This document shows positions 1 to 49,198 of a DNA stretch of 49,198 bases, piece after piece. The DNA lies in NCBI GenBank assembly GCA_041642635.1, contig JBEPWB010000001.1, positions 1-49,198 on the forward strand, read 5' to 3'. The position numbers were made by a program, and so were the translations under genes. The notes below the pieces were generated by a model. That model was not told where the DNA came from and did no database searches. It was given only the letters and a program-made list of their open reading frames with translations. Positions within the stretch are counted from its first letter, which is position 1. Each line of letters begins with the position of its first letter. Source of the DNA: a bacterium (GTDB taxonomy: Bacteria > Patescibacteriota > Gracilibacteria > BD1-5 > UBA6164).

Positions 1-1441
1 TTCATTTTGCAACAAATAGTCTAGTTTGACCGTCAACTCAAGCGCTTGCTCTATTTGATCTATTATCTCTAGAATCACTTGTAAAATTTTCTTGTTTTAA
101 GTCATTATAATGAGTAGTTGAAAATTCAGCAGCGTATCATTCTTTTAATATAGCAGCTAAAACTAACGAAGCATCACCTAATTCTAATAAATCTTTTGCC
201 AAATCAACATAATGTAATTCTTCAGTATTTACTAATAATTCTCTAGTTTTGTCTATTAATCTTTTTTTCTTGAATTCAATAACTTCAGAAACTTCTGGAA
301 GAGTTTCAACTTTTATTTTTGATTTGATTGTTTTTTCTACCCAAGAAAGCATTCTTGAATCTTTTCTAGAAACAAAAGAAATAGCTTCTCATTTGTTCCC
401 TGCTCTACCAGTTCTACCTATTCTATGAGTATAAGTTTCTGGATTATCTGGAAGTGAGTAATTAACTACGTGAGTCAAATTGTTTACATCAATTCATCTA
501 GCAGCAACATCAGTAGCAACTAATATTTTAATAGCTCCGTTTTTGAATCTAGCAAGAGTTTTCTCTCTCATTTTTTGATCGATATCTCCATGAATTCACT
601 CAACTTTATAACCTCTATGCATAAGTCTTGCCGCAACGTCATCAACATCTGCTTTTGTTCTACAAAAAAGAATACCGTAAAAATCAAATTCTACTTCGAT
701 AACTCTACAAAGAGCTTCAAATTTGTCTTGTTCTCTAACTTTAAAACATTTTTGCTCAATATTTGAATTAGTTAATTCATTTCTTTCAATAGTAACTAAA
801 TCATGATCTTTTATATATTTGTTAACGATATCTTTAATACTTTTTGGCATTGTAGCAGAAAAAAGTAAAACTTTTTTATCTTTTGGAGTATATTCAATTA
901 TTTGTTCGATTTCTTCTTTAAAACCAATATTTAACATTTCATCAGCTTCATCTAAAACGAAATATTTAATATTTTCTATTTTTAGAGTTTTTCTTTTAGT
1001 TAAATGATCAATAACTCTACCAGGAGTACCAACAACTATTTGTGGTTCTCTTTTTAAACCCATTAATTCATCTCTAATATTTTGTCCTCCATATAATAAT
1101 TGAATTTTTACTGAACTATCAGCAAATGATTTTATTTCATCAGCAACTTGTATCGCTAATTCTCTAGTTGGAGCCAAAATCATTGTTTGAATTCATTTTA
1201 ATTTTGGATCTAATTTTTCTAAGATAGGTATTCAAAAACTAGCAGTTTTACCTGTACCAGTTTGAGCTTGACCAATAATATCTTTTTCTCAATTCAAAAG
1301 TAATGGAATTACTCATGCTTGAACAGCACTAGGAAAAGTATAACCTTTTTCCTCTATTTTTTTCAACATTTTATCTGATAAACCTAAGTCTGAAAATTTA
1401 ATTTTTGTACTAGTATCACCTGAATCTATTTGTATTGTCAT
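1..1441 (-). CDS. DEAD-box ATP-dependent RNA helicase (CshA/DeaD-like); the 3' end runs off the left edge
   Basis: ATG at 1441. [21 protein letters not shown] and [10 protein letters not shown] lie in one frame once in-frame TGAs are read as Gly (e.g. 1232-1234 in TGKTASF-G-IPIL). A DbpA-like tail ([10 protein letters not shown]) continues to position 1. Confidence 0.9.
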
Positions 1442-1769
1442 TTTTGAAATAACTTAATTTTTAAAACATAAAAAAAGAACAAGCATATAAAGCAAGTTCT
1501 TCTGTTAAAAGAGAAAAACTTCTTTAAAAAAATCAATATAATATAATTAATTTTACGCCATAACCTCTATTTGACCCAAATTAATTATATCCCATTATAT
1601 TGAGTCCTTAAAGGAAGTCTATTTTTTACATGGGGAGTATATTTATAATAATAAAAAAAGCAAATTTAAATAAAATGATTATAAAATTAATATATTTAGT
1701 ATAGTAAAACTTTAAAAATTAAGTAAAAACAATATAATAAAAATAAACTTAAAAATTAATTTTAAAAAA

Positions 1770-2891
1770 ATGTCTAATCAGTGATTAAAAAATAATTCCA
1801 TAGAAGCATTTTTTGACTTAGTCTTTGTTGCATTATTTATTCAATTAAATGAATTTTTGGTAACAAATTACTCTCTTGGAAACTTTTATATTTATACCAT
1901 TATATTACTTTGAATATATTGGATTTGGGTATGATACACTGTTTATCACGAAAGATTATCGATAATGCTAGATGAATTTGAGAAAAAAACATTATTTTTC
2001 AAGATAATAATTTTATGATTTATATGAGTATCTATTCCATGAATATTATCAGACACAACAGAAATATTTATAATACTTTTTGTATTAGCTAGACTTTTAT
2101 TGCTTATTCTCCGGATAAGAGCTTATAAAAAACAACCCGATATAAAAGGTATAGCAAAAGATTATGTTATTTGATTTAGCATTTGAATATGGATTTGGCT
2201 AAGTAGTTTATTTTTTGATAGCTTATTTATTCAAGCAATAATTTGGTCACTTGCAATATTTAGTGATTTATTAACTTCAATTGTTGCAGAAAAAAAATGA
2301 AAAAAACAATGAACTCTTTATACAAAACATTATTTTGAACGCTTCTCTTTATTAACTTTAATTGCAATTTGAGAATTAATAATTGTTATAGTAAAAAGAA
2401 GTTATGAGTTTGATCTCAATAATTATTCTAATATTGTATGAATAATTGTACTATTTTTTATAGTTTATTGGATATACAAAAAATATTTTGATGAATTTTA
2501 TGAAGCAAAAACTTACTATGATATAAAAAAAATACATGCTTATAATTATCTTCATTTTTTGATAATTTTTTCAATAATGCTTGTTTGATTAGGTTTTAGT
2601 CTTGCTATTTGAGAATACAATTTATATTTTTTTCAACATCAAATATCACTAATTGCAATTTGATTATGAATTTTTATATTGACAATTCGTGTACTTGAAA
2701 ATTTTCTATGATATCGTAAATTAAGTATTAGAAGATGATTTGTTATATTATCATTTATTATAGCATGATTTTTAATATATATATTTGAAATAAATAATTT
2801 ATGAATATTTTTAATTTTTGCTGTATTATGATTTGAAATATTTTTAAAAACCAAAAATAAAAATAATAACAAACCAAAAACACTATTATAA
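1770..2891 (+). CDS. LtrA (low temperature requirement A) family membrane protein, 373 aa
   Basis: ATG at 1770, TAA at 2889-2891. N-terminal EAFFDLVFVALF motif, HYFERFSLLTLIAIGE motif and multiple hydrophobic helices. About 20 internal TGA codons read as Gly. Confidence 0.7.
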
Positions 2892-2965
2892 TTTGACTTA
2901 TTATTTTTTTAATTTAAAATAAAAAAACATTTCTAAATAACAGATATGGGAAAGGAGATTTTGAA

Positions 2966-3316
2966 ATGAAAAATAGAGTTTTTTTAGCAAACCCAAAGTT
3001 TATAGACGAAAATAACCTTAGCGAAAGTGCAAAATCTGATCGATATAACAAACTAAAGCAAAGAATAAGAAGAAAGTCTGTTACCAATGATCCAAAAAAA
3101 AACATAGGTGTGAGATTTTTCTTCGCCAAACCGCTAATTCAAAACCAAGGACCTTTTGAATTCACAGTTAATATAAATGGATTCCGACTAATTATTGATG
3201 AAAATAATAAAGAAATTGGTTTTGAGGCATATTTAACATCTAAACTTGCAAGAAAAAACTATAACCTAATAGTTATAAAGGAAAATTTTATAATGAATAT
3301 AATTTTTCCAGAATAA
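2966..3316 (+). CDS. Small basic hypothetical protein, tandem paralog A (116 aa)
   Basis: Strong SD (GGAAAGGAGA) 7 nt before the ATG. Shares the block E-x-x-NEIGFEA-x-L-x-x-K...L-x-V-x-K-[ED]-NF with the next gene. Confidence 0.6.
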   Translation: MKNRVFLANPKFIDENNLSESAKSDRYNKLKQRIRRKSVTNDPKKNIGVRFFFAKPLIQNQGPFEFTVNINGFRLIIDENNKEIGFEAYLTSKLARKNYNLIVIKENFIMNIIFPE

Positions 3317-3353
3317 ACTGTTGATTTAAAATAGTGAAAAAAGGAGAACACTA

Positions 3354-3749
3354 GTGAAAAGTCAAGTCTGTATGTATAATCCGAGATTAAATCTAGAACC
3401 TAAATCAAAGGAAGATAAAAACAGATTATATCAAAGACTAAGAAATAAAATAAAAAGATTTTCTAATTCTAGAACGAATATCTTCTTTTTTAAAAAAGAA
3501 GTAAAGTTTTATGAAATAGATAATCCTTACTTTAAAACGGCAAGAAAATACATTGTAGAAATTTCATCATATAAAACAAAAATTGATGAATCTGGAAACG
3601 AAATAGGTTTTGAAGCAGTTCTAAGGACAAAATCTGCGTGGAAACCGTTTAAACTTGTTGTTGATAAAGACAATTTTGAAGCCTTTATGGTAAAAATCTG
3701 ACTTTTTACAAAAAGAACCTCTAAGATTAGAGGTTCTTTTTTTTTATAA
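3354..3749 (+). CDS. Small basic hypothetical protein, tandem paralog B (131 aa under code 25; 115 aa if TGA 3699-3701 terminated)
   Basis: SD AAGGAGAA followed by a GTG start. Paralog of 2966..3316. The code-25 reading frame passes through TGA 3699-3701 and through the terminator hairpin to TAA 3747-3749. Confidence 0.55.
3714..3745 (+). terminator. Rho-independent terminator
   Basis: AGAACCTCT-aagatt-AGAGGTTCT hairpin followed by a T8 run. Confidence 0.75.
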
Positions 3750-3927
3750 TATATTAATAAATTATAAAAAATTCTTTTTTTAAAAGTATCACGAAATTAT
3801 TGCTAGATTAAAAGTTTTTGAATACTAAAAAAAGATATAAAAGATAATTATATAAAAATTTACAATTATTATTGATAAATAAAGAATAATTAATACAATT
3901 AAAATAATATAAATATTAAAAAAAACA

Positions 3928-4338
3928 ATGAAAACATACGTCAAAACATACGAAGAAATACATGAATTATCAATAAAATCAAAGAAAAAGTACTCATGAA
4001 ATTTTGAACAAGAACTACAAAAAATTATAGAATCTTCTGAAGAAGTTATTAGAAGTGAAATAATTCCAAAATATAGTGTTGAGTATACTGAATTTTGAAA
4101 TTATACAGTAAAGATAAAAATAAATGATAAAACTAAAATGATAAACAAACTTATAGTTTGTAATTTTAATTATAAAATAAATGATGTTAAGTTTTGATAT
4201 ATTAATCCTGAGTTTTTATCAACTGAAAAATGACAAAAAACAAGAAAATATCCTTTATGAAAATTTAGTATAGATGATACAGATAAAATAATGCAAGATT
4301 TTATAATTAAATTAGTTGATATAATAGAAGAGTTTTAA
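3928..4338 (+). CDS. Hypothetical protein, 136 aa
   Basis: ATG to TAA ORF, continuous under code 25 (5 internal TGA). No recognisable motif. Confidence 0.5.
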
Positions 4339-4343
4339 AAATA

Positions 4344-4372
4344 AAAAAACATTTTGTAAAAAAATGTTTTTT
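4344..4372. terminator. Bidirectional hairpin terminator between convergent genes
   Basis: AAAAAACATTTT-gtaaa-AAAATGTTTTTT. It overlaps the last codons and stop of the helicase gene. Confidence 0.7.
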
Positions 4373-5628
4373 TATTTTTTCTTAGAATAGTGTCTTTTTT
4401 TGTTTGGGTTTGTTTTTGGTTTTTTCTTAAATCATTCTTTAAAATCAGTATATCAAAGAATTTTTCATTTTGGAATAATTTCTTTTTTATAACTATCATC
4501 ATCAATTACAGTTATTTTTTTTCAGATAGTTTTTTCTACATTTTTTAAATATTCTTTTTCGTGATCTATACAAAAAGTAATAGCTACTCATTTTTTTCAA
4601 GCTCTAGCTGTTCTTCAAATTCTATGAACATAATCTTCTGGTTCTAGTGGTATATTATAGTTTATAACACAAGACAATCAGTTAACATCCAATCATCTAG
4701 AAGCTATATCTGTCGCTACTAGTACTTTTATTTCTCAATCTTTTAAAGCTTTTAAAGCTCTTTGTCTAGCGTTTTGAGATCTGTTTCTATGAATATTATC
4801 AGCTTTGATTCAAGCAGTTTTTATATAATCTAAAACATATTCTGTATCATCTTTCGTCCTTACAAAAACAAGTATAGAATAAAATTCTTTTCTTTTTACT
4901 ATATTTTGTAGTAAATGTCTTCTATGGCTTGATTTAACATGATAAACTTGTTGGTTTATATTTTCTGTAGTTGATGCTACTTTATGAACTCTAACTTCTT
5001 CCTGACAATGCAATAAACTAGAAGCTAACTCTCTTATTTCAGTAGGCATTGTTGCAGAAAAAAACAATGTTTGTCTTTTTTCTGGAATTCTTTTCATTAT
5101 TTTTTTTATGTCTGGAAGAAATCACATATTAAGCATTTTATCAGCTTCATCTAAAACTAAATAATCAATATATGATAATTTAACTACTCATTGATTGATT
5201 AAATCTTCTAATCTTCAAGGTGTTGCTATCAAGATATCTATTCATTTTTCAATTGCTTTTATTTGATGAAAATCGTTAACACCTCAATATATAGTTGTAC
5301 TTTTAAGATTAACATTTGAACAATATAGTTTTAATGCTTCTCATATTTGAATAGCTAATTCTCTAGTTGGAGCTATAATTAGTCACTGCAACTTTCTTTT
5401 TATTTTTCATTCTTCTTCTAACTCTTTTCTTTCATTATAAAGACTTTGTAATATTGGTAGTACAAAAGCAAATGTTTTACCACTTCATGTTTGAGCACAT
5501 GCTAATATGTCTTTTCATTTTAAAGCTAGAGGTATAACTTTTTCTTGTATTTCTGTTGGAGTATCAAAACCTTCTCTCTCTAAAGCTTTTTGTAAAGGTC
5601 AAACAAGTCACAATTCATTAAATTTCAT
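4372..5628 (-). CDS. DEAD-box ATP-dependent RNA helicase (RhlE-like), 418 aa
   Basis: AQTGSGKT, PTRELA, DEAD, SAT and HRIGRTARAG in one frame with TGA=Gly, plus a basic C-terminal tail. ATG at 5628, TAA at 4372-4374. Confidence 0.9.
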
Positions 5629-5792
5629 TTTATTAATTTGATATTAAATATATATTAAACATATTACCCAGAATTAATAAAGCTACAAATAAAAAATAAA
5701 AAACATTTAATTTTTATAATCTAATATATTTATATTAACAACTTAATTTATTACTAAATATACTGCTGGTCGAACTAAATTTTGACAACAAA

Positions 5793-5825
5793 AAACAGCT
5801 TAGTATAGAGAATACTAAACTGTTT
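5793..5825 (-). terminator. Rho-independent terminator downstream of the pilin pseudogene
   Basis: 13/14 bp stem (AAACAGCTTAGTAT / ATACTAAACTGTTT) followed by a T-run on the minus strand. Confidence 0.6.
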
Positions 5826-5852
5826 GGTCTCATCAGAGACATCAATTTTACT

Positions 5853-5871
5853 TTATGGCGGTTCCACTAGG
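5853..5871 (-). repeat. Degenerate copy of the tRNA-Trp 3' end (att-like direct repeat)
   Basis: TTATGGCGGTTCCACTAGG matches TTATGGCAGTCCCACTAGG at 7770-7788 in 17 of 19 positions, in the same orientation. A GC-containing 19-mer is unexpected in AT-rich spacer. Confidence 0.5.
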
Positions 5872-5992
5872 TCTAAGTTAGAACTTTTAAATTTTTTTAG
5901 TGAATTAGATTTTTATATTGATGAGCTAGAAAGATTGATATAAAGATCATTTAGTATAAAGAATAATAATAAATATTAATATAAAGTAACTC

Positions 5993-7636
5993 CTAATTCT
6001 GATCTGGACAAGTTCACCACTGTGGTTGTAATGAAGATGAAAATATTGAATAAGTATCAAATCTGTCAGGTTTTGAACTTATATTACTAACACACCAATT
6101 TCTTAAATCTTGATTAAATGAATCTGAATAAGTAAACATTTCTGCCATATTAGTAACATTACTTGTATCCCATCATCCTATATCTCTATTAAACAAATCT
6201 GTACTAAAAAACATTCTTCTCATATAAACAACATTGCTTGTATCCCAACTTAATATATTTCCATTAAATGATTTATCATACATAAACAGACTATTCATAC
6301 TAGTAACATTACTTGTACAAGCTGTTTCTAACAAAGATTGATTTTCACGTATACTGTATAGTCAGTATGAATCATATGCAGTATAAGTAATTCAATTTAC
6401 TTCTCAATAATCTCATGGATTAGCTCAGTTACAAGTTATTGTAATACCATTAGGTGATAATTCAAAATTATCTGAATTTTCTCATCAAGTTGGCAACACA
6501 TAATCATTAAACTTAATATAAACATTTTTTGTATCATAAAAATTTTCATCTAAAAGAGCAACACTAGTATCAATCATAATGTTAAGGTCTTCTAAATTAT
6601 TAAATGTAACAAAAGCATTTCTTGGTCATATATTATTGTCAAAATATACAGTATTATAACTAAGATTTCAAGAGTTAAAGTTATAAATATAAAAAGATTG
6701 ACTATTATCGTTTCACAAAAAATACATAGCATCATTTTCAACCCATCAATATCAATCATTCCAATCTCAACAATTAAAAGCTTGATCATCACACCAATAT
6801 CAATTAGGATTATTTCACTCAAATGCCCAGACTCAATTAGATACATAATTATCAATAAAATCATTAGTATAAAGATTGTCTCATTTCCATTGATTAACTT
6901 CTTCTTCTATAATACATTCCTCATTTAAATTTATTTTTGCTGTTATAACTTCATCTTCATAAATCGTTGTTCATCAACAATCTGTTCAGTTACTTGAGTT
7001 TTGATTATTTTCATTTTCTATTATTTTTTGTTCTATTATTCATCATGAAAGTGTTTGTGGTCATTCTTTCCTTCTAAAGATTGCAGTATAATCATTACCA
7101 TCTGATAAGTCTATATCTTCTGTAGAGTTTTCTTGTACTGGTACATTTGTCACTGGTTCCATTAATACTCATAGAGAATCTCATATAACATACGGATATC
7201 TATTTTCATAATTCGCATATGTTGTTGGTACCAAATTATTATTAGAAATTAAATCATTCTCTAGTAACGCCATTAATTGAAATTTTGTTTTACTAGAGTT
7301 TGTTGTATATGTATAAAAAGTATCATCTAATGGGTCTTTTGCATTATTACTCACTCTTATATTATTTAATGTTCATGTTCATGAATATCATTGTATTAAA
7401 TAATTTGTTGTTCAACTTCATATATTTATTCCATTATCTGGTGATAATAGTACTCATTCTCTTGCTTGTTCTAGTTGCAATCATGTCCTTATTTGTCACA
7501 AGTCACTTATTCTTTTACTATCTCTTGAATCTCAACTAAATCATTGTAGTGAAATAAAAGCTATTGTTCATAGTATTGCTAGAATAGTAATTACTACTAT
7601 TAGCTATACTAGCGTAAAACCTTTTTTGTGTTGCAT
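5993..7636 (-). pseudogene. Type IV pilin-like protein with C-terminal DUF285/BspA-like repeats, interrupted by TAG at the Glu5 codon
   Basis: MQHKKG/FTLV-TAG-LIVVITILAIL prepilin N-terminus. The single in-frame stop is at 7604-7606, where the paralog has GAG. The remaining 537 codons are open to TAG 5993-5995. The C-terminus has repeats of the form NVTSM..LF / WDTSNV..M..MF / FNQDL..W.VSN. Confidence 0.75.
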
Positions 7637-7688
7637 AGGCAAATTTTTATATTTTAAAATATTATTGTTATATTTTTTTTAGTTTACA

Positions 7689-7750
7689 AAATAAACTCTA
7701 GTAGAAAATTTTACTAGAGTTTATTTAAAGAGTTTTTGAAAAAATTGCAA
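7689..7750 (-). promoter_or_regulatory. Conserved pilin upstream module: TTGCAA-17 nt-TAAATA promoter-like element overlapping a perfect 15 bp inverted repeat
   Basis: The inverted repeat is AAATAAACTCTAGTA / TACTAGAGTTTATTT (7689-7726), followed by a T-run on the minus strand. TTGCAA lies at 7745-7750. The whole module recurs at 30395-30456. Confidence 0.5.
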
Positions 7751-7772
7751 GTTTTTGTTTTATTGTTTTTTA

Positions 7773-7847
7773 TGGCAGTCCCACTAGGAATCGAACCTAG
7801 ATCGCAGGATTTGGAGTCCTGAATTCTAACCGTTGAACTATAGGACT
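7773..7847 (-). tRNA. trnW: tRNA-Trp (anticodon CCA), CCA end encoded
   Basis: 75 nt cloverleaf: acceptor AGTCCTA/TGGGACT, anticodon loop CTCCAAA, T-arm CTAGG-TTCGATT-CCTAG. Confidence 0.9.
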
Positions 7848-7876
7848 ATAAAGCTCTCTTTTTGAGAGAGCATTTT

Positions 7877-8662
7877 TTATATAGAAAATCTGTGAAAAGC
7901 AATAATATTACCTTCTCATACGAAAGTTTTAACTTTTACATTTGGATCCATAACAAAAGGTTGTTCTAATAGAGAAACTTCAGATTTGAATTTTCCCATT
8001 TTACCTTCGATAATTTTTAATAAAACATCGTCTGGTTTTCCTTCCATTTTTGGATCATTTTTCATGATTTCTAATTGAATTCCTTTTTCTTTTTCTAATG
8101 CTTCATCAGAAATTTCATCTGGAGATAAAAATTCTGGATTACTTGCAGTAACATGCATAGCAACTTGTCTAGCTTTTTCTGCATCAGTACCTTCTTTAGC
8201 AACGATTAATGCAGCTAATTTTCAGTTAGAGTGAACATATTCAGAAACAACATCACCTTCAACAATTTCATAATTAGAAATTTGTAAGTTTTCACCCATT
8301 TCCATAGCATAATTACTATTAATGAATTCTTGAGCAGCTTCTTTTGAATCAGAACCATTTTCTTTTAAAAATTCTACAACTTTATCAAGCATAGCTTTAA
8401 ATTTGTCAGAATTTGCTAAGAAATCTGTTTCACAAGAAACAGAAACGATATAAGCTTTATTACCTTCAGTAACAATTTTTATACCACCCTCAAAAGTGTC
8501 TCTGTCAGCTTTTTTTGCAGCTTTAGCTAAACCTTTTTTTCTTAATTCTTCAATAGCTTTTTCCATATCACCATCAGTTTCAGTAAGAGCTTTTTTACAT
8601 TCCATCATACCGATACCAGTCATTTCTCTTAATTCTTTTATTTGAGCAGCTGTAATTGCCAT
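7877..8662 (-). CDS. tsf: Elongation factor Ts, 261 aa
   Basis: N-terminal UBA-like MAITAAQIKELREMTGIGMMECKKAL. The two track ORFs join through TGA codons 8222-8224 and 7916-7918. Confidence 0.9.
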
Positions 8663-8689
8663 AATAAATTATTTATTAAATTATAAAAT

Positions 8690-8995
8690 TTATTTTTTTA
8701 AGTTTTTTTCAAAAAAATTATCCAAAAACTCAAGTTTAATATCTTCTCATATGTAAGCTTTGTAACCAAAAACGATACTAACTCCCATATAAAAAAGAAA
8801 TAATAACCCCATAAATAACCAAGACATTAAAATAGTTAATACAAAATATACTATAAAAAATACCATTCAATATCTCATGTGTTTTTCAAAAGTTTTTGTT
8901 TTATTTTCTTCTATAAAAAATAAAACAAAAGCAACCATAGGTATATAACATAGAGCATTTTTTAATCTCTCATTTTGTCCTTCTTTAATTTCCAT
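8690..8995 (-). CDS. DUF4870-like small membrane protein, 101 aa
   Basis: ALCYIPMVAFVLFFIE...H motif and two or three hydrophobic helices. It sits between rpsB and tsf. Confidence 0.55.
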
Positions 8996-9075
8996 TTTTA
9001 TATTTTTTAATGAATAAGGAATAATTATATAATAATTATTCCTATAAAAAAGCAATATAATTTTTTGCAAATATA

Positions 9076-9858
9076 TTATTCAGAAACTTTTTTAACAGTT
9101 GGTTTTTTAGTTACTTTTTTTTCTCAACTAACTTTTTTATCATCAACTTTTTTTACTTTTGAAGCATTTGAAGTTTTAGCTTGAGTACTTCCAGTTAAAC
9201 AAGAAGATATTTCAGACATAACATATTCTATAGATTTAACTGCATTTGTATTAGCAGGAATACAATTATCAACCAAAGTATCATCTCAGTTAGTATTTAA
9301 AATTGCAAATGATTTTATTTTTAAAGAGTTAGCTTCTTTAACAGCTTGATCCTCATAAACACCATCAACAACAAAAATATAATCTGGCATTTTTTTCATT
9401 TCTTTTACTCAAGCATATGCTTTTTGTAATTTTTCATGTTCTAATAATTTGGCAGCTTTTTCTTTTTTTGTTAACATATCAAAAGCACCATTTTCTAAAT
9501 CACTAGATAATTTAATGTAAGTAGAAATTCTTTTTTTGATTGTTTTAAAGTTTGTTAATAAACCTGGAACCCATTTTTCAGCAACATAAAAATGTCCTGA
9601 GTCAGAAGCTACTTGCTTAACAGAATCTCTTGCTTGTAATTTTGTACCTACAAATAAGATTTTTTTACCTGATTCATGAATTTCTTTTATTTCAGATTTT
9701 ACTTCTTCTAATTTTACAACAGTTTTAGTTAAGTCAATAACATGAACTCAATTTACTGAACCATAAATATATGATTTCATTTTTGGATTCCAGTAGTTAG
9801 ATTTATTACCGATATGTAATAAATTCTCAAACATTTTATTCAAAACAGCTTTACTCAT
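9076..9858 (-). CDS. rpsB: 30S ribosomal protein S2, 260 aa
   Basis: LLHIGNKSNYWNPKMKSYIYG..NGVHVIDL, with a basic K-rich tail. Code 25 is required. Confidence 0.92.
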
Positions 9859-9986
9859 ATTTTCCTTTATTAATTATTATATATAAAACAGGCAGATTCA
9901 CTTATTAAAATAAGTAAACAGGATGGCCTTAATAATGAAATTTTTGTGTGATTACACTTCCCAAAAATTCATCTTATTAAAAATTA

Positions 9987-11171
9987 TTATTTTGAAGTTT
10001 TTTCAGTTTTTTCTTCTTTAACTTCTTTTTCAGCTTTTGGTTCTTTTGCTTCTTTAGCTTTTTCTTCTTTAACTTCAGCATCTTTTGGCGCTTCTTGTAA
10101 AGCTTTTAAAGATAAACCAATTCTTTTCTTTTCTGGTTCAAAGTTAATAATTTTAGCAGTAACTTCTTCACCAACTTTAACATGATCTCTAATATCTTTA
10201 ACTACTCCGTGAGAAATTTCAGATAAATGCACTAATCATTGAATTCCACCTTCTAAATCCATAAATGCACCGAATTTTGAAATTCTTGAAATAGGAGCAG
10301 TAATTGAATCATTTAATTTGTATTTTTTTGCAAGAACATCCCATGGATTTTCTTTTAATCTCTTTATAGATAAAGAAATTTTTTCACTTTCAAGTCCTAT
10401 AACTTTTACTTTTACTGTCATTCAAACTTTAGCAAATTTTGAAGGATCTGTAACGTGTCCCCAATCAATTTCAGAAACGTGAACTAAACCTTCTAATCCG
10501 TCAAAAGTAACGAATAAACCGTATGATAATATACCTGAAACAGTACCTTCAACAACATCTCCTTCTTTTAGGTTAGTTAAAGCTTTTTCTCTGTTTTCTT
10601 CTATTGCAGCTTTTTCAGAAAAGATAATTTTTTTACCAGCTTCATCTACATTTATAACTCTAACTTTAAATGGTTCACCAACTAAAGCGTCTAAGTGAGC
10701 AAGAATTTTTTCAGGATCAGCTCATTCAACTCTAGGATAATGAATTGGAGTTAATTGAGAAACAGGGATAAAACCTTTTAAACCATCAATATCTACTAAT
10801 AAACCTCATTTATTAGCTTCAGTTGGTCTAACAGTAATAATTTCACTGTTTTCGTTATATTTTGTAAGATTAGATAAATTTTTGATTTGGTTAGCTCTTT
10901 TTAGAGATAAGATTAATAAACCTCTTTCTACTGAGTCACCTAAAACCATAACATCAATTGATTGTCCAGCTGCTAAATCATTCAAGTCAATAGTATTACC
11001 TACTTCTTTTGAAACAACTAAACCAGTAAATTGATTATTAACATTTACTAAAATATTTTTCTTTTCTATTTTTACAATAGTACCAGATATAATTTCTCCT
11101 TGTTTTGGGTATTTAATTTCAGGAGATTCTGCGAACAACTCTTCAAACAGAGTTAAATCATTTTTTGCCAT
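9987..11171 (-). CDS. rpsA: 30S ribosomal protein S1 (about four S1 domains, K/E-rich tail), 394 aa
   Basis: Three track ORFs plus the 10422-10805 segment are in one frame. Repeated S1-fold motifs (G.v..i...g..v.l). Confidence 0.88.
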
Positions 11172-11333
11172 ATGTTAAGCAAGTTAAATAATAAAATAAT
11201 AACTATCTAAAACAGATAGTTTAATTTAAAAAAAATAGATTTTCAAACTAAAAATCTATGGAGTAAAAAGCAAGTTAGGACTTAAAACTTTCTACTTAAA
11301 GACTTTTAACAGAGGTTGTTTTTTGTATAAAAA

Positions 11334-11411
11334 TGGGGTGCCCGATGGGACTTGAACCCACGACCCTCGGAATCACAACCCGATGTTCTAACCAACTAAA
11401 CTACGGGCACC
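11334..11411 (-). tRNA. trnH: tRNA-His (anticodon GTG) with G-1 and encoded CCA
   Basis: G-1 plus acceptor GTGCCCG/CGGGCAC, anticodon loop TTGTGAT, T-loop TTCAAGT. Confidence 0.9.
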
Positions 11412-11524
11412 ACAAAATACTTTTACAAAAAAGCACCGTGATTATATTGCAAAACAAGCATTTGTCAAAATTATTTTATGCTTTTTTAAAGCATAAAATA
11501 CAAAAAGTATAATTTTAAAAAAAA

Positions 11525-12655
11525 CTATACTTTTTCTTTTATTTTAACAAGCATTTTATCAAAAAAATCTCTAGTATCAAAACTATATTGAGTAATGCAT
11601 AAATCAGTTTTTAATAATCTTGGTCAAACTCTTCAAGAAAATAAAATATCATAATAATTTTTGTGATGCTTTAGCAAAACATTAACTCTCTTATATCATT
11701 TTGTATAAATCAAATCTTTTAAAAAAAATTGATCCGATTTAAACGAGCTAAAACGATAAAAACGATAATAATAGTGCAAAGACTTTTCTCTTGTAAATCA
11801 TTTTACTTTCAAAATCTTGTATATTTTATCTTGTTTTTGAGTTCTTGTAAGATTTTTATTTAATAGTACTTCAAAACAAGCATCATAATAAGGATTATAT
11901 TTTATTTCTGGCAAAAGTTTTCTTCAATAATAATATTCATTATATAAAGCAAATCATTCTTCTAGTTTCATATAATCAGAAAAACCATGAGTTGTTCCAT
12001 AATTTTTTATATTATTATACCTTCTGAAAAAATGAGTCATTTCGTGAAAGAATAATGTTACCAATTCCCTACTAGTGTAAGTTTTTTTTGTAGGAATAAC
12101 TAGGGTTCAAGCAGAATGAGACATAAAAGCATAAGAACCAAATTTATATTTCAATCAAGGAACTATCGTTTTAGAATATTCTAATAATTCTACTAATTCA
12201 TTTTTTGAAATTTCGTTGTAAGTTTGATTATCAGGTTCTATTATAATATTTTTTCAAATATCATTTTTACTTACTCAAAAAAAAGCTCTATTATAATAAT
12301 CATAATCCAGACCTGGATAAGATATTTTGTATTTTGGGTCTAATTTATTTGCTTCAAAATCATAAACATTTTTCAAAAAATCTATTTTTTTATAAATAAA
12401 ATCTATTTCTCAAATAAGTATTTTGTATTCATCAGAAGAAAAATTATCAATATTTTTTTTGATTTTATTATTTATTTTTTCTAACTTTAATTTTTGATTG
12501 TATAACTTTCACAAATAAATATACCTATAATCTCTTAAGTTTGGAATTTTTCCATATCAAAAAAATATAGGATTTTGAATAACATTAGATTTTTTTAGTG
12601 GTTTAATTAAATGAACATTGTTTTTTGAAATTTCTTTCAATATTTGAACAAACAT
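11525..12655 (-). CDS. MATCAP/DUF1704-like putative zinc metallo(carboxy)peptidase, paralog A, 376 aa
   Basis: HEMTH at 12032-12046, followed about 30 aa later by EEGFALYNE (a QEGLA-type motif whose Gly is a TGA codon). Confidence 0.55.
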
Positions 12656-12695
12656 AAGATTTTAATAATAATAAATTTATATTAACTTATTATAC

Positions 12696-12727
12696 AAAAA
12701 AAATAGTAGAAATCTACTATTTTTTTA
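12696..12727 (-). terminator. Terminator of lepA (overlaps its TAG stop)
   Basis: AAAAAAAATAGTAG-aaat-CTACTATTTTTTTT hairpin. Confidence 0.7.
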
Positions 12728-14603
12728 ACAAATTCACAAACGCTTCACTTGGAAGACTAACTTTTCAGAATTGTTTCATTTTTTTCTTACCTTTTTTTTG
12801 TTTTTCTAAAAGTTTTTTCTTTCTAGTAATATCTCAACCATAAAGTTTTGCAGTTACATCTTTTCTCATAGCACTAAGAGTTTCTCTAGCTACTACTTTT
12901 GATCAGACTGCTGCTTGGATTTTTATAGAAAAAAGTGCTCTTGGAATTGTTTCTCTAAGTTTTGCACAAAGTTTTCATCAGATATAACTAGCTTGATCAG
13001 CATGAGTAATAAAAGCAAGAGCTTCTACTTTTTCATCAGCAATCAAAATATCTAGTTTTACCATATTATCTTCATTAAACTTTACAAACTCATAATTCAT
13101 AGAAGCATATCAACTAGATAAAGATTTTACTTCATCGTAAAAATCTCAAATAAGCTCATTCATTGGTAATTCATAAACAAGCATTACTCTAGAAGTATCA
13201 ATAAATTGTTGATTTAAAAATTTTCATCTTCTTTCTTGAGATAATTGCATTAATGGTCAAACAAAATCACTTGGAGTAATTATTTCTACTTTTGCGATTG
13301 GTTCTTCAATTGTTAAATATTTTTCTCTATCTGGCAAATCTTCTGGATTTGAAATATGAATATAAGTATATTTTTTTTGATCAACTCAAATAAAAACTTC
13401 TGGAGCAAATCTGTTATATTCAGAGCTTTTATCTCAATACATTTTTATTTTGTAAGTAACTTGAGGTGACGTCATTATAACGTCCATATCAAACTCCCTA
13501 AAAAGTCTTTCTTTTACAATATCTAAATGCAAAAGTCACAAAAATCCACATCTATATCAATGCCCTAGAGCTTGTGAAACACTTGATTCTATACTCAGAG
13601 CTGAATCATTTAAAAGCAATTTTTCCATTGCATCTTTTAGCTGAGGATATTCAGCACTATCCATTGGATAAATTCAAGCATAAATAAATGGTTTTGCTTC
13701 GCTAAATCACTCTATTGCAACAGCATCTTCTGATTTATCTTTTGGTCATTCTCTATTTTCTGGTTTCCACAAAGTATCTCAAACTTTTGCGTTATCTAAA
13801 TTCTTTAAACCAGTTACAACGTATCAAACTGAACCGTTTTCAATCTTTTTTTCACTAACATAAGTTGGAGAAAAATATCAAACATCTAGTGCGTCTATTT
13901 TTTTATTTGAATGCAAAAAAGTCAGAGAATCTCATTTTTTTATTTCTCACTTAAATACTTTTACATAACTCACAACTCATCTATATGGATCATATTGACT
14001 ATCAAAAACAAGCGCTTTTAGTTCATCTTTTTCTACATTTCAAGTTCATTCAAAAACTTTTGGTCAACTAATTCTAGTTATTACTTCATCAAGAATTGTT
14101 TCTACATTTTCTCATGTTTTAGCAGAAACTGGAATTATTTCAGATTTATCACAACCAAGCAAGTTCATAATTTCTTCACTTACTTTTTCAACATCAGATG
14201 CTGGTAAGTCTATTTTGTTAATTATAGGAATGATATCAAGATCATTTTCAATAGCCATATAAACATTACTCAAAGTTTGAGCTTCTATTCATTGAGTTGC
14301 ATCAACTATCAATAAAGCTCATTCCACAGAAGCCAAACTTCTAGAAACTTCGTATTGAAAATCCACGTGTCCTGGAGTATCAATAATATTCATTTCATAT
14401 CATTTCCAATTCATCCTAACTGGTTGCAATTTTATCGTAATTCATCTTTCTTGCTCTAAATCCATTGTATCAAGCATTTGACCGTGCTTCATTCATCTCT
14501 TGTCAATTGTTCAAGTTATTTCAAGCAATCTATCAGCAAGAGTAGATTTTCCATGATCAATATGTGCTATAATACAAAAATTTCTAATATTTTCTAAATG
14601 CAT
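12717..14603 (-). CDS. lepA: Translation elongation factor 4 (LepA), 628 aa
   Basis: [36 protein letters not shown], with LepA-specific C-terminal [24 protein letters not shown]. Confidence 0.93.
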
Positions 14604-14754
14604 ATAATTTCTAAATTTTATTAAAATTAATTTTGCACATATTCTATAAATAAAAAACAAAAAGTAAAGATGATTCAAAAATAGCGTATTTTTTGACACT
14701 ATAATTAAATATGCTAAAATTAAGAAATAATAATTAGTTAATTTTAGCTTTAGA

Positions 14755-16581
14755 ATGGTTAAGGGCTACGAAGAAATAAACGACAGAAAAATAAGGGATG
14801 TTATAAAAAATATAACTTCTCTTGTTTTTGATAAAAAAAATTGGTTTCAAAAAGAAATGTGGAAAATAGCTGAAGTAACCTACTCTTATACTACAATCAA
14901 CCCAAAAACAAACAACAAACTAAAAATAAATAATAAAATAATTAATATCAACACGACACTTTTTATAAGCCTTGGTGAACTAGATTTAGATTTATTTGAG
15001 AATAAAAATGATGAAGAAAAAATAAAATATCTAGAAAAAACAAGTAAAAAAATACAAAAAAAATTAGAGAAGAAAATAAATCAAATAATAAATTCTATAA
15101 AAGAAATAAAATTTTATAAAAAAAATTTAAAAAAAATTAAACCATCTCAACAACAAAGACTTAAAATATTAAAAAATTCTCTAGAAGAAAAAATTGATCT
15201 AATAAACTACTGAATAAATTGATTAGATTTTGAATTAGAAAAAGCAACTAACAAAACAGTTCTAACAAAAAAAGAAGAAAAAAATATTAATAAAAAACAA
15301 AAAAAACTGGATAAAAAATTATTTTGAGGAGAAATAAGAAAAAACAAAGCCGAAGTAGAAATGTGCCTTAACTATATAATTGAAGCGCTAGAAAAAAATA
15401 AAAATAATCTAACTAACCCTGAATACTTAAAATTATTAAAAATAATTGCTAAAGCAAAAAAATTTACTTACAAAAATTACAAGTACAAAAAACAAGACAA
15501 ACCAAAAAATATTTTAAATAATCTAGAAAAATATACTATTTCTAGAGAAGATTATATTCTAGGATTCAACCTTTTTATAGAAGCATTTTCAAAAATGCAA
15601 TTCAACGTTGAGACAAATCCTTTTGCAAAAAGTATTTCTGACTGACCAAGAGGTTTTCAGATACCTACAACTAAAAAATTTGATATTTTTACTTTGCCAA
15701 GATTTTTGCTTTTGAATTCGCATGAAAACGAAACTCATAATATTTCAGAACATAATTCTAAAAAAATAATTTGAAAGATTAGATGAAAAAGTTCAACTGA
15801 AAAAGATGAATGAGTAGCTATTTTGATGGAGAATATGATAAAATACTGAAATCAAATTTTTAAAAAAGATAAAAAATCATGAAAAATAATTTTTGATACA
15901 AAAAAATTACAATTTAATAGTAATTTTTTAAAAATATTTTTTTGAGAAATTATGAATTCTAAAGATTTTTTTGAATTTTTAGAATTATTAGAAAAAATAG
16001 ATCCAGATAATCTAACACCAAAAGACAGATTTGACAGGATAAAAAGAAGTAACAAAAATTTTGTGCAACACAAAGATACAACTTATACTAGATGAATGTT
16101 TTTTGCCGCAAATGAGGTAAATAAATATATTTTAACAAATGGTAAAAAATGAATAAATTTTTATGATTTATTTATTTGAAAAGTAGGGTTTGAAGACATT
16201 GAAAAATTAAAAAAAATCTCAAAAGAAGAAAATATAAAAATATTAAAACCAATGTTTTTATCAGATATAATTTATTTTTCTATCAAAAATAGACTTACTT
16301 GAGAACAAAAAATTAATAATCAAGATGTAGAAAAATTTATAAAATCAAAATACCCGATTATTGATTTATCAGAAAATATAATAAATAATATTTCTAAGAA
16401 AAAAATAAAAAATATAGAATGAATAACAAGTCTAGTTCTAAAAAATATCTTTGCTCAAGAAAAAAGCGAAACAATAATAGAAGTAAGATCTAGAGTGGAC
16501 AATTTAATGTTTGAAAAAAATATATTAATAGCAAAAAATAATCTCAGTCCCTTAAGAAAAAAAGCATTAATAAAAAAATAA
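14755..16581 (+). CDS. MATCAP/DUF1704-like protein, paralog B, with long K-rich N-terminal region, 608 aa
   Basis: HENETH (HEXXXH) at 15721-15738, followed by EKDEGVAILMEN (QEGLA-type). Track ORFs 14755.. and 15361.. are in the same frame. Confidence 0.5.
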
Positions 16582-16606
16582 ACCAAAGTTTTAAAAACTT
16601 TGGTTT
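16580..16606. terminator. Bidirectional terminator
   Basis: AAACCAAAGTTT-taa-AAACTTTGGTTT. Confidence 0.7.
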
Positions 16607-16610
16607 ATTT

Positions 16611-17957
16611 TTATCTATTTAAGTAATCTCTAAATTTTGAAAAAATATTTTTCTTTTTTAATTCATGATTTTCATCAAATTCATCAATAAGAAGTATTTC
16701 TTTATATTTATTTTTTATATATTTGAAATCTTTTGATATCTCTTCATAATCTTTATGTCACAACTTAATCGCTCAAACTTTAACAAATCAATCTTTTGTT
16801 AATCAAACTTCTTTTCATAAGAATCAGTCGTATTTTTCTATATGATAAACTGATTTTCTCTGACTTATTTTTTCTAATAATTCTTCATTATATGCTCTAA
16901 GCATTCATCTTTTATGAGCATAAATATTTACAACAATATTACTTTCTTTTAGTTTTCAGATTTTTATTTCTGGATTACATATCATTTCATACATATTGAA
17001 ATCATACGCTCTTTTTAATAGTTCTAATCTTCATCCCCCTATTCTACCGTTTAATTCAATAGTTTTTAATTCTCATTTTGTATTAATTTTGAATTCGTGG
17101 TGAACAAAAGTATTTTTTATTCCAGTTGCTTTAATTGTAGAGTTTACAAAAGTTTTCAATCTTTTTCATTTGAATTCTTCTTCAGTTTTTTCAGAAGAAA
17201 TTCTAGCAATGTTACAATAATCGTTAACTTTTACATCTATTCAAAGTCTAACTTTAACTGGTTTTGAAATAGTTGTTTCTCAATTTTCATTTACATAATA
17301 ATCAATAGAATAAAGAGTTCAATCAATAAATTCTTCAACTATCAAGTCTTTATTATCTACTCATCTAGATTTTAATCTATCGTGAAAATCTTGATAATCT
17401 TTTATATATTTGCTGTAATCAGATTTATTTCTAATTTTTGCAACTCATGAACTTTGAACTCAGTCAATTGGCTTTATTATAAATGGATATCAAATATGTT
17501 TTTCAATTTCTTCCAATTCAAGAGCTTCTGGAGTTCATTTCATAAATTTTATTCAAAGATCAGGATTGTGATCTTGAATTAATTCTCTTTGTAAAAATTT
17601 ATTTCTAAAAATATCAGGTCTTTCTGACATTGGTCTTCAAAGCGCTTCTTTTACTTCATTAACAGTATTTATCAAAAGTTCTATTGCAGTAGTAACAAAA
17701 ATAACTTCATAATCCTCTGAAAATTTTAAAACTTGTTTTTTTAGATCTTCTTTATTTTGGTAATTATAAACAAAAATACCAAATTTTTCTAATTTTGTAA
17801 TCAAATCAGCGTATTCGATCGGTTCTCACTTATAAAAAATTACATTTTTTACACCGTATTTTTCTGAAACTTCTTCTATAGCATCAATATCACAAGAAAA
17901 AACATCACTCTTCATCCTAGACTTAGTCATTATATGGACTATAGCTTTTTTATCCAT
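16611..17957 (-). CDS. ATP-grasp domain protein (L-amino-acid-ligase/carboxylate-amine ligase-like), 448 aa
   Basis: IGYPFIIKPIDGVQSSGV, LIVEEFIDGTLYSIDYY, HHEFKI....TIELNGRIGGG. Confidence 0.75.
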
Positions 17958-18085
17958 TTGGGATCAGATTAGTTTATAAATAAGAAAGAATAAATTCTAT
18001 TTTTTTATATTATTTTTTAACAAATTCACTCTCTGGAAACAGGATTATAAAAAAAAATTATTATTCATCAAGTTTTTATAGTTAA

Positions 18086-18901
18086 TTAATTGTTAATTTT
18101 TTCAAATAATACGCACCAAGTAGAGATACTTAGGTCTTCTCATCTGATAGAATTTTCTATTGATAATTCTTCAAAACAATCTAAAACTAACTTTTTATCA
18201 TATCATCAATTCATCAAATTTCTAAGTAATTTTTTTCTTGGTTCTCTAAATCACTTTTTTATGAATTCCAAAAATAAATTATCTGAAATATTTTCAAAAT
18301 CATTATGAGTTTCAAAAAGTAAAACACTAGATTCTATTTTTGGAGGTGGGATAAAATTCTCTTTTCATACAAATATTTTTTCTGAAACATGACATTTTTT
18401 TTGTACAAAGAGACTGATTACAGAAGATTTATTTTTATTTTTTCAAAGTATTTTATCTCCCACATCTTTTTGCATCAAAATAACCATTGACTCTGGTTTA
18501 TTTTCAATATCGTACAAAAAATGTCTTAAAATAGGAGACGTTATATAGTACGGAATATTTGCAATAACAAAATAATTTTTAAATTCTGGTTCATATTTTA
18601 AAATATCGATATTAGTAATTGAAAAATCAATTCAATTTATATCAAAATCTTTATTCTCAATTCTGTTATTCAAAATATCAATCATATCGTTATCTAGCTC
18701 AACTAGATTTAGCGTTTTTGGTTTTTTTTGAATTAACTCCTCTGTCAAAGCTCAATATCAAGGTCAAACTTCTACAATATTTTTTCAGGATATTTCCAAA
18801 ATATTTGATATTTGCTGAACTATATATGAATTAACCAAAAAATTTTGTCAAAGTGATTTTTTGGCTCTAATTCAATATCTTTTTAATATTTCTATACTCA
18901 C
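18086..18901 (-). CDS. rsmA: 16S rRNA (adenine1518/1519-N6)-dimethyltransferase, 271 aa
   Basis: GTG start. LGQNFL, EVGPGYGALTE, ANIPYYITSPIL. Confidence 0.88.
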
Positions 18902-19028
18902 TAAATTATTTTAAATATTATTTTTGTAGCTTATTATAAATAAAAAATATTTTTTTACAATTTTTATATTTAATTGAAAATTAAAAAAAATATATATAAT
19001 CCCAACTAATAAAAAATAAAAAATTATT

Positions 19029-21896
19029 ATGAAAAAATTAAAGTATTTAATATTTATAACATCATTCATTATACTTAGCTTTTTGTTAACTGCAAATAAT
19101 TCTTACGCTGATATTGTATCAAATTATCCTACTATATCTGAAACAATTAATGAATGAAACTCAAACTGGATTGATATTACAAATGTAGTATGAAATGATA
19201 CAAACAACTTTGCCCAAGTAAATATGTCAAACAATCCTGATAATTCTAATACATTAATTGTTAAATGATTTAATTTTAAATCGTTTAACATACCAGTATG
19301 AGCAACTATTAACTGAATAAAAGTAGATATAGAATGGAACTGAAGCAACGATAGAATTACTGATTCTGTTATACAATTAACAAAAAATGGTAAAGATCCA
19401 TATTGAAATAATCTAGCAAAATCAAGTTTTCAAATAACAAAAAATATATCAACTTATTGATCAGAAAATAATCTATGGTGAACAACATGGAGCGATACAG
19501 AAATAAAATCAGATAATTTTTGAGTATTAATAAAATACAATAAGGAAAAATGATGAACAAGAGATGCAAAAATATATAGAGTAAAAATAACTATTGATTT
19601 TACTAATCCAGAAATAGAAAGTCCACTTAATTTTAATATTATAAATGAAAATTATTGAAATAATTGATTTTGTTATGACTTTGAAGCAATAAACAATTCA
19701 ACTCAAGATATTACTGACTGGGAAATATGATTTAATATAAATTGAGCAAATATAATTAGTAATTATTGATGAAATTTTACTAATCTTTGATGATGAGAAT
19801 ATTCAATATCGTCTTCTTGAAATATAGACACATTTCCTGTATGAAAAAAATATACATTTTGATTATGTGCTGACAGCCAAGTTTGATACATATCAAATTT
19901 GACAACAAAAAATTACAAAAATGTATGACCATTAATGCCACAAGAATACAATTTAGAAAATAATTGATTGAATGTAAATATAACTAATGAGTCTAGCACA
20001 TCTTGAAGTTTTTGTAGAGAAATAGAACTAGTAAATAATTGAAATAAGACAATTAACTGATGGATATTAGATTTTGAATTAGACCAAAATTTATCTTCAA
20101 ACTATTGATGAAATTTTTCTAAAAATTCTATAACACACACAATAACTCCATTATCAAATAATAAAATAATTAATCCTGGTGAAACTTACACTCTATGATT
20201 TTGTAGTGAATGAACAAATTTAGACAATAATTGGTCGATAGAAACTTTAACATGAATACCAGGTTTTTGTTGAAAATATTATGAATGAACGCCAGAAAAT
20301 CCATTTGATATAATGAATTCGAAATTTTCAAGAGCAGATTTTGAAATAAATTTTGACTGGTGAACACTTAGCCCATCAGAAGAATTACCAAATGATAATT
20401 TTACAGCAAAATGGGAATGAAAATTTCAAGCAAATGAATCATGAGAATATAATTTTCGTACTAAATCAGATGACTGAATAAGATTATACATAAATAATAA
20501 TATTGTAATTGACCAATGGTTAAATCAGACACAAACAGAAGCAACTTGAAACATAAATCTAGATAAATGAAAAATATATAACATTAGAGTGGAATATTAT
20601 GAAAATTCTGGAACAGCTATGGCAGAATTAGAATGGAAAGAACCTGGTAATGAAGTATTTAGTAGATTAGATTGAAATAGTATATTTCACTGAGCTTGTC
20701 AATGAGGAGTAAGCACTTGATTAGAAACTATTTTCAATTGATGAAATTGACAAGCTGGTAATATGTTTGATATTGAGATATTAAATAATGATCTTATAAT
20801 AGATGCTTTATCTATAAATACTAATACTCAAAGTTCTACTCTTCGTGTATATTATAAACAGTGAAGTTATAGTTGATTTGAAAATTCTTCTGCGTGATGG
20901 ACTCTTTTATGAGATTTTCCATTTTCATGAGCTTGAGAATGAAATCCTACATATGTAGAAATAAATCCACTAACTCTAAATAAAAATACAAATTATTCAT
21001 TTTATGTTACTGAAGTATGAACAAAATGAATTTTATATACACAATGAACTATTGAATGAAACATATTTACTCAAGATAATTTTATAATTTTCAGAGAATG
21101 ATTATGAAATAGTTTTGAATTTAAAAACAATTTTTCTCCCCGTATATGGAATGGTATAATTCATTATACTGCAATAATTGACAAAACTCCACCAGCTATT
21201 GAGTACCAAAATATAAAAAATAATGATTTATTGCCAAATTGAGACAAACAAATTATAATAGATTATTTTGATAACTCTTGATTAGATTTATCTACAATAA
21301 ATTCATCACTTTCAAAATGGAATTGAAGCGATTGGTGAACAAATATATTAAATAATCACCAAATTAATTTTAGTAATGAAGCTAATCAATCAATATACAA
21401 TTTGTCACCACTTGGATATGGTAAATATAAATTTAATTTTAATATTGATGATAATTTTTGAAACTCTAATTCAAAAGATTTGATATTTTATATAGATGAA
21501 CCAAAATTCATCATATCTGATTCAAAAATAAATATATGAAATATAAGTAGTAATAATAAAAATAATTTTAGTTCAGATTTGTTATTAGTAGTACAAACTG
21601 TTTGAGCTGGATTTGATATACAAATGAATAAAGACTGAGAACTAAGTTATTCTGGATATGATATAACAGACTGGAATTGAGATAATTGATTTTGATATGA
21701 TTGAGAACCAATGACAAATACAATAAAAAAAATAAATAATAATCAACTAATAACATCTAATACAAAAAATATAAATACTAATTGAGAAAAAAACACTTAC
21801 ATTTATACTATAAAATTTTGAGCTAATATACCCGAGAATGTAGCGGCATGAAAATATTCTTGACTTATAGATTTTAAAATAATGTTTAATTATTAA
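19029..21896 (+). CDS. Large secreted multidomain surface protein (signal peptide, two CBM2-like beta-sandwich repeats, PA14 domain), 955 aa
   Basis: Translated codon by codon with no in-frame TAA/TAG. About 79 in-frame TGA versus about a dozen GGN (hand count). PA14 signature FTAKWEGKFQANESGEYNFRTKSDDGIRLYINN...YYENSGTAMAELEWKEPG at about 20394-20650. Two GFC...W...F...fGfC repeats at about 19650-20230. Confidence 0.75.
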
Positions 21897-21900
21897 ACAA

Positions 21901-21936
21901 AAAAAATACAGTTTTAATTAAAAAACTGTATTTTTT
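21901..21936 (+). terminator. Rho-independent terminator
   Basis: AAAAAATACAGTTTT-aatta-AAAACTGTATTTTTT. Confidence 0.7.
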
Positions 21937-22037
21937 TTGACATTTTGAAAATACATATGATAGAATACAACCGCAATTGAAAAGTTGAAGTAAAATTTCA
22001 CAAAAAATTTATTTATATTATATTTTAATGTCATACT

Positions 22038-22700
22038 ATGATAAAAACAAAAATAAAAAAAGCTTTTGCTGTTGCTTGAATTACAGCTATTGCAATGACA
22101 AATTTTGGTAACGCATTTGCAGCAACTAACATAGGTACTGCTGGTGTAGAATGAGATACTTCTTTTGAAACTAATGTTGTATGGGATGATAATTTTCCTG
22201 GTACTGCTACTTGAAGTGTAAATTGAATTGAAGTAAATGCAACTGTCTTACCTACTCTGAATATGAATATTTCAGCTTCAGAAATTAACCTTGGTAATTT
22301 GATTCCATGAGTACCTGCAACATGAAACATAGGAATCGAAGTTGGGACTAATGCTGCAAATGGTGTTACAATAACTGCTAGATCAAATAGTGGAGGTTTA
22401 GTGAATGCAAGCGATCCTTCTATAATAATTAATGATCTAAACAATAGTAGCTATACTTTTAAATCTGTTGCAAACGCTATTGATTCTACAATATCTTGAT
22501 TTGAAACAACTGGTGACTTAATAGAAACAGAAGTAAACAATAACACTACTGAACATTTAATTTATGAAACCAACAAACCTGAAAGACTTGATGAAGTTAA
22601 TGCTGATTTAGATTTTACTGTAACTACAGAAGTAGATGCAGAAATGATGGCATGAAACTACAAAGATTTAATAACATTTACAGTCACAGGTAATTTCTAA
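22038..22700 (+). CDS. Small secreted protein (220 aa), candidate WxL-like/CscB-like surface protein
   Basis: Signal peptide MIKTKIKKAFAVAGITAIAMTNFGNAFA. C-terminal motif AGNYKDLITFTVTGNF. The 137 aa minus-strand track ORF 22031..22444 is its antisense shadow. Confidence 0.65.
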
Positions 22701-22703
22701 CAC

Positions 22704-22737
22704 AAAAAATACTATTCTAAACATAGTATTTTTTTTT
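22704..22737 (+). terminator. Rho-independent terminator
   Basis: AAAAAATACTAT-tctaaac-ATAGTATTTTTT plus a T-run. Confidence 0.65.
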
Positions 22738-22792
22738 GATTTTCAAGTTTTTTTTTATAATATCTATCTGAATAAAAATAATTAAATAAAAA

Positions 22793-24217
22793 ATGAAAAA
22801 ATTAGTTATATTATTTAGTATTATAATATTTATGATAAATGTAAATATTACTAATGCTAATATAGATTTAGTAGTTTCCCCTATAAGATACGAAATACAA
22901 GTAGATCCATGAGAAACAATACAAAAAACTGCAAAACTTATAAATAAGTCCGATATTACATACAAGATTGAAACTTGAGCTTCTGATTTTGAATCTAAAG
23001 ACCAATATTGAAATCCGAGCTTTGTAAGAGTAAATGAGTTAGATAATCAAAATCAATGATTAGCAAGTTGGATAAATATTGATAATCCTTGATTTATAAT
23101 AGAACCGAATCAAGAAGTTGAAATAGTTTTTGATATAAATATTCCTCAAAATGCAACTCCTTGATGACATTATGCATGAGTTTTTTTCAAAACAGTATGA
23201 AGTAACAATAGTTTATGAAGTAACTTACAAATAAAAGTAGATTATTGAGTATTAATACTCTTGAATGTGAGTTGAGAAATAATAGATAATACGTCTGTTT
23301 GAGAACCACTTATTAATATACAAAATTCAGAAATAACTTTATTAGATCAAAATTGAGAAATTCAAAATAACAGAAAAAAAGATATTTGTAAATTTATTGA
23401 TTTTACAAGTAGTGATACAGACTGAAAATGTTTTGATACAGAGTACTTTAATAATATAGCAAGTACAATAATAAATAAATTTAAAGGAGAAAACAAATAT
23501 ATTGAGCAAGAAGAAGAGAATAACTCAGAAGAAACTATTTTTAAAACATGATCTCTAAAAAATGATGATAATTTTTACATAGAAATAGATATCCCTTTTC
23601 AAAATGAAGGAAATACTCATGTTAAACCGGAATGAAAAATTATTCTAAAAGATGAAGATTGAAATGAAATAAAATGAATATGAAAAGAAATAATAAAAGA
23701 TGATAATTGAATGATAACGTGAGAAAAAATAGTTGATTATCTACCTATAAATGACCAATGAGGTAACGTATTACCAAATACAAAAAGAATATATAAAAGT
23801 GAATGGAATGGTTTTCCATACGAAAATTATGATGAAGAATGAAAAAAAACAATAAGCTATTGGACACCTTGAGAATATTATACAAACAAAAATATTTCTA
23901 ATTTATGACCAATTTTCCCATGGCAAAGAGTTAATGAAAAATTAGAACAAAAAACAATTAGCGCGCTAATAAATCTATGATATTATAACTATGAATGAGA
24001 AAATATAGAATTTAATTCAGCAGAAAAATTTGAAGTTGACTATAAAGTGAAATATATTTGAATCAATCCTTATTTCTTTCTATTTTGATGAATTGTAATA
24101 ATTTTTTTAATATTTTTCTGGATAATTATAAGAAAAATAACAAGAAAAAAATGTGAAACATGTAAAAAAACTATAAAAAAAGATATGAAAATTTGTCCAT
24201 ATTGTTGAGCCAAATAA
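22793..24217 (+). CDS. Surface protein with DUF916/NEW3-like Ig-fold N-domain, C-terminal TM anchor and cytoplasmic zinc ribbon (474 aa), CscA-like
   Basis: Signal peptide. VSPIRYEIQVDPGETI..LINKSD....WINID...IIEPNQEVEIVFDINIPQNATPGGHYAGVFF. TM helix INPYFFLFGGIVIIFLIFFWIII. CETC-x13-CPYC at 24152-24205. Confidence 0.65.
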
Positions 24218-24249
24218 AAAACAAGAAAATTATATTTTTCTTGTTTTTT
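24216..24249. terminator. Bidirectional terminator
   Basis: AAAAAACAAGAAAA-ttatat-TTTTCTTGTTTTTT. Confidence 0.7.
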
Positions 24250-24977
24250 TATCATAATGGATTTCTAGTTAAACTAGGAGTTTTTTGCCAAATTCTTTCT
24301 AAGTATCACAAATTTATCATGAATAAATCAATAATTTTATTATATTTCGTCCTGGTTTCTTGTTCGTAAAGTTTTTGAGTATCAGATTGTACTTGTTGTT
24401 GGTTTAATAACAAAGTATTATACGCAACTTCTATAAAAATATCTGTTTTCACATTCGCTAACCTTCAGCAACTTCCTCAAGTTCCCAAAAAATCTATTGC
24501 AGATTCTATAGAAACTGATTGTTGTTCATCAGGATTAGAATAAGCAAAATTATTTGTACATTCTATTGTTTCTTCATAGCTAGTTACACAAGCCTCTAAA
24601 TAAGAATTTTTAAATTCTCTTGCCTTATCTCTAATATCATTAACTCAATCAAAATAATTCAATTCTCATGCTCAAAAATATTTATCTTTTTGAGATGATA
24701 ATTCTTCCAAATAAATATCCATTTCTTCATCAATTTCTCTAAAATTCAAATCCATTGCAATTTGAGCTACTCTTTTTTCAGGAGGAGCTTGTAAACAAAC
24801 GAAATCATCAAATCCCCTCATAGAAGATCATTCATAAATATAATTTGTAGCATTATTTGGCATTATTTTTTGTATTTCGGAATTACACTGAGTTATTTCT
24901 GACTCATAATTACATGAATATGAAATAGGTAAAACTAAAAAAAATATAGCAAATAAATATAAAATTTTATAATTCAT
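24249..24977 (-). CDS. Hypothetical secreted/lipoprotein-like protein, 242 aa
   Basis: N-terminal hydrophobic segment ending in ..LPISYSC (lipobox-like). Several Cys. No family recognised. Confidence 0.5.
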
Positions 24978-25225
24978 TATTTTTTCTTAAAAAAATTAAT
25001 AGTTCAAACCATAGCTTTTCAAAAAAAACTATATGATTTTTTAAAAATATGTCATGATTTTTTAAAAATATTTGATGATTTCTGATAAACATTTCTTGTA
25101 ATAGTTTTTCATTTTTTTGTTTTTGAAAATCATACCATAGAAGCCACTGCTGTTCCTACAATAACTCAAGTAATTATTTTATCTATTTTATTTGCACCTA
25201 TTTTTACAGTTTTTTTCTTAAACAT
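24977..25225 (-). CDS. Small membrane/Gly-zipper protein, 82 aa
   Basis: GVIVGTAVASMVG helix. Its TAA overlaps the ATG of the downstream gene (TAATG). Contains a 21 nt tandem repeat. Confidence 0.4.
25034..25080. repeat. 21 nt tandem repeat, about 2.2 copies
   Basis: TGATTTTTTAAAAATATGTCA / TGATTTTTTAAAAATATTTGA / TGATT...; encodes KSSNIFKKSGHIFKKS on the minus strand. Confidence 0.8.
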
Positions 25226-25247
25226 AAGACGTATTTTTCATTATTTT

Positions 25248-25670
25248 TTAAATTTTTTGCACCTTTATATGTTTACTTGTAAAAGTAATTTTTGGTATAG
25301 TTATGACTAGTAAATTATTATCAAGATTTGCGTTAATACTATCAAAATCTAAATTTTCTGGCAAAATTATATTCCTAGAAAATTCTCACCAAAAACACTC
25401 ACTATTTTTTATTGAAATATCTCTAGAAAAAATATCTGGTCTTTTTCTGTAACCAGAAATAGTCAAAACTTGTTCATTAAAAGAAATATCTATATCATCC
25501 AAGTCAACTCAAGCAACTGGAGATAATAAAATCATTTCATTCTTTGTTTCAAGAATATCAACAGCAACTTGTCAAACTTCTTGATTTTCTTCGTCCAAGT
25601 AAAATTGCTCTTTTTTTTCACTAACTTCTTGGTAATCTTTATCACTTGTTACATTAAAAAATTTTCTCAT
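25248..25670 (-). CDS. Hsp20/alpha-crystallin small heat shock protein, 140 aa
   Basis: GQVAVDILETKNEMILLSPVAGVDLDDIDISFNEQVLTISGYR ... LDNNLLVITIPK. Confidence 0.85.
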
Positions 25671-25711
25671 AACTTTTTATTTAAAAAACTATATATTAAG
25701 TATAATATTTT

Positions 25712-25740
25712 TTGAAAAAATTCAAGAAAAATGATAAAAT
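25712..25740 (+). promoter_or_regulatory. Candidate sigma70-type promoter of pilC
   Basis: TTGAAA-17 nt-TAAAAT, 30 nt upstream of the ATG. Chance matches are likely in AT-rich DNA. Confidence 0.35.
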
Positions 25741-25770
25741 ATATAAAAGTTATTTATAAGAATAAAATTA

Positions 25771-26889
25771 ATGCCAAAATACACTAAATATTTAGAAGAA
25801 TTAAAGAAAAAATTCAGTAAAAATTCAGATATAAAAATCAGCTCTAAAGAAAAAATAAATCTTTTAGAGCAATTATCAAATCTGCTTTCTTCTGGGATTC
25901 CTCTTTTAAATAGTTTTAAAATTATAATGTATCAAACAAAAAACAAAAAAATAAAAAGACTCCTAAAATCAATAATTGAAAATATAAACAAATGAGATTC
26001 TTTAAGTGAAATTTTTTCAAAGCATAGAAAAATATTTTGAATTTTTGATATTTCTATAGTAGAAATGTGAGAAGTTACATGAAAACTTTGAGATTCTATA
26101 GAAACAATAAAAACAAAAGAAGAAAAATCACAAGAATTAAAATCAAAAATAATCTGAGCATTGATTTATCCAATAGTTATAGTTTGTTTATCTATAATTA
26201 TGATTTGAGTTTTTATGATTTATGTAATTCCAAAAATCGAACAAATGTATGTTGATGCAAAAGTTAACTTACCTGGATTAACAGCATGGGTTTTGGACGC
26301 ATCTAATTTTATACAAGATAATTTAACTTATATAATTATTTGAATTATTGCATTTGTTTTTTGAGTTATAACTTTCAAAAAAAACAAATTCACAAAAATT
26401 TATTGGGATAATTTTATAATTAGAATACCTATTTTTTGAATTTTAATCAAGAAAAAAACTCTTTCATTATTTACCACAAGTTTATGAATATTATTAAAAA
26501 ACTGAGTAATAATCAACAAATCACTAGAAATAAGCTCAAAAGCACTTGATAACGATTATTATGAAAAAGAACTAAAAAGTATTAATTCAAGAGTAAGTAA
26601 ATGAATTGAATTAAGTGCACTTATGTGAGTTAATGAAATACAAAGTGGTAAAGAGAATTTTTTATTCCCCATAGAATTAGCCTCAGTTGTAAAAATCTGA
26701 GAAGAAACTTGAAATCTTGCAAATTTGCTATTAAAAATTTGAAAAAAAATGGAAAAAGAAATTGACGATATTGTAAAAAATATTCAAACAGCAATCGAGC
26801 CACTAGTTATAGTGATTGTTTGATGAATAATTTGAGTATTAATAATGGCTATAATGCTTCCATTTTTTAATATGGTAAATGTTGTATAA
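25771..26889 (+). CDS. pilC: Type IV pilus / type II secretion platform protein (PilC/GspF family), 372 aa
   Basis: LSNLLSSGIPLLNSF, duplicated GspF-type repeat, ELASVVKIGEETGNL, C-terminal EPLVIVIVGGIIGVLIMAIMLPFFNM. Confidence 0.88.
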
Positions 26890-26924
26890 AAAAACTAGAT
26901 TTTATTATAAAATCTAGTTTTTTT
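26888..26924. terminator. Bidirectional terminator (pilC / trxA)
   Basis: AAAAAAACTAGATTT-tattata-AAATCTAGTTTTTTT. Confidence 0.75.
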
Positions 26925-26925
26925 A

Positions 26926-27237
26926 TTATAAGTATTTTGAACAAACTTCTTCTAATTTGTCTTTTGTTTGAACTCAAACCATTGTTTCCACTGGTTCTCA
27001 ATCTTTAAAAACAATTAAAGTTGGAATAGACATAACTCTGTATTTTACAGCTATTTCTTGTGCTTCATCTACATTAACTTTAGCAACCTTCATTTTTCCT
27101 TCCATTGAAGAAGAAAAATCATCTAAAATTGGTAACATTGTTTGACAAGGTCCACACCATTCAGCCCAAAAATCAACTAAAGTCACACCTTCTTTTATAG
27201 TTTCTGAAAAATTTTCATTGTTTAATACAAGTGTCAT
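26926..27237 (-). CDS. trxA: Thioredoxin, 103 aa
   Basis: WAEWCGPCQ active site. PTLIVFKD-[TGA=G]-EPVETMV-[TGA=G]-VQTK matches the conserved thioredoxin Gly positions. Confidence 0.92.
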
Positions 27238-27261
27238 AAAATCAAAAAATTATTAATAAAT

Positions 27262-27290
27262 TATATAATGAGAATTATTCTCATTTGTAA
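27262..27290 (-). promoter_or_regulatory. trxA promoter with a perfect palindromic operator in the spacer (Fur-family-like 7-1-7 box)
   Basis: On the minus strand: TTACAA - ATGAGAATAATTCTCAT - TATATA(AT). The full palindrome is AATGAGAAT-T-ATTCTCATT at 27267-27285. Confidence 0.45.
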
Positions 27291-27394
27291 TATCCTATTC
27301 ATTTTTATTATTTTGTCAAAAAGTAACTAAATAAAATATACTTTGTATAGTAATTATTTTTTTATTAATATCAACAAAATATTTTTTAAATTTG

Positions 27395-28276
27395 TTAGGT
27401 AATATTTCAAAATAAATCCTTAAAAACTTTTATAGCTAAGCTCTGATTTATAAAAAAAGGAGAAGTACAAACAGTTATTACATCAGCTTTTTTAAAAGAA
27501 TCTAAAACAACTTTTTTTTTCAAATCATAATCGATAAAATCCAAATCTGGCTGAAAAAAATCAAGATCAAGATTAAGAATTATTCAATTATTAGTATTTA
27601 TTTTGTTAGAAGTTTTAGATATTTGATTTATAGAATGAAGAGTGTTTGAATCCCAATCTTTGATTGGTTGAGTTTCTGAGTGAAATAAATTAAATTCTAA
27701 AACTTCATTTATACATGAAATATAATCTTTTGGAAAATAATTTTTTATATAATCTTGCAAATTATTAGTGTTTCTGATTTGAACAGTTTTTCAAATAATT
27801 CACTCATTTTCAGCTGGAATAATATAATCTCCCACATTCAAAACATTATTAGTAAAATCAAAAACTTTTTGTAATTCAAGGCTATCAGGTTTTAATAAAT
27901 TTTTATTATTATCTCTAGTATCAGCGTGTTCATCGATATGAAACAATAAATTATTATCACCAATTATTCCCCTATTTCTAGCTTCATACCAAAAATAAAA
28001 AGCATGATTATGATTATCAAAAAGTATTATTTCTTTTTTTCATACTTTTATTCTATAAAAATTTTTCAGTCAATAATTAGTTGATAAATTATCATCAAAA
28101 TCATAATCTTCAAAAGTAATTTTTGATTTATCATCTTGCAGTTCTATTTTGTCTAATTCACTGATATCAATATCTACAATACTTGGAATATATAATTTTT
28201 TGTTTTTTCTTTCTTCAAAACTAAAAGCATTATTTCAAACTGGTTTTTCTAGATAAAATCATTCTCTATAAAACAT
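27395..28276 (-). CDS. UPF0489 (C5orf22-like) family protein, 293 aa
   Basis: LFDNHNHAFYFWYEA...LLFHIDEHADT...LNLDLDFF...TVCTSPFFI pattern. Family assignment is from memory only. Confidence 0.5.
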
Positions 28277-28343
28277 TTTTTTCTTTTAAATTAAATATTT
28301 TTTGTTATTATATGCAAAATAAATTATTTTTCTAATTTTTATA

Positions 28344-28982
28344 ATGCTAAAAAAAGATATTCCAGAGTTTGCACAAAAACTTAACGAAATGTTTCCAAAT
28401 GCAAAAACTGAACTACATTACACAAACGAATTTCAATTATTAATAGCAATATTAATGTCAGCGCAAGCAACAGACAAACAAGTAAATATTGTGAATAAAA
28501 ATTTTTTTAATTTTTTGAGAACACCAAAAGATTGAGTCGAAATGGATTTGGATTATATAAAAGATTTTATAAATTCTATCTCGTTTTTTAACAACAAAGC
28601 AAAAAACATAAAAGCTACTTCAAAAATATTATACGAAGAATATGGCTCAAAAATACCAAAAAATATTGAAGAATTAACAAAATTACCGTGAGTTTGAATC
28701 AAAACAGCAAAAGTTTTTTTGGCGGTAATTGAAGATGCTCCATATATTTGAGTAGATACTCACGTTCATAGAGTACTTAACAGATTATGACTTGTTAACA
28801 CAAAAAATCCGCTAGAAACTGACAAAAAAATCAGCAAAAATTTTACAAAAAAAAATCACGCAATGCTTCATAATACTCTAGTATTGTTTTGAAGATATCA
28901 CTGCACTGCTAGAAAACCAAAATGTGAGACTTGTCCTTTTAAAGAAAAATGTAAATATTACAAAAAAACAAACAATTTTTAA
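28344..28982 (+). CDS. nth: Endonuclease III, 212 aa
   Basis: LLIAILMSAQATDKQVN, HhH LPGVGIKTAKV, DTHVHRV, 4Fe-4S cluster C-x6-C-x2-C-x5-C at the C-terminus. Confidence 0.9.
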
Positions 28983-28997
28983 ATTGTTTGTTTTTTT
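28962..28997. terminator. Bidirectional terminator (nth / pilin)
   Basis: AAAAAAACAAACAATTT..AAATTGTTTGTTTTTTT. Confidence 0.7.
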
Positions 28998-29003
28998 GTA
29001 ATA

Positions 29004-30353
29004 TTAATTATTTTTAAAACATCTAACAGAAAAACCACGAGAACGTCAATTAAAGCTACTAGCATAAATATTATTAGAACTAAAATACATTTGATCTCAA
29101 TTACTTCAATTAGGTGTACTAGACCAATAACCTCAATAATTTCATCAACTAAAGTTACCAGTATTACTTTCACGTATTCATGAATAAGGTAATTTAAGAT
29201 CAACTTGCATACTTGCTCCATCTGATCACCATCAACCAGCTACTATAATATCTGCCCACTCATTTTTTGATGGCACATGATATCAACTAATACAAGGTCA
29301 TTGTCTTTGTTCATCTGTTCATAATCAACCATTATGTCACCATAAATTATCATCTTGGCTTTCTAACCAATCATCTAAACTAGAAAAATTACTATTCCAC
29401 ACAAATCAATAAGTATCATTATCTGCATTATAACTAGAATTTGGAATCTTAGTAGATTGTTGTGATGTATCTCAAGAAGGAAATCATTTATTTCTACCCC
29501 ATTGAAAATAATTTCAACTTGAAACTGTCCAATCTGTACTAGCTGTTGATGTTCATATGTTACATGAAGAAACAGTATATCAAGTTCAAGATCAAGCACA
29601 GACTATTATATCTTTTGTGTCACATCATGAATAAGTTGTAGATGCCACTTCTATATCTCATAAAGAAGTACAAATTGAATAAGGATTTATAACTTCTGAT
29701 TCATTATTTGAACCAATATTATTAATAGTTTCCTCAATTTTAACAACTAAATTACTTCATGAAGAAGTTGTAGAATTATCTTCTCTTGTAAATACTGGGA
29801 TATATTCTGTAGTATTGTTTTCTAAATCTATATCTGTTGCAGATTCTAATTGATGAACTGGGGTTTTTGTTGTTCATTCTAATAATGTTCAAACTGGGTC
29901 TCAAATAGTATATGCTTCTCTATTTTCATAATCCGCATATGTTTGTGGTATTATGTTATTATATGCTGTTTCTCAATTTTCTAGCATTGATACTAATTGG
30001 TATCTTGTTTGGTTTGAATTTGTAGTATATGTATAGTATTCATCATCACTTGGATCTTTTGCTTCACTTACTCTTAATTGATTAAGAACTCATGTTCCAG
30101 CATATCATTGATGAGTATATGTTGTTCATCAACTTCATACACTTATTGCTTCTGTCGGCATTGGAACAATTCATTCTCTTGCTTGTTCTATTTGTAATCC
30201 TGTTCTTATTTGTCACAAGTCACTTATTCTCTTACTATCTCTTGATTCTGATGAATATCATTGTAAAGAGATAAAAGCTATTGTTCACAAAATTGCCAAA
30301 ATAGTAATTACTACTATTAACTCTACTAGTGTAAAACCTTTATTGTTTTGCAT
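29004..30353 (-). CDS. Type IV pilin-like protein with C-terminal Fibrobacter succinogenes major paralogous (FISUMP) domain, 449 aa
   Basis: MQNNKG/FTLVELIVVITILAILGTIAF prepilin motif. C-terminus has NYFQWGRN...GYHVPSKNEW...LKLPYSGIR...GGYWSST...RGFSVRCFKN. No in-frame TAA/TAG. Confidence 0.8.
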
Positions 30354-30394
30354 AATATAAAGGGGTTAAATTTTATTCTTTTGTGAGTTTACAA

Positions 30395-30456
30395 AAATAA
30401 ACTCTAGTAGAAAATTCTACTAGAGTTTATTTAACTGTTTTTTTAAATTTTTGCAA
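30395..30456 (-). promoter_or_regulatory. Second copy of the conserved pilin upstream module
   Basis: 16 bp inverted repeat AAATAAACTCTAGTAG / CTACTAGAGTTTATTT (30395-30432), with TTGCAA at 30451-30456 and TAAATA 17 nt downstream. Near-identical to 7689-7750. Confidence 0.5.
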
Positions 30457-30534
30457 GTTTATTTTGTCTTTTTTGGCTTGACAAAGAGAGTATTTTATTT
30501 TTAGTTTAGTTATATTTTATTAAAATTATAATAT

Positions 30535-30804
30535 CTAAACTATAATCTTTTTTTCTTTTTTCCATATAATAAATCATCTAATTAATAGAAAAAAACTTAC
30601 TCAATTTGCAAATAAAAATCAATACTGTTGAGCTATTACTGCAACTATTGATGCTAACGCAACAGAACTTGCAGTAAGTAAAAATCAAAACTCATTCTTT
30701 TTTGTAAGTAAAATTGTACCTGTTATACCTAATACAAAACTAATATAGTCTAATCAGTAGTATTTTGAAAATCAAACAAAAATCTCATTGATTAAAAAGT
30801 CCAT
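30535..30804 (-). CDS. Small membrane protein, 89 aa
   Basis: Three hydrophobic segments. Lies directly downstream of the ftsE-like gene. No family recognised. Confidence 0.45.
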
Positions 30805-30835
30805 TATAAATAATGTTTTAAAAATTAAATTTTTT

Positions 30836-31522
30836 CTACGTATTCAAATTATATACTCAATTCTCCACATCACTAATTATTTTTCTATCTTGAAAAGTAA
30901 TTACTCTTTTATTCATTGAATCTACAATTTTTGAATCATGAGTTGCCATAATTATAGTTTTTCACTCAGCGTTTAAATCTAGAAAAATATCCATAATTTC
31001 TTTTGCTGTTTCTGGATCTAGGTTTCAAGTTGGTTCATCTCATATAATCATTTTTGGATCGTGAACTAGGGCTCTTGCAATAGCTACTCTTTGTTTTTCT
31101 CATCAACTAAGCTCAAAAACAAATTTGTCTTTTTTAATTAGAAGTCATACTTTTTCAAGTGCTTCTGGTACTTTTTTTCTGATTAAATTATCGCTATAAC
31201 CGCAAACTTCCATAGCAAAAGCTACGTTTTCATATACCTTTTTTGATTCCAATAATTTATAATCTTGAAAAATAACTCAAATATCTCTTCTATAAGATAA
31301 AATAGTATCTTTTGTCATTCACTTATAAAGAGCTAAATTATTATCTAGAACTATTTCTCATCTTTCTGGGCGAAAATCTCAAATAAGTGATCTAATAAGT
31401 GAAGTTTTTCAGCTTCAAGAATGACCAATAATAAAAACAAATTCTCAAGTTTTTATTTCTACATCAATATCTTTTAAAATTACTTTATTTCTGAAAGAAA
31501 GGGTAAGATTATCTATTTTCAT
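30836..31522 (-). CDS. ftsE: ABC transporter ATP-binding protein, FtsE-like, 228 aa
   Basis: Walker A GHSGSGKTS, IGVIFQDYKLL, signature LSGGEKQRVAIARAL, Walker B MIIGDEPTGNLD. Confidence 0.8.
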
Positions 31523-31621
31523 TTTTACTTTTTTAAGTATTATTTATATTAAATCTATTCAAAAAATTATTTTTTGCAATTAAAAAGATTGTTTTTATAA
31601 CAAAACAATCTTTTTAATTTT

Positions 31622-33754
31622 TTATGAAAATTTTTTTACGTCACTAAACATTTCTGTTTCTATTTCTTCCATAAATTTTATATATAATTTTGGGGTAATT
31701 ATTTCTTTATTATATAAATCTTTTATAGTTTTTTCTTCTAGTTTTAGAAGTGATTTATTAATAAGTCTAGATTCAACAGCATTAATTGTTGCTCTATGTG
31801 AAGCAAATATCTTTATTCTTTTTTCGTCAGCTTGTTTATTAAAATTAGCATATAATTCAATAGTTTCGTCAAACATTTTTTGATCAAATCAAAGCTCTGT
31901 TTCTCATAGCAATCTCAATTCTTTTATAACTTTTCTAGTAATTATAACTCTTGTTCTATTTCTTATATAAGAATCTAATTCTGTTGATCTTTTTTTGTAA
32001 AATGAGAATACAAATCTTGAGAAAATATCATAATCATTTTCCATATTTGAAATTTTTCTCAATTGTTCATTGGATTTTTCTAGTCTTTCTATTTGTTTTT
32101 CTACTTTTCTAAGAATATATTTGAAATTTTTTTCATCAATTTCATTATAGAAAAATAATTCTTTCAAATATTGTTTTTCTATCCCAAGAGCATGAAGAGA
32201 AAGAGCTCTTTTTGTTAAAGCGTAAGAATCACATCATTTTGTGTTAAGAATATTTTTCATATTTGATACCGCCGTATTCAATTTTAAACTGTACTTTTCT
32301 TGTAATTCATCAAACTCTACTTGTGTTAAATATGCTTTTTTGAAAGATGTATTTAATTTTTGTAATATTTTTAAATTAGCAAGAATTTTCCCTTCTTCAT
32401 ATTCAAATTCTTCTAATTGGTGCAATTTATCTACTTTAAATTTTCTCATCAATGCTGGAATAGTTGTAGCTTTGATAAAAAGTGTAAACATTATACTTCA
32501 AATAGTTAGAACCATAATAAAATCTTTTATAGAAAAATCATAAGTCCAACCTACAGAATTTTGAAAAGCTAGTAACTGTTCATATCAAGCATCTCAAGGT
32601 CATGGAATAAGTAAAACCATCACAAGAGCGATTGCTCATCTAAGACTTCACCAAGATAGTAAAATCATCCAACTTTTTGGGATTTTTTCTTCTAAAGATA
32701 ATCAATTAATTATTCAAATAGGAATAAAAACAGCAAAAACTCTCGCTATCATTACAACAAATATTGCTGTTAAAATCGGTCAAATAAACAAAGTAAAATC
32801 TATTTCTAAATTTGATAAAATTAATCACATTAATATAAAAACAATAGAATTCGAAATAAAAGCAAAAAATTCCCAAAACTTTTGCATATGTATTTCTACT
32901 CTAGGAGTTATTTTATATCTTCAATAATTTCAAATAATTAAAGATGCTACAACTGTTGATATAACTGCTGAAATAGGTAAAAAAGGTATAAAATGAGTTA
33001 ATAATTCTGCTAATATAAAAGTAATGTGAGCAAGCAACATAGTCAAAACTATTTCTACTTCTTCATTATTTTTTATGTATCAAACCACTTTACTAAAAAG
33101 TATTCACATAAATCCACCAAATAAGAATCATCAAAAAACCATTGATAAAAAGCTAAAACTTCAACTCAAAAAAGTTCAAGAATTAATAATTCATCATTCT
33201 AAAATAAGTCATAAAATTACAAAAAAAAGAGCAACAGAAGTTCAGTCATTAAAAAGACTTTCTCACTCAAATAATATTGTAAGTCTTCTTGGCGCTCAAA
33301 GTGATTTGAATATTGATAAAACAGCAACTGGATCCGTTGAGGAAATTAAAGTTCAAAAAAGCAAACAGACCAAAAACGGTATTTCTAAACCAAAAAATGG
33401 AAAAATAAAATACAAAGAAGTCGAAACAATAATAGCTGAAATAAGTAATCAAAAAACCGCTAATCAGGTTATTGTTTTCCAGTTTGTTATTAACTGGCGA
33501 TAATTAATATTATAAGCAGCTTCAAAAAGTAAAACTGGTAAAAAAACAAAAAACAATAAATCAGGAGTTAATTTAAATTCTCCTATAAATGAAAAAATAC
33601 CTATTTGAGAAATAGGTACCAAAATAATCCCCACCAAAACTAATAAAACTGTGTAAGGGAAATTTATTTTTTTACTAAGTATATAAGAAAAAGAACATAT
33701 AATTAACAATGATAAAACTGATAAAGTTTGCATCATAAAACTGGCTTCTTCCAT
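31622..33754 (-). CDS. CPA1-family Na+/H+ antiporter with ~290 aa helical cytoplasmic C-terminal extension, 710 aa
   Basis: Translated codon by codon across 32492-33463 with no TAA/TAG. LISATDPVAV-type motif (LISSTDPVAVLSIFKSLGAP), LFEGESLFNDG. The four track ORFs share one frame. Confidence 0.85.
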
Positions 33755-33805
33755 AATATTTTAAATATATTTGTTAAAAATAGAAAAAAAGTCTAAAATT
33801 TTTTT

Positions 33806-35299
33806 TTAATTATGCAAATTTTTTTTATAAATTTGTTTGAACTCAATAAATAAATATGATCAAAAAAATAAAAAGATCAAAAATCAATAAACAAAAAAAT
33901 CAAAATAAAGAGAATAACTATAGTTTTTTAAAATAAAAAATCATACTGATCAAATTAATGATGAAAATATAATTACTCTAAAAATAAATAAATACGGTAA
34001 TCTAAAATCTACTATTTTTTTAGTATAATAAAATCATAATATAAATAAAAATATTTGTGACATAAGAGTAGTAATTCAAGCACCGATAAAACTATATTTT
34101 GGTATCAAAATAATATTTCAAACAATATTAAATATTGTAATAATTATATTTATTTTTAATAATTTTGACTGATTTTCTGAAGCTACAAGACTATAAATAA
34201 AAACAAGAGATATAAAATAGAACAGAATAACCGACATAACCACCAAGAAAGCATCACTTGAATTAAAAAGTGTATCAGTTACCAAATAATCATTATTTGC
34301 AATAATCAAAATAATATATTCTCTAAATAGTATTCACATTACAAAAACAACACTCGCAAAAGCGAATAAAACCTTAAAAGAAATATCTAGTAATTTTTTT
34401 AATCAATCTTTATTTTTTTCTTTGAATCATTTTGTCAAACTAGGCAATATAGAAGTCATATAAAATCAACCCAAAACCATAATTACTTCAACGATTTTCA
34501 TCGGCAAACTATAAAGTGCAATACTTACATCTCAAACTTCTGGTCACTCTATAATTGATAATAAAATCACATCAACTTTAAAATAAACAACCGATAAAAA
34601 TAATGCAATTCAGTATGGAAGAGAAATTCTGAATAAATGTTTAATATATTTCCAATCAAATCAAAATCAAAATTTTACAATTTTTCTAGCATAAAAATAA
34701 TTCATCAAAGTATTTACTGTAACGCTAATAACTCACGCAAACATTATGTACAAAAAAGGCGTAAAATATTCACTATTATCAATAAATTCTTTTGGATATA
34801 AAAAATATGCAATTCACGAGATTAATCAAAGATTTAAAATTTTTCAAAAAATTAAACTAACAGCAGAAAATTCTACCTTCATATTTGCCTGCATCAAAGC
34901 TAGTATTGAAGAATTTAATAATTGTAGAATCGTAAAAATTGAAGCTATAAAGATTGATAAAAGAGCCAATAAAGAGTTATAACCTGGAATAAAAAATGCT
35001 ATTCAAACGGCCAAAAATAATATTAAAATTCACAAAATAAATCTGAGTGTCATAATATTTCAAACAATTTTTTTGGAATTTTCAGGATTATTACTTATTT
35101 CCCTAATTCAAATAGCATAAAGTCACAAATCAGCCAAAAAGACAAAAATTCAAATATAATTATAAATTTTTGTATAAAGTCCGTATAATTCAACTGATAA
35201 ATAGTTAGTCAGTACACTTATCAAAAAAATAGCCACAACCGCAGTTACAACCTTTGAAAAAATTTGAGAAATAGTGTTAGAGGCTATTTTTTTATACAC
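33806..35299 (-). CDS. MOP-superfamily oligosaccharide flippase (Wzx-like), 497 aa
   Basis: GTG start. N-terminal KKIASNTISQIFSKVV...LSVELYGLYTKI...LADLGLYAIGIREIS. About 12-14 hydrophobic helices. Confidence 0.7.
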
Positions 35300-35437
35300 T
35301 TTTTATTAAACTTAAAAATTATTTATTTTCAGTGTAATTTATTTTTTTGCTTTGTAAAGCAAAATAAAATAAAAATCTTTACAAATCAAGACTAAAATAT
35401 AAAATAAAAACATATAATATTAATTTGAAGAAAATTT

Positions 35438-36982
35438 ATGAAAATAAAAATTTTATGAACAATAATAAGTATAATTTTAATTATTTGAATTTGAGCTATT
35501 TTTGCTTCAAACTATTCTGAAAATGAAGAAGAGATTACTTATGAAGAAGATTATTTAGAAAACTTAGAACAAGATTTAGAAGAAACAAAAAATAATACTA
35601 GCTGAGCAAACCAAAGAATGGAAGACCTTAGAAAAAAAATAGAATTAAAATGACTTATAACAAGATGAGATTTATATTTTACAAACAAAGAATACACAAC
35701 TGCACTAACTCAATATTTGCAAGTTTATAGAAAAGTACCGTGAGATAGAGAAGTAAATCTGAAAATTTGAAATATTTATTATAGTTTGTGAAATTACAAT
35801 AGAGCTTATGATTTTTTTGAGAATATAAAAGATTATGGGCAATTAGACAAAAAAAAGGCAATTTATAGTTTTGTAAATTCTAAAAACTTAACTTCTAGTT
35901 GAACAAATCAAGAAATAAATGAAGAAATTGATAGTTTTGATTTTAATAATCAAGAAAATTTTTATCTAAAAAACTCTATAACTTGTGTGAATGATTTTTC
36001 TCTATGCAGAAAAAAATATCAAGATTTTTTTAATGAAGTTGAGCAAAAAAATAATGAAAACGAAGAAAAAATAGAATATATTAGTGAACTACAAACAATA
36101 AAAAACGCTTTTGATAATTATAATAATTTTCAAATTGATGAATTGAATTATAAAGCAGCTTTGATTTCATGAGCATATTATTCTAATTGATTTTATAAAA
36201 TATCACTAGAAACTGCAAAAAATATTTTAGAAGAAAATCCAGAATATAAACCATTATTAAAAATTGCGGCAAAAAGTTCTTATGAATTATGAAATTATAT
36301 TGAATCTAGAGATTTTGTAATCAGATATAACAAACTAGAACAAAAAGATCCAGAAATGAGCTATTTTGCATGAAGAATTTATGAAAAACTTAATGAAAAT
36401 GTTTTGAGTGTAATAAATTTTAGTAAAGCAATAAATATTGGATACCCTGATATAGCTGATATAAAAAGAAGACTGATTTTTATATATTTTGATATGCAAG
36501 ATAACGAAAAAATGCTAAAAACATTTAGAGAACTTATCGAGCTAGAAAGTGATGAATTGAATATTAGAGATTATAACTTGGCAGTTTATTATCATATTTT
36601 GAATGATGATTTAGAAAATGCTACAAAAATTAGTGAAATTTGAAAAGAAAAATTTCCAGAATCAGAATTATTTTACGGATACCAAACTTGGATAATTTTA
36701 CAAAATGAAGAAATTAATCAAATTCAAGAAAGGATAATAAAAACAAATATTGAAAAAGCAAAAAACATAAATTCAGAAAATCCAATGATAGCTATGGTAG
36801 AATGAATTTATGAATCAAAAAATCAAAATTATGAAGATGCTTTAGGTGATTTTAGAAAAGCAATTCAATATGATTCTAATAAAGAATATAACGAAACAAT
36901 AGAGTTTTGGATAGAAAGAACAATGAAAGAAATGAATAATAAAAGAAAAGAAGAACAAAATGAAAATAATAATAACAACTAA
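35438..36982 (+). CDS. Membrane-anchored TPR-like repeat protein, 514 aa
   Basis: N-terminal TM helix. Repeated A..Y..a......Y..A motifs (GNIYYSLGNYNRAYDFF etc.). Track ORFs 35987.. and 36404.. are in the same frame. Confidence 0.6.
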
Positions 36983-36985
36983 AAT

Positions 36986-37543
36986 ATGAGCTTAGAAAAA
37001 GTAAATAATTTTGAAAAAGGTAGTGAAAAGAGTAAAATTTTACTTGAGGAATTATCTAATGAAATATCAAAAAAATATTGAATTGAAAAGCAAGAAACAC
37101 AAAAGTTAATAAAATTAGATACTTCAAAATGAATAGATTCTCTTAAAAATGAATTAAGGGAATCTTGAAATATTTATTTTGAAAACTTAAAAGCAAACGA
37201 ACAAGAAAAATTATTTTTAATTTTAAAATGAGCTCAAGAAAGTATTGAACAGCAAACTCACATTGAAGTTTTGACTCTTAAAGAAGATATAGAACAAAAT
37301 ATAGATGTTAACAAAATAAAAAATAACATAGAAGATTTTTTACCAGAAAAATTATTACAAACAGCAAAAAATCCAAAATTGCCACATGAACATATTTTGT
37401 GATTTACTCTTTGAACTGCTAATACTTTGGTAGCTTGAATTGATTGACTTTATCAAGTTTGAAAATGAATTATTCAGTCTCCATATCATATTTATCTAAT
37501 TATAAAATGAGAAGCTGAATTAAAAAGTTCAAAAAACATATAA
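36986..37543 (+). CDS. Hypothetical protein, 185 aa
   Basis: Starts 4 nt after the TPR gene stop. Continuous under code 25. No family recognised. Confidence 0.5.
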
Positions 37544-37577
37544 AAAAAGCTAGAATTTTAAAATTCTAGTTTTTTTT
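37542..37577. terminator. Bidirectional terminator
   Basis: CTAGAATTT-ta-AAATTCTAG core flanked by A7 and T8 runs. Confidence 0.7.
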
Positions 37578-37606
37578 ATTTTTTCTAATAATTCAGGAAA
37601 ATTTTT

Positions 37607-38194
37607 ATTAAAAATAAAATGTCAGTAATTATTTAATTCTATAAATTCTGAATCTATAAAATTTTTTTTATATTCATAAAAATCCTCTATATCTACTATT
37701 TCATCATCAATACTATGAAAAAAAATAATTTTATTTTGCATATGTTCTAAATTTTGTAACATAGTTTTATCAACACAAAAACTCCCTAAAACTTCGGATT
37801 CTGAATCATTTAGTGGTGTTGCAATCAAAAATATTTTTTTTATATTTTTTATTTTATTAGGATTTTCACAAAAATATTTTATCAAAAAAATAGCTCCTAA
37901 ACTATGACCAATCAAAACTAAATTATCTCACAAAAAATTAATGGTTTTCTCATAAGCAGTTTTCCAAATCTCATAATCTGCACAATCAGACATAGGTTTT
38001 TGCATTTTTATAAAATCAAAATCTGAAAAAATTTTTTCCTCTAAATCATCTTTCCAATTAGAAGATTTTTCTGTAAAAGGATTAAAATCATAATTATTTT
38101 TATAAAAATTTCTTTTTTGCTCCAAAAAATTTTTGCTAGATAAATTTTCTAAAGCTTCTCAACCTCAAATAAATAATATTTGTTTTTTACTCAT
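37607..38194 (-). CDS. Alpha/beta serine hydrolase (YdeN/RBBP9-like), 195 aa
   Basis: Nucleophile elbow LIGHSLGA. FFHSIDDEIV (Asp) and a C-terminal region. Its start overlaps the YggS stop by 8 nt. Confidence 0.6.
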
Positions 38195-38819
38195 AAATTT
38201 TTGATCAAATTCTAATAATATCTATTTCATTTTTTATTGCTTCTTTATAATCTAACGAAGTTCAAGCTGAAATAAGTCAATTTGGTAAATATTTATTTCT
38301 TAACTCTTTTAGTAAATCAAATTCTTTTTGTTTTTCTTCATCAGTAAATTCAGATTTTCCAATTGCAGAAAAACCAATCAAACTTACATTTTCCATATCT
38401 CAAATTAATTCCAAAAATTTTGGAATTTCTTCAATTTTAATTCATCAATCTTTTTGTTCATCAATATTAATTTGCAAAAAAATCTGAACCCAATTTCAAG
38501 ACTTTGAACAAATTTCTTCCATTTTTAAAATTTGTTTTACATCATCAACACTATGAACAAAAGAACAATGTTTTAAAATATACTTAATTTCCTTTGTTTG
38601 AATATTTCAAATAAAATGAGTTATTTCCCTGTCTAAATTTTTTTCTTTTAAAGAATTAACTCTATTTTCTCAAAATCAAACAACCAAATCTCTATTATCT
38701 TCACGAGAAAAATAATCAATAATTTCATTAGTTTTTTCTACATCGTGATATTTAGTAATTACCAAAATTTTTGATTTTTGATTTTTGAACTCTTCTAATA
38801 GTGGTGAATTGATTTTCAT
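38187..38819 (-). CDS. YggS-family pyridoxal-phosphate homeostasis protein, 210 aa
   Basis: VTKYH, FGENRV, HFIGNIQTKEIKYI, SAGTSLDY..AI......IRIGSKIY. Confidence 0.8.
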
Positions 38820-38902
38820 TATTTTTTATTTAAATTTTATTTGTATACATTTTTTTAACATTAATGTTAAAAAATATAAAAAATGTTAAAACTATGTAAA
38901 AA

Positions 38903-39559
38903 CTAATACATTAATTTATTTCAGTGATTTTTTAACCATTTTTCATTAATTTTATAACTTCCAGGATACATTGAACTACTTAATTCCTGTACGTAATCCC
39001 AGAATTTTTTTGAATGATCCATGTATTTCAGATGAGCTAATTCATGGATAATCACATAATCAACAGATTTTATAGGAGCCATAATTAATCTATAAGTAAA
39101 ATTTAGATTTTTTTTGTTAGTACAACTTCCCCATCTAGTTTTTGCACTTGTGATTTTTACAATATTATAATCAAGATTGTTTTTTGTGGCTATTTCCTTA
39201 ACTCTTGGAACAATATATTTTTTTGCTTCTGCCTTATAAAATTCTATTAATTTTTCTTGTACAAATTTTTTATGTTTTTTATGCAAGTAAAATTTCATTC
39301 CATCATAATAAATTTTTTCACTTTTATCATCAAAAACAAGCTCATATTCTTCTCCAAAAAAATAAAATTTTTCTCATTCTCTAAATTCTTTTATTTTTTC
39401 AATTGCTTCTATTTTTTTATCAGATATCCAATCTTTGTTTTTTTCTATAAAGTCTTGAATAGTTTTTTTACTAGCAAAAAGTGGTGATTTTACAATTAAT
39501 TCACCAGTTTCATCTATTTTTAAAGTTATTTTTTTTCCTAAAGATTTAATTATTTTCAT
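38903..39559 (-). CDS. YgjP-like (DUF45) metal-dependent hydrolase, 218 aa
   Basis: TRWGSC...NF...L.MAP....DYVIIHELAHL..MDHSKKFW. Confidence 0.8.
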
Positions 39560-39562
39560 AAA

Positions 39563-39964
39563 TTATATTTCATTTAAAATTATTTTTGTAGAATCAATCA
39601 CATTTTTGAATCTATCAGCTTGAAGTTTTACTCATCAAAAATATCTAGTAACTACGACTATAACATCAACAATATTTTCTCTTTGTAATTCTCTAAGAAT
39701 ACACATTCACGCGCCAGTTTCTCAATCATCATTTTTTGATTCCAAAATTGATCAATTTTCTAGTTTTATTCTATAAGCAAAAGTATTATGAGTAGATTTT
39801 CTAAAATATTTATCAGTTAATAATTCTTTTATAAAATCATCTGTTGCTTCTTTAGATTTAACAAATCAAGCAACAACAGTGTATTTACTTTTTCTATCAA
39901 CTACAATATTTTTAAGAATTTTTCTCCTGTATTTTGGAGTTCTAGCTCAAAAATCAAAAGACAT
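39563..39964 (-). CDS. YigZ/IMPACT N-terminal domain protein (UPF0029), 133 aa
   Basis: KSKYTVVAGFVKSKEEA.., STHNTFAYRI, NDDGETGAG..IL, VVVVTRYFGGVKL. Confidence 0.7.
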
Positions 39965-39987
39965 TTTTTCTCACATTTATATATTTT

Positions 39988-41262
39988 TTAGTTTTTTAAA
40001 TCATTTTTTTCTAAGTCTTCGTCACTATCATCATTTTCATCATAACCTAGTTCTAGCATTTTTGATCAAGGAAGACTTTGTCACATTAAGCTTTCTAATT
40101 CTCAATACATTCAACTAACTGCGAATGTAGCTCTTTCTAAATCTTTTTCTCTTTTTTTCCAGTTTTTTTCCATAGATCTTCTTTCAGCATCAATTCATGA
40201 TTTTAGGTTTGCAAAAACATCTATCATCATATTCATTTTACTAGAAAATTCTTCACTTGATAAATATTTATAAAGCATTTCCATTTTTGCATCTTTTCAT
40301 TCCATAGATTTTTCTACCTTAGAAATAGAAAGCAATTTATCTCTAAGCATTCAAGCTACATGAATAGCAAAATCTGGCGTACAAACCATAATATCATCAA
40401 CTAATCAAAAATGTTTTACTCATTTTGGCAAAACGCTTGTAACAAGAATTGCAATATTTCAATTAACTTTTAATTTGTCATCTTTTAGTTTCATAATCCA
40501 AGAATCAGTCCAAGATTTTGTATTTTTTGATTCCCAAACAATAATTCAAACTGATTGTCAAAAGTTATCTTTTATAGTTTGTAATAAATCTGCTCATTTC
40601 ACACCAGTCGGAACGTCTTCTATATCATCATATGGAAAAGAATAAGAAAGAGTATTTTTTAAGTCATCTTCACTAATATCTCATTGGATTTGTTGACTTC
40701 ATTGTTCTGATTTTCTTTTTAAATCATCAATTGTTTTTCTCATTTGTTCTTGTTGCTTGTAGTTTTCAAGCTCTTTTTTTCTATAATCTTCTGATATTTT
40801 TTCTAATTTTTCTTCCATTTCTTTTTGAGAAGTTTCTTTGAATTTTTCTTGTACTTGGTTTTCTATTTTTTTTCTTTCATCAAATAATTTTTTTTCCATT
40901 TCAAGCTCAAAGTTTTTTTCTTTATCTTCTAATTCTCTTTGTTTCTTCATAAATTCTAGTTCTTTTTTTCTTGATTCTTCTCTATCTTTTTGTGCTTTTT
41001 GTAATTGTTCTTGAACATCTTTTAATTCAAACTCGATTTCTTTTTTTGCTTCTAGAGCTTTTTTTTCTGCAAATTCTATTGCTTTTTTTCTCATTTCATC
41101 TTCTTTTTGCTTCATTTCAAGCTCAAAATTTTCTTTTTGTTTGGCCTGTTCTTCCCTAAGTTTTTTTTCTTGATCTTTTAATAATTCATTATACTTTTGA
41201 TTTGCTATTTGGTCTAAATCTATTTTTGTAGAACAATTTGGACAAATTATTGTTTGTGACAT
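39988..41262 (-). CDS. DUF2130-like protein: N-terminal zinc ribbon, E/K-rich coiled coil, conserved C-terminal domain, 424 aa
   Basis: ICPNCSTKI start, followed by a long EKxxE coiled coil. After TGA 40699-40701 the frame continues (checked codon by codon) through ...VGIIVWESKNTKSWTDSWIMKLKDD...ILVTSVLPKGV... to TAA 39988-39990. Confidence 0.7.
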
Positions 41263-41338
41263 AAAGCTTAATTTTTAAAAAAATATTTTCTTGTATATAT
41301 TTTATATATTTTTATTTATTTTACAAAATAAAAAAGAA

Positions 41339-41359
41339 AAAGCCCTTAAAAAGGGCTTT
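41339..41359 (-). terminator. Rho-independent terminator
   Basis: AAAGCCCTT-aaa-AAGGGCTTT followed by a T-run on the minus strand. Confidence 0.75.
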
Positions 41360-41381
41360 AATATATTTTTAATAAAAAATT

Positions 41382-41756
41382 TTATCAACGTGGTTTTGAA
41401 AATCTTGAACCAGTTGAAATATTTTTTCTTTGTTGTTTTAGTTTTCTCTCATCGTAACAAAACTTAGCAAACCAAATGCCAAAAATAGTGAGAAAAACTA
41501 GTTCAATGTAAAGGTAATACACATAAAATTCGTAGAACAATACCAAGACTATAAATATTGTTATCGGTAAAAAAAGTAATAAATATATAAGTTTTTTCCA
41601 TTCTCCTTTTTTATGAAAAATTACAGGAAAAACAATACCAATTATCAAACTAATTATAAAAAGATACTTATAATCATTGATAAATGAAATACTCTCCTGA
41701 AAAATATACATCAAAGAAAATTTAACCGTATTTAATATAGAAATCAAGATATTCAT
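41382..41756 (-). CDS. Hypothetical membrane protein, 124 aa
   Basis: Four hydrophobic helices and a basic tail. One extra Gly after the track ORF, before TAA 41382-41384. Confidence 0.5.
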
Positions 41757-41890
41757 ATAGTTCTCCTAGATTTTTTAGTTTACCTAAAAATAATATAAAT
41801 AAAAATATAAAAATGTCAATATTTCAAGTTGGTTTGATTATTTACGTATTTTTTATATAATTTTGCTAAATTAAAAATTAAAAAAAATTA

Positions 41891-43363
41891 ATGGAACAAG
41901 TTGGAATAAAGAAAAATGATATTTTAGAAAATATTTTGATAGAAAAACTAGTTTTTGGTGGGAAATGATTTGCTAGATTAACTCACGAAAACCCAGATTT
42001 GGACGGAAGAGTTATTTTTGTAACTGGATGAGCAATTCCTTGAACTGTTGCAAATCTTAGAGTTTTAAAAAAGAAAAAAGCTTTTTTGGAAACTCAAATA
42101 GTTGATATAGTAAAAAAATCCCCTATAGAAGTAGAGCACAAAACGAATAAATATTGAATGTCAGGTGGTTGGAAATGGATAAATATTCCCTACAATGAAC
42201 AACTAAAAATAAAGCAAGAGCAAGTAAAAGAAGCTTTTAAACATGTAGAAAAATATCAAGAGGATTTGAATTTTTTAGATATAGAATGATCACCATTAGA
42301 AGATTGATACAGAAACAAAGTAGAGTTTAGTTTTGGTAAATATATTTCTCATAAAGACGATATTTGAGAACATTTTAACCTTGGTTTTCACAAACAATGA
42401 GAATTTTCAAAAATTCAAGATTTTGAAGGTGCACCTTTGATTGATGAGTTACAAAATAAAATTTTTAGAGAAATAAAAAAATTCTCAAAAACAGTTGGTT
42501 TACCTGTTTATGACCAAATGAGACAAGAATGATTTTTTAGACATTTATTAATAAGAAGAACTCATTTTGGAGATGAAATGATGATTTTATTATCGTTTAA
42601 TCCAGAATATTTTGATAAAAATACAAAACTAAACAAACAAGAAAAATTAGAAATAATAAAAGAATTTTTTGTAAAATTACAAGAAAAATATCCAGTTATA
42701 AAATCAGTTTATTTTTCTCATAATCCTAATAAAGCTGATGTTGCAATCGGAGATTTGGAACTAATTATTGGTAAAAAAACAATTACAGAAAAAATTCTTG
42801 GATTAAATTTTGAAATTTCTCCAACTTCATTTTTTCAAACAAACAGTACTTGAGCAGAAAAACTATATTCTATGGTTTTAGATTTTGCAAAAAAAGAAAA
42901 ATTAAATGAACAAATAGTTCTTGATTTATATGGATGAACATGAACAATTTGAATGATATTTGCTAATGCTTGAGCAAAACACGTAACAAGTGTAGAATTA
43001 GTAACTTCTGCAAGTAAGGATTGAGAAAAAAATGCAAAATTGAACTCTCTTGAAAATATTGATTTTTATAATGCAAAGGTAGAAGAATTTTTGTGAGAAT
43101 ATTTAGAAAAATGAAAAAAAGCAGATTTATTAATAATTGATCCGCCAAGAGCAGGAATGCATCCAGATGCTTTGCCAAATATTTTGAAATTTTGAACTGA
43201 TCAAATAATTTACGTGAGTTGTAATCCTGCAACTCTGGCTAGAGATTTGGAGTATGTTCTACAAAACAGTGATTACAAAATAGAAAAAATCCAGGCAATG
43301 GATATGTTTCCACACACAAATCATATAGAAATTGTAACAAGCTTAATAAGACAAAAAAAGTAG
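41891..43363 (+). CDS. rlmD: 23S rRNA (uracil-5)-methyltransferase, RlmD/RumA (TrmA family), 490 aa
   Basis: TRAM-like N-terminus. [18 protein letters not shown] motif [33 protein letters not shown]. Confidence 0.88.
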
Positions 43364-43386
43364 TATTTTAAAAAATACTACTTTTT
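43355..43386. terminator. Bidirectional terminator (rlmD / recX), overlapping both stops
   Basis: AAAAAGTAGTATTTT-aa-AAAATACTACTTTTT. Confidence 0.7.
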
Positions 43387-43847
43387 ATTTCATCATAACT
43401 AAATCATTTCATCATTAATTTTTGAATTAACTTTGATTTGTATTCATGTTCATTTTTATAATTTTTTATCTTGTGTTTTATTTTTTCATATTCTTTCAAT
43501 ATTGCTTCTTCTTCTCATTCCAAAAAAAATTCTTCCAAATATTTATCTATCAATTCTTTTGGTTCTTGTCTTTCAAAAAGTTTTTGTTTGATATAAAGTT
43601 TTGATTTTCATCTTGATTTATAACTTCTAATTTTAGAAATAATAACTTGTTCTTCATCAATTATAGAAGACATTTTTTCATCAAAAATATAATTTATTTC
43701 TTTTTCTCAAATACCTCAATATTTTTTTCAGTTTTCGCTATTTGGTCAAAATTTTTCTAATAATTTTCTTTCTAATTTTTTCTTAGAAGGAAAATATTTT
43801 AGATAATACCAGATTGCATAGTCTATGATTTTTTGTGAGATTTCCAT
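43368..43847 (-). CDS. recX: RecX-like regulatory protein, 159 aa
   Basis: Helical repeats of the type A..YL....S..EL..KL. Lies downstream of recJ. Modest similarity by eye only. Confidence 0.55.
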
Positions 43848-43895
43848 GGGTTTTGGTTTTAATAAATTAATAATATTTATTTAAGAATTTTTTTT

Positions 43896-43919
43896 AATAT
43901 TTAATATTTAATATTTAAT
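43896..43919. repeat. AATATTT heptamer tandem repeat, about 3.4 copies
   Basis: AATATTT AATATTT AATATTT AAT. Confidence 0.8.
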
Positions 43920-43922
43920 GAA

Positions 43923-44041
43923 GTCTTTCTCCTTACTTTTATAATTAAAAGTAACAAAACTTTTAGGGGTTTTCGAACTAGCTAGTAAATATTTGTTGCT
44001 AAAGAAAAGTAATCACTATCTCAACCCCTAAGACCCCTTCT
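43923..44041. ncRNA. Copy A of a structured ~120 nt element (candidate ncRNA or DNA-level site; strand unresolved)
   Basis: Hairpin TTACTTTT-ataatt-AAAAGTAA, then a 9 bp stem TTAGGGGTT...AACCCCTAA closing a ~45 nt AU-rich insert, then GACCCC. GC-enriched relative to its surroundings. Confidence 0.45.
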
Positions 44042-44133
44042 ACACTTCGATAATTAATTTTAAAGTTTATTTTGAAATTAATAAAAAAATTTTCTAATTT
44101 TTTTATATGAATTTTAATTTATTACTTCTATTA

Positions 44134-44262
44134 GAAAAGATGGGGTTTCAGGGGGTGAGACCGATAGTAGCCAGCTTTTAGTAAAGAAAAAATATAGCCA
44201 GCTGAAATTCGAACCCCCTGAGACTTTTGTTACTTTTGGTCACAAAAGTAAGGAGAGAAACT
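44134..44262. ncRNA. Copy B of the same element in inverted orientation
   Basis: The reverse complement reads TTACTTTT-gtgacc-AAAAGTAA, then a 9 bp stem TCAGGGGGT...ACCCCCTGA, then AACCCC. Stem differences relative to copy A are compensatory. Confidence 0.45.
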
Positions 44263-44356
44263 TTAATTATAAAAGTAAGAGACAGAATTCATATAAAAAG
44301 TAAATATAAAATATAATATAAAAAATTAAAACTAAAAATATAATTTTTCTATTTTT

Positions 44357-46006
44357 TTATAAAACAATATCCACCACCTTTAACATCAAATTTTTCTTTC
44401 CCATCCAAGAATCTTCGCTAATATCAAAAACAAGACTTGGTTTTGTTTTACTTCTTTTTATGGCTTCAAAATAATCTCACATAAAAAAAGCAAAAATTTT
44501 AAATCAATGTTTTGTCGTAAATCTTAGGTGATCTCTTCATTTTCAGATAAAATCTAGTTTGTCATAATCAAGATTTTCTACCATAAAAAGTGGTTTTTCA
44601 TTCCCTATTCAAAAAGGCTTGTATTTGTTAACTTCTTTTAAAAAATTAAAACCTAATTCTTCTAGTTTTATAACTTTATCAACTTTTATTTGTTTTTTAT
44701 GTTTTGAAAAATCTTTTTTGTTTAATTCATTAATTATTTTTGTCTTGAATTCCCCAAATTTTTCTTTTTTGATAGAAAAACCTGCAGCTTGTTGATGTCA
44801 TCCATAAGCGATAAAATAATCTTTGAATAAATCTAGACTTTCGATTATTGAGTGATATTCTGGACTTCTACAACTTGCAACTAATTTATCTCACTCATCT
44901 TTTAAACAAATACAAGGCTTGTAAAATTGTTCTGTAATTCTTCAAGCAACAATTCAAATTATTCAATGTTCAATAGCTGGAGAAATATAAAACAAAATAT
45001 TATCTTCTTTGTTTACTTTATTTAAAGCATCAAAGGAAAATTCTTTTGTTAAATATTTTCTCTCTTCGTTTAATTTTTCTATTTCACTAATAGTTCTATC
45101 AATTGTATTAGAATTATTTAGTATAAGATTTACAGCCTTGTAAGCGCTATCCATTCTACCAGCTGCATTTAACCTTGGTCAAATAGTAAAACCAAATAAA
45201 TCAGCGTCCAAGTCATCATTTATTTTGTCTTCTAATAATTTTCTGATTCAAAGACTTCTAGATTTTTTGATTTGCTTTAATCATTCCATAACTATAAGTC
45301 TGTTTTCTCAAGTCAACCTCATGCAGTCTGCAACAGTACCTATTGCAGCAATATCAACAGTTTCCCTAATATATTTTTTGGCTTCATCTTCTGAGAAAAA
45401 TTCATAACTCAAAGCTTGGATAAGCTTAAAAGCAACTCAAGCTCAGGCTAAATTTTTGTAAATATATTCACAATCAGGTCTTTTTGGGTTAATTACAGCA
45501 ATTGCTTCTTTTGGAATAACTTCTGGAACAGAATGATGATCTGTAATAATTATATCAATTCATAATTTTTTTGCATATTCTACAACTTCAACATCACGAG
45601 TTCAGCAATCAACTGTTACAATCAAATCAACTCAAAGCTCTTTTAATTCATCAATAAAATATTTTTTTAATCAGTATCAATCTTTGACTCTATGAGGAAT
45701 TCTATAACTTGCATGCATTCAAATTTTTTTGAAAAAATGCATCACAATTGAAGTACTCGTAACTCAATCAACATCATAATCACCAAAAATCATAACTTTT
45801 TCTTTTTTGGCGTGAGCTTGTTTTATTCTCTCAACTGCCTTATCCATATCAATTAATAAATATGGGTCATGCAAATCATCAAGACTCGATTCTGTAAAAA
45901 ATTCTCCAGAAGAAAATCTTGCAGAAATAATTTCATCAATTTTTTTATTTAAAGTAGCTTTATCAAATTTTACAAGATTTCATTTTACACTTAATTTTTC
46001 TAACAT
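44357..46006 (-). CDS. recJ: Single-stranded-DNA-specific exonuclease RecJ, 549 aa
   Basis: DHH motifs IFGDYDVDGVTS, TVDCG, IITDHH. DHHA1 GGHQQAAGFSI. IGPRLNAAGRM. Confidence 0.9.
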
Positions 46007-46050
46007 TCAAAATATATTAAATTTTACTAAAAATATTATATTTATTAATA

Positions 46051-46084
46051 AAAAAATAACTAATTTTTAATTAGTTATTTTTTT
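46051..46084. terminator. Hairpin terminator downstream of the EAL gene, overlapping its stop codon
   Basis: AAAAAATAACTAATT-ttt-AATTAGTTATTTTTT. Confidence 0.65.
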
Positions 46085-46883
46085 AAATTTGATGTATTTT
46101 TTGATCTCAAATAATATAATTTCATTGAAAATAATCAAATCATAAATTTTTTGCAAATTCAAAAATTTCTTCAGATTCAATATGTTCTGCAACTAATTTT
46201 ATATCTTTTGACTGCAAAAATTTTAAATAATTTTCAAAATCTAAATAATCTTGTAATGAAAAATTTCAAAACTCAAACTCATTATCTACATTTTCAAATA
46301 AAAATTTATGTGAATAAAACATTTTTCTCAAATAAGTTCAATCAATTTTTACAGTTGAAATTTTTATATTATTTTGTAACAAATAATCTATTCTATCTGA
46401 ATTTGAATATCAAGAATATAAATCATCAATTGAAAGACCAAAACCAATTCTTATTAGAATTTTTAATTTTAATAAGAATACATCTGAAAAATTATCTTCA
46501 ATAAAATTAGTTTCTAATAATTCAAAATTTATATTTTCAGGATTAATTTTATAAAAAAGTAATAATCAATCAATAAATATTAAAAAATCTTCTTCCATAA
46601 TATCATATACGTCTAAATTTATATTAACTTTTTCTCAAGTTTTTAGTGACTTTTCAAATGCTCAAAGTGAAATCCTCTTAAACAATCAAAATGTAGATTT
46701 TGTACTATTTAATTTTTCCAAAAAATCTAAATGATCTATTCATCAACACTCTAATCTAAAAAGTATTTCATTTGAAAAAAAATCCATATTTTTATCAACA
46801 ATAGGTTCAAACTTTGCATAAAAATTATTTCAGACATTATATTTTATTTGATCGTCTACCTCGTATTTTTCATTAATCCCCAA
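46083..46883 (-). CDS. Stand-alone EAL-domain protein (putative c-di-GMP phosphodiesterase), 266 aa
   Basis: FEPIVD, EILFRLE, ELLETNF, SIDDLYSGYS, KIDGTYL, VAEHIESEE, DYFQGNYI. Probable TTG start at 46883 (first start-type codon after the upstream TAA). Confidence 0.72.
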
Positions 46884-46972
46884 AACAAAATAATTAAATA
46901 ATAATACTAAACTATATTAAAACATAAAAATATTGTATTGTAAAATATTTTTTTGCAACTTTAAATAATTTT

Positions 46973-47000
46973 TTGACTTAAAATCATTTATATATATAAA
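46973..47000 (+). promoter_or_regulatory. Candidate promoter for the tRNA gene
   Basis: TTGACT-16 nt-TATAAA, ending 19 nt before the tRNA 5' end. Confidence 0.4.
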
Positions 47001-47018
47001 TTATAAGCATTGAATAAT

Positions 47019-47096
47019 GCACCCGTAGCTCAGTTGGAAGAGCGCCAGGCCGCGAACCTGGGTCTGCCGTGGGTTCGAGCCCTGCCGGGTGCACCA
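47019..47096 (+). tRNA. trnR: tRNA-Arg-like, anticodon GCG (loop CCGCGAA), CCA encoded
   Basis: Acceptor GCACCCG/CGGGTGC, D-arm GCTC-AGTTGGAA-GAGC, anticodon stem CCAGG/CCTGG, T-arm GTGGG-TTCGAGC-CCTGC. The backbone resembles bacterial tRNA-Arg(ACG). Position 33 is C and the variable loop is 7 nt. Confidence 0.75.
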
Positions 47097-47107
47097 TTTT
47101 TTACATA

Positions 47108-47139
47108 AAAAAGTAGAATTTTTTAAAATTCTACTTTTT
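47108..47139. terminator. Bidirectional terminator (tRNA / hisS)
   Basis: AAAAAGTAGAATTTT-tt-AAAATTCTACTTTTT. Confidence 0.75.
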
Positions 47140-47142
47140 GTT

Positions 47143-48417
47143 TTATTTGATTAACAAATCTCTCTCTGGAGAATAAAAATCTAAGTTTTCTTTACCTATT
47201 TTTTGTACAACATAGTCTATCAAATCTTCTTTTTTTATTTCCTCCTGTTTTCATTCTTCTTCATTTCTAACTTGAAAAACTCCGTTTCTAGCTTCCATGA
47301 CTCAAACAATAACTATAAATCTAGCTTTTGATCTTTGAGCTTTTAACATTTGCTCTTTTATAGAAGGCGTTCAAAGCGAAACAACAGTATTAATTCAAGC
47401 TTCTCTAGCTTTTAATGATAATGGTAAAACAACAGATTTTGCTTCGTCTCATAATTGAACGAAAAATAAATCTATTTTATCTTTATTTTTTATTTTTATT
47501 TCTTTTGCAATAAGCATATCAGCAATTACACAAGTATCAGTGTAAAATCATGCAGCGGGTATTTCCTTTGGTTCTCAAAGGTTTTTTGCTATTTGATTAT
47601 ACCTATATCACTTTGTAACAATTTCTCAAGTTTTAGATCTGATTTCCCAAAGATTATTTGTTTGAACTGAAGAATCTCAAACTAATGTTTTATCTTCTGA
47701 ATATGAAATTCATAACAAATCTAAATAGTCTTTGAATTTTTGATAATGTAATTTACTATCTTTTTTTAAAAATTTTGGCGCCATAGCTGGAGCACTTTGA
47801 TTCAATATAACTTCATCTTCATCCGAAGAATTAAAAATCATCATTGGATCAATATCTATTAAGTCTTGAGATTCTGGAGTTAATAAATGTCTCTTATTAT
47901 CATAAAAAGTAACTAGTTCTTCTCTATATTTTATTTTTTCTTTTTCTACTCAAATTGAGTTTATAACTATATCAAATTCTCAAGCTAATCATATTTTATG
48001 TAAAACTGTATAATTTAAATATATTTGAATAGCGTCCAATATCGGATCATTTTCTCAAATAATTTCTCATCAAATTGCTTGAACTGTTTTTATACCAGAT
48101 TTTGTTTTTTTGTGAATTTGCTCCATATAATAATAATATACAGGTTGAATTTCTTCTGAAATATTATTTTCTAAATAAGCTCTAAAAATTCATAAAGATG
48201 GATTTTGATTAATATCAAAATGATCATCTGACAAAATTGGCATATTAAAAAATCAAGATTTTTCAATTAAATCTTTATTTTCTAAAATTGGAGTAGATAT
48301 TCTTCTAAAACCATTTTTTCTAAATTCATGACGATATACTTTTTTTAAAAAAGTTAAGTACTTATGCTGATCAGGAAAAATATCAAATGTTCATTCAACC
48401 GGAGAGTATTGCGACAT
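47143..48417 (-). CDS. hisS: Histidine--tRNA ligase, 424 aa
   Basis: GTFDIFPDQ, class II motifs (FRAYLEN.., YYYYMEQIHKK, GYRYNQIAKNLG..IPAAGFY), C-terminal anticodon-binding domain. Confidence 0.85.
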
Positions 48418-48551
48418 AGTTTTTTATAAATTAAATTTGTAAATATTATAAGGTTCTTATTATAAAGTATTTTGGTAAAAAATAAAAATTTTTTTGTCTT
48501 TTCTTTATAATTTTTTATTATATCTAAAATAATAAATTTAACAACAATATA

Positions 48552-49139
48552 ATGCAACAAATTAATGAAAATATTTTGATATTTATGAATTCTCTTATGG
48601 ATTATAGTTTCGTAAAGTTTTTGGCAGTAACTTTTGCTGATTCACCAATATTTTTTCTGCCAATTTTTTTGGTTTTTATGTGGATTTTTTATACCTACAA
48701 ACAAAAAAATAATGAAAGAAAAAAAAATTTATTATTTATTTTTTATTCTTGTGTGATTTGATATATTATTAGTAATACAATAAAATTATTTGTAGATATA
48801 GATAGACCTGAGGAAGCTTTAAAGTGAATATGACAATTGGTTTTAGATCATATTCCTGATACTAGTTTTCCTTCTGATCATACAACAGTTTGAATAGCTT
48901 TTTTGGTAGCTTTATTTTTAGCTGGATACAAAAAAACTGGTTACGTTTTTTTAGTTCCAGCAATACTTATGGTAATTTCTAGAGTTGTAGTTTGAGTACA
49001 TTGGCCTTTTGATATTTTGGCTTGAACAATTATTTGAATTGTCTGAGCTTTTATAAGTTTCAAAATATTAAAAAAACAAGATTTTATGAATAAAATAAAT
49101 AATTTTATAATAAAAATGACTAGTTATATAAAACTCTAA
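48552..49139 (+). CDS. PAP2-family phosphatase (undecaprenyl-diphosphatase-like), 195 aa
   Basis: KLFVDIDRP, FPSDHT, SRVVVGVHWPFDIL acid-phosphatase motifs. Membrane helices. Confidence 0.8.
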
Positions 49140-49198
49140 ACTCCTTTACTTTTTAATAAAAAAATATAATATTAAAAAGATTAAAATTTAAAAATTTG

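What the first reader, a model, noticed from the sequence alone, without database searches (positions are those of the whole stretch)
19029..24217. Three-gene surface cluster whose architecture parallels the WxL/Csc cell-surface complex clusters of Firmicutes
Three same-strand genes, each with a signal peptide:
- a 955 aa multidomain protein with two CBM2-like repeats and a clear PA14 carbohydrate-binding domain;
- a 220 aa secreted protein;
- a 474 aa protein with an Ig-fold N-domain carrying the DUF916-style signature (..V.P....i...pG......l.N.s.......WI.......l.p.....v.f.i.vP.na.pGgHYaGv.F), a single C-terminal TM anchor and a short cytoplasmic tail.

This composition is the one I know from Csc clusters of lactobacilli and enterococci: a large lectin-bearing protein (CscC-like), a small protein sharing its C-terminal domain (CscB-like) and a membrane-anchored DUF916 protein (CscA-like). 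Those clusters are regarded as restricted to low-GC Gram-positives.

A divergent version in a code-25 CPR bacterium would be new. Together with the adhesin-pilins it would point to a glycan-binding surface apparatus for host attachment.
Basis: inference. Interest (0 to 1): 0.7.

Follow-up and report, generated by a model that had tools for sequence, protein, structure and literature searches.

The report
Pam-type adhesive pilus module in Gracilibacteria
Three real surface-protein genes in a UGA-recoded CPR bacterium most likely build a lectin-tipped fibre related to the newly described CPR "Pam" pilus, and its membrane-anchored helper belongs to the same family (DUF916/WxLIP) as the helper of Firmicute WxL/Csc clusters, which hints that the two systems are related.

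Summary
With UGA read as Gly, 19029-24217 encodes three same-strand secreted proteins of 955, 220 and 474 aa. PA14 and two CBM2 repeats in gene 1 are solid.

Gene 3 is a DUF916/WxLIP-type protein: 20 of 22 family members hit PF06030, and the best fold match is E. faecium WxLIP, followed by pilus chaperones. No WxL domain was detected. Instead, 35 of 36 gene 2 relatives hit NCBIfam's CPR Pam-pilin model, below its cutoff, and the predicted fold resembles donor-strand pilins.

The gene 2 to gene 3 pair is conserved in 61 of 66 evaluable Gracilibacteria loci. It recurs next to two-domain Pam-like pilins in Roizmanbacteria and two unnamed standard-code loci. Gene 1 has a variable lectin head on a conserved C-terminal module.

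Best reading: a minimal Pam-type fibre with an abundant subunit (gene 2), a membrane-anchored chaperone/anchor (gene 3) and a tip adhesin (gene 1). Polymerisation is inferred, not shown.

This is a new variant of a known kind. Extra interest comes from a possible Pam-WxL/Csc link that neither literature mentions.

The parts
19029..21896 (+). Gene 1: 955-aa secreted modular adhesin. It has no TM helix or LPxTG motif and ends ...AAGKYSGLIDFKIMFNY.
   Evidence: Code-25 ORF; one hydrophobic segment, aa 3-25 only; Pfam PA14 and CBM_2.
19989..20255 (+). Gene 1, better-scoring CBM2-like repeat (aa 321-409). A second stretch lies upstream of it.
   Evidence: PF00553 E 2.3e-12, two stretches.
20328..20651 (+). 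Gene 1, PA14 carbohydrate-binding domain (aa 434-541).
   Evidence: PF07691 E 6.6e-28, 97.8 bits.
21177..21893 (+). Gene 1, conserved C-terminal incorporation module (aa 717-955). The last ~130 aa (nt 21495-21893) form a domain that aligns colinearly with the gene 2 core.
   Evidence: Shared by 33 large proteins (up to 1819 aa; a few cut by contig ends) in 27 loci whose N-terminal parts differ. hhalign against the gene 2 family: E 0.005, 128 columns. 4 of 21 modules touch NF058581.
21937..21966 (+). Promoter-like site (TTGACA-18-TAGAAT with an extended -10 TG) about 70 nt upstream of gene 2.
   Evidence: Consensus match 11/12. The scan as a whole is not enriched over shuffles, so this is weak evidence.
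22038..22700 (+). Gene 2: 220-aa secreted subunit. Signal peptide aa 1-28 (AFA|A), conserved N-terminal extension aa 29-79, Pam-pilin-type core aa 80-220 ending ...AGNYKDLITFTVTGNF.
   Evidence: At least 250 homologues at 50-70% identity. 35 of 36 hit NF058581 and 5 hit PamT. The model of a 68%-identical homologue (pLDDT 82) matches CfaB, the TasA fibre, CsuA/B, FimF/FimA and PapH. UGA encodes only 40% of its Gly codons, against 87-89% in genes 1 and 3.
22793..24217 (+). Gene 3: 474-aa membrane-anchored two-domain partner, the proposed chaperone/anchor.
   Evidence: At least 201 homologues. Architecture from the alignment and the model of a 55%-identical homologue. Top fold matches are WxLIP, then CfaA, CsuC and RbmA.
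22862..23287 (+). Gene 3 N-domain (aa ~24-165), DUF916/WxLIP_PGBD-type beta-sandwich. It carries the ATPGGHYAGVFF motif and a low-confidence loop before the conserved strand ...VDYGVLILLNVSGEI.
   Evidence: PF06030 in 20 of 22 family members; window copy 17.6 bits over profile 19-120/121. In the homologue model residues 139-152 have pLDDT below 50 between strands 126-136 and 154-162.
23288..23557 (+). Gene 3 variable linker with an invariant Cys pair (C199, C213). This insertion is specific to the window's Gracilibacteria subgroup.
   Evidence: Alignments. Absent from the L071, L073, L075 and L076 partners.
23558..24052 (+). Gene 3 second beta-domain (aa ~256-420) with the conserved N.GNTH.KP.G.I and GNVLP..R motifs.
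   Evidence: Alignments; model strands 249-410. No PF11797 hit.
24053..24133 (+). Gene 3 transmembrane helix (aa ~421-447).
   Evidence: Kyte-Doolittle maximum 3.07; helix 412-435 in the homologue model.
24137..24214 (+). Gene 3 cytoplasmic zinc ribbon (CETC...CPYC).
   Evidence: Zn_ribbon_3 E 1.7e-4; four invariant Cys. Present only in the window's Gracilibacteria subgroup.

Best explanation
The three genes encode a minimal, usher-less, Pam-type surface fibre of a Gracilibacteria cell. All three proteins are exported by Sec. Gene 3 stays in the membrane through its C-terminal helix. Its DUF916-type N-domain captures the incompletely folded C-terminal Ig-like domains of gene 2 and gene 1 by beta-strand complementation, as PapD-like chaperones do for pilins and as WxLIP is predicted to do for WxL. 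Gene 2 is the abundant subunit and polymerises by donor-strand exchange, using part of its conserved N-terminal extension. Gene 1 has the same type of C-terminal acceptor domain and sits at the tip, presenting PA14 and CBM2 lectin domains that bind glycans on the host or prey cell surface. Gene 3 probably also anchors the base of the fibre. What is shown: the genes, the domains, family-level homology of gene 3 to DUF916, sub-threshold but consistent homology of gene 2 to the Pam pilin C-domain, pilin-like and chaperone/WxLIP-like predicted folds, and conserved synteny across CPR lineages. What is inferred: physical binding, strand exchange, polymerisation, subunit order, high expression of gene 2, and the glycan target.
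For: Gene 2: 35 of 36 relatives hit NF058581 CPR_Pam_pilin_C (best E 4.5e-7) and 5 hit PamT. Two-domain intermediates reached by the gene 2 profile hit that model over its full length (E 7e-12, 45.7 bits); one such relative is from Ca. Roizmanbacteria, a lineage the Pam paper names as holding remote PamA homologues. Fold matches are donor-strand subunits: CfaB, TasA, CsuA/B, FimF/FimA, PapH. The superfamily shares an invariant terminus, AGxYxDTLTFTVTGxF. Gene 3: PF06030 in 20 of 22; fold matches to WxLIP, CfaA, CsuC and RbmA, the same fold classes the Pam paper reports for PamC/D and PamR; a C-terminal TM helix as in PamC/D. Synteny: 58 adjacent plus 3 nearby of 66 evaluable loci, and 12 loci with tandem gene 2 paralogues. 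G3-type partners sit directly after Pam-like pilins in L071 (194 bits), Roizmanbacteria L073 (77 bits) and L076 (343 bits). L075 has three pilin-like genes plus two G3-type proteins, like the pam operon. Gene 1: variable heads on a conserved C-terminal module. In L025 an 883-aa propeller-repeat protein carries a true gene-2-type core (HMM positions 62-224, E 3e-56), lacking the first ~30 residues of the N-terminal extension. Gene 2 uses UGA for only 40% of its Gly codons, like the probable EF-Ts and S2 genes, against 87-89% for genes 1 and 3. No usher or sortase was found among the flanking genes scanned.
Against: All Pam-model hits are below NCBIfam's cutoff of 55 bits; the window's gene 2 scores only 11.6 bits. 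Gene 2 lacks the nine-strand N-terminal domain of PamA/B/E. Fold matches for gene 2 are weak (E 2e-3 to 1e-1, TM 0.3-0.55), and TM-scores for the gene 3 homologue are low (0.24/0.40). Both models are of homologues (68% and 55% identity), not of the window proteins. Which segment is the donor strand is unresolved: the L025 adhesin retains HMM positions 62-79. No multimer prediction could be run, so polymerisation is untested. The link between the gene 1 C-domain and gene 2 is weak. I could not obtain PamC/PamD of M. amalyticus, so their relation to gene 3 is not directly tested. The ATP-synthase neighbourhood reported for pam operons was not seen among the window genes I scanned.
Confidence: 0.55

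Rival explanations
1. A non-polymerising WxL/Csc-like surface complex, closest to the first reader's reading. Gene 3 is a membrane anchor that holds one copy each of gene 2 and gene 1 by strand insertion, forming a glycan-binding platform at the cell surface rather than a fibre.
For: The top fold match of the gene 3 homologue is the WxLIP-WxL complex. PF06030 hits 20 of 22 family members. The small + large + DUF916-TM composition equals the minimal WxL cluster definition, including 1-4 small-protein copies and lectin-bearing large proteins. WxLIP is predicted to complete the WxL sandwich with a strand. Nothing here demonstrates polymerisation.
Against: No WxL domain or Trp-x-Leu motifs. DUF3324 is not detected. 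No LPxTG partner. Gene 2 matches Pam pilin models and donor-strand fibre subunits instead. The conserved N-terminal extension on the free subunit and the codon bias suggesting abundance fit a polymer better than a 1:1 complex.
Confidence: 0.3
2. Gene 2 forms a two-dimensional surface lattice or matrix (S-layer-like or TasA-like), with gene 3 as its membrane tether and gene 1 as an associated glycan-binding protein.
For: Gene 2 appears abundant, is small and very conserved, and one of its top fold matches is the TasA fibre. RbmA, a matrix scaffold, is among the gene 3 homologue's fold matches.
Against: Most gene 2 fold matches are linear pilus subunits. Sequence links are to Pam pilins, which form linear filaments. 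TasA itself forms donor-strand fibres, so this rival overlaps with the main model.
Confidence: 0.08
3. Three co-located but functionally independent secreted proteins, for example a polysaccharide-binding or degrading protein plus unrelated envelope proteins, with no physical complex.
For: PA14 and CBM2 also occur in glycoside hydrolases; the NCBIfam hit of gene 1 is to the PA14 insert of a xylosidase.
Against: No catalytic domain was found in gene 1. The gene 2-gene 3 adjacency at about 100 nt is conserved in 58 of 66 evaluable loci and across CPR lineages. The conserved C-terminal module on otherwise unrelated large proteins argues for a shared docking function.
Confidence: 0.05

Closest known systems
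Pam pilus of CPR bacteria (PamA/B/E/T pilins, PamC/D membrane-anchored chaperones, PamR anchor) of Ca. Mycosynbacter amalyticus; bioRxiv 10.64898/2026.03.03.709456
   Same: CPR-specific, Sec-exported and usher-less. The pilin has a C-terminal truncated-Ig domain (NF058581 hits in 35 of 36 gene 2 relatives). The partner has two beta-domains with a C-terminal TM helix and PapD/CfaA/CsuC/RbmA-like fold matches. Operons have several pilins (tandem gene 2 paralogues; L075 has 3 pilins + 2 partners). The pilin appears abundant.
   Different: Gene 2 is single-domain: a ~50-aa N-terminal extension replaces the nine-strand N-domain. All hits are below NCBIfam cutoffs. Only one TM-anchored partner is present, and it carries a cytoplasmic zinc ribbon and a Cys-pair insertion. 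A lectin-bearing adhesin (PA14 + CBM2) is encoded in the operon, whereas the Pam paper reports no adhesin and says host recognition is unknown. No ATP-synthase neighbourhood was seen. The lineage (Gracilibacteria, code 25) is not mentioned in that paper.
WxL/Csc cell-surface clusters of Lactobacillales/Bacillales (CscA = WxLIP: DUF916-DUF3324-TM; CscB = small WxL; CscC = large WxL; CscD = LPxTG); Siezen 2006, Hassan 2022/2023; PDB 9i1y, 9i25
   Same: A DUF916-type N-domain plus a second Ig-like domain plus a TM helix in gene 3, with WxLIP as the best fold match. The composition is small (~220 aa) + large lectin-bearing + anchored protein. The small protein occurs in multiple copies in relatives. 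The large proteins have variable heads and a conserved C-terminal domain that is related to, but distinguishable from, the small protein's. Partner binding by strand complementation is predicted.
   Different: No WxL domain or Trp-x-Leu motifs. No DUF3324 by sequence. No CscD or sortase substrate. The gene 3 family profile does not find E. faecium WxLIP in PDB sequences, so the relation shows only through the broad Pfam model and the fold. Different phylum and genetic code. A peptidoglycan-binding role is untested.
Classical, alternate and archaic chaperone-usher pili (Fim/Pap, CFA/I, Csu)
   Same: Pilin-like fold of gene 2 (CfaB, CsuA/B, FimA/FimF, PapH). A two-Ig-domain chaperone-like fold for gene 3 (CfaA, CsuC). 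The logic of a two-part adhesin (lectin head + pilin domain, as in FimH/PapG). A fixed C-terminal strand and terminus.
   Different: No outer membrane and no usher. The chaperone-like protein is membrane-anchored. No sequence-level hit to PapD families.
TasA/TapA fibres of Bacillus
   Same: A donor-strand fibre in a monoderm; TasA is the third-best fold match of the gene 2 homologue.
   Different: No SipW-type signal peptidase or TapA homologue nearby, and no sequence similarity detected.

Membership tests
CPR Pam pilus system | Pilin with a C-terminal truncated Ig-like (donor-strand acceptor) domain matching NCBIfam NF058581 CPR_Pam_pilin_C | tested here: inconclusive
   35 of 36 gene 2 relatives hit it (best E 4.5e-7), with full-profile coverage in the window copy (aa 80-220 against positions 3-148 of 148). 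All are below the 55-bit cutoff; the window copy scores 11.6 bits. Transitive support comes from two-domain intermediates at 40.9-45.7 bits.
CPR Pam pilus system | [quoted passage not shown] | tested here: not met
   [quoted passage not shown] The single-domain PamT is an exception within the system, and 5 of 36 relatives hit the PamT model weakly. Distant relatives of 270-360 aa do have the extra domain.
CPR Pam pilus system | PapD/FimC-like chaperone carrying a C-terminal transmembrane helix, encoded next to the pilins | tested here: met
   Gene 3 has two beta-domains plus a TM helix. Fold matches to CfaA and CsuC at E 4e-8 to 5e-7. Adjacent to the pilin gene in 58 of 66 evaluable loci and in Roizmanbacteria. 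Direct comparison with PamC/PamD sequences was not possible.
CPR Pam pilus system | Assembly into a filament by donor-strand exchange | not testable with these tools
   No multimer prediction or experiment was available.
CPR Pam pilus system | Conserved neighbourhood with ATP synthase genes | tested here: not met
   The genes scanned are LepA, ATP-grasp, KsgA, HSP20, T2SS-F, UPF0489, EndoIII and others; no ATP synthase hit. Not every window ORF was scanned.
WxL/Csc cluster | CscA/WxLIP: DUF916 (PF06030) N-domain plus a C-terminal TM anchor | tested here: met
   PF06030 in 20 of 22 family members, best E 2e-7. The window copy is below threshold (17.6 against 27.3 bits) but near full-length. NCBI names P0005 a DUF916 protein. 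Top fold match 9i25_C WxLIP, E 1.3e-10. TM helix.
WxL/Csc cluster | WxLIP second domain DUF3324 (PF11797, WxLIP_HBD) | tested here: not met
   0 of 22 members at E <= 0.01. A second Ig-like domain exists, and the Foldseek alignment to WxLIP is long (394 columns), but equivalence is not established.
WxL/Csc cluster | [quoted passage not shown] | tested here: not met
   Pfam WxL absent at E <= 10 in genes 1 and 2 and at E <= 5 in 36 gene 2 relatives. No W-x-L in the conserved C-terminal strands, which have two FxV motifs about 20 residues apart instead. No PDB WxL chain found by profile or among the top 50 fold matches.
WxL/Csc cluster | [quoted passage not shown] | tested here: inconclusive
   The gene arrangement matches (one anchored + one small + one large), but the two partners are not WxL proteins. 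No LPxTG protein among the neighbours.
Chaperone-usher pili | Outer-membrane usher and a soluble periplasmic PapD-family chaperone | tested here: not met
   No usher-like gene among the window genes scanned or in related loci. No PapD_N/PapD_C hit in 22 members. The chaperone-like protein is membrane-anchored.

The most novel reading that the evidence does not exclude
The CPR Pam pilus and the Firmicute WxL/Csc surface clusters are divergent versions of one ancient monoderm surface-assembly system. In it, a membrane-anchored DUF916/WxLIP-type two-Ig protein completes, and perhaps polymerises, incomplete Ig-like subunits by strand complementation. This Gracilibacteria locus is an intermediate form: a Pam-type pilin, a DUF916-type partner and a Csc-like small/large/lectin layout. 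It would also supply the receptor-binding tip adhesin that the Pam paper could not identify.
Probability: 0.35. Interest if true: 0.8.

Novelty: new variant of a known kind. Interest (0 to 1): 0.62.

Why it matters
Gracilibacteria are uncultivated and probably epibiotic or predatory. In the literature I searched their attachment is attributed to type IV pili, and this module is not discussed. This work identifies a second surface appendage module conserved across the class (70 species-level genomes), with interchangeable lectin heads. It is a concrete candidate for host recognition and host range.

It extends the newly described Pam pilus family to a lineage, and to a minimal single-domain pilin form, that the describing paper does not mention. 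It also gives that family a plausible adhesin.

The Pam-type partner protein belongs to the DUF916/WxLIP family, and neither literature notes this. If confirmed on PamC/PamD, it would explain where the usher-less CPR pilus came from. It would also recast WxL/Csc clusters of lactobacilli, enterococci and Listeria as chaperone-subunit systems.

There is a practical lesson too. Most public copies of these proteins are mistranslated with code 4, which hides these relationships.

Tried and rejected
- Table-11 ORF calling gives only fragments.
- The gene 2 HMM against all window proteins finds no paralogue and no hit in gene 1. The gene 3 HMM likewise finds no paralogue.
- The gene 3 family profile against PDB sequences finds only zinc-ribbon noise, not WxLIP.
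- The gene 3 family against NCBIfam finds no Pam chaperone model or anything else consistent.
- The gene 2 profile, P0334 and a G3-type partner against PDB sequences find no Pam pilin, WxL or WxLIP.
- The promoter/terminator scan is not enriched over shuffles and finds no terminators.
- Naming the distant relatives mostly failed; only Roizmanbacteria and Gracilibacteria names were recovered.
- I recalled an extended WxL motif (YxxxLTWxL) that resembles gene 2's YxDxITFTV. I could not verify it in the papers read and do not use it as evidence. The two FxV motifs here are about 20 residues apart, against 68-106 for WxL motifs.
- The Gracilibacteria metaproteomics paper (PMC11452946) does not mention this family in its main text.

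Full report
OBSERVATION. With the standard bacterial code the region 18000-25500 has no ORF longer than 137 aa. Reading UGA as sense raises total ORF length in the window from 10 kb to 63 kb. UGA is about 8% of gene 1 codons and falls within the conserved PGGHY motif. In a 45-sequence alignment of gene 3 homologues, columns containing UGA are otherwise filled mainly by Gly (33-36%), and Trp is not among the top eight residues. So code 25 is correct. The window is 22-27% GC, and named homologues are all Candidatus Gracilibacteria. Most public copies of these proteins are mistranslated with code 4 (Trp 7-8%, Gly about 1%). That weakens precomputed annotations and forced me to build alignments from correctly translated or UGA-poor members.

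GENE 1. Pfam gives PA14 (aa 434-541, E 6.6e-28) and CBM_2 (two stretches, E 2.3e-12). No catalytic domain was found. The protein has a signal-peptide-like N-terminus, no other hydrophobic segment and no LPxTG, so it needs a partner to stay on the cell. In 27 of 70 related loci, 33 large proteins (up to 1819 aa, a few cut by contig ends) share only the last ~240 residues of gene 1 (E 1e-23 to 1e-115) and end ...AGDYxGxIDFGIxLDY. Their N-terminal parts differ. They lie mostly directly upstream of the gene 2 homologue, in three loci between the gene 2 and gene 3 homologues, and often as two tandem copies. This is the design of an exchangeable adhesin: a variable head on a constant docking module.

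GENE 2. It defines a compact family of at least 250 close homologues at 50-70% identity; a profile search of 1.84 billion representatives finds only 200 hits at E <= 1e-3. There is no Pfam family and no WxL hit in 36 members. However, 35 of 36 hit NCBIfam NF058581, 'CPR_Pam_pilin_C, Pam pilus system pilin subunit' (best E 4.5e-7), and 5 hit PamT. All are below the curated cutoffs; the window copy scores only 11.6 bits but covers the whole profile. The model of a 68%-identical homologue (pLDDT 82) has as nearest solved folds almost only donor-strand fibre subunits: CfaB, TasA, CsuA/B, FimF/FimA, PapH and the PapG pilin domain. These matches are weak (E 2e-3 to 1e-1). The distant tail of the profile search consists of 270-360 aa (and some 600-730 aa) proteins that match with their C-terminus. 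Nearly all end with the same AGxYxDTLTFTVTGxF terminus. Three of ten tested hit NF058581 over its full length (up to 45.7 bits), and one is from Ca. Roizmanbacteria, the lineage in which the Pam paper reports remote PamA homologues. In L025 an 883-aa propeller-repeat protein carries a bona fide gene-2-type core (HMM positions 62-224, E 3e-56), lacking the first ~30 residues of the N-terminal extension. Gene 2 encodes only 40% of its glycines with UGA, close to the probable EF-Ts (11%) and S2 (31%) genes, against 87-89% for genes 1 and 3 and 70-90% for most genes. Many homologues avoid UGA altogether. I read this as a sign of high expression; that is an inference. The best intergenic promoter-like match lies about 70 nt upstream of gene 2, but the scan overall is no better than shuffled sequence.

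GENE 3. At least 201 homologues share this layout: signal peptide, N-terminal beta-domain with ATPGGHYGAVFF, a variable linker with an invariant Cys pair, a second beta-domain, a TM helix and a cytoplasmic 4-Cys zinc ribbon. The window copy hits PF06030 (WxLIP_PGBD, ex-DUF916) below threshold (17.6 against 27.3 bits) over profile 19-120/121. Across the family, 20 of 22 members hit it (best E 2e-7), and none hits DUF3324 or PapD families. NCBI already names one homologue a DUF916 protein. The model of a 55%-identical homologue (pLDDT 74) has as best PDB match 9i25_C, 'WxLIP from Enterococcus faecium locus A bound to long WxL' (E 1.3e-10), together with 9i1y. The pilus chaperones CfaA and CsuC and the matrix protein RbmA are also among the top matches. 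These are the fold classes the Pam paper reports for PamC/PamD and PamR. TM-scores are low (0.24/0.40), as expected for a two-domain protein with long disordered linkers. A low-confidence loop (residues 139-152 of the homologue model) precedes the conserved strand ...VDYGVL.LVNV. By analogy with the WxLIP hairpin and the F1-G1 region of PapD-like chaperones, this is the candidate donated strand; that too is inference.

SYNTENY AND DISTRIBUTION. A scan of species-representative genomes found 70 loci, almost all titled Gracilibacteria, Peribacteria or unclassified Patescibacteria, including two complete genomes. Of 66 loci with enough downstream sequence, 58 have a gene 3 homologue about 100 nt downstream on the same strand, and 3 more have one after an inserted adhesin gene. 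Twelve have tandem gene 2 paralogues. The pairing extends beyond this lineage:
- L071 (standard code, 35% GC): the two-domain Pam-like pilin P0334 is followed by a 373-aa protein that scores 194 bits on my gene 3 HMM, has PF06030 as its top Pfam hit, and has a TM helix.
- Roizmanbacteria L073: the pilin-like P0354 (ending ...GAGNF) is followed by a G3-type protein at 77 bits.
- L075 (standard code): three pilin-like genes are followed by two G3-type proteins (106 and 56 bits), which mirrors the pam operon.
- L076 (recoded, 48% GC): it repeats the window's order, adhesin with a G1-type terminus, then pilin, then G3-type protein (343 bits; precomputed PF06030 hit).

A cross-lineage alignment shows the core motifs and the TM helix are universal. 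The Cys-pair insertion and the zinc ribbon are confined to the window's Gracilibacteria subgroup. The genes flanking the window cluster are housekeeping genes, and no usher or sortase was found.

WHAT IS KNOWN. The Pam pilus (bioRxiv 10.64898/2026.03.03.709456) is a CPR-specific filament solved by cryo-EM from Ca. Mycosynbacter amalyticus. It has Ig-like pilins joined by donor-strand exchange, PapD/FimC-like chaperones that carry a C-terminal TM helix, an RbmA-like anchor and no usher. It was reported mainly in Saccharimonadia and Microgenomatia. The authors state that they do not know how the pilus recognises the host, and that its evolutionary origin is open. The main text does not mention WxL, DUF916, Gracilibacteria, adhesins or lectins. 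WxL/Csc clusters of Lactobacillales and Bacillales are defined as a small WxL protein, a large WxL protein with N-terminal binding domains, and a DUF916-DUF3324-TM protein (WxLIP), often with a small LPxTG protein. AlphaFold predicts that a WxLIP strand fills a gap in the WxL sandwich. No paper in the library links DUF916/WxL with CPR, and a Gracilibacteria metaproteomics study attributes adhesion to type IV pili.

INTERPRETATION. The locus is best read as a minimal Pam-type fibre: gene 2 the abundant subunit, gene 3 the membrane-anchored chaperone and probable anchor, gene 1 a lectin-bearing tip adhesin docking through its conserved C-terminal module. It fails on the defining WxL domain, on DUF3324 and on the LPxTG partner. 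I therefore do not file the locus as a Csc/WxL cluster. Membership in the Pam system is likely but formally below threshold, and the pilin is a single-domain variant. The main uncertainty is whether gene 2 polymerises (pilus) or forms a 1:1 complex with gene 3 (WxL-like platform); I could not run multimer predictions. The most interesting reading the data allow is that the Pam partner proteins and the Firmicute WxLIPs are one family, so the two systems share an origin. This rests on family-level PF06030 hits, the WxLIP fold match, and G3-type partners sitting next to Pam-like pilins in several CPR lineages. The relation of PamC/PamD themselves to gene 3 was not tested, and no similarity between WxL domains and gene 2 was detected.

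VERDICT. This is a new variant of a known kind (the Pam-type pilus), in a lineage and form not yet described, with a plausible and testable evolutionary link to WxL/Csc clusters. Interest 0.62.

Noticed in passing
window, all genes (e.g. 7877-8662 -, 9987-11171 -, 9076-9858 -, 22038-22700 +): The share of Gly codons that are UGA varies strongly by gene. It is 0.11-0.32 in probable highly expressed genes (EF-Ts-like, S1-like, S2-like) and 0.40 in gene 2, against 0.70-0.93 in most genes. UGA(Gly) seems to be avoided in abundant proteins, which could serve as an expression proxy in code-25 genomes.
   Followed up: partly
public protein databases (P0001-P0240): Most database copies of these Gracilibacteria proteins are translated with code 4 (UGA = Trp: Trp 7-8%, Gly ~1%), including the window's own proteins (93% and 96% identity to the correct translations). 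Only the NCBI entries use code 25. This lowers Pfam scores and would corrupt alignments and structure predictions.
   Followed up: partly
window 24137-24214 (+); also the cross-lineage alignment: Gene 3 carries a cytoplasmic 4-Cys zinc ribbon after its TM helix and a Cys-pair insertion in the ectodomain linker. Both occur only in the window's Gracilibacteria subgroup and are absent from G3-type partners in L071, L073, L075 and L076. The function of a cytoplasmic zinc ribbon on an extracytoplasmic chaperone-like protein is unexplained.
   Followed up: partly
window 29004-30353 (-) and 5993-7603 (-): A 449-aa type-IV-pilin-like protein (N-terminal methylation motif, E 8e-9) has a large C-terminal extension. 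A second ORF shares its post-helix region (LGQIRTGLQ.EQAREG ... YTYTTNS) but ends in a DUF285 domain (E 6e-29). The start of the second ORF was not resolved.
   Followed up: no
window 25771-26889 (+): A T2SS-F/PilC-type platform protein (PF00482, E 4e-45) lies 1.5 kb downstream of the cluster on the same strand. It belongs to type IV pilus machinery and is probably unrelated to the three-gene module.
   Followed up: no
L025 3388-6039 (+): An 883-aa protein made of beta-propeller-type repeats (FNPNANG..Y.I..Q.DGKIIIGG.FT.IGG) ends in a true gene-2-type core domain. It sits upstream of a G1-type adhesin, a gene 2 homologue and a gene 3 homologue, so one locus encodes two different adhesin docking types.
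   Followed up: partly
L076 (Logan SRR13356407 contig, 88 kb): A UGA-recoded contig (ORF total doubles when UGA is read as sense) has 47.9% GC, much higher than the 22-27% of this window, and carries the same adhesin-pilin-partner trio. Its taxonomy is unknown.
   Followed up: no
L019 (JALZVK010000236.1): A 9.9-kb contig binned as a Saprospiraceae MAG carries the Gracilibacteria gene 2-gene 3 pair (E 3e-93 and 5e-193 against my HMMs). This is probably a binning contaminant.
   Followed up: no
window 11525-12655 (-): A 376-aa protein has a borderline hit to PF08014 MATCAP, a microtubule-associated tyrosine carboxypeptidase family (27.6 bits against a cutoff of 27). This is an unusual family for a CPR bacterium.
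   Followed up: no
window 7773-7847 (-): The window has tRNA-Trp(CCA), tRNA-His and tRNA-Arg genes but no tRNA-Gly(UCA), so the decoder of UGA lies elsewhere in the genome.
   Followed up: no
window 22038-22061 (+) and alignment A3: The first eight residues of the gene 2 signal peptide (M-[IL]-K-T-K-I-K-K) are almost invariant across the family, with T4 and K8 invariant. That is more conserved than signal-peptide n-regions usually are. It may reflect a constraint at the translation-initiation or mRNA level.
   Followed up: no

Follow-up and report, generated by a model that had tools for sequence, protein, structure and literature searches.

Gracilibacteria are uncultivated bacteria that depend on hosts. 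A stretch of DNA of 49,198 nucleotides assigned to this lineage (assembly GCA_041642635.1, contig JBEPWB010000001.1; below, "the window") carries two genes, A and B, which the first-pass annotation described as type IV pilins that share an N-terminal part and end in different adhesin-like domains. Are these domains exchangeable heads grafted on a common carrier, and are both proteins made? The reading that we prefer, with a probability of roughly three in four, is that A and B are old paralogues from a Gracilibacteria-specific family of modular pilins, in which a carrier module is joined to a grafted head.

Gene Content and Genetic Code of the Window

Neither gene A nor gene B is called when ORFs are predicted with translation table 11. 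Both are open through only in genetic code 25, where UGA is read as Gly (B apart from a single in-frame TAG that is considered below). Each contains 38 in-frame UGA codons, and Gly is encoded chiefly by UGA in the window (636 in 14,278 codons). TAG is a working stop, which ends 8 of the 44 window genes, lepA among them. The earlier assignment of the DNA to a CPR lineage agrees with this code usage and with the best protein matches, which carry the name Candidatus Gracilibacteria.

The features discussed are collected in Table 1. The platform protein gene is the sole type IV filament machinery gene within the 49-kb window; a prepilin peptidase (PilD) and an assembly ATPase (PilB/PilT) are absent from it. 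An Rfam search of the window returned three tRNAs only, with no match at the hairpins upstream of A and B or in the 43848-44356 gap, and a search of RNA-seq runs retrieved no run with the gene A locus.

Table 1. Coordinates of genes A and B, their parts and associated elements in the window
Feature	Position	Strand	Remarks
Gene A, modular type IV prepilin	29004..30353	-	Intact, 449 aa in code 25, stop TAA
A aa 1-27, class III signal peptide and helix	30273..30353	-	N_methyl and TIGR02532 above cut-offs
A aa 1-195, predicted complete pilin module	29769..30353	-	64% identity to B over 185 aa
A aa 196-253, Ser/Thr/Asn-rich linker and Cys-containing lead-in to head	29595..29768	-	No similarity to B
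A aa 254-449, divergent FISUMP (Fib_succ_major / TIGR02145) domain	29007..29594	-	By hhalign; putative lectin-like binding head
Conserved upstream block of A	30394..30474	-	83% identical to B's block
Gene B, paralogous modular prepilin	5993..7636	-	547 codons, one in-frame stop, ends in TAG
In-frame TAG, B codon 11	7604..7606	-	Site of conserved pilin Glu5 (GAG in A)
B aa 1-195, predicted pilin module paralogous to that of A	7052..7636	-	By sequence comparison with A
B aa 196-384, orphan Asn/Asp/Gly-rich middle region	6485..7051	-	No Pfam or NCBIfam match
B aa 385-547, DUF285/PARCEL repeat module with caps	5996..6484	-	Pfam match aa 435-536 (6029..6334)
Conserved upstream block of B	7688..7768	-	Hairpin 7689-7726; dG -16.7, z -5.6
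PilC/GspF-type platform protein	25771..26889	+	T2SSF 153.2 bits

A and B Share a Pilin Module

The N-terminus of A has the layout of a type IV pilin: the leader MQNNKG ends in Gly(-1), cleavage is predicted before Phe(+1), and Glu(+5) is followed by about 20 hydrophobic residues of helix alpha1N (MQNNKG, then FTLVELIVVITILAILGTIAF). Both proteins pass the N_methyl model PF07963 (35.1 bits for A and, with Glu read at the TAG, 34.2 bits for B; Pfam cut-off 21.2) as well as TIGR02532 (30.2 and 30.0 bits; cut-off 16.3).

In a BLASTP comparison, A and B are 59% identical over 221 aa (E 6e-80) and show no similarity past that point, in agreement with the complete divergence first reported for the rest of the two proteins. 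Identical residues make up 53 of 60 (88%) over aa 1-60 and 120 of 195 over aa 1-195. For the first 185 aa, the estimate by eye of two-thirds identity is matched by a count of 118/185 (64%), and the likeness is not limited to the generic 25-aa pilin helix. All sequence blocks quoted at first pass were found (SRDSKRISDLGQIRTGLQ.EQAREG, YTYTTNS, YENR, WDTSNV..M..MF, NYFQWGRN, GYHVPSKNEW and GFSVRCFKN).

A and B part at the point where stand-alone relatives such as P0001 (201 aa) reach their C-terminus. The module of A comprises a helix and a globular beta part and is cysteine-free; in a search with a profile containing the module, matches to solved major pilins and GspG cover the helix. Taken as a whole, the sequence comparisons support the assignment of the shared N-terminal part of about 195 aa as a predicted complete pilin module of type IV prepilins.

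A type IV prepilin signal might also be reused for export or anchoring, which would make A and B pseudopilin-like or membrane-anchored proteins, for example of a secretion or competence filament, rather than pilus subunits. We consider this very improbable. GspG, GspH and ComG models do give sub-threshold matches, and DNA uptake has also been proposed in the literature for CPR type IV filaments, but the equivalog scores are far below their cut-offs (GspG, 27 bits vs 88.85), the full globular pilin domain is conserved and not the signal alone, and CPR surface biology is centred on type IV pili according to the papers cited here.

Structure was approached through AF2 models of two proxies: P0121, a relative, for A, and P0155, the database entry for B, a 495-aa remnant that starts at codon 53, and so is without the first 52 aa, and has Trp in place of Gly. 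The P0121 model (mean pLDDT 69) has helices at 10-31 and 36-59 followed by five strands, and its residues 131-205, the counterpart of the linker stretch of A, have pLDDT below 50. In the model of the mistranslated, truncated B (mean pLDDT 59), the pilin part has six strands with pLDDT 60-90. Foldseek comparison of both models with the PDB gave nothing below E 0.9 (pilin matches appeared at E of about 4-5), so that the pilin fold and the lectin fold are put forward as predictions.

The Head of A Is a Divergent FISUMP Domain

The earlier assignment of the C-terminal part of A to the FISUMP family held in one respect and not in another. Direct HMM searches do not support it: the head scores below the curated cut-offs of both Fib_succ_major PF09603 (17.3 bits vs 33.9) and TIGR02145 (23.9 vs 41.65). 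Profile-profile comparison does: when A-type heads were aligned by hhalign with a set of 20 proteins, 19 of which are annotated with PF09603, the probability was 99.9% (E 3.6e-33; 177 columns, 38% identity). In phmmer, PF09603-bearing homologues of A match down to E 5.5e-16, and the FISUMP motifs QWGRN, PC.sGyhVPs, LKLPysG.R, YWSS and GFSVRC.K are aligned between A and its homologues. The head is best filed as a divergent FISUMP subfamily. A phmmer search of PDB sequences with the head gave no significant match, and a profile search of the PDB retrieved only pilin helices and a borderline match to part of the head in 5aoh (labelled CotH; E 0.0013).

Domains of this group are known as targets of diversity-generating retroelements. 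The DUF1566/Fib_succ_major group is regarded in the literature as a source of surface-exposed, C-type-lectin-type scaffolds for ligand binding (Wu et al. 2018, PMC5758913), and the head of A comes from the same domain group as the DUF1566/DUF823/Fib_succ_major targets exemplified by Legionella LdtA (PMC5758913). In the lipoprotein targets of the LdtA type, a reverse transcriptase rewrites the C-terminal variable region from a template repeat; the 3' end of gene A, in contrast, has no repeat anywhere in the window. As far as the window goes, A was rejected as such a target: the repeat search listed neither a direct nor an inverted copy of 29004-29600, and among about 20 code-25 window ORFs scanned, no RT-like ORF was noticed.

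The Head of B Ends in a DUF285 Module

Gene B carries, after its pilin module, an orphan region of about 190 aa and then a capped DUF285/PARCEL module. The DUF285 assignment is borne out by a PF03382 match of 100.5 bits (cut-off 25), and the tandem repeats of about 26 residues (WDxSxVxxMxxMF) are visible in the sequence. The same region also matches the Mbov_0838 PARCEL lipoprotein model and TIGR02167. The module is flanked by an N-terminal cap (SPNGITITC...) and a C-terminal cap (WCVSN...PQWGTCP), has 566 homologues and is modelled in P0155 with pLDDT of about 96.

The middle region has no detectable relatives, the sole protein that covers it being the window's own, and its pLDDT in the P0155 model is below 40. 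Between it and the head of A, a weak pairwise match (E 0.002, no composition correction) was set aside, and hhalign found no relation between the middle region and a pilin-FISUMP profile.

Gene B Is Interrupted at the Codon of the Conserved Glutamate

Although the earlier observation of two pilin fusions holds, B is not an intact ORF, since its codon 11 is TAG. As encoded, B lacks the pilin Glu(+5), while the rest of its N-terminal layout is the same as in A. No residue is more strongly conserved in the family (neither 146 nor 100 sequences show any variation at E13). The TAG was confirmed in an independent assembly of the same sample, where a Logan contig of run X1, a hypersaline lake metagenome, shows no differences (depth 13.8), and the X1 assembly contains no alternative contig for the B copy. 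In all other pilin contigs, from four metagenomes, position 7606 is C, which gives a Glu codon. Since two Logan contigs of run X1 meet within the conserved 5' region, at 7499-7517, the joining of the TAG-bearing 5' end to the body of B rests on the original assembly. With TAG at the Glu5 codon, B therefore cannot be made as a pilin in this population. We conclude that a GAG-to-TAG change at the Glu5 codon has made B, in the population sequenced, into a recent pseudogene or a switched-off copy.

Could B nevertheless be functional and both pilins be made, if the TAG were an error of sequencing or assembly, belonged to a minority allele or were read through? The other 536 codons remain open, in a genome of 24% GC, and B has a history of purifying selection (dN/dS about 0.4); moreover, the evidence for the TAG comes from contigs, which drop rare variants, and the Logan contigs break within the conserved region. 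We nevertheless find this improbable, given the recurrence of the same base at about 14x without an alternative contig, the invariance of Glu5, the termination of other window genes by TAG and the absence of a suppressor tRNA from the window.

A and B Diverged Long Ago but Retain a Conserved 5' Cassette

At the nucleotide level, identity between A and B is 82-92% over the first 140 nt, 60-73% up to +500 and at background after about +600; for the shared module, dS is 0.71 and dN is 0.29. Since identity fades gradually and dS is about 0.7, the duplication is old. The recombination breakpoint that the first-pass annotation had expected a DNA alignment to reveal could not be mapped as a recent event, given this gradual decay. 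A recent domain swap or gene conversion of the pilE/pilS kind was likewise rejected, as there is neither a sharp breakpoint nor a near-identical segment.

The DNA similarity begins about 110 nt upstream of the ATG and therefore takes in a shared regulatory block, located in A 45-85 nt 5' of the ATG. In A, the block consists of a promoter-like motif (TTGCAA-N17-TAAATA), a hairpin with a 17-bp stem (30395-30432; dG -22.7 kcal/mol, z -7.4) and a U tract. Only these two copies are present in the window, with none expected by chance. The block of B lies directly downstream of a tRNA-Trp gene. An exact-pattern scan for the palindrome in 185,579 species genomes, from which the source genome is absent, returned only one, unrelated, match in Clostridium.

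The promoter-like motif, the hairpin and the first ~180 coding nt together form a 5' cassette that is 83-87% identical between A and B in nucleotides; in the remainder of the pilin module, dS is about 1. It is conceivable, but in our view unlikely, that this cassette serves as a recombination handle by which lectin-like heads are exchanged or silenced among pilin paralogues, with B as an "off" copy held in reserve.

Heads and Scaffolds Assort Independently in a Large Family

P0001, which is 55% identical to the module of A, matches 9,385 library representatives at E<=1e-3, and at the stricter threshold of E<=1e-10 still 1,847. A C-terminal extension of at least 150 aa is present in 136 of the 155 module-bearing proteins examined, and one of fewer than 60 aa in 14 of them. 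The head types include FISUMP, LamG, fibrinogen-C, Lcl_C, BspA-LRR, DUF285 and many orphans. In a Pfam census of 100 members, Laminin_G_3 was found 12 times, Fib_succ_major 5 times, Fibrinogen_C 4 times, and Lcl_C, LRR_5, LCCL and DUF7483 once each. The C-terminal regions form about 70 clusters under strict clustering. Loose single-linkage clustering placed 111 of 137 heads in one cluster, which was judged to be chaining because only 17 match the head of A directly; coverage-filtered clustering was used instead. A second pilin-DUF285 protein is P0407, and genome GCA_028689115.1 contains tandem pilin-FISUMP paralogues amid housekeeping genes.

The FISUMP head of A is 48-53% identical to heads that sit on pilin globular domains without detectable similarity to its own, while its globular domain is 44-50% identical to proteins that have other heads or none. 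These reciprocal comparisons, together with the census, back the earlier proposal of exchangeable C-terminal modules: they demonstrate, at the level of predicted domains, that scaffolds and heads assort independently in a combinatorial family, with the same FISUMP head on unrelated scaffolds.

Relation to Known Modular Pilins

B combines N_methyl with DUF285, and A combines N_methyl with FISUMP, whose InterPro entry we take to be IPR011871 (Fib_succ_major/TIGR02145). The definition of a modular pilin, namely an N-terminal IPR012902 motif with a domain not specific to type IV pilus biology (PMC8179133), covers both. The statement that such fusions were undescribed has to be withdrawn, as both architectures are already listed by Raynaud et al. 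2021 (PMC8179133, Dataset S1): IPR012902-IPR011871 in 40 proteins, as the fifth commonest modular pilin, and IPR012902-IPR005046 (IPR005046 being DUF285, PMC2996958) in 9 proteins as well as in multi-copy forms. CPR lineages provide many of the example proteins in Figure 8 of that paper. A and B are thus further members of an established concept, with the same domain combinations as Dataset S1. The entries there are counted only, none being characterised, and B adds its orphan region of about 190 aa. Since the FISUMP domain of A is too divergent for HMM cut-offs, A would be missed by counts of this type.

The closest functional models are minor pilins of Streptococcus sanguinis, PilB with a vWA head and PilC with a ConA-like lectin head (PMC8179133; Shahin et al. 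2023, PMC9934059). As in PilB and PilC, a class III signal peptide and a pilin carrier are followed by a linker and a bulky C-terminal binding module unrelated to type IV pili, and several modular pilins with differing heads occur in one organism. Unlike in PilB and PilC (vWA, LamG-type lectin), the heads are FISUMP and DUF285, the pilin module, of ~195 aa, exceeds theirs in size and is cysteine-free, and the proteins come from a code-25 CPR bacterium in which one copy is inactivated. CofB of ETEC, TcpB of Vibrio cholerae and GspK of type II secretion, large minor pilins thought to be located at the tip (summarised in PMC8179133), also have a pilin module with one or more extra domains. Their extra domains, unlike the heads of A and B, belong to no general-purpose family and act in assembly initiation or the docking of secreted proteins; no sequence similarity of A or B to the three was found.

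The repeat module of B is shared with Mycoplasma PARCEL/DUF285 lipoproteins (LppQ, LppC) and marine BspA-like proteins (PMC2996958). PARCEL/DUF285 proteins are displayed on the surface in highly variable repertoires, in which some copies are untargeted or are pseudogenes (Röske et al. 2010, PMC2996958). They are anchored through a lipobox or a transmembrane segment, whereas B has a pilin module in that role and only about four repeats.

A Proposed Role in Host Contact

By analogy with S. sanguinis PilB and PilC, prepilin peptidase would cut an A-type pilin module after Gly6, the hydrophobic N-terminal helix would insert the module into a type IV filament, and the module would serve to carry the head and display it on the pilus, in low abundance and most likely at the tip or close to it. 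The ligands of the head may be structures on the surface of host or prey cells, in the case of A probably glycans.

A different arrangement would make the large modular proteins the major subunits of Gracilibacteria filaments, with the shaft coated along its length by lectin-like heads. The predominance of long forms in the scaffold family would fit it, as would the identity of the solved structures that the profile matches (major pilins and GspG), the absence of a short major pilin from the window and the remark of Raynaud et al. 2021 (PMC8179133) that a linker, if flexible, would allow for placement within the body of the filament. We hold this arrangement to be unlikely, however: short stand-alone versions of the module exist (P0001 and the 14 proteins with short extensions), many relatives of 120-200 aa were found, several paralogues with different heads in one genome fit accessory subunits, and all characterised modular pilins are minor (PMC8179133). 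As most members of the scaffold family are long, A and B count as probable rather than established minor subunits.

For modular pilins of the A/B type, adhesion in host contact is plausible by analogy. Saccharibacteria attach to their host bacterium by means of type IV pili (PMC11452946, citing Xie et al. 2022), and contact of this kind between a CPR episymbiont and its host is the functional context that we propose here. Saccharibacteria are a different phylum from Gracilibacteria, and modular head pilins are not known to be implicated there.

A and B are thus part of a very large set of pilins, specific to the lineage, in which one carrier is combined with dozens of mostly lectin-like heads. 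With UGA mistranslated and the heads divergent, domain censuses based on standard annotation undercount these pilins. Phages are known to switch cassettes of receptor-binding proteins. If exchange through the 5' cassette did take place, it would be the pilus-based counterpart of such switching, and the range of hosts open to attachment by the episymbiont would depend on it. The heads of these pilins provide a concrete list of candidate host-recognition proteins of Gracilibacteria.

Two pilin genes read in genetic code 25

Genes A and B are both missing from the table 11 ORF listing of the window. Each is a long minus-strand frame whose sole interruption is UGA, found at sites that are glycine in relatives (DL*QIRT, W*TCP). 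Read in code 25, the window (24% GC) holds ~44 genes, ending in TAA (36) or TAG (8, lepA among them), and UGA is the main glycine codon (636 of 14,278 codons), GGN being less common in most genes. Many relatives in public protein databases carry Trp at UGA sites, which weakens domain detection. Named matches of both proteins are from Candidatus Gracilibacteria, and the window sequence is present in a hypersaline-lake metagenome (run X1).

Coordinates of the pilin genes, their upstream hairpins and other features in the window
Feature	Position	Strand	Details
Gene A, pilin module and FISUMP head	29004..30353	-	intact, 449 aa
Gene B, pilin module and DUF285 head	5993..7636	-	547 codons; TAG at codon 11 (7604-7606)
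Hairpin upstream of A	30395-30432		block 30394-30474; 45-85 nt before pilin gene; dG -22.7 kcal/mol, z -7.4
Hairpin upstream of B	7689-7726		block 7688-7768; 45-85 nt before pilin gene; dG -16.7 kcal/mol, z -5.6
PilC/GspF platform gene	25771..26889	+	T2SSF 153 bits; between Hsp20-like and thioredoxin genes
955-aa signal-peptide protein	19029..21896	+	PA14 97.8 bits, CBM_2 47.5 bits
220-aa signal-peptide protein	22038..22700	+	next after PA14/CBM_2 protein
474-aa signal-peptide protein	22793..24217	+	C-terminal membrane segment, zinc ribbon
EAL-domain protein	46083..46883	-	78.6 bits
500-nt gap without genes	43848..44356		inverted repeat arms 43921-43972 and 44212-44263, 81% complementary
DEAD-box helicase paralogues	..1441; 4372..5628	-; -	4.2 kb apart; DNA repeats 72-76% identity
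376-aa protein	11525..12655	-	borderline MATCAP metallopeptidase match, 27.6 bits (cut-off 27)

In BLASTP, the products of A and B aligned over 221 aa at 59% identity (E 6e-80); past that stretch no similarity was detected, in line with the complete divergence described in the first-pass annotation. Its estimate of about two-thirds identity over ~185 aa compares with a counted 64% over residues 1-185 (88% over residues 1-60 and 61.5% over residues 1-195), and all sequence blocks quoted in it were found. Pfam N_methyl scored above the cut-off in both proteins. The shared part comprises the leader MQNNKG, F+1, E+5, the hydrophobic helix and a cysteine-free globular part, and its end at about aa 195 is the exact end point of P0001, a stand-alone 201-aa relative (55% identical). 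As judged from sequence, the part common to A and B is a complete pilin.

C-terminal heads

Between the pilin module and the FISUMP domain of A (aa 254-449) lies a linker rich in Ser, Thr and Asn (aa 196-253). FISUMP is the Fib_succ_major family, which we take to be IPR011871. By HMM cut-offs the earlier FISUMP call failed, Fib_succ_major scoring 17.3 bits (Pfam, cut-off 33.9) and TIGR02145 23.9 bits (cut-off 41.65), but homology upheld it: the C-terminal part matched PF09603-carrying proteins with E down to 5.5e-16, the family motifs line up column by column with the head, and a profile of A-type heads matched a profile of proteins that nearly all bear a PF09603 annotation with 99.9% probability (E 3.6e-33, 177 columns). 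These comparisons indicate that the assignment is correct despite the sub-threshold scores. For B, the DUF285 call is borne out at 100.5 bits against a cut-off of 25 (Pfam, aa 435-536). Past the pilin module, B consists of an orphan region (aa 196-384) and a capped DUF285 module (aa 385-547). The orphan region was covered by the window's own protein alone in the homologue search, had no HMM match in Pfam or NCBIfam and no relation to the FISUMP profile, and showed pLDDT <40 in the predicted structure.

A family of modular pilins

With P0001 as the query, phmmer retrieved 9,385 matches at E<=1e-3 from 1.84 billion cluster representatives; 1,847 of them reached E<=1e-10. Of the best 150, nearly all were 350-670 aa long, with the match limited to the first ~190 residues. 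A C-terminal extension of at least 150 aa was present in 136 of the 155 proteins examined and almost absent in 14. A Pfam census of 100 of these 155 proteins yielded Laminin_G_3 (12), Fib_succ_major (5), Fibrinogen_C (4) and Lcl_C, BspA-type LRR_5, LCCL and DUF7483 (1 each); the majority of heads had no match, which is probably due in part to the many database entries that give Trp for UGA. Coverage-filtered clustering distinguished ~70 head types. A second pilin-DUF285 protein, P0407, was also found.

Heads 48-53% identical to the FISUMP head of A occur in P0121, P0122 and P0123, yet the globular pilin parts of these proteins have no detectable similarity to that of A. Conversely, the globular part of A is 44-50% identical to those of B, the head-less P0001, and P0275 and P0276, which bear other heads. 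Scaffold and head thus assort independently. In the Gracilibacteria MAG GCA_028689115.1 (contig JAQTWV010000003.1, 8605..11200), obg and prfA-type housekeeping genes flank a tandem pair of pilin-FISUMP paralogues (422 and 399 aa). At least seven other contigs of run X1 share the pilin 5' end over 7454-7637, several with a depth of ~12-15, near the 13.8 of the window's contig; it follows that the organism probably has additional pilin paralogues with other heads.

An in-frame stop in gene B

At codon 11, which corresponds to Glu5 of the pilin motif GFTLVE, A reads GAG and B reads TAG. Since eight window genes end in TAG, the codon does terminate translation in this genome. Over 7499-7900 the window agrees at every base with a 7,511-nt contig of X1 from the independent Logan assembly (depth 13.8). 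The base at 7606 is C (GAR, Glu) in every other pilin-like contig aligned (seven in X1 and all in runs X2, X3 and X4). Because Logan contigs break within the conserved region (7499-7517), linkage of the 5' end of B to its body rests on the original assembly; the TAG is seen at the level of contigs, which cannot reveal minority alleles. The source database calls a 495-aa remnant only, starting at codon 53 (P0155). B is therefore the broken copy of the pair.

Upstream block and age of the duplication

DNA similarity between the loci starts ~110 nt upstream of the ATG. The upstream block contains a TTGCAA-N17-TAAATA motif, followed by a 38-nt, near-perfect palindrome with a stem of 17 bp and a loop of 4 nt, and then by a U tract; it is 83% identical at the two loci, better conserved than most of the coding sequence, and has no further copy in the window. 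Possible roles of the hairpin are attenuation or stabilisation within the 5'-UTR, or service as an operator; alternatively, it may be the upstream gene's terminator, brought along when the locus was duplicated.

It had been proposed that a recombination breakpoint be mapped, and none was seen: nucleotide identity falls gradually, from 82-92% over the first 140 nt to 60-73% up to ~+500 and background past ~+600. There is no recent swap to map. Over codons 1-195, dS was 0.71 and dN 0.29 (Nei-Gojobori), with dN/dS rising from 0.04 in codons 1-30 to 0.74 in codons 131-195. It thus follows that the paralogues are old, that selection acted on B during most of its evolution and that its TAG is recent.

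Other genes in the window

The isolated pilC is the sole pilus-machinery gene in the window, with no PilB, PilT or PilD gene adjoining. The cluster of signal-peptide proteins is possibly another surface-adhesion locus. This reduced CPR genome also encodes an EAL-domain protein, a putative c-di-GMP phosphodiesterase. The gene-free gap had no Rfam match, even at E<=1.

Relation to known modular pilins

Raynaud et al. 2021 (PMC8179133) defined modular pilins on the basis of S. sanguinis PilB, its crystal structure and its function in adhesion, and counted >1,200 of them in 264 architectures; many of their Fig. 8 examples come from CPR lineages. The first-pass annotation knew of no description of the fusions, but both architectures are in Dataset S1 of that paper, IPR012902-IPR011871 with 40 proteins (fifth commonest) and IPR012902-IPR005046 with nine proteins plus multi-copy forms. 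The class has thus been catalogued before. IPR005046 is DUF285, or PARCEL (PMC2996958). Papers on Gracilibacteria and Vampirococcus make no mention of modular pilins, though they report abundant type IV pilus genes. Unlike the DUF1566-type targets of diversity-generating retroelements (Wu et al. 2018, PMC5758913), gene A has no template repeat for its 3' end in the window.

A and B are a real, cleanly modular pair, and their initial interpretation was largely right. By analogy with S. sanguinis PilB and PilC, such prepilins would be cleaved by PilD and built into the filament via the N-terminal helix, and the head would be displayed at or near the pilus tip, where it may bind host-surface ligands. 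The two proteins are candidates for host recognition in a lineage not yet cultivated.

Follow-up and report, generated by a model that had tools for sequence, protein, structure and literature searches.

The feature between recJ and recX in a Gracilibacteria genome is one pair of modules from a real, non-random, covarying and multi-copy family of mosaic intergenic repeats, and it is not a regulator specific to recJ or recX. The pair was found in a stretch of 49,198 nt, which we refer to as the window. With moderate confidence we interpret the 340-bp feature as the resident copy of a dispersed, MITE/BIME-like Gracilibacteria family, organised as an outward-reading, terminator-like cassette whose function is unproven. 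The feature thus belongs with repeat families and not with regulators of DNA-repair genes.

The recJ-recX locus and its two modules

Long open reading frames appear in the window only if UGA is read as a sense codon, and UGA stands where glycines are conserved, as it does in the SAM motif (LDLYGGTGTIG) of the methyltransferase encoded at 41891-43363; therefore, the genetic code is table 25. Homologues of the encoded RecJ carry the name Candidatus Gracilibacteria. The gap between recX (start at 43847) and recJ (stop at 44357) has a length of 509 nt and contains two modules in inverted orientation, each about 105-110 nt long and enriched in GC. Their GC content is 30% for copy A and 42% for copy B, that of the whole window 24%. 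The features of the locus are as follows.

43368 to 43847, minus strand: recX (160 aa, code 25), the downstream neighbour, recognised by ORF and translation and by Pfam RecX_HTH3
43920 to 43932, minus strand: outer flank of module A, GAAGTCTTTCTCC on the plus strand, which extends the inverted repeat
43933 to 44037, minus strand: module A, subtype T1 (cmsearch with covariance model R1, 95.8 bits, E 1e-17 to 1e-18); order 5'->3' on the minus strand: GGGGUC, stem 5' arm UUAGGGGUU, GAGAUAGUGAUUAC with the variable insert, UAGUUCGAA, stem 3' arm AACCCCUAA, AAGUUUUG, AU hairpin UUACUUUU-AAUUAU-AAAAGUAA
43963 to 43971, minus strand: main stem P2 of module A, TTAGGGGTT on the plus strand, with its partner (AACCCCTAA) at 44023-44031
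44023 to 44031, minus strand: P2 partner arm of module A, adjoined by the first G-run (44032-44037, GGGGTC on the minus strand)
44038 to 44141, no strand: AT-rich spacer common to both back-to-back modules, with short conserved boxes at its ends
44142 to 44251, plus strand: module B, a divergent subtype (cmsearch R1, 84.4 bits, E 3e-15 to 3e-16); order on the plus strand: GGGGUU, stem 5' arm UCAGGGGGU (44148-56), GAGAC with the insert, AUUCGA, stem 3' arm ACCCCCUGA (44213-21), GACUUUUG (44222-29), hairpin UUACUUUUG-GUCA-CAAAAGUAA (44230-51)
44252 to 44279, plus strand: outer flank of module B, containing GGAGAGAAACUUU and the half-hairpin TTTAATTATAAAAGTAAG (44262-79)
44357 to 46006, minus strand: recJ (549 aa, code 25), the upstream neighbour, with Pfam DHH, DHHA1 and RecJ_OB

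Along the plus strand, copy A begins with a hairpin of TTACTTTT (43933-40) and AAAAGTAA (43947-54) around the loop ATAATT, followed by CAAAAC; its stem, 43963-71 paired with 44023-31, is followed by GACCCC (44032-37). Copy B, in its minus-strand reading, has the hairpin at 44230-44251 and the stem TCAGGGGGT/ACCCCCTGA, corresponding to plus-strand positions 44148-56 and 44213-21. A preliminary description of this DNA, made by eye, had reported two inverted structured copies consisting of a hairpin, a linker, a 9-bp stem and a C-run, and all of these lie where it placed them, with CAAAA(C/G) as the linker and an AT-rich spacer between the copies. The two stem differences between the copies that it had listed as compensated (T/C and T/G) were both verified on the partner arm. 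A repeat search of the window returned inverted-repeat arms at 43921-72 and 44212-63 (52 nt, 81% complementary), and the partial third hairpin copy likewise exists, as the half-hairpin at 44262-79 that is 100% complementary to 43932-49. The boxes at the spacer ends, each immediately before a G-run, read TGTAGAA at 44038-44 on the minus strand and TAGAAAA at 44132-38 on the plus strand.

The diagnostic pattern occurs twice in the window against 0.00 expected from shuffles of the window. The covariance model detected the two modules and nothing else, even with filters off (next best match 15.9 bits), so that the 49 kb hold a single module pair. Module A is alignable with 18 further T1 copies from other genomes, and module B is closest to a copy from a Peribacter-like genome (L043).

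Both window modules also offer a possible closing helix, formed in module A (minus strand) by AAGACUUC with 5' GGGGUCUU, as used in the minimum free energy (MFE) structure of module A, and in module B by GAAACUUU, which lies within GGAGAGAAACUUU, with 5' GGGGUUUC. Tested for significance, the helices reached 8 bp (p = 0.05) and 9 bp (p = 0.015), respectively, and there are two compensated differences between GGGGUCUU/AAGACUUC and GGGGUUUC/GAAACUUU. Such a helix would seal a three-way junction in the two window copies. Convincing though it looks in these two copies, pairing of the first G-run with the post-hairpin sequence was rejected as a feature of the family, being present in only about 5/60 members.

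A dispersed family of intergenic modules

A strict pattern scan of GTDB species representatives (one genome per species) revealed 87 stretches, about 60 of them in Gracilibacteria-class/Peribacter-like MAGs. Per MAG, 5-11 hit regions were counted (11 in LH_M95, seven in UBA5194 and five each in STC_119, STE_112 and SO_2017_GW1_68). With the covariance model R1, built from 55 copies (alignment A1), cmsearch found about 105 modules at E<1e-4 in 600 kb of related loci and zero modules in relatives without the pattern. The strict pattern required UUCGAA, which is missing from some members recovered by the model.

The modules of the family have a size of about 60-110 nt and share one order, namely a G-run, a G/C-rich stem, a U-tract (CUUUUG) and one or more AU-rich hairpins. 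Comparison with the short partners (X, Y and the Clostridia forms) delimits a common core of about 60 nt, which comprises GGG(R)UU, a covarying G/C stem-loop, RAYUUUUG and the AU hairpin NUACUUUUG-loop-CAAAAGUAN; in the T-type modules of the window, the stem loop of this core is widened by an insert of about 50 nt. Back-to-back pairs are the usual arrangement (28 pairs, spacers of 43-242 nt). In such a composite, two modules flank an AT-rich spacer and their hairpins form its inverted ends, the boundaries being ATATGTACTTTTG...CAAAAGTACATAT. Members of the family typically bear additional hairpins, whole or half, on their outer sides, as in the window; these form subterminal arrays of one to three at both ends.

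All analysed copies are intergenic. Their orientation relative to the neighbouring genes is unbiased (about 14 same, 19 opposite), and the ORFs beside them cluster as housekeeping orthologue families. All four gene arrangements occur around the copies in roughly ordinary proportions, including divergent genes in 5 of about 47 cases. This absence of depletion between divergent genes gives no sign of placement where a host terminator is needed. Within about 3-4 kb of about 60 copies (loci of 8-10 kb), there was no transposase-like recurrent ORF, and pattern scans and blastn found no copies of the family in viral contigs, phages or plasmids. The flanks of 25 composites displayed no consistent target-site duplication, the ends being blurred by AT-rich flanks and variable outer modules. 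The plan recurs, again beside housekeeping genes, in MAGs of gut Clostridia with the standard genetic code. There, the right-hand module is a structured and covarying sequence of about 190 nt, rich in G·U pairs. Between the Clostridia copies and the Gracilibacteria X form, an end segment of 35 nt hardly differs.

At the recJ-recX site itself, the element is present in the window and in four genomes (L003, L004, L041 and L057) that represent a sister clade with RecJ about 80% identical. The closest relative, L001 (RecJ 87% identical), has no element and a gap of 12 nt; the gap is also 12 nt in L002 and 26 nt in L008, both without the element, and in more distant relatives small ORFs take its place. 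Thus, presence/absence polymorphism at an orthologous position was seen at recJ-recX, the one such site examined. The pairs at this site combine subtypes as T1|X, T2|X, T1|T2 or B|T1. At one orthologous site, followed through six species, the composite is present in each and the module subtypes differ (T1, T2 or short X), and T1, T2, T3, X and Y were all found to be interchangeable at one such site.

Constrained strand, terminator-like core and competing explanations

Across 55 family members, the main 9-bp stem P2 is 98.8% paired and reveals double changes in 7/9 pairs. Its covariation score was reached by 0/500 shuffles, and slid controls collapsed. These figures bear out the earlier proposal that selection on structure, not a recent duplication, accounts for the compensated differences. 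Counted per distinct haplotype on the outward strand, the non-Watson-Crick pairs of P2 comprise eight G·U, one A·C and six other mismatched pairs; on the opposite strand, the G·U pairs would become A·C. Subtype T3 displays the series U-A, U·G (six copies) and C-G (four copies). Subtype T2 modules fold 5-12 kcal/mol better on the outward strand, and copy B has an MFE of -44.3 kcal/mol (z = -4.5) on the plus strand versus -35.9 on the minus strand. Taken together, the G·U asymmetry and the folding energies mark the minus strand as functional in copy A and the plus strand in copy B; on the strand that runs outward from the spacer, P2 is under constraint as a single-stranded fold. This is the opposite-sense reading, with the G-runs first and the hairpin last, that the preliminary description had put forward. 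The G·U bias on the outward strand points to a constraint at the RNA level. G·T pairs are tolerated in single-stranded DNA hairpins too, so that a strand asymmetry of this kind is no strict proof of RNA.

In short members of the family, P2 together with the U-tract looks like an intrinsic terminator and was called as such on the outward strand in three cases versus 0.4 expected and in two versus 0.5 expected. The window modules have the stem and the U-tract, yet they were not flagged by the terminator scan because the stem encloses an insert of 51-56 nt, which ends with a T-loop-like UUCGAA. Upstream of the G-run, about 17-20 nt are conserved by subtype (..AAAAC.TTTAGAAATAT, ..CTTCTAGAAA.ATCCA and ..TTTTTCGATATGTATCAAT), including a -10-like box (TAGAAAT, TATCAAT) at a distance of 3-7 nt; a TATAAAT-like box lies 7 nt upstream of the about 190-nt Clostridia module. 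A -35 element is not conserved upstream of the family modules, and a sigma-70 scan of the window spacer returned no canonical promoter. Judged from the -10-like box, the upstream region may have promoter activity. Some modules have long structured 5' domains, that of the X type being conserved across genomes. Together with the conserved insert sequences GAGAUAGUGAUUAC and UAGUUCGAA, these domains suggest that the modules could be more than a terminator.

If the constrained strand is taken as RNA, each module would either be transcribed outward as a small RNA or form the far-side end of a transcript reading through, and in both cases the RNA would fold and stop at the stem and U-tract. The pair would then act as a self-contained, orientation-independent promoter/terminator-like cassette, and its effect at the present site would be to part recX from recJ, two genes that lie side by side in the nearest relative and are presumably transcribed together there. 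Spread and homogenisation of the copies may have proceeded by transposition and/or by recombination between copies, and it is from the dispersal and the one empty site that we infer mobility of the family.

The same outward constraint would be expected if the modules were independently transcribed multi-copy sRNA genes, diverging from the spacer, each equipped with a terminator and a functional 5'/insert domain, and acting in trans on mRNAs or proteins, with dispersal as a secondary matter. The conserved -10-like box 3-7 nt before the G-run, the terminator-like 3' core, the conserved and covarying long 5' domains of some members (the about 190-nt Clostridia right module and the X type) and insert flanks conserved across species with RecJ only about 80% identical all agree with this. 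However, the -35 element is not conserved and no promoter is predicted in the window spacer, the shortest modules would give RNAs of only about 40-60 nt with little beyond the terminator hairpin, the subtypes are freely interchangeable at one site, and the nearest relative is without the pair at recJ-recX, and we consider sRNA genes a possible but doubtful explanation. It appears rather unlikely to us that the modules are an undescribed class of small structured RNAs, arranged as divergent pairs in an inverted-repeat cassette that moved between CPR Gracilibacteria and gut Clostridia. If they were RNAs with a function of their own, including the about 190-nt Clostridia form and the T-loop-like insert, they could possibly control or guide the mobility of the element or, alternatively, exert trans-acting regulation in genomes with very few known sRNAs.

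A purely DNA-level element, non-autonomous and MITE/REPIN-like, would explain the stems and hairpins as recognition structures, in single-stranded or duplex DNA, of a DDE or an HUH/RAYT-like Y1 transposase and would make transcription incidental. Such an element would occur in many scattered copies, be bounded by inverted ends (ATATGTACTTTTG...CAAAAGTACATAT), have subterminal arrays of hairpins and half-sites and show presence/absence polymorphism, all of which is seen here; its variants are shuffled among sites and genomes without tracking orthology, the same ends occur in two phyla, and the hairpins are bordered by NTAC/GTAN, resembling IS200/IS605 and REP cleavage contexts. Against this stand the lack of a transposase within about 3-4 kb of any of about 60 copies, the zero matches in viral contigs, phages and plasmids, the persistence of copies at orthologous sites across species, and the 25 composites with their blurred ends and no target-site duplication. 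Moreover, a protein-binding duplex site fails to explain an asymmetry of G·U and not A·C, on opposite strands in the two halves, together with a U-tract and the resemblance to a terminator. For these reasons, an exclusively DNA-level role is unlikely in our estimation. A MITE-like element had been among the candidates of the preliminary description and comes nearest to the overall nature of the feature. Near about 60 copies, no transposase or parent IS was found; of the many copies and target-site duplications that were to mark a plain MITE, the former are present. The preliminary description had further named a leader of recX, that is, a locus-specific cis-regulatory riboswitch or attenuator with competing G-runs and a sequestered Shine-Dalgarno sequence. 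Module A does read toward recX, every subtype has two G-runs that could compete for a single C-run, and AAGGAGA abuts the hairpin in both window copies. But dozens of unrelated intergenic sites carry such modules, pointing either way relative to the flanking genes, the nearest relative has adjacent recJ and recX without the element, module B points away from recX, and no riboswitch of Rfam matches. The recX start codon lies 85 nt past the module A hairpin, and the promoter scan placed a promoter-like site of its own (TTAAAA-16-TATTAT, 43897->43870, minus strand) between the element and this codon. AAGGAGA is not conserved in the family and is followed by no start codon at a usable distance, so that the sequestered Shine-Dalgarno sequence did not hold up either, and a recX leader is highly improbable. 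We thus favour the dispersed, outward-reading and terminator-like cassette.

Relation to known RNAs and repeat families

The preliminary description had failed to match the element to tRNA, tmRNA, SRP, RNase P or 6S RNA, and Rfam (including E<=10) and ARAGORN agree with it. In the window, Rfam 15 at the gathering threshold detected three ordinary tRNAs, all outside the recJ-recX element; at E<=10, the element region gave only noise, with zero matches to 5S, SRP, RNase P, 6S or known ribozymes and riboswitches. The element positions of 20 further family loci had no match in Rfam, and ARAGORN reported nothing at the window element or at family loci. Members of the family do carry GUUCGAA(U/A)C beside a G/C stem, resembling the T-loop of a tRNA T-arm, and the compact Clostridia form, GGGGG-AUUCGAAA-CCCCC, is tRNA-like to this extent. 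In contrast to tRNAs, no cloverleaf can be drawn and neither ARAGORN nor the tRNA and tmRNA models of Rfam match, and a tRNA, tmRNA or permuted tRNA, as suggested by GUUCGAAUC, was rejected.

Several other candidates were tried and rejected. A DNA uptake sequence was discarded as the motif TACTTTTG is not over-represented in the rest of the window. An internal guide of the bridge-RNA or omega-RNA kind was not supported, the similarity or complementarity of the insert being 7.32 nt to its own flank and 7.36 nt to the flanks of other copies. For a small ORF or minigene, an ATG stands before the G-run in subtypes B, T2 and T3 but not in T1, and the frames are not conserved. Inverted repeats transcribed divergently yield similar RNAs and not complementary ones, which excludes a type I toxin-antitoxin pair. 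A phage or plasmid origin found no match in two pattern scans of viral contigs (0 matches) or by blastn versus phages and plasmids (0 matches).

To our knowledge, hardly any structured repeats or non-coding RNAs have been described for the Candidate Phyla Radiation. Literature searches on repeats, MITEs or structured RNA in Gracilibacteria, CPR or Patescibacteria, and for literal sequence strings, retrieved nothing relevant. The family is thus new to Rfam 15 and to the literature searched, and the covariance model is ready-made for annotation. It accounts for many of the GC-rich islands in the intergenic DNA of Gracilibacteria genomes of about 24% GC, and its insertions can split operons, as with recJ-recX. 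That two phyla share a 35-nt end segment almost without change may reflect horizontal spread or a conserved machinery by which the segment is recognised. In case the modules are transcribed, the Gracilibacteria lineage would have in them one of its first described multi-copy RNA families.

With intrinsic terminators, the modules share the G/C-rich stem directly followed by a U-rich tract, and short members are flagged on the outward strand; the window stems differ in closing a branched insert of 51-56 nt and in pointing outward from the spacer instead of facing neighbouring genes. Like RNA-OUT of IS10 and the end stem-loops of IS200, a module would be a small structured RNA read from inside an inverted-repeat end outward. 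Unlike those, the family has no transposase mRNA to pair with, and both of its ends carry a module.

Correia/NEMIS elements of Neisseria, BOX of S. pneumoniae and ERIC of Enterobacteria are likewise dispersed and non-coding, measure about 150-450 bp and have inverted ends. They, too, are modular (compare boxA-B-C), RNA folding is relevant to them, and they display insertion polymorphism between close genomes. Elements of these kinds can carry outward promoters or terminators. The present family differs in that no target-site duplication, parent IS or transposase was found, in forming an outward module pair around a spacer and not one long hairpin, and in having stems that covary strongly between subtypes.

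REP, BIME and REPIN elements of Enterobacteria and Pseudomonas resemble the family in being strictly intergenic and multi-copy, in consisting of inverted hairpin modules with interchangeable subtypes and linker motifs, and in folding once they are transcribed. Known roles of REP/BIME elements are termination and the stabilisation of mRNA, and such elements can be retained at orthologous sites. Differences are an unrelated sequence, the larger modules (60-110 nt) and their composition of a G/C stem, a U-tract and separate AU hairpins; moreover, REP-type repeats reach hundreds of copies versus apparently tens per genome here, and the present family spans two phyla. By analogy, the closest known kinds would be REP/BIME/REPIN mosaics and modular or transcribed MITEs such as Correia, BOX and ERIC.

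The recJ–recX junction and its neighbours

The junction between recJ and recX is a variable hot spot. It is occupied by the repeat element in the clade of the window, narrows to 12 and 26 nt in two relatives, one of them the closest (L001), and reaches about 0.5 to 1.5 kb, with small unrelated ORFs inside, in four other loci:

L001, 5651-5662: gap of 12 nt
L008, 1838-1864: gap of 26 nt
L009, 5653-6686: gap with small unrelated ORFs
L016, 5659-6145: gap with small unrelated ORFs
L017, 694-1264: gap with small unrelated ORFs
L019, 722-2254: gap with small unrelated ORFs

Directly upstream of recJ, the window encodes a protein with an EAL domain, of the c-di-GMP phosphodiesterase type (46083-46916, minus strand), and the same gene order is kept in the relatives L001, L003, and L004. 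Throughout the window, the genome uses code 25 (UGA = Gly); ORFs called with code 4/25 span it, while table-11 ORFs are broken up, and UGA is found at conserved glycines, such as those of the SAM-binding motif LDLYGGTGTIG in a TrmA/RlmD-like methyltransferase (41891-43363, plus strand). A 24-codon ORF (MNFNLLLLLEKMGFQGVRPIVASF; 44109-44182, plus strand), which starts in the spacer and extends into module B, is probably fortuitous, since equivalent frames are not conserved in the other subtypes.

Surroundings of the modules in other genomes

At several module-dense loci, the genes lying between the elements resemble, when read by eye, restriction endonuclease or Vsr-type repair genes:

L095, 3433-4188, minus strand: candidate restriction endonuclease/Vsr-type gene
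L060, 4028-4783, minus strand: candidate of the same type
L030, 2642-3055, plus strand: candidate of the same type

The presence of these putative genes suggests that the repeat modules cluster in variable islands. Genomes rich in the T3 module subtype also carry an additional repeated hairpin (TTGTCATTCCCGAGTAGTCGGGAATC and variants), placed about 35-60 nt outside the modules, facing inwards and followed by a U-rich stretch:

L076, ~3995-4030
L113, ~1525-1560
L106, 3272-3300
L107, ~3215-3245

Similar structures in other lineages

A structured sequence (GCGATAGCGGCG...CAAAAGTAC), about 190 nt long, is conserved in MAGs of gut Clostridia. It makes up the right-hand half of the composite seen in the repeat family, displays covarying helices and numerous G·U pairs, and has no match in Rfam:

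L056, 6886-7072, plus strand
L047, 4223-4420, plus strand
L093, 6783-6974, plus strand
L101, 3398-3587, plus strand
L098, 4722-4912, minus strand
L035, 2421-2617, minus strand
L064, 5068-5254, plus strand

In Prevotella (L031, 7523-7564; also L039, L052, and L073), conserved sequence lying immediately upstream of tRNA genes is also matched by the search pattern: a hairpin with AAAAAG and then GGGTTCGAAG. This region is devoid of the family's stem and appears unrelated.

A compact element, symmetric and built to the same plan as the repeat family, recurs in GC-rich Alphaproteobacteria (Acetobacteraceae/Rhodospirillales, GC 63-70%), at L033 (2077-2210) and also at L048, L054, L071, L077, L081, L087, L088, and L108. 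In order, it comprises an AT-rich hairpin (GTTCTTTTTTGAAAAAAAGAAC), CAAAAAAC, a single GC-rich stem-loop and GTCTTTTTG, and it ends with a second AT-rich hairpin in inverted orientation; it looks like a hairpin-flanked bidirectional terminator.
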